From Paraspadella gotoi (lineage: Eukaryota; Animalia; Chaetognatha): 64,000 nucleotides of DNA. This document shows, one piece after another, positions 1-64,000 of the stretch (its first letter is position 1; each line of letters opens with the position of its first letter). The notes under the pieces were generated by a model. The model saw nothing but the letters and a program-made list of their open reading frames with translations, was not told where the DNA came from and made no database searches. Location: NCBI GenBank assembly GCA_051294375.1, contig CM119263.1, forward strand, positions 30,802,053 to 30,866,052, read 5' to 3'. The position numbers and the translations under genes were made by a program.

Positions 1-149
1 GACATTGTTTGCTTAAACTTCTTCTATGCGATTGCGACAATCCTTATGCTTTTAAGATTTTTTTAAATATTTAATTTTTTTAATATATTTACTCGTCCAA
101 ATTTATTCTCAAAGATGCTGTTCATTTTTTGGTTTCCTATGAAAATTAG

Positions 150-1326
150 GTCATAGAAAGTTTTTAATTTTTTGCCAAGTCAATAAGGTACAGTTAGAAA
201 GTGTTTCACTTGTTAAAAAAGATATTTTGATTAAAAAAAATATTTTTAAGAGATATATCCAAAATCGAAATATTCTTCATCCTGCATCATCATCCATAAA
301 CGTTTTTTTAATAATAGTTACAAGTATACAGTTTCTTATTTTGATGTGGTGTTCGCTTTCTTTGGGGGTTTTAATGACTCCTATAGATCTGAAAAACTTT
401 TTGGGATTTATCAATGTTAATAGAATATACAAACGAATAGCTGAATTATTCATTTTGCCTGGAATTTGTTGTGTAATTCAATTTTTGTTATCTATTCATT
501 GTGGGTATTATGATGAAAAATTAGATTTAATGATTCTCGATCCAGAGTTAGTTTGGAAGCATGCAAAAGGATCAAAACCAATATTGATCTTATTACTCTC
601 GATTCAACCAATAGGAATAATATGTTCATTATATGGATTTACAAAATACGAGATCAATGTAATTCTAAGCTGCTGTCCAATTGGTTTTCAACTTTACTCG
701 ATTATGATGTATTATAAATTGAAACCATACTCGTTAAATCTAGCTAAAAGTAAAGAAATAATCAAAACATCGATGGTTGTATTATTATCGCTGACAGTCT
801 TAACGATTGTTTGGATGTGCACAACTTGCATGATACAAGGATGTAAAATCTCCTGGATTGGCTTAATGGACCCAAACGAGGATAAATTTAACTCAGTTAA
901 TGACTTCATCATTTTGTCACTAAGCATGGTATGTAATGTGGTAGGTAATATCGGTGGCGGATATATTAAACCGCAAAACGTTTTAGAAAGGCTTTTCAGT
1001 TGTTTTCTTATGCTTTTCGGTTTTTTTATGGGAGGATACTTTCAAGCAATGGTTATGTCCAAGTTCAATACAATGTTTATGAAAGAGAATGAAAAACGCT
1101 TAAAAATCAGCATATTTTCTAAACTTCTGGAAAAAAATGGACTCGAAGAGAAGAAAATAGCTTTGATTATGAATTACATAAATTACTCTTCACTTGGATC
1201 ATCTGAAGATTGGGAATTTGACAAAATTCTGTCAAATATGCATACCTTACTCGCCTGTAAAATAACCTATGGTTTTACAGAAAGTTTTTTGAAACAATTA
1301 TTTTTGTTAAAAAAATTGGGAAACAG
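150..1326 (+). CDS. Channel exon: S1-S6, pore and C-linker
   Basis: ORF 227-1330 with six hydrophobic segments, a P-loop-like NVVGNIGGGYIKPQ and C-linker-like IMNYINY...ILSNMHTLLACKI. Confidence 0.8.
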
Positions 1327-2532
1327 GTAACACGGTTGCCAAAAATAACTTTTGGGCCTAATGTCATTTTGTTCTATCGCCATGTAAATCCTTGGAAAAT
1401 GTTTTTATTATTATCTGTCTGTTTGTTTGTAAACAACGATTTTATTCACATTGGACATGTTTCGGCTCTTGCCTTTAAGCCTTCATCAGCGTTTGTCTCA
1501 ATAACAATTTTTTCTTTAAACATTGAGTTAGAGAGAGAGAGAGAGAGAGAAGAGAGAGAGAGAAAGAGAAAGTAAAGCTTCCACACAGAGTGAGAAAAAG
1601 ACAGTGGTCAGATTGAGGACAGGTGAAGGTAAGGGAGAGAAGAAGAAGGAAAGTGGTTGAAAAATGAATGGTGAAATATTGAAGAGACAGAGGAGAGAGA
1701 AAATAATTACATTTTTTGTAATGTATAACAAATCAAATAAATGAAATAAATAATATATAAACTAAATTATAAATATTATAATAAAAGAAACTAATATTAG
1801 GATTAGACTATTATTTTAAGAGAATGAAGATATAGTGAAGGAAGATATGTGTGGTTAGGAGAAAGTAGACAAGTATGAAGAGAGAAGAGAAAATAGAGAG
1901 AGAAAGAGCTCAAAATGAGCCGCCCCCCCCCGCGGCCTGGCAAAAGCAGGACGTTGACGATCTGATCGGGTCATTTGACTTGTCATGGGCTGAGAAGATA
2001 TTGTTATGGATCGAGATTGTCCAGTATCTGGTAGCGAGCCGTCTGGAAAGATGCCCAATGCCACTCTAATATCTCTCTGGCCTGTTAAGCCTGCCGAAAG
2101 CCCTCCTCTCGCCTGACGACGAGGCGGGTAGATGCCTGTTTCTGGTCTGCTTTGGTGCAGGGATACAGACTCCTCTTCTCCTCCTGCAGCCGTCGTTTTG
2201 GGCGACGCCCAGTGTGAGAAGAGTCACACCAAGTTGCTGTAGGCTCTTCCTCTCTAACTTAGCTATCCCTAACCACATATTCTTCCTTTCCACTATATTT
2301 CATTCTTAAAATAGTTAAATATGTTAGTTATTTAATTTGTTATTTAATCCTTAATTTTTTTATTATTTATTTCATTTATTTGTTATACATTACAAAAAAT
2401 GTAATTATTTTCTCTCCTCTGTCTCTCTAATATTCACCATATTTTTCAACCACTTTCCTCTTCTTCTCTCCCCTTACCTTCACCTGTCCTCAATCTGACC
2501 ATGTCCTTTCTCACTCTGTGTTGGAAGCTTAC

Positions 2533-2569
<37 letters not shown>

Positions 2570-5500
2570 ACTCAATGTTAAAGAAAAAAATTTTTATTGA
2601 AACAAACGCTGATGAAGGCTTAAAGGCAAGAGCCGAAACATGTCCAATGTGAATAAAATCGTTGTTTACAAACAAACAAACTTTGTTTTCTCTAACTAAT
2701 TAAACACAACGAAAAAGAAAGGAAATAATATAATTATCTGTCTTTAATTTATAAATTTTTTTTAAAGCGGAAGAAAAATTATTAATACGTAAAACGTTAG
2801 AAAAATATGATCATCTTCAGCAAAGAAAATTTTAAAATAAATTAGTAAAATTGAAAGAATTCAATAATGATTAAGTATTTTTTATCATTTTTTTATATAC
2901 TTTAATACTGTAATGATCCTCTTACATCCGGATTATGGGTTAATTTTATTTTCGCCAACCGGGGTTAGGGAGGGTTTAAGGTTAAGGGTGGTTTAGGGTT
3001 AGGGGTGGTTAGTAGAGTGGAGCACTTGAGAACAAAAATTTGATTTGAGTCAATGAACAATAATAATTTTATGCGAGATGGTATGATTATTGAATATAAA
3101 AAGTATTTTGTTAATATTGTTTCGGGAACAGAAAATAAAAATACAATATATTTATAGTATTATCATCAACTCTAAACTTTTTAACTCTCAGTAGTAGAAA
3201 CTATTATAAAAGTTTTTATCCTTTTTTGCAGCTTTAACATTAGTAGAAGACATTTTAACTTGAATTCAACAACGATTTTATTGTATCAGGAAATACATGT
3301 TTCGGCTCTGTATACAAGCCTTCATCAGCGCCAAAAAATTGTTTGTGAATTTTGAAAAATATTTGTGCAAAAGAAAAGGAGAAAGAGAGAGAGATAGAGA
3401 GAGGGCAAAGTTTCCAACACAGAGTTTAGAAAAGAACAGGCAGTGATTTCTATTAGGGTATTTTCAACAATAGAATTGAAACTTATATAACTATTATTTC
3501 TTTTTTTTCCACTGAATTAAATAAAACACGCTTTATTTAAAAAATGGTTGGGTATAGTTATTCTCTCCTTATAACATAGAACTCACTGGGTGAATTTCTA
3601 TGCTTTCAAAATATGGTAAGACATAATTTCTTTTACCTTAATCATTCTAATTATGGTATCTGCCCTAATTAAGATGAAACTAAAACGATTTTTCATGGTA
3701 AGGGCAACTTTTAACGATTAAATTGCTCGTCAGATCTATCGCGTTTTTTTAGATATACTACAGCTGAGGCAAAAAAAAACGGCACACTATATTTTAAAAT
3801 TTTTTTCCCATTTTCCACTATTTTTTTTCTCTCTTGAACCTTCTCTCTGTCCCTCTCTTTTCTCTCTTTCTCTCTGTCTCTCTCTCCTTTCTCTGTGTCA
3901 TCCTTCTTTTTTCCTTTACCTTTATTTCCCTTCCTCTCATCTCTGCTTTTCTCTCGCCTCTCTGATTTCTTCCTTCCCTCTTTCTTATCTTTTCTTTTTC
4001 TCTAATTGTTTTTTGTCTCTCCCCTTTTCCCCATATATTAATTTCTTTCCACTCTTTCTCTCTCTCCCTGCAACTTTTTTTCACCCATGCTCTCTCTTCT
4101 CTAATCTTTTTCTCATTCTCACTCATTTTTTGCTATTATATCATACTGGATATATACATAAAAATCTAAAAATGTATTGTAAGAAAAAAATTTTGGGTAG
4201 CGTATGATTTTTATTCAAAGTTTGGTTGCTAGCAAGATTTAAAAAATCGACAGATTTTTGCGAAAATTTTTTCCCCAAAAACCTGTCAATTGAGAGGAAA
4301 AAAATAACTGATGCTTGCCATTACATAAAAGAATGAGGTTTTTTTTAATTCATTACCTTAGTATATTTCTCAATCTATTAAAACTATAAAATAAGTCAAA
4401 AACCGAGTTCAAATAAAACGCACCTCACAAATCCTCACAAATTAAAAGTTGACTTAAAAATTTAATTGCTGCAAAACTATTAAATCATTTGCCCTAATTT
4501 TTTAGGTACCAGAAGCACCATTGAAATGGAATATTTGATTAGATTTGTGGCATTTTGAAGTATTTTCGTTTAACAAATGTAAAAATGTAAAATGTAAATT
4601 TTTGACTAGTCAATTTAAATTTAATTCATAGGCAAACAATGGATAGGACTAAGCTCTGATGAACAAAGCCCGAGGTTTTTTTAATATATTCTTATACCGC
4701 CAAGGTAGAATGATGGCAATATTGTTAATATTAAGTTTCAAAAAAATCCAACTATAAATAGAAAAATATTAACCAAAATCTTTGGAAAATTCACCCTTTG
4801 GAAGATTTTCGCATAGAAGATTTTTCCCGAATCTGACTCCCGGTTGAAAACTCTTAGAATTTCGATCGTTAGCTCCTCTTTTACTTTTACTTTAAATAAA
4901 AATTTTACCAAAATGGACTAATTCACTTTACCATGATCGTATCATATCAAAATAACCTAATAATGTAAAGAAAAATTTTGAGAGCCCTTCAGACACTTTG
5001 CAAAGGATTCCAAAATTGGACCATTTGTTGAACAGGAACATACCTCAGTAACGTTTATATCGTTTTCAAAGAAAAAATCTTTTCATTTCTATATAAAATC
5101 AGAGATGGAAATTTTTCCATCGAGAAGCAGTCTATTTGTTCTGGCTTGTTTGATATCAAGATGTTGATGATTTGACCAGAGAAAAAAAATGCGAGCCCTT
5201 CAGATGCAACAGGATCGGAATCAAGTGTTTTTACATCGATATTTACCAGAATTTTTTACCAGGAGCGTTTATATGTTTGGTAGTCAGATTTGAACGAAAA
5301 TCTCCATTGAAAAAGTCTTCCTCGATCTCTAAGAACGACGTAGACTCCTAAACAATGGATGACCAACGGCAAATGAACGACTCAGAGGTAAGAAGATAAG
5401 AAGTACCCGAAATCCGGAGTAAAAAAAAATTTTTCAATGATCTTGACGTTCAAATCTCAAGACAAAATGGACAAAAAAGAAACATAATTTTTTTTATTAA

Positions 5501-8500
5501 TAGTAGCAAAAATAATATCGATTCTTGATTAGAAAATGCAGCAGATGATTTAAATTAATACGTAGTCCAGCCCACTTTGTCTTAGGGTTCAAATTTAATC
5601 AATTCTGTTGATAATATTTTAGCAATATTGCAAAAAGTGTTTTTTTTGCTGAATTCCTCGATAGAAATCACTGCCAACAGTGGTCAGATATAAGGACATG
5701 TTAAGTTGAAGACAGATTGAGCTAGATTGTGAAAAGAAATTAAATGGTGAAAAATTGAGAGAGAGAGAGAGAAAACATTAGAAAATTATACATTGTGCAA
5801 TGTGTGGCGGTTAGACTAGAAGCGTCACGTGCTTCCGCTTCTCTGACTTCAAATGTTTATTTTGAATGATTAAAATGTTTCCAGAACAGTCTTTATTTTG
5901 TTCATCAATAAAAACAGACGTTAACAAGGTGAGATGAACGGTAAGGTGAATCCAATGTGAATGGTTAAATGAATGAACTTGGTAAGTTACAATAATTTAT
6001 GCCAGTGACATCTACTAGAGAAACATATAATGCTATACTCGATTATAGTGTTCTTATGTTTTACATTTGGTTTATTTCACATGCTACAATAGTTATAGAA
6101 GGGAATGGAATATCTAATATTAAATCCGGAGTGGCGATAGTGAGTGACTCTGAAAGTTAGTGATTCAATCCTATAACAAAAATAAATTAAATATTTTTAA
6201 CAATTAACTAATTTAATAAATAAATGAATGTGAATATTAAAAGTAAAAAAAGGAAAATTTGAGAGATATGTGAATTAATATAAAAAATTCAAAATTCAAA
6301 AATTAAGAAAGAGCTCAAAATGAGCTGGCCCCCTTTGGTTGGAGCAAATGAAAGGCCTTGATGATGTGGTGAAGTCATTAACGCGTCAATGGTTGAGGGA
6401 CATGTTGGTCGAGCCTGTGTGTGTTGGGCTAGGGAGGCTTCCTTGTGGGAAGAGTCCAAAGGCTACTCTAAAGTCTCTCTGGCCTGGTCCGCCTGTCGAC
6501 TGCCCTCTTCTCGCCTGCTGGCGAGATGGGTGGTTGTCCATTCTGGCCGCTTTTGCGACATGAGTTGTGGAATCCTCCCCTTCCTCCTGCAGCCGCCTTT
6601 TGGGTGGGCGCTCATTCATTAACATTAAAATATCATATACGCTTATTCAGTAACATTAAAATATCATATACGCTCATTCATTAACATTAAAATATCATAT
6701 ATGCTCATTCATTAACATTAAAATATCATATACGCTCTTTCATTAACATTAAAATATCATATATGCTCATTCATTAACATTAAAATATCATATACGCTCA
6801 TTCATTAACATTAAAATATCATATACGCTCATTCATTAACATTAAAATATCATATTTTAATATTTTATAAAAGTTTCTTATTTTTTTCTGACGAATCCGA
6901 AACTGTTTTTAAAATTAAAAAAAATATTATTTTGAAATTTTATGACTTTGTAAGGATATTATTATAAAGAAAATTCTATTTACTTTACTGTTATGCTAAA
7001 AAAAAATTTTAAAAAGCATCATTTTCATTAATTACATATACGGAGGCAGCAAAAGAATATTGTTAACTCGCTTAATCTTTTCATCACTCCACCCTAGTGG
7101 TTAGGGTGAAAAGGGTTTAGGTTTAGGGTAATTAGGTAATAATTTTTTTTAATAAAATAAGTATTTTTAATTGGTTTTTCAAAAGATGCAACAACCCCGG
7201 TCGTAAAATTTTGCCCAGATTGCTTTAATATCTATGATAAATTATCCCAACCTAATACTACTTGCTCGTATTTGTTTATGACAGCTGCCTTCAATACATT
7301 TCGAATTACATAAAAAGTGAGCTGTTTTTGCCTGGCGATGTGATTATAAAAGAAGGAGATGTGGTTTTCAAGGCCTATTACGTATTTCATGGATCTTGCA
7401 ACTTGACATTCAGTCACGGTTCTTGCTTCGTCTTTAATAAAGGCAGCGTCTTTTGCGAAAAATTTCTTTATTCACCAAATAGTGAGTTAGTGAATAAGAG
7501 CATAATTTTTAGTCGGATCTGCTTTCAGCAGATCCCGATTCCATAATTCACTTTGTCAGTCCGTCGGTCCGCCCCCTCAATCTTGTCGGGCATTCGTTAT
7601 ATCATGTCAGAACATCGAATTATGATAAATTATGCAAAAATAACATTGTCCGTCCGTCTGTCTGTCTGTCCGTCTATCCCACCTTAGCAAAAAACTCCAA
7701 TTACTCGTTATTGGATGGATGGATTGGAATGAAATTTTGTGTGTGGGTAGCAAAGTGTGGGATTGAGTTGGAAATCAAGTTTCGATGGAATCGTGTGAGT
7801 GGAAATAAGTTTCAATGGAAAAAAACAAAAAAATGATTTCACTATTTGAACACCAATTGCTTATGAGTGGATGGGGCGATTGACTTGAAAATTTTGTATG
7901 TGGGTAGGAAAGTGTGTGAATAAGCTGGAAATCAAGTTTCGATGGAATCGTCTGAGTGGAAATGAGTTTAAATGGAAAAAACAAAAAACCTGTTTCACTA
8001 ATTGATTATGCTTCTTTTTCTTTTATATTAAATGTAAATGCAAGATGTATTAATTAATCAAATAATTAATCAGTTAATTAATCAATTAATAAATTAATTA
8101 ATACATAATTAATTAATCGGTCAATTAATCGATCAATTAATTATACAATCAAACAATTTATTTAGTTATCTATTAATTAATTATTCAATCATTCAATTTA
8201 TTTATAAATTAATTAATTATTTAACAAATTAATCAGTCAATCAAGTCAATCGTTATCGGCATTATTGTCCTAATCGCCGTCATCGTCGTCGTTGCTTTTG
8301 TCATGGTCAGTGACGAAAAGACCTAAAAATAAACATTTTGGATCAAAATAATTAATTTATTAATGAATTTTTTTTTAGTTTATATAGTCTGTATTAATTA
8401 ATTACCGCTAATTATCGTGGGCAGATCCGACATTGTTTGCTCCAACTTGTTTAATTAATTATCATATTTGAAATTAGTTTACCAGGAAATATTTCCGGTG

Positions 8501-10918
8501 CTTCAGTCGCAATGTTCGTTTGAGTCTTTAAATCTTTTTCTTTGGATAAAATATTAAAGATTGAGCAACTTTTGAGATGGCCTGTGATACCCAAGACACG
8601 TAGCACTTTACCTGTTAGGGTTAAGATGTTTGGAGCCTCAATACCTTTTTACGCTTAGGATTTGAGATGGTGCGTGAGCCCTTTAAGTTATTGCGACTGT
8701 GTTGTGAGGCAGATTCTCCGCCACAGATCATACAGTCATGTTTGATCAAACAATGTCGGATCTGCCTACGATAATTAAGCGGTAATCAGCTAATCAGATG
8801 ATAAATCACGATAATTCTTTCAATTTGTGATCCTAACTGATTCTAACAGATCCTAACTATTGGCTGCGTCCATGTATGTAAATGGCTTGCAAGGGATTAA
8901 ACTGAACTGCAACTTTGGTACAAACAAATAATCTTTTTAACTTGCATCATTTTTCAACTTGTATCATTTTTTCAATTTTCATAATTGTTCTAACTTGCAT
9001 CATTTTTTTTAACTTACATCATTTTTTTAACTTGCATCATTTGTCAATTTGTATAATTTTTTCAACTAGCACTATTTTTTCAACTCGCTCAATTTTTTTA
9101 AGTCACATAATTTTTTAAACTTGTATAATTTTTTAAGCTTGCATCATTTTTTTAATTCACATCCTTTTTCCAACTTGCACCATTTTTTTAACTTGCATCA
9201 ATTTGTCAGTTCGCATCATTTTTTCAACTAGCACCATTTTTTTAACTTGCTCAATTTTTTAACTCTCATAATTTTTTTTAAACTAGCATAATTTTTCAAA
9301 CTTGTAACATTTTTTAAACTTAAATCATTTTTTAAACTTGTATCATTTTTTAAACTTGTATCATTTTTTAAACTTGTATCATTTTTTAAACTTGTATCAT
9401 TTTTTAAACTTGCATCATTTTTTCAATTTGCATCATTTTTTTAACTTGCATCTTTTTTCATTTTGCATCATTTTTTCAATTTGCTTAATTTTTTTAATTT
9501 GCATCCTTTTTTCTACTCGCATCATTTTTTTAACTCGCATCATTTTTTGAACTTGCATCATTTTTTAACTTTAATTAATTAATTAATTAATTAATTAATT
9601 AATTAATTAATACAAAAAAATAAAAGTCAATTTGACTTAAATTTTTATTATTAATGCTTACTTATAAATGTATTAATTAATTAATACATTTATAAGTAAG
9701 CATTAATAATAAAAATTTAAGTCAAATTGACTTTTATTTTTTCCATGCAAATTCATTTCCACTCCATTTCAATTCCATCAAAACTTTATATCCTGCTCAA
9801 TCACACACTTACCTGCCCACACAAAATTTCATCTCAATCTATCCATCTAATTATGATTAATTCGAATAATTAAGGGTCAAAACTAGTAAAAAGATTTCAG
9901 TAAATGTGACTTATGTTTTTCCATTTAAATTCATTTCCACTTGCACGATTCCATAGAAACTTTATATCCAGCTCAGTCACACACTTTCCTAACCACATAC
10001 ACAATTTCATTCCAATTCATCCGTCCAATCACGAGTTATTGGAGTTTTTTATTCAGGTGGGACGGACAGACAGACAGACAGACCGACGGACGGACGGACA
10101 TAATTTTTTTGTATCAAAATTCGATGTTCTGACATGATTTAAGTGAGTGCCCGATAAGATTAAGGGGGGGGACCGACGGACCGACAAAGTGGATTCTGCT
10201 GATAAGCAGATCCGACTAAAAATCGGGCCACTTCACATCAAACTTATATACATACTTGAATTTTTTTTAAATTTAAAAGTAAATTAAACTTTATTGAAAG
10301 ATTAACACTTTAGCATAAATTTTTAAAAAATCGGACTAGTTGTTTAAGAGCAATGATTTTTTTAAATGAAGTATTCCACTACAAAGCTTAACATAAAAAA
10401 TCTTAAAAGCATAAGGATCGTCGCAATCGCATAAGAAAAGTCTGTATTGACGACAAATTTTGATACTAAAAAATCAAATTTGAAAAAGAAAAAAAAAAGA
10501 AAAAAAAATAAAATAAAAAAAAATAAAATAAAGAATAATAAATATAAAACAGTAAAATAACTTATTTTCGAGTTTAATTTTTAGCAAGTGCTAAGTCTGG
10601 AGAGACATTACTGAAGGTACTTTTGTTTTACTTTTAGCCCGCATAAGCGAGCAGTTTGATCAAATGCGACCTATCTAAACACTGTCAGCATTCCCAGACA
10701 AAAGACAAAGTGAAACTTGAATCAGACTGACGAAGTGAAGTAAAGACTAAAGTGAAGTAAAATGAAGTAAAGTAAAATAAAATAATAAAGTAAATATATA
10801 TTAAAAAAATATTATTCTGATTGATATTTAGAATATTTAAGAAAAAAAATCCACAAAAATCTCGGATATAAATTTGGGAATAAATGGCGATAATAAAAGT
10901 TTTTAGAGGAAATTAATC

Positions 10919-10953
<35 letters not shown>

Positions 10954-13003
10954 AAGAAGCCAAATCGTCTTCAGAGGAATCAGCAGCGGTAGCAGCAAAG
11001 GCACCCAGAAAAAAAGAAAGAAATCAAAAGGCAGTAGCAGAAGCAGCAGGAGAAAAGAGAGAAAAAGAAAATCCCCTGCAGAGCCAGCTGCACTCTTTTT
11101 TTTCCCCTATGTCTATGATTATGAATCAGTGACTAGGGAAAAAAGAGAGAGACATGTAATTAAAAGAGAAAAGAGAAAGAGAAAGAAATATGAAAATAAA
11201 AGAGAGACAATTTGTTTGTTTTGATAAAACGTAAACAAAACATATTTAATAACTGTCCAGACTCAATTTTAAGCACATCGATGATGAGAAGCTGTATATA
11301 AATTTTCAGCTGCAAATTTAATCATAAAAAAGGCGATCTATAATTTGGAACGCCGACGACAACCACGACGATGACAACGACGACGACGACGACGCCACTT
11401 ATGGGCAAAAGCGTTACAATATCGTTGCAAATGCTAAGCGATTGCGACGATAAAAAGCGTTACAATATCGTTGCAAATGCTAAGCGATTGCGACGATAAA
11501 AAGCGTTACAATATCGTCGCAAACGCTAAGCGATTGCGACGATAAAAAATCTGATTACTTTAAAATTAATATTTTTCCTTTTAATATTTGATATTCTCAA
11601 CGAAGGAAGTAGGCGTGGTTTATTAAGTGAGAAATAGGAGGAGTTTTATTGACATAAGAACACGTTGGGATGATAATAATTAACATACAAAATATGTAGA
11701 TTATGCAGAGAAAAGGCAGGCAATAAACAATATAACAAATAGTCCATAAGGAGTTTGATGTTAATTTCTTGAAGGTAAGTTGAAGAGTGATCTCGTTCCT
11801 TCTCTCGTTTCTCTGCCGTCGGTTTCCTGAGGGAAGCCTCCTCTCTGATTGGTCAATCAGAAGAAAAGACGGAGAAGCCAAGAGAGGCAAGTTACTTGAT
11901 AATCCATTCTCTGCGTTGTTCTTTATAGTAGATTAAAAATGTAAAAAAATTATATTGGCCTTCCGGAAGGATAGCTGGACACCTGGTGTGAAATATCTTT
12001 TCTATTTCACGCTCGTAAAGTCTAAGGTTTGCGGCTTCGCCCGTCCGAAGGAGTTAACGTGAGTCTTAAGGAAGGAAAAACGAGAGGTGTTTGAGTTTCA
12101 AAGTTTTTATTTGTACAAAAGTATGAGATAATAATTACCTTCCAAAAAATCCCGTAAAAATCTGGTTTCTTCTGGGCAAGCGAGTTTCTACTTTGGTATG
12201 AAACGGGACTAATCAGCGGAGGTAAAAATATTGACCACAAAGATATTATCAACCCAGTCACTGACGGACTCGAAACTAGACAACCTTTTTCTCACCTGGA
12301 TTGACCCAGATCCCTAAATAATAATTTCAAAGTTATTGAAAAACATGATAAATAACTGGTTAATGATTCTGAAGCTTTTAAATAAAATATGATTTTCCCT
12401 ACTGGTTTTGGAACACTAAAGTAAAAAAAATCTTATCTTTTAAACCACCTGACCTTTGTAACAAAATTTTTTTTTATTGATTTCTTTTTTAAAAAAATAT
12501 TTTTCTTATATAATTTTAAAAATTTTTTATGGAATGTCAGGAATTTTAAGTTATAAAGTGGCGCGGTATTTTTGCACAAGTGTGCATTTATAAAAATTCT
12601 AACAGGTCAAAAATGATAGAAACCTATGATAGTTGAGCTGGCCTTCCATTTAATGTGCCCTTAACAACTCCACCCTAGAAATTATAAATGATTTAAGAAA
12701 AATATTTTGGTTACCTTCAATGTGTAAGGATGGAGCCTTTCTACTACCCAGTATATCTATTCATCTGAAAATTCTGAAACTTTTAAAATATTTTTTTATA
12801 TTTTTTATATATATGTAATTGAATATTGTAAAACACATAAATTAATTAAATTTTTATTATCCACTTAAGGGGCAAGCTTCTCCGTAAAAGCATCACAGTT
12901 CTGCATCTGTTATTCGCTTCATCACGAAATTTTGACTCAAATTTTAATTTCCCTCGCAAAATTTCACATCGCAGTTGCTGAGTCCAATACGCGGTGCGTA
13001 TGA
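150..13003 (+). CDS. Divergent cyclic-nucleotide-binding-domain 6-TM cation channel (HCN/KCNH/CNG superfamily); 5' end probably outside the window
   Basis: Exons ~150-1326 (frame open from 143; acceptor ttag|g; donor AG|gtaac, phase 2), 7285-7481 (acag|C, donor A|gtgagt, phase 1) and 12870-13003 (taag|GG; stop TGA 13001-13003, or donor gtgcgt at 12994 to a phase-matching exon 14494-14644). The joins read ...KKLGNS-CLQYISNYIKSELFLPGDVIIKEGDVVFKAYYVFHGS...GSVFCEKFLYSPN-RASFSVKASQFCICYSL, a C-linker plus CNBD. Pore/S6 segment NIGGGYIKPQNVLERLFSCFLMLFG. Confidence 0.8.
1450..1500 (-). ncRNA. Minimal type I hammerhead ribozyme motif (PLE-type)
   Basis: Minus strand reads CTGATGA a GGCT-taaaggcaag-AGCC GAAAC AT GTC, with a palindromic ACATGT stem III. 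Confidence 0.65.
2596..2650 (+). ncRNA. Minimal type I hammerhead ribozyme motif (PLE-type)
   Basis: CTGATGA 2609-2615, stem II GGCT/AGCC, GAAA 2635-2638, GTC cleavage triplet 2642-2644, AATAAA just downstream. Confidence 0.65.
3288..3335 (-). ncRNA. Minimal hammerhead ribozyme motif, third copy
   Basis: Minus strand CTGATGA a GGCT-tgtatacag-AGCC GAAAC AT GTA; stem II kept while its loop has changed. Confidence 0.6.
5670..6610 (-). mobile_element. Diverged, truncated second copy of the pLTR-associated element
   Basis: 5670-5800 resembles 1600-1730 and 6305-6610 resembles 1900-2210 (shared gaaagagctcaaaatgagc and ctcctgcagccg). Confidence 0.55.
6609..6854. repeat. 31-bp minisatellite, ~8 copies
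   Basis: Unit cgctcattcattaacattaaaatatcatata. Confidence 0.9.
7285..7481 (+). CDS. Channel exon: CNBD beta-roll
   Basis: FLPGDVIIKEGDVVFKAYYVFHG is a typical CNBD motif; phase matches both neighbouring exons. Confidence 0.85.
7506..8452 (+). mobile_element. Helentron-associated (HINE/DINE-1-like) non-autonomous element, family A
   Basis: T-run start, subterminal inverted repeat gtcggatctgc (7512-7522) / gcagatccgac (8421-8431), internal (CTGT/CCGT)n tract. Confidence 0.65.
8930..9570. repeat. ~18-bp degenerate minisatellite (aacttgcatcattttttt)
   Basis: More than 30 imperfect tandem units. Confidence 0.85.
9615..9742. repeat. 128-bp perfect palindrome
   Basis: Arms are exact reverse complements centred at 9678/9679 (gtattaattaattaatac). 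Confidence 0.9.
10398..11549 (-). mobile_element. HINE-like element, family C
   Basis: subTIR atcgtcgcaatcgc (~10417-10430) / gcgattgcgacgat (11530-11544), (GAC)n tract; 5' 46-47 bp unit triplicated at 11408-11548; a matching 3' end of another copy lies at 24-63 on +. Confidence 0.55.
12870..13003 (+). CDS. Channel exon: CNBD C-terminal strands and helices
   Basis: RASFSVKASQFCICYSLHHEILTQIL aligns with the canonical RRTASVRAxTYCxLYSL motif; phase 1 acceptor. Confidence 0.7.
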
Positions 13004-13614
13004 AATGTGATAAAATCACAAATCACATAAGCTGATAGTCTAATCAAGTAAACGGTACAGAGTTTGGAAATCTAAATAAAAGTGTTTTACTATCTAGGAT
13101 AAAAGTATCACATTTTTAGAGAAGGATACCTAATCGAATACTTATTCGATTTTTAAAAAATCAGAATGTTTCAGAATCTATCTTAAATTTTCTTTCAGCA
13201 GCTTTCTTCCATTTTTTCATTGGTCGAATTTTTTAGATATTAGAGGTAAAAAAAGATCGCTACCTCAAGGCAAAAAAAATTAGATTTAGTTTTCCACCAC
13301 TTTTAGTATTAAACTATTTGTTATTAGTTTGAATTGAATTAATTATTTTTAATTTTTTTTTTATTTTGGGAATGCCAAAGATACTGCACCTCTCTTTGGT
13401 TCATAAAAATAATATTGTAGCTCTCAGAAAAGAGGGAAAGACGCGTAACATTAGTAGCGGGGCTGAAAAAATTTTATTAATGGTGTGGAAAAACATTTTA
13501 CCGTCATACCTAAATTCGCTGTATGAGAGCATGCCCTGACAAATGTAGACAGTCGTCGATGCCGAGAAAGGTTATACCAAATATTGAGAATGTTTTACCC
13601 ATATTTTGTATATT

Positions 13615-14304
13615 TGTAGTCGGGCATTGCCTAGGTTCACCCCGCCTATAAGCATGACTCTTTCAGTTGTGACCCGGTGGCTCATTGAGTAAAGCCATCA
13701 GCTCATGACCACTAGGTACTAGTTTCAATCCCAACCCGGTACCTACCCTGTGGGAAGAGTGAAGACGGCCATAAGCCGCCTTGGGGGCGTGGCAAACCCT
13801 CAAGCCTGGTTCCAAGCCCAGGACCCTTTCCATGTCTGCTAGAGGGGGTTATAGAAGTTATGGATAGTCATCTTCTGCCTACTTAGCGCCTTATCCATAC
13901 TGGTGAGCCCATCCTGTCGAACGTATTCCAACCTTCTGATTCCAGGCCCATGGATGTGCCGAAGATTGCTCCCCTCCCTCCACCGGAAGCAGTGCAGGGT
14001 GGGTTACAATCTGGGGGGCATGTAGTCGGGCATTGCCTAGGTTCACCCACCTATAAGCATGACTCTTTCAGATGTGACCTGGTGGCTCATTGAGTAAAGC
14101 CATCAGCTTATGACCACTAAGTACTGGGTTCAATCCCAATCCGGTACTTACCCTGCGGGAAGAGTGGAGACGGCCGTAGGCCGCCTTGGGGGCGTGGCAA
14201 ACCCTCAAGCCTGGTTCCAAGCCCAGGACCCGTTCCATGTCTGCTCGAGGGGGTTATAGAAGTTATGGATAGTCATCTTCTACCCACTTAGCGCCTTATC
14301 CACA
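13615..14304 (+). mobile_element. Complete TRIM (non-autonomous LTR retrotransposon) with a tRNA-like sequence in each LTR, Helenus-like
   Basis: LTR1 13615-13899 (TG...TA), LTR2 14021-14304 (TG...CA), PBS tggtgagcccat at 13901, PPT ggggggca at 14013-14020, 4-bp TSD TATT (13611-13614 / 14305-14308); A box tggctcattgagt in both LTRs and B box ggttcaatcc (intact in LTR2, gtttcaatcc in LTR1). Confidence 0.85.
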
Positions 14305-14493
14305 TATTTTTTATTGAATAAATGAACTTTTCAACAATTATGTAATATACTTTTTACCTAGATAGTACTTCAAAAATGCAGAATAAAGTAAAATGCAATT
14401 ATTGATCAAAAATACATTTTCTATACTACAATGAATAATATTTTTGAAATTACATAAGGACTAAACTATCCCGTTTCATCTTTCTTGCATTAG

Positions 14494-14644
14494 CTCAATA
14501 ATTTACGGATTCACTATCACCGAGAAGAGTAGCCTAACTACTGATTCCACGGAATGTAATAACCAAGATATCATCAAAAACTTGGAAATTGAAGCAAACT
14601 TTAACGAGGTTCTCAAAAAATTTATTTACAATTCAATGATTTAA
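14494..14644 (+). CDS. Possible terminal exon of the channel gene
   Basis: Polypyrimidine ttag|C acceptor, phase 2, matches donor CG|gtgcgt at 12994; reads SIIYGFTITEKSS...NSMI*; no family motif. Confidence 0.3.
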
Positions 14645-16087
14645 TACTATATAATATATAGTATATATTGATGTATTGATGAATGCCCGACCGAGGTCTT
14701 CAAAACCGACTATCATTAATCTTTTTAAATTTTACGGTTGCATTGATATTAGATATACTGTCACGAAATGTGAGAAACGCGAAAAATCATACAGTACTTT
14801 TCGCTAAAAAAAATTTATGATAATCGAAAACGTATTCCAGTTATTGAGCTCCCCCTCTCAAAAATTCTTGACGGATGGTACTTTGTAGTAGACATTTTTG
14901 GATAATATCAAATCATTTATTCTTTTACTAAGTCGTACGAAAAACCCTTCGCGGTTGTCAAGTCAAGACTTTTCTCGATATTTCAACAGCGACACGAGTT
15001 CTTTGAAAAACTTGCTTGGAAATTCGTCCATTCCGGTCGTTAGGAAATGTTCTTTTTTTTAGCATTGTATCTTTTTATTGTCAGTGTGTAATTAAAAGAA
15101 CTAGAAATATAAAATGAAATTTACTAATCTGGTTTTAAATGAAATAAATAAAAACACTTTTGAAGAGACAGAAATAATTATTCTGAGTAAGTGACAGATT
15201 CATTAAATATAAGCAGTCCAAGAGCTCCGGATCAGGCTGTAACACCGTGTGCAGTAGACCTTTCCATATATGAAAAGTTTTGAAATCAAAAAACGAGTAT
15301 TGTGTAAAATTTTTTGAACATTTAAAAAAAAAAATCACAGTAAATGCTGCCAACTTTGAAAAAAATGACAAAAAATGGTGAAAAAAGGACTTTTTGCTAA
15401 ATATCTTTAAAAGCTTTATTGCTAGAGGGACGAAACCCAAACTATCTTTTAGAGCGGAAAAAATTGATTATGTTACATACCTTGCATTATAAACTAAGTT
15501 AGTTTTTTACTAAAATTTTTTTTTTAAAACCTATTGTTTTGGGCAATTTTTGATACAATTTTTTAAAAAAGAATATTTTTAACAATGTTCGTAAAATATT
15601 TTTTAAAAAAAATTACAGCGAATTGAATAAAGAGATAATTGCCTTTGTTTTGCTGAGAGAATTTTTAAAAAAGGATTATCGGGTAAAAAGTTATAATTTT
15701 TTTAAATTTAAAAAAAAACTTTTCTTAATAATTATTTTTATTTAATAGGTTTGAACTAGGCTAAAGGGAAAAAGGGAATGCACTTTTCTCAGAGTAAATA
15801 AAAAATATTAAATTCTGATTGGACAATGGGTAACTTTAATATTTTGTCGCACCAGGTCATTAAAGTTTTTTTTAATTTTTATCATTTTATAATGGAATTA
15901 TGACTTTTAAATAAGGTATTTTTAAAATTTTTTTTTCTATATAAAATAAAAAAAAATTGACAAAAGCGATTAAATGATTAAAAATTGATGAGACAAAAAG
16001 AGTAAAATTAATGAAAGTTAAGCAACTGAGAGAAGAGTTGCTTGCTGCTTACCGATCAAGAAAAAAAAGTCATCGTCTATAGTGCCA

Positions 16088-19000
16088 CACGGTTCTTTTT
16101 ATAGGAGGAAAAAGAAAATGGAAATATACCATCTCTGGAATGATAAAAACCTGAAAGGTTGCTGTCTGGACAAGAGCTTAGGCTAAGTCGAAAAATTTGT
16201 CCAAACTCAGTTTTTTTTTAAATTGTAGTTGAAGTTGGTAAGTTAATTTTTGAGATAATTTGATAACTTTTGTACTAATTTTGCAAAATATAGACTCAAT
16301 TCAAACATCTATATGTCAAACGATATCAGTAAACCGAGAGCTTTAATTTAAGACCACTCCCAACTTTCTCCGACTTTTGGTTAAAAAGTTATTAATCAAA
16401 ATATTTTTTTTTCTTTAAAAAAGTAATGAAATGGTGAGTATTATTGAGAATATAATAAGACTTTAATCTAAAAAATTGAGGATACCAACGAGTTCTATAG
16501 ACAGTCTTCTTTCAATTAATTCATAAATAAAATTTTTCTTCAAGCTTAAATATAGGTACATCATCCCCCCAAAAATTTAAAAAAATATAAATTAAATTTG
16601 TAAATAATTTACATAATGATTTTATATAATTTTACTTAATATATATGGACTAGAAACTATAGGATGTGACCTTCATTTTGAGCCTATTGCCAACTCTTTA
16701 CGATAAATATTTATTGAGATACTACCAAAGAAAGCCCCAAAAATCTTTAAAAAATGTAATTTTTAATTTATTTAAGTCATATCTCGGTGGATATATAACT
16801 TATTTTAAGTCAAATGATTTTATTCAGCTGATTAAAGTGTAAGGCACATATTAAATACCATTAGTAGGGATTAGCAGTATTCGACGAAATTTTTATTTTT
16901 TCTATCGGCCGAAAAATAATAGGGAATTTCATTCCAAAAAACAAGGCTTTTTGAAATATTTACTGTATGGAAAATACTAAAAAGAAAAATTTTATTTTTT
17001 AAATATAGGTACTGTAAGGGTAAGTCTAACTAAAACCGAAAAAGAATCTTTCAAATAAGAAAAATATTGGAATAGTACAGAAAGCAATATTTATTTTTAT
17101 TGTTGCGCAAAAACTAGGCTTTCCTCGCAAAACCTCTGGTTACAGGAGATGCAAATGGGTTTTCTCTCAACATATTGATCATCATTGATTCCCAAAATGA
17201 TGCGCAAAAATGCGCCAGCAGCAGTTCTGGCGATAGTCATTTTATATCATCTTCCTATTGTATATTAAGGCCTATGAATCATCAATATGTATGAAACTGA
17301 TATAATATATTTATTATGATCTTAAGATTTATCATGCCTTTTTTCTGCCTACAACAATTCCTCCTTTGCTAAATATACATGATACCTATAATTATTATAA
17401 TGGGTAATATCTTTATTCATAGTCTTTTTTTTAACCAAGTTCAAATATAAACCTAAAGGACCATTGTTGATCCACAATTTCTGATACTTTTAATACAATT
17501 GGTCCACTGAATTTTATGTAGTATATCTTTGTTTCTTTTTATCTATGATTTGAGTTTTATTTTCGGTATTCGTTTTTTCTTTGATTTTAAAGAATCAAAA
17601 CCGAAAAGTAATCGACTTAGAATCGGAGATTGTATAAAAATAAAAGAGAAAAGAAAAGGGAGGAAAGGGAAAGAGATGAGGGATAAAGTGCGCGCAGTTT
17701 TACGTCAATTTACGCCATTCTACGCCAAAGCATCTTAACTTAATAGCTTTATTTGGAAAATGAAAAAAAGTTTTTACGCCACAAAATTAAATGATATTAA
17801 TATGGTTTTCTGTTCATTTTACGCCATTCTACGCCAAACTTTGTATAAAGAAAGCTGGAAAAATATTTAAATCAACTTAACTGAGTATTTTTTACTAGAA
17901 AATAAACAAAAAGTCTTTACGCCACAGAATTAGATAATATTTATATCGTTTTTTGTTCATTTCACGCCATTTTACGCCACAATTCTTTTCCAAATTTAAA
18001 TATAAACATTTACACTTATTTAATATATATTTAAAATTTTTTTTTGAAAAATCATTAACGCCACATATTTAACTAGGAAATAATACGTTTTGGCGTACTT
18101 TTTACGCACCACAGCGCCAACAAACATGTAAAAAAAAAGAAATCAAATCGCAATCCAATACTACTATGTATTTTTAATCAAAAAAAAGCGTTTTCCAAAA
18201 TTTTGGTTGAATATCCTTGAGAGCAGTAAGGGGCAGAAACGTTACTCCAAATTGACGTAAATCAGTTGGCGTAAATCAAATATTTAAAAGTCAAACTTGG
18301 AATTAACGATTAAAGTACACTTCGATTGGCTTAATATAAGGTTTAAAACCATCCAATAAAGAAAATCAGTATTTTTAAAAATTTTGTGCAATACCCTACC
18401 ATTAGTTGTATTAATTAATTAATTAATTAATTTTCAGACAATTTTACCAAATTTACATATACTTTTGGTTTTTACAGCAACAAAGTACTAAAACAGGTAA
18501 ATAAAAATTGATGATAAAATATGTAAGCCAAAAGACCTTAGAATGTATTATATAGGTTTAAAAATTTTTCTCATAAAGATTTAATGATATAAGACAATAA
18601 AAAAATTTTAAAAATTATATATATAAATTAAAGATTGAAGAAAAATAATGATATACAGTTAGTTTTTTATGATTATTGTAGTGCTTGTAGTAGTAGTCGT
18701 GGTAGTAGGGGTCTCAGTGGTTGAGATTTTTTTGTTGGTATGGAATAATTTTTTTTGGTCATTATAATTGTTGTGGTCAATATTTTTATCATGGTTGTTA
18801 TTATAATTATAATATATTTTAAATAGATATCATATAGTAGTCATAGTAGGTGGTTGTAGCTATTATATCTGTAATAGAACTGAGAATTATGGTATGAATG
18901 TTGTGATTGTTTAGAGTGTAGGAAATGTTTTTATAATATAAAATTTTTTTTTAAATTTACCTACTCTTTTAAGTAACTAAAACTTTTAATAATTAGTGGT

Positions 19001-20100
19001 TTAAGAATATGGCTATCTTTTTATAATATAGAATCATGATAAATAATAAAAAACTAACTGTAATATCATTATTTTTCTTCAATCTTTAATTATATATATA
19101 ATTTTTTTATTTTTTTATTGTCCTTATATCATTAAATATTATGAGAAAAATTTTTAAACCTATATAATACATTCTAAGGTCTTTTGGCTTACAGATTTTA
19201 TCATCAATTTTTATTTACCTGTTTTAGTACTTTGTTGCTGTAAAAACCAAAAGTATATGTAAATTTGGTAAAAATTGTCTGAAAATTAAGTGTCCTGATT
19301 AAATTATGATAAAATAATACAACTAATGGTATTTAATATGTGCCTTACACTTTAATCTGCTGAATAAAATCATTTGACTTAAAATAAGTTATATATCCAC
19401 CGAGATATGACTTAAATAAATTAAAAATTACATTTTTTAAAGATTTTTGGGGCTTTCTTTGGTAGTATCTCAATAAATATTTATCGTAAAGAGTTGGCAA
19501 TAGGCTCAAAATGAAGGTCACATCCTATAGTTTCTAGTCCATATATATTAAGTAAAATTATATAAAATCATTATGGTAAATTATTTACAAATTTAATTTA
19601 TATTTTTTTAAATTTTTTTGGGATAATGTACCTATATTTAAGCTTGAAGAAAAATTTTATTTATGAATTAATTGAAAGAAGACTGTCTATAGAACTTGTT
19701 GGTATCCTCAATTTTTTAGATTAAAGTCTTATTATATTCTCAATAATACTCACCATTTCATTACTTTTTTAAAGAAAAAATAATATATTTTGATTAATAA
19801 CTTTTTAACCAAATATCAGAGAAAGTTGGGAGTGGTCTTAAATTAAAGCTCTCGGTTTACTGATATCGTTTGACATATAGATGTTTGAATTGAGTCTATA
19901 TTTTGCAAAATTAGTATAAAAGTTATCAAATTTTCTCAAAAATTAACTTACCAACTTCAACTGCAATTTAAAAAAAAACTGAGTTTGGACAAATTTTTCG
20001 ACTTAGCCAAGCTCTTGTCCAGACAGCAACCTTTCAGGTTTTTATCATTCCAGAGATGGTATATTTCCATTTTCTTTTTCCTCTCTATAAAAGAACCGTG
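16088..20100. mobile_element. Non-autonomous foldback DNA transposon with CACGG...CCGTG termini and 4-bp TSD (Chapaev/CMC-like)
   Basis: TSD GCCA (16084-16087 / 20101-20104); left TIR 16088-16865 plus 18398-18670 mirrors right TIR 19045-20100 (~1 kb); no ORF. Confidence 0.8.
16866..18397. mobile_element. Nested non-autonomous DNA transposon inserted in the left TIR of the foldback
   Basis: Direct duplication accattagt (16857-16865 / 18398-18406), short imperfect TIR agggattagca / tgcaataccct, ~10 subterminal (t)tacgcca motifs at 17700-18275. Confidence 0.7.
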
Positions 20101-20573
20101 GCCAAAGAAAGAAAGAAACAACTGAGTGGAATTATAATTTGTGAAATATATTGCCTAATCAAAGGTTGTAAAAGACTTGGAAAAATATATTAAGCTTGTT
20201 TATTTATTTATTCCACAGGGATGCTCTAACGTTATTATATTACAGAACTCTTAGTTTTTACCTTGTTCCGCCTTAGTGAATATATCGCCACACATGGCCT
20301 TTTTTCTAAGAACGAAATAGGTTAATTTTTGAAGTTAAATATTAGGTTAAAGGTTAGGAATTAGGTCATGAATTAGGTTAGTATTTAAGGTTAGGGATTA
20401 GGTTATATATTTAAGAATATATTTAGATTAAATATTAAGATTGAAATTAAATTCTGGTATAAAGGAACAGAAAAAAGGTCGCTCTGAAAAAAAAGGAAAA
20501 CACTTTTTGACAGTTTTACTCTTGTTTTATTTCAACTTTTTAAAATCTTCTTGCAGATACAATTTGAAGGAGA

Positions 20574-20615
<42 letters not shown>

Positions 20616-20732
20616 AAATAAAAATATCGGTTATGTTCGTCTTAGTATCATTCGTGTTGTAATACTATTAAAAACTATTAGCTAAAGAAAATAATCAATT
20701 AGCCAGAAATTGTAAACAAAGATTTGACAATA

Positions 20733-21690
20733 CATGGTGACAATTTTACAAGCGCCGGTAGAAATACGCTGTCATATTCAAACCAGTGGTTATTTCATTG
20801 ATTTTAAAATTTAGTTGAGTAGAAAATACTAAAACAATTTATGTGTTAAAATTTTATATTGATCAGTTAAGATATGCCTTGACAATGAGTAGAGAAAGTT
20901 GGCTTGTAAAATCGGGTTTCATTTTCCAACTCACTTTTTTAGATTCAATTTTTTTCTCTTACTTTCAGTAAGTTTTCTGAAGAAATTTGAAATAAAATAA
21001 TATTAATTTTATTATCTTCTGAAAGCCCTTTTAAATCTAAAAAGAATGACATACTTACAAATACTGTAGTATAAAATTTAACTGGCCCAGCTTTAATTCA
21101 ATTAGGATACTCAAAAACGAGACATCTTTTTAAAAATCAATAGCTGGAGAGTAAATTTATGATATTTATCAAATTGTGATTGGCTATTTTAAATCCTTTT
21201 TTCTCAGGCTCTTTCATGATACTTATATAAATAATAATATTTTATGTTATAATAATTTAAACAGGTCATATATTTTGAAAAAAGATTTAAAATTTTAAAT
21301 AATTCACTTTTGACACTCTTAATTGAACCAAGGCTGGGCAGCTCACTTTTTAAGTTAGAGCTTTCATAAGTATATCATTCTCTTCATATTTTTAAGGGCT
21401 TTCTGAGGATATTAATATTGTTAATATTCTAATAAACACTTTGTTTAAAAAAGTGCTAAAAGTTTTAAAAAAAATTAAATTTAAAAACAGTGAGTTGGAA
21501 AATGAAACCCGATTTTACAAGCCTACTTTCTCACTCATTGTCAAGGTATATCTTAACTGATCAATATAAAATTTGAACACATAAATAGTTTTAGTATTTT
21601 CTACTCAACTAATTTTTAAAATCAATGAAATAACCACTGGTTTGCAAATGACAGCATATTTCTACCGGCGCTTGTAAAATTGTCACCATG
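20733..21690. mobile_element. Tc1/mariner-type MITE with long TIRs and TA TSD
   Basis: ta|catggtgacaattttacaagcgccggtagaaa ... tttctaccggcgcttgtaaaattgtcaccatg|ta; arms complementary over more than 200 bp. Confidence 0.8.
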
Positions 21691-21753
21691 TAGTCTTGTT
21701 ATTATTTTAAGCAGGAGACAGATTAAGAGAGGGGAAAGCGAGAGAGAGAGAGA

Positions 21754-21830
<77 letters not shown>

Positions 21831-22192
21831 GGGATATTTTTAAATAATAGCTAAGAATTGAATGCCAGAAGAAAAGTAATGAAATGGAGAAGAAATAATA
21901 ATTTAATCATGTTGAAATAGCACTGTACTTCGATGACTTCTGTCTTCTTTTGAGGTGCAACCATGAAAACATTTAAAACATCTAAAACATTTAAAACATT
22001 TAAAACATTTAACGTCATGCTAGCAATCAGCGAACAAAGAATCATAAGGAATTATATTTTGACGGTTTGCTTAAAATAAGTGTCACAAAGGGGTTTGTCT
22101 TGTCACGGAACTTTCACTGTGAAAAACAGAAACACACGTCGACTGATCATTCGTTAATTCTAATCTAATTAGAATAAAATTGAATGCGGGAG

Positions 22193-22251
<59 letters not shown>

Positions 22252-22327
22252 CAACATGACCTTTTTGTAATTCGAACTACATTACACTTGATCTTTTAAT
22301 TAATTATTGATACATTTGAAACAAAAA

Positions 22328-31347
<9,020 letters not shown>

Positions 31348-31355
31348 CCAAATCG

Positions 31356-31659
31356 GGCTTTATTTTCCCAAAGCGACCCAGTTTATATCTTAAATCTGGA
31401 ATATAATTAGTTTTTAATTTAATAATCTGGGTTAGAGGTTAGAGTTAAGGATTAGGTTAAGGATTAAGATTAGGATTAGGATGATATGGATTAGGTTTAA
31501 AGGTCAGGGTAATGATTAGGTCAGGGTAAGGGAATAGGCTAAGGAATTATGGTTAGGGTTAGTTTATGGGTTTGGTTATAGATTAAGGTCGAATATTATG
31601 ATTAAAATTAAATCCCGGTATTTATGAACTGAAATGGGGCGCATTTGGAGAAGAGAGCC
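31356..31659. mobile_element. MITE-like element with imperfect GGC-start TIRs and a degenerate (TTAGGG)-like core; relatives at ~20296-20496, ~29094-29250, ~35336-35608 and ~38102-38320
   Basis: ggctttattttcccaaagcgacccagttt versus the reverse complement of aaatggggcgcatttggagaagagagcc, enclosing ggttag/ggttaag tracts. Confidence 0.55.
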
Positions 31660-31929
31660 AATAAATGGATGTGACTACGACTTCTTCCCTCCCATTTGCT
31701 AAATCCCATTTTCGAAGTGGTCTAACGAATCAATCTTGTGTCCCGGATGTCCCCATTTTTATTTGGCCAAGCGAGTCGGAGCTGGAAGAAAGCGAACGCT
31801 GAGTGTCTCACACATTTAAAGTCATTCGGTGAGATACGCCCCGGACAATCATTGCAATAACAATACCGCCAAAAAGTTTTTGTTATCAATCGTTACGTGA
31901 TTGCAGCTTGTCCTTTGCAAGGTTGCATT

Positions 31930-32022
31930 TCATCCAGCACGTCATGCTTAATTGTAGCTCGTTGCTGGGGATCGAACCAGGGACCTTAGCCCACTGTCGA
32001 GAACTGCCCTTTACCATCTGGT
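31930..32022 (-). mobile_element. tRNA-derived SINE-like head fragment
   Basis: Minus strand gatggtaaagggca...gtccctGGTTCGATCCccagc contains a B box but no complete cloverleaf. Confidence 0.4.
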
Positions 32023-32259
32023 TTCATTTATAAGTCGTCGCAAAAATATCAATAATTCTGAGTTTCAAAAATTCCGTCCTTTGGTGTTCAGTGTATTCGT
32101 TATCATTTGTACAGTTAGTTTCTTTTTGGTATTATTTACCAAATTAAATTTATCTTCTCGTAATTTCTTTTGCTAATCTCAGTCGAGCGTCTTGACCGAT
32201 TTCCCGAGGCTGAACCCATGAATCTGTCATCTTCGTTTTCATGCAATGTTGTTTGTTGG

Positions 32260-32666
32260 ATGATGATGACGATGATGATGATGATGAAGATGATGATGAT
32301 GAAAACGATGCCGATGATTGTGATCATAACGAGACGACGATGATGATGTTGTTAAAGACAATGTATATGATAATGATGAAGATAATGATGATGATGATGA
32401 TGTTAAAGACAATGTATATAATGATGATGACGATGAAGATAATAATGAAGAAGATGATGATGTTAGGCAAAGTATACAATGATAAGAACAATGATAATGA
32501 AAATAACGATTTTGATGATGATGATGATGATAACGATGATGATGAAGATAACGACGATGATAACGATGATGATAATGATAACGATGATGATAACGATGAT
32601 GATAACAATGATGATGAAGATAACAAAGATGATAACAATGATGATGAAGATAACGATGATGATGAT
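32260..32666. repeat. (GAT/AAT/AAC)n compound trinucleotide microsatellite
   Basis: Direct sequence; explains the poly-D, poly-M and poly-S ORFs. Confidence 0.9.
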
Positions 32667-32969
32667 CGCATGATGGATTCGACAAAAGTAACGAATCGAA
32701 GTCAGAATTTTGGATCCGGAATCAAAAAGAAGAAAAAATCTCAGCACGAAATAACAACAACAACAACAACAACGACGACAACGACAAGATCTTGGCAAGG
32801 AGACGAACAGAAAAAAATTAAAAACGAAATTAATATATTTTTTTTAATATCGAAATGAATTTTCTTCTTCGATTAAGTTTTTATTAAACAAATATTATAA
32901 GTAAAGATTTTGGAATTTAAAAAAAAAAATGTTAGGATGTAAAGAGAAATGATGTCAAATTATTTAAGT

Positions 32970-35955
32970 ATGTCGCCGAGTCTCATTACGAACGCCTATG
33001 GATCACTCATTCCGCGGGAACAACTCTTTCATAAGGTGAGGCTGTTTGAAAAAGGAATTTAACGATATATTGATCAAATATTACTCGATAATAGTCAGTA
33101 TTTTCAGAAACTATTACTGAATATTAAATAATTTATATTCATTTCTATTTATACATAAATTAAAGTTTATAAATTATCAACATTTAAGACAACACTTAAT
33201 AGAAATACTACTATTTAGATCAATTTTTTTTATATTTAAGGCCGTGAGAGAAAATGATGGAGCGACAGTGAAAAAACTTCTCTCTGCTGGAGTTGAAATA
33301 GATTGTTTGTTCTACAACTGGACACCTTTGATGCTCGGTATGTAGCTATATAGACTTTTAGAATATTGACAAGCTGAAAAGAAGCATACAGTTATATTAT
33401 TTTTTCGTTTGTTTTGAACAGTTTATGACTAGAAGTTTTTCCCTGCCCTGAAAGCAAAAAAATTGAGTTTTCTTGAAAAGTTTTTTTTCGCAAGATTTAA
33501 TATGTAGCTTAAAAACTATATTTTTCTTATGAATAATAAACATAAATAAAGAGAATCTCTCTATCTCTCTCTCTCTCTGTCAGCGATAAACAAAAACAAC
33601 GACGAATTAGCCCTGCTTTTGATCAGAAGAGGAGCATCGGTAACTTATAGGGATGAACTCGGGATCGCTCCTTTGCACGAGGCTGTGAGGAAGAACATGA
33701 CGGAAGTAGTCAAGGTTCATTTAGTATTATTTGCTCCTACTGATTATTAACTCTTTCTGATTAGACTATTACTATAATATATATATAATATTATAATTTC
33801 ATGATTACTGAGTTATTCTTTGGAAGACTCATCGGGCGCTTTAACTATCATTAAATTTTATCTAATATTGTTTTTTATCGATTAATGGTTTATTATTTGG
33901 AAGGCATTATGGCAGAGTTATTACAGCGGGCCCGATGAATAGTTACTAGTTGATCGTAGGCAATGCCACCTATATTTATGATTTGTAAGGCATTTTGTGA
34001 TCATTACTCTAATAATGGTATTAATTGATTGATTAATCACTATTTAAAAGGCGTTGGCAAAAGCCAAATGCGCAGTGGATGACATGATGCCCTGTGGATA
34101 CACTCCGTTAGGGTGCGCGACCCAGAGAGGCATTCACGAGCTGGCGCAGGTAGATTTTCTCTCTCTCTCTGTCTCTCTCTCTTTCTGTCTCTCTCTCTCT
34201 CTCTCACATAACCTTTTTCTTCCACAGGTTCTCATAGAAATCGGTGGCGCAGACGTCAATTTTGCGTCGATCAGATCAGAAACTCCTCTTTACTTAGCGT
34301 CGCTAGAAGGTGCTGTCTATTTCTTAGATATAAGATCATATTTCCAAATTCACGAAATATTGTATTGATATTTAAACAATCAGGTCATGTGACCATCGTG
34401 AAACTTCTTCTCTCTCACGGAGCCGACGCTGACTTACCCGCGACGGAAGCCAATCAAACTCCTTTGATGGTCAGGCCAAAAAAAAATAAATATTATATGG
34501 TGGACTAAAATAATTATTGATTAAATAACTAATTAGTTTTGGGAGTAAATAATCTTTTACATCATTTATCAAATCGAATTATGAATCACTTTATTAAATT
34601 ATGAGTTAATGAATTAAAGTATAAATCAAATTAATGATTAGATTTTATTACATTTGATTAAATTAATCATTGAAATAGGCGGCCGTCATCGGAGAGCACG
34701 AGGAAATTGTTAAGCTTTTACTCAAAAACTTAAAATCTGCAGAGTCGTTGGGGCATCAGGTAAAAAATGAAAAAAATAATTATAATACTATTTTAACAAT
34801 TATATTATATTATATTTTAACTTTATATCAGAGAAAAAAAATAAGTTAAATGATCTCTCTGATAAATAAATGAATTAGTGATTAAATGAATGAATAAATT
34901 TAAAGAAATACTTGATTGAATAATTTATAAAAACGAATGAATGGAAAAATTCATTTATTTAAAAAAAAGAATAAAAAAAAGAATAAATAAATTATCAAAT
35001 GAACGATTCAATTGAGTGAAACAGATTAATTAAATGATGTACATGAATCAATCGCTTCTTAATCAAGCAGCAAAAATACCATAAATTACAATAAAAATAT
35101 AAATAGATTAATTAAATAAAATAAAACAAATAAATAAAAATCCTACAAAAAATCAATAAAAATACAATAAAGGACAAAGACGGTTGGACGGCGCTGATGT
35201 ACGCGGTCACGACGGAAGAGGAAGACCTCGTCAATCTTCTCCTCAACAGCGGAAAAGAAATTGCGGCGGCGCCGACGAACAACGACAACCAAAGAGCCTT
35301 GGAAATTGCGCAGGTGAAAGGAACCGCTTCTCACCGGCAATATATCCCAAATGCGGCGCATTTCGACGGAAATTTAAAAGATACTTTTATTAAGTTTAAC
35401 TTTAAATATTTTGTTACGGGATTACGGTTAGGGTAATAAAGGTATAGGTTAAAAAATTTGGTGAGGAATTATGGTTAGGGTAAGGGATAATGGTTAAGAA
35501 TTTGGTTAGGGATTAAGGGTAGGCTTAGTGATTAGGCTACAGGGTTAGAGTTAGGGTTTGGTAAAAGATTAGGAAACAGAAAAGTCGCCCTTTGAGAAAA
35601 AAATGGCCCAGATCTAAAAGAATGAATAAATAAATGATAAATTATTAAACAAAAATAAATGAATGACTACTTTAAAAATAAATAAATAAATAAATGTTTA
35701 AATAAATAAATGTTTCAATAAATAAATAATTTTTTAAATAAATAAATAAATTAATTAAATAATTAATTAAACCCACAGGAAACCGGTAACGAATCCATCA
35801 TTAAAATCGTCACCAAATTCACGCCGGTGAAATTAGAAGAAAATCCTGACGCTGACGCGGAGACGATGATCGACGCCTCTGAACTTTTGACGGATCAGAA
35901 CGAGGCTCAAAACGATGACAACGAAGACGCCATGACAGAAAATGACAACGATTGA
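32970..35955 (+). CDS. Ankyrin-repeat protein (~7-8 repeats, acidic C-terminal tail), ~319 aa
   Basis: Exons 32970-33035 (alternative ATG 32949), 33241-33337, 33584-33714, 34051-34149, 34228-34309, 34384-34469, 34679-34759, 35173-35313, 35779-35955, all GT-AG and phase-consistent; WTPLMLA, GIAPLHEAV, GYTPLGCA, ETPLYLASLEGHVTIVKLLLSHGAD, DKDGWTALMYA. Confidence 0.88.
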
Positions 35956-37370
35956 ATGTTATATATTTGCAAAGTTTATATATATCGAGAATATATTACG
36001 GACGGAGCCAGTCGGTCTCTGTAAAAAAGTCTTAACTGCCATAGCCCGCCAGTAGTTGTAATCAAGATAGCTTTATAATTGAATTAGTGGAATATTTAAT
36101 ATTGGTTGTACTAATTTCTGAATTTGGTTGTACTAATTTTTGAAAAACTTAAGCGATTATTAAAAAAAGTTAGTTGAAATTGGGACAAATGTGTTAATGA
36201 GTTGATCCTTTTCTTTTTTTTAAAGGAACCAGCAGGTGGCAGCACCAATCGCAAGGTTCCCTGACATCTCAAAAGATAAACATATGAACACTATACGTTG
36301 AGTGCCCACCGATTTTCTTTGTTGGACTTTACACAGATTAAAAACTACTCAAAGTTAACGAAATAAGAAAGTAAGTCTTAACAAAATTTTGGGGGGTTTT
36401 GGTTAAAGGTCCTTGAAAAAAAAATTTAAATAAAAATATAAACAATAGTAAGAAAGAAATAATTTAAAATTTAAACTTGCCGTAAATTATCACAAGTTTT
36501 AAATTTGTGATGACAGGAGTTTGCGCCGAATCTGATTGATTAAAAAAATAATTTTGGCCATGTTTTTCGAAACGGCTCAGTTTCAGAATTTATTAAGTTT
36601 TTAAGTCTAATAACTAAATTAGTTTTTAGAGAAAAGGGTAAGAATTTTGGTTAAGGATTATAGTGCTAATAGTGCTAATAGTGCTAATAAAGAAATTGGT
36701 TTTAAAGTAAACTATTTCGTAGGTTTCATGCATGGTAAATTATAATAAATTCAGAGACTGAGAAAGATTATATGTGTGAAAACTAAATTTGAAGTGAAGC
36801 AAAAAAATCATCTGTTCCATAACCCGTATGTATTATCGAAACCTCTTTATATTTTTTTACTGTATGTACCTTCAGTAATTCTGTATGTTTCTGCCGTGTG
36901 TATCATCTTTTAGGTTGTACCGTAAAAATTACTTGTATTTTTATACTTTCTGTATTTTTCAACCGTCTGTATGTTTATACCGTTTGTACCATCTGTAATT
37001 TTATACTGTCTGTAACATCTGTATTTTTCTACCTTCTGCACTATTTGTATTTTTTGATTGTCTGTAACTTCTCTAAATTTCTACCGTCTGTAACATCTCT
37101 ATTTTTTTATCTGTCTGTAACATCTGTACCCTAAACGAACTGAAGGAGACTCAAATAGAAAGGACTGGAGTCTGGACCCAAATTCTTTTGCCTTTGGTTT
37201 CGCGACGATCACCTAATCCTCTTCCTTCTCCTCCTCCTCTTCTTCCTCCTCCTCCTCCTCCAATTTCTCTTCCTCTTCGGTCGCGAGCCAACTCATAATA
37301 ACGATTCTCTCTCTCTCAGCCTTTGGGGTTTAATCCACGCTCTCTCTCTCTCTTTCTCTTTCTCTCTCTC

Positions 37371-37439
<69 letters not shown>

Positions 37440-38614
37440 CGAGATTCGACCTGCATTTCTACCGAAACTGCAAACTGCCAGACAAGAACTGACATCGAGA
37501 CGGAATTTTTCTTTCCACCTGAAAATCAAATCATTTTTATTCCCGATTCTTAACACATCTTTTTTTTTTCGCCATAATGTTTTTTTAATTTTCTTTTATA
37601 AATTCGCGACTTTCTTCGTTTGTGTCTATTTATAAAAATGGCATACGGGGTTCGTATCCGAAAACTTATTAAAAATCGTAGCAATAAACCTTATATGCCT
37701 TTTTGCCTACTGTAAAATTATTTCTTGATATATTTTATAACATAATGAATTTTAAATTTAAATAATTTTTTAAAAAATATTTCACATCCTCTCGCCATTC
37801 AAATAAAATAAAGCAACTGAGAATATTTTCAACTTTTCATCGACTTAATTTAATAAATAAACTACGATTGTATTTAGAGAATTGACAAAGTTTTTGTTTG
37901 CAACGAATTTTATTTAAATTGAACAGACATGTTTCGACTTGCTTTACAAGCCTACGAGTGTAATATGACTTATATTTCTCTTTAGTTTTCAATTTAATTT
38001 TTAATTTAACAAAAACATCGTTCATTTGATTAGTTTTTGCGGATATTAAATGACAAGATGGTAAAGGTAAAGTTTTAAGTTTTTCTTTATTTTGTAATTC
38101 TGGCTCTCTTCTCCCAGAGCGCCCCATTTCTAATATATTTATCCTAAATATATTCCTAAACTTATAATATAAACCTCGTATCCTAATCTCCTACTCTAAC
38201 CTAATCCTAAACCATTAATCCTAAACCAAACTTGTAACTTTAAACCATTTTAATCCTTAATCCCTTACATAATCCTTAATGTATTCTTTAATCTTTACCT
38301 AAAAAATTAGAGAAAATAAGAGCTAAAAGTAAAAAAAAGAAGTTCATTATTTTTGGTCTAATTAATTGTTCGATAGTTTATAGTTTATAGTTGATAGTTT
38401 TAAGGCGACTTTTAAATTTCTTTTAGGTCCTTCCGTTGGTCATTGACCTAAAACGTTTTCTAGTTTCGTGTCGATTCTTTCTTTTTTTTCTTTTTTTTTT
38501 CTTTATTTATTTTAGTTGGTATTGTCGTTTTTTTTTTCTCTTATTCGATCATTGACCCCAGACTTTAGTCCGTCTCTCTCTCTTTCTCTCTTTCTCTCTT
38601 TCTCTCTTTCTCTC

Positions 38615-38651
<37 letters not shown>

Positions 38652-39426
38652 TTGTTTCCCACCTTATGTTTTGGTTATCAATATTTTATATATAATCTTA
38701 GTAATTTTAGTAAGTACTAAGAGAGAGAGAGAGAGAGGGAGAGAGAGAGAGAGAGACCGACCGGATGAAAATAAAATCTTCATTATCGTTATCGTCATCT
38801 TCATCGTTGGGTAAAATCGACCTCTAAGTTTTTGTACCGAAAAATTCAATTAAAAAAAAAACCAAATCTTTTTTTTTAATGTTTTTTTTTACGCCATTTA
38901 TCTTCGTTTTTCTTTGAGCAGTCAACTGACGATTGAAAACTTTATAAAGTTTCCTGGCCTTATTTGCTAAAAATCTTAATTCATTGTTTCATACTATGAC
39001 CTCATTATGTATTTAAAGAATATATCAATTTTTTGTATTAATTTGTTTTTCTTCTAAATTCTCTATATTGAAGTTTTTCAAGAAAAGTATCACCGATATC
39101 TCAAGACCAATTGTTGGCCTTCGATTCTGTTGTTAACTAATAACTTTTTAACAGTTTTCTTACTCAACCTTATTAATTTTTGAACAGCAATGACTGTCTC
39201 AACAATAATGCACCATCTGGGAATGTTTGAAAGTCTCGTAATATATCGACGTTCTAGCAATATCTCACTTTTTGTAGTGCACTTCAACCCGACATCTACG
39301 CATTTACTGCAATATCTACTTCACATAAGAACCTATATTATGTTCAGATTTCCACAACCAGAAACAGAGCAGCTTAGAATTGAGTAGAGCGAAAGAAAAA
39401 AACTCGGGAGACCTTGAGAGAGAGAG

Positions 39427-39470
<44 letters not shown>

Positions 39471-39678
39471 AAACCCACACCATCACCATAGCTGCTAAAA
39501 AGGCCATTCCTCCCGGGGTCTGTGAGAGGAGGAAAAAGAAAAGGAGGAAGAGAAAGAAAAAAGGAAAAAAGAAAAAAAGGAGGAAACCGCAGAAGAAGAA
39601 AAAAGAATAAAAAAGAAAAAAAGAAAAAAGACTCGTTGCTCGTGGATTCTTTCCTTCCATCCTCTTCCTCTTTTATTT

Positions 39679-39761
<83 letters not shown>

Positions 39762-39863
39762 AATGATGGTGTCCATTGTGGCATCACTATCGAGGCAACA
39801 GTTCTTCCGTCGCGCACAAACGTCTACCAAACGCGAGATGGAAAAACCGGCGCGCTGCTCGGT

Positions 39864-39899
<36 letters not shown>

Positions 39900-40441
39900 G
39901 GGGGGGAAGGAGTAATGGGAGGTAAGAAAGAGAGGGAGAAGAAAGAGAAAAGGGACAGAGGAAAGGAAGAAAAGGAGAGAGGAAAAGGAGAAAGATAAAG
40001 AATAGAGAAGAATGGGAGAAACAAGAAAGAAAAGGGAAGAAGAAAATGCGGAGAAGAGAGAGATTATAGAAAGGGAAAGGAAATGAAAGGGATTAAGAAA
40101 GGGAATAGAACCAAGGAAAAAGGGATTAAGGAAAAAAGAGGAAAAGAAAAGAGAAATATAAAAATCTGTCAAAATCAGAGCTAGGGAGAGCCGGATAGAG
40201 AGAGAGTTCGTTACGATTGGAATGGGCAAGGAGAGGATGGGTAAAAGATTAAGAGAGAGACAGAGAGAGAGACAGAGAGAGAGAGAGAGGAGAGGAGTAG
40301 AGAGAGAGAGAGAGAGTAATTAAAGGAGAAGAGTGAGGAGAGAGCCAGAAAACCTTTAGAGATTCGCGGACAAAGGGAAGTGTTAAAAATGGTGGCGCTT
40401 GCTAATCTACAGCCGTACTGGAGAGAGAGAGGAGAGAGGAG

Positions 40442-40538
<97 letters not shown>

Positions 40539-40596
40539 CATTCATTCATTTTCTCTCCCTTTCCTTTTCCAGCTTTTTCTTTCTTTCCCCGCTGAA

Positions 40597-60317
<19,721 letters not shown>

Positions 60318-61350
60318 TGGGGCTGGAGCTGAAGAGGCTTGTTCTGTGTGACGGGAAAGAGGGAATTTGGCGGGAAAGAGGATTGAAGCCCGGAAGTGTA
60401 GGGGGTGGAGTGGGGCGGGGCAGATGGTCGATTGGCCATTGCTGTCGTCGTTGTCGTTTCAATTTCTCTCTGCACTTTTTTTAATTTTTTTCCTTTTTTT
60501 TCTTTTTTTTTTAGTTTTAAATTTTAATTCTTTTGCGGCGAATTTCTTTATCTTCATCTTAATATAAATTCTAATTTTAATCTTAATCTTCATCTTAACC
60601 TTTATCTTCATCTTAATATAAATTCTAATTTTAATCTTAATCTTCATCTTTATCTTCATCTTAATATAAATTCTAATTTTAATCTTAATCTCTCAACTCA
60701 TGACACTCTGTCTCAAAATCTCAAAAGTCTTTGCCATGTCATATCATTTTTCATTTTATTCTTTTTATCTTTTCCACGTCTTTTGTGTCCTCTTCCATGT
60801 CTCATCACTTCTTCTACATTCTTTGTCTTTTGCCATTTCCTATCATTTTTCATTTTAACCTTTTTATCTTTTCCACTTCTTTTTGTCCTCTACCATGTCT
60901 CATCATTTCCTCCCTTTCTTTGTCCTTTGCAATGTCCTATAATTTTTAATTTTATCCTTGTTTTCTTTCTACTCTTCTAAACACCACATTTTATCCCTTT
61001 TCCTTGTCTTCCTTGTCTTTTTTCTATGTCCCATCATTTTCCTTGTCCTTTCTTGACTCGACCTTTTCATTGACCTTCCGAGACACAAGACGTCCCACAC
61101 ACAAAACACGTCCCACACACACAGGGACTCTCGTGGAAAAAAGTCCTTGAAACAAAAAGGTTTTAGTTTAAGTTGAAGATGTAATGAAAACTGTTTTGTC
61201 CGTTTGTTTTTTAGAGTTAGCTACAATAGTAAATAAAGAACAAACCAGATTTTGAGACAATTTATAATTTTTTAAAATATAAAATAAGCTCTTCCTTATC
61301 TTTCTTACCCTCTTAGTCTTTTCGCTTCAATCGCCGCTCTCTCTCACGCT

Positions 61351-61410
<60 letters not shown>

Positions 61411-61464
61411 ATCTCTCTCTCTCTTCTCTCTCTCTTCTCTTCTCTCTTTCTCTTTCTCCTCTCT

Positions 61465-61505
<41 letters not shown>

Positions 61506-61506
61506 T

Positions 61507-61547
<41 letters not shown>

Positions 61548-63774
61548 TTCTGGGCCTTGAATTTTTTTTGTTGTCCACACGCGGTGTTTAGTGTAACTGG
61601 TAGAGTAAAGAACTGGTATTGCGAGACTGAGTCGACCCAAACAGTATTTTTTTCACGATTTCACTGGTGAATTTTATTGTTTTTATTTGTTTTGTTTTTG
61701 TTTATTTTTAATCTTCATTGAAAATTATATTCGGTTTAAAAAAAATCCAAACACGAACAACGAAATTAAAACTTTTTTTTCGCATCACGCAGTATAAAAG
61801 AACCAAAAATATTCTTTATATTCTATACACAAGTTCACTCTTAATGTTTGCAACTCTTCTCTCTCTCCGTCTTTCTCTCTCTCTCATCTGTCTATCGTCT
61901 CCGTCTCAGTGTCTTCTTCACATCTCTCCTTCGTCATTTCCTCTCATCATCCTCCGTCTGCTTCTCTCTCTTCTCTCTCTCTCTCTCTCTGTTTCCTCGC
62001 ATAACGACATTTTTTCATATTTTTTACTCTCTACGTGTCAAGTTTTCTATTGTTTAAAGTTTGAGTTGTTTTCTCTTAGAATTAGCATGACAGTAGTTTA
62101 TCCAAAAATTTTAAATTATTACTATTATTATTCTGTCATTATCAGCATTATCATGATAAATTATAACCATTCGTTTTTTCAGGACAAAAACAAAATTATT
62201 TCTCCCCACCGAGGCTTGTCTTGTCATGATCATGTCATTAGATGTCATTATGTGTCATAACTAACGAGTCACACGATCTCGATATGACATTCAGTGTCAT
62301 AGAAGGTCCGAGGCTTCCGAATTACATCTTATGACATATCATGAGAGGTTCATGCCCTTTGTACGTCACTCGAGAGCGAAGGATAATCTTATGATAATTC
62401 TTAAAACGCACTTTTGATTATAAATAAAATAAAGTCATTTTTAATACATTTTATATTATATTTTCGCTCCCATCGTTTCATTATACCGTTAGTTTTTCGT
62501 CCAAAAACTCCATCTTGGGGATGTAATAATACTTTATATAGTTTATTTTATATTACATCCGGAGAGTTTTGTGCTCTGTCCTATTACATCCGTAAGCTCG
62601 GCCCCAGGATGTAATAGAGCTTTGTCTTAATTTGGACGAGAATCATCGGTGAGACCCATTTATCCAAACGGACCTACAATTCGTGTTTATTTTTTTTCTT
62701 ATAACAAATAAAGAATATATCTTGTTTATTTTTTTTTTTAAATAAAAACTCGTTTGTTACATCGATAATGTTGTTTAAACACTTATGTAGAATAAATGGA
62801 ATTCCATACAACCGTTTTTTTTAATTGATGAAAAAAGATGTCTACTAGTCAGATTGAGAATTTAGAAATTTAAAAAAAATATTTAAACCATCATAATTAG
62901 TTATCTATATTTATAAAATAGAATGTTTATAATCTGCAGCGGTCCTACCAAGCTTGTTCCATTATTTAGTTGTACTAGAGTTTCGTTCTTTCAGTACTTC
63001 TTCATCCTATCTCTTCGCTCTATGTTCTTTTGTGTCTAATTTAGTTACTCAGCCGCCGTCAAAGATGTCGCTTCGGCCGAGGGACTTCGACATTCTATGA
63101 ACAAAAGACGTCGCGTCCAAAGTTTTTTTTTCAGCTGCTTTGGAAATCAGGTTATTGATTGAAAACTTGTTTAGATTCCTGACGACGGAGCAGCAAAAAA
63201 AAACAATGGGTCTTTGTGTCGTCGATGTTTTCTTTGTTTCGCGGTTCAATTTTCTTATTATTTTTTGTTTTGTTTTTTTTATTTGTTATTTACTGTGTCT
63301 TTGTTTCAGCCATTGTTTTGTCTTTCTTTGCCGTCTCTCATCAGGTCATTCAGTCTCGTTTCTATTTCCTGTTGGCTGTTCTTAGTTCTGTTATTTTTAA
63401 TTTTATTTATAATTTAAGTTATATACGTATTTTTTGATATTTCATAACAAATTTTTCTTAAAGACCTGCTAAACCAAGTAAACTACACCTTTTTTAATTT
63501 CTCCATTATGATTTCAGAATCGTCGGTCAATGCACAATCGGCGCCAAACTGAACTGATTCTTACGCCACATTCCGCCAACGCCAACGTCAAGCTCCAGAA
63601 TTACGTCAACATCAACTCTAGTTTTTGCCACATCGATTCCGACCTCATTTCGCCGCCTTTGCCTCAAGCGTCACGTGTCGGTCTTGTCATGATGTGCCCC
63701 TTAAACGCTGACACCTTCGTCGCCTAATTCGTAGCCTTTGTCATCATCGTCGTCCTTGACGCAACCTCCTCCTC

Positions 63775-63992
63775 ATGGCCCCCTCCGCCCTCGAATCGCC
63801 CCCCAAGGCCCCGTCGCCCATCGGGGCTGCGCGCCGCCGCCGTGCCTTGCCGCCCGCCGAATCCCCGAAACTTAGGAACGACGACGACGACAACTCTGTG
63901 GATCTGGAGTCTTTCGTCGAGAACGTGAGGAATTTAAAGAGAATCGCTTCACCTGTCGTCGTCGTCGCGAGATGGACGCTGGAGGTTATGAG
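63775..63992 (+). CDS. First coding exon of a probable protrudin (ZFYVE27)-like gene, continuing beyond the window
   Basis: GC-rich ORF ending at donor AG|gtgagg; VDLESFVENVRNLKRIASPVVVVARWTLEVMR resembles the recalled protrudin segment FDLFNLVLSYKRLEIYLEPL...VRYLLRW; upstream acceptor at 63517. Confidence 0.45.
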
Positions 63993-64000
63993 GTGAGGCT

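Follow-up and report, generated by a model that had tools for sequence, protein, structure and literature searches.

A Helenus-type TRIM with a tRNA-like promoter and a twister-like module in each LTR

Introduction

Helenus elements (TRIMp3; Kojima 2024) are TRIMs of 311 to 1263 bp which, like the element reported here, combine LTRs bearing A and B boxes that do not form a working tRNA with a PBS, a PPT, and a noncoding interior, and which in animals have a 4-bp target-site duplication (TSD) (PMC10886601). For animal Helenus, the same paper describes tRNA-primed reverse transcription and integration via a Gypsy helper. No ribozyme forms part of the Helenus description, and the accessible text of PMC10886601 names hammerheads only in a reference. 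Cassandra and Ajax TRIMs also share a Pol III-type promoter within the LTR, but theirs is derived from 5S rRNA, and Cassandra termination occurs inside its 3' LTR. Here and below, published systems are described from the accessible parts of each source.

Plant LTR retrozymes (Cervera et al. 2016, PMC4918200) follow a cut-and-circularise cycle. They resemble the element in being non-autonomous, in carrying a ribozyme motif in each LTR together with a PBS, a PPT, and a 4-bp TSD, and in having a predicted blocked fold; they differ in their type III hammerhead, tRNA-Met PBS, and units of 600-1000 nt. No tRNA-like promoter is described for them in the accessible text, and their cleavage and circRNA have been demonstrated, whereas both are only predicted for the element. 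In the literature, LTR retrozymes are described as occurring chiefly in plants and as carrying hammerheads, and those of animals as being non-LTR repeats (PMC7229834; bioRxiv 10.64898/2026.07.22.740005), with cleavage of amphibian hammerheads being dimer-dependent (PMC7229834). Self-cleaving motifs are found in animal retroelements too, namely, the Perere-3 twister variants of S. mansoni (PMC8501958) and animal non-LTR retrozymes (PMC7229834), but unlike the element these are non-LTR and have neither PBS nor PPT. One biological role has been proposed for the twister, in a non-LTR element (PMC8501958), and in the accessible part of PMC10085705 no new twister permutations were found. The literature that we searched, outside of which lay subscription papers, Repbase, and the supplement of bioRxiv 10.64898/2026.07.22.740005, yielded neither a twister-bearing LTR element nor an animal LTR retrozyme.

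Here, we describe a 690-bp element that by its sequence is by definition a Helenus-type TRIM, set apart from the families compared in the accessible parts of PMC10886601. An earlier note on this DNA had read it as a TRIM with a tRNA-like Pol III promoter, a new member of the rare small-RNA-derived LTR class to which Cassandra and Helenus belong. That reading is supported, but it was incomplete: it missed a twister-like module in each LTR and the absence of a Pol III terminator, and with these the likely mechanism changes. We give an even chance to the reading that, in each LTR, the twister-like module likely cuts the predicted Pol III transcript started by the tRNA-like promoter.

Results and Discussion

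Layout, insertion site, and copies of the element

The window, which is the whole 64-kb stretch of DNA analysed, contains the element as two LTRs around a short interior (Table 1). The earlier note had proposed two LTRs of ~285 bp, a 121-bp interior, and a 4-bp TSD, and all of these were recovered, the 5' LTR measuring 285 bp, the 3' LTR 284 bp, and the TSD being TATT. Its claim of a PBS and a PPT in the interior held for the PPT, which is short (merely six G, then CA), while the PBS is putative, 9/10 of its bases matching by eye the honeybee tRNA-Trp PBS of Fig. S2 in PMC10886601. The LTRs are identical at 266/284 aligned bases (93.6%; 14 transitions, 4 transversions, and 1 gap), giving a Kimura distance of 0.067, and the longest ATG frame in the element is 56 aa.

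Table 1. Coordinates of the element, its parts, and related features in the window
Feature	Position	Strand	Remarks
Host-gene GT..AG intron containing the element	12994-14493	+	Same strand; one X6 contig joins across
Left TSD, TATT	13611-13614	+	Empty site: X1, X3, and X6 contigs pass over 694 bases (690+4)
5' LTR, 285 bp	13615-13899	+	3' terminus TA here, CA in 99.7% of X1 depth
TATAA	13647-13651; second copy 14052-14056	+	24 nt upstream of tRNA position 1
tRNA-like unit, 5' LTR	13671-13742	+	A box 13678-13689; B box 13722-13732 with mutated base 13723
Twister-like module, 5' LTR	13750-13833	+	P5 13750-57/13826-33; L1 strands 13761-65, 13772-74
Twister-like module, 5' LTR, rest	P3 13780-13804; P4+L4 13805-13822	+	Substitutions 13763, 13771; predicted cut 13772/13773
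Interior, 121 bp, noncoding	13900-14020	+	
Putative PBS	13901-13910	+	tRNA-Trp-like
Short PPT, G6 + CA	14013-14020	+	
3' LTR, 284 bp, TG...CA	14021-14304	+	
tRNA-like unit, 3' LTR	14076-14147	+	A box 14083-14094; intact B box 14127-14137
Twister-like module, 3' LTR	14155-14233	+	L1 strands 14166-70, 14177-79; palindrome 14171-76
Twister-like module, 3' LTR, rest	P2 14163-65/14180-82; T2 GC 14183-84; P3 14185-14209; P4+L4 14210-14227	+	
Right TSD, TATT	14305-14308	+	First T4 run past the promoter starts at 14307
Diverged LTR fragment (72%)	24103-24226	+	A box 24118, B-box remnant 45 nt on; twister core decayed
3' LTR fragment (85-87%)	52195 to about 52337	+	Every conserved twister nucleotide; core from 52197
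3' LTR fragment (83-84%)	57553-57679	+	Parts with UAA, GC, P3, P4 only

The TSD was measured for the copy at 13615-14304 only, where empty-site contigs skip 694 bp. The insertion site (about 13400-13614 and 14309-14330) lies inside another repeat, uninterrupted copies of which are present in the runs; because this flank is itself a repeat, the empty-site contigs may represent paralogues rather than alleles. The X6 contig that joins across 12994-14493 places the element in an intron. More broadly, 12900-15044 holds a spliced host gene, whose GT..AG introns at 12994-14493 and 14609-14932 are joined in X6 contigs.

Contigs of four public runs (at most three samples) were aligned to 12500-15500. 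X6, which we guess to be RNA, and X7 gave near-identical contigs and may be one data set, and percentages given for X1 are shares of contig depth rather than copy number or expression. The aligned contigs reveal a dispersed, many-copy LTR family. Exactly at 13615, 79 contigs of X1, 90 of X3, and 60 of X5 run off into unrelated flanks; 38, 41, and 42, respectively, run off exactly at 14304, where a further 60 contigs of X2 and 62 of X4 also leave. For X1, X3, and X5, agreement of the flanks was only 0.38-0.39. Both LTR-interior junctions are crossed by diverged contigs, such that the interior and the junctions recur in other copies. Within the window, the three additional LTR fragments that had been noted earlier are all present (Table 1). 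An exact 24-mer of the element had no matches in metagenomes.

The arrangement of a structured body behind a tRNA-like head is reminiscent of a SINE2, and the whole could be two head-to-tail SINE copies, a dimer whose other copies, as the earlier note pointed out, would lack the LTR layout. What was found instead were contigs leaving at exactly two ends into unrelated flanks, which argues against a SINE dimer, as do the recurring interior and junctions, the 56 nt of fixed sequence that precede the tRNA unit, and, in the copy at 13615-14304, TG/CA ends with a 4-bp TSD and no tail. We regard a SINE dimer as extremely improbable.

The tRNA-like promoter

The tataa reported earlier at ~25 nt upstream of a tRNA-like unit is indeed there, at 24 nt. 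The distance from the A-box T to the B-box G53 is 45 nt, equal to tRNA spacing, in 3/3 window copies that cover both boxes (the two LTRs and the 24-kb piece). In dinucleotide shuffles, the combined A- and B-box pattern arose in 21/20,000 sequences and the pattern with TATAA in 0/20,000. As to the B box ggttcaatcc that was said to be in each LTR, the 3' LTR has it, but the 5' LTR carries a T in place of G53 (13723), although 99.6% of X1 depth keeps the G. The tRNA-like character claimed for the A/B unit stands for the boxes and their spacing; on the other hand, the A box is without the G18G19 pair, and neither ARAGORN nor Rfam (E up to 10) called a tRNA. Pairing within the unit is partial (acceptor stem, 5/7; D stem, 3/4; anticodon stem, 2/5). 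A T4 run is absent from both strands of the 690-bp element, and the first in the flank is the T6 at 14307.

The twister-like module in the LTR 3' half

Rfam gave a weak Twister-P5 match in each LTR, at 15.5 bits compared to a gathering score of 37.6 and with E-values of 0.38-2. At gathering score, the whole 64-kb window had no Rfam match, and Rfam found no hammerhead in the element. Guided by the metagenome loci described below, we read the LTR motifs in the P5-type order as P2', GAGGA, 6 nt, UAA, 3 nt, GC, P3, P4 (loop GUUCCAAGC), and P5. With the type-P5 twister (Rfam RF02684), the element shares GAGGA, UAA, GC, and the L4 loop, all arranged as in that type, an identical P4 hairpin, and the T1 partner; it differs in that its P1 is a 6-nt palindrome, its P2 has 2 bp, its P3 is long, its P5 is closed, and its score is below gathering. 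When the fold of the 5' LTR was constrained, P3, P4, and an 8-bp P5 formed.

The P4 loop GUUCCAAGC is also the loop of Sma-1-119 in Table 1 of PMC8501958. The exact 18-nt P4 hairpin of the element occurs at 47 metagenome loci. Twenty of these, picked by eye, were tested in Rfam, and 7 exceed the Twister-P5 gathering score at the hairpin; 8 further loci of the 47, several of them near-duplicates, fit a P1-type descriptor there, and the remaining ones look like chance matches. In all 14 P1-type rows, a loop GUUCC goes with GAGGA and a loop GUCCC with GAGGG, a pairing that the script did not demand. The element family has GUUCC with GAGGA, and on this rule we chose the upstream GAGGA and rejected the downstream GAGGG. 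In 4/8 P5 rows, P1 begins with CGG and finishes with CCG, which are the two halves of the element's palindrome.

Our twister descriptor, written after the motif had been seen, fits one place in the 64-kb window (52197) and 0/100,000 shuffles. The conserved L1 and L4 nucleotides, the T1 and T2 pairing, and P4 are complete in that copy and are the commonest letters of the family, while the complete set is absent from both LTRs of the copy at 13615-14304. The 3' LTR core carries substitutions at 14167, 14168, and 14179. At these and at the two deviating positions of the 5' LTR (13763 and 13771), the twister letter accounts for 98.5-99.8% of X1 depth. With both twister cores and the 5' B box mutated, the copy at 13615-14304 is probably dead. 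Elsewhere in the module, 14206-14230 has no listed substitution at ≥2% and a single insertion, and the P3 loop varies at three places; since the alignment filters favour conserved stretches, this low variation is weak evidence of selection. A G-to-A variant at 14180 (4-17%) preserves the first P2 pair.

It is conceivable that the twister likeness arose by chance, or that it comes from an unrelated SINE or LINE body in the LTR, possibly an RTE-derived or Ceph-type one, which would leave a plain Helenus. The Rfam E-values of 0.38-2 would fit this, as would the post hoc descriptor and the fact that P1-, P3-, and twister-sister registers were tried before the P5-type fitted. Against it stand the 0/20,000 and 0/100,000 shuffles, the 18-nt exact identity with twisters of curated score, the matching T1 covariation, and five separate motifs that are correctly ordered and spaced. 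We consider such an origin improbable.

Other registers were compared by eye and rejected. A P1-type register using the downstream GAGGG at 14247 misplaces P2 and gives GUUCC the wrong T1 partner; a P3-type register using the LTR 3' end has CACU as L1, with no NAA; a twister-sister-like loop is missing the key G and P1 when compared with PMC11620745; and a hammerhead register has no core. Separately, the LTR 3' end (14243-14246 with 14289-14297) can pair with the partners of the P2/P3 strands and folds into a terminal hairpin, which may constitute a second conformational switch.

Evidence bearing on cleavage

We judge active cleavage within the family to be about evenly balanced against its absence. 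P1 has collapsed into the 6-nt palindrome, which can form at most 1 bp within a molecule and 6 bp only in trans, and P2, with its 3-nt strand, forms just 2 pairs. P2 normally has 4 bp, and changes in its length have been suggested to disturb the active site (PMC5408937); a 3-nt P2 is also seen in loci L020 and L035. P1 is dispensable for cleavage in vitro, and reviews and mutational scans describe many helix mutations as tolerated in twister (PMC5408937, PMC5113685). A scan with a 6-nt-P1 twister pattern returned 27 viral and at least 120 prokaryotic loci; among the 147 listed, 3 have P2, P4, and T1 pairing and none is a twister with a palindromic P1. As a side observation, L058 and L071 hold a twister-like motif from phage in which P2 has 4 bp and the P1 segment, 6 nt long, only 1 bp, possibly a natural near-P1-less twister.

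Folding with ViennaRNA, which ignores the two pseudoknots of the twister, gave P1 and P2 a probability of 0.0 in the 52191-52259 copy versus 0.43-1.0 in 7/8 natural P5 rows. Across six stretches and with pseudoknots uncounted, the best fold is 8.0-12.8 kcal/mol more stable than the twister fold. In the main competitor predicted for the 5' LTR and the 52-kb copy, the first half of the palindrome would pair with the bases after UAA and thereby hide the cut site. Pairing of the palindrome in trans is worth -10.7 kcal/mol and would open this blocking hairpin, but a partly imposed swapped dimer scored far less favourably than free cofolding (-23.9 versus -55.0). The 405-nt cut-to-cut unit, taken from the decayed copy, is 63% paired and has no extra stability (z of -0.43 versus 100 shuffles); retrozyme RNAs are >70% paired (PMC4918200). 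The starts of the two 3' fragments precede the predicted cut by about 14 and 4 nt, so that neither is a cleavage product.

Several of these observations suit an ordinary Helenus-type TRIM in which a captured twister has lost catalysis, its hairpins and palindrome serving as a dimerisation or packaging signal and its RNA ends arising where Pol III reads through to T runs in the flank. The collapsed P1, the 2-bp P2, the predicted blocking hairpin, and a 405-nt unit that is not unusually structured would all be expected of such a relic, and a T6 run follows the 3' LTR. In addition, it has been argued for SINEs that the Pol III head would be lost through cleavage by a ribozyme lying behind it (PMC5786205). 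A relic would be harder to reconcile with the sequence-conserved twister positions all being the family's commonest letters, with 14206-14230 being nearly invariant whereas the P3 loop varies, and with an intact hammerhead, identified by eye, at the same place in wasp elements (see below). We assign this explanation a substantial likelihood, somewhat short of even. If the module is inactive, the element would be a new Helenus family with a ribozyme relic, which is of modest interest.

Comparison with Helenus and the Synergus wasp elements

Most animal Helenus LTRs compared in the supplement of PMC10886601 have the tRNA part near the LTR 3' end, whereas in the element it occupies the LTR 5' half, the B box being followed by a further 175 nt. 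Several published Helenus LTRs in that supplement likewise have no T4 downstream of the tRNA part, and Pol III transcription is predicted only, for published Helenus as for the element. DataS1 of PMC10886601, as available, contains no close family; four motifs of the element (9-10 nt) are absent from it or present only out of context.

The nearest parallel is found in the 277-bp LTRs of Helenus-2_SyJa and Helenus-2_SyUm from Synergus wasps (DataS1 of PMC10886601), in which we recognized by eye a type III hammerhead with canonical helices. Its long loop I-loop II pairing is another feature unmentioned in the accessible text of PMC10886601. By eye, the A box of these LTRs lies at ~66, the B box at ~110, and the hammerhead cut after ~151 of 277; in the element, the corresponding positions are 63/64, 108/109, and a predicted 157/158 of 284/285. 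The two thus have LTR length and the positions of boxes and cut in common, along with the lack of T4, a tRNA-Trp-type PBS (putative in the element), and a 4-bp TSD. They also share an 8-nt motif after the ribozyme, which has only 3 occurrences in the 109-kb supplement. The wasp elements differ in having a hammerhead instead of a twister and an interior of 485-487 bp, and there is no wider sequence likeness. The presence of different ribozymes in the same slot of two tRNA-promoter TRIMs argues that the slot is functional. The LTRs of Helenus-2_SyJa and Helenus-2_SyUm would be animal LTR retrozymes already in Repbase.

Measured against LTR retrozymes, the element has the TSD and the PPT, a PBS that is Trp-like rather than Met-like, and no type III hammerhead. 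It may work like an LTR retrozyme, and we class it neither as one nor as a canonical twister.

Proposed mechanism and implications

If the twister-like module does cut the transcript, Pol III would initiate near LTR position 57 and read through both LTRs. The 6-nt palindromes of the two LTRs of one transcript, or of two RNAs, would pair, which would open the blocking hairpin and supply P1. Cleavage between U and A at LTR position 157/158 would then free a unit of ~405 nt. Following the scheme put forward for plant LTR retrozymes, this unit would become a circle, of which a Gypsy-type helper would make a copy using a tRNA primer, probably Trp. A broader and rather doubtful proposal, which we advance tentatively, is that animals have true LTR retrozymes, in the form of Pol III-driven TRIMs with a swappable LTR ribozyme. 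This would be a hammerhead in Synergus wasps and here a dimer-activated twister, which would become active only upon pairing of two LTR palindromes and would free a 405-nt circle for a Gypsy helper.

If a tRNA-promoter TRIM carried a twister in its LTR, this would unite TRIMp3 and retrozymes, two classes that are treated separately, and would account for the way in which RNA ends are set in a Pol III element that lacks a terminator. The element would also offer a short natural construct for dimer-dependent twister cleavage. A further prediction is that more ribozymes are hidden in the LTRs of other published TRIMs.

Other features of the window and of the database loci

The window contains an NR0B-like (DAX-1/SHP-like) nuclear receptor gene at 40387-43642, whose best PDB match is DAX-1. 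The only named match of four is from Aplysia (44%), and the long low-complexity N terminus has repeated SILRRIL-type motifs that are shared with a close relative, P0002. On the strength of this gene, the animal host is likely a lophotrochozoan; other protein searches bearing on host lineage had no matches, and the clusters recovered were generic nuclear-receptor ones. Long inverted repeats at 16088-20100, 20731-21692, 1417-2681, and 7648-10091 have arms of up to 468 bp at 95% and resemble foldback or MITE-type DNA transposons, and a further repeat present in many copies occupies 15206-15500, its left boundary at 15206 being sharp. Of the three diverged frames at 143-1330, 23555-24112, and 27474-28790, one is an ankyrin-repeat frame and the other two are membrane-protein-like, with no Pfam match. 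Among them, we take one to be an ion-channel-like membrane protein and one to be XK-protein-like.

Some of the database loci were distinctive in their own right. L030, L035, L039, L040, L042, and L044-L046 are clear P1-type twisters by the descriptor, with no Rfam match at gathering score. L034 is a degenerate twister-like sequence on an AT-rich contig, possibly animal DNA. L032 and L033, which lie on one 2.5-kb contig, have P1-type twisters and, on the opposite strand, hairpin ribozymes, resembling a viroid-like circular RNA.
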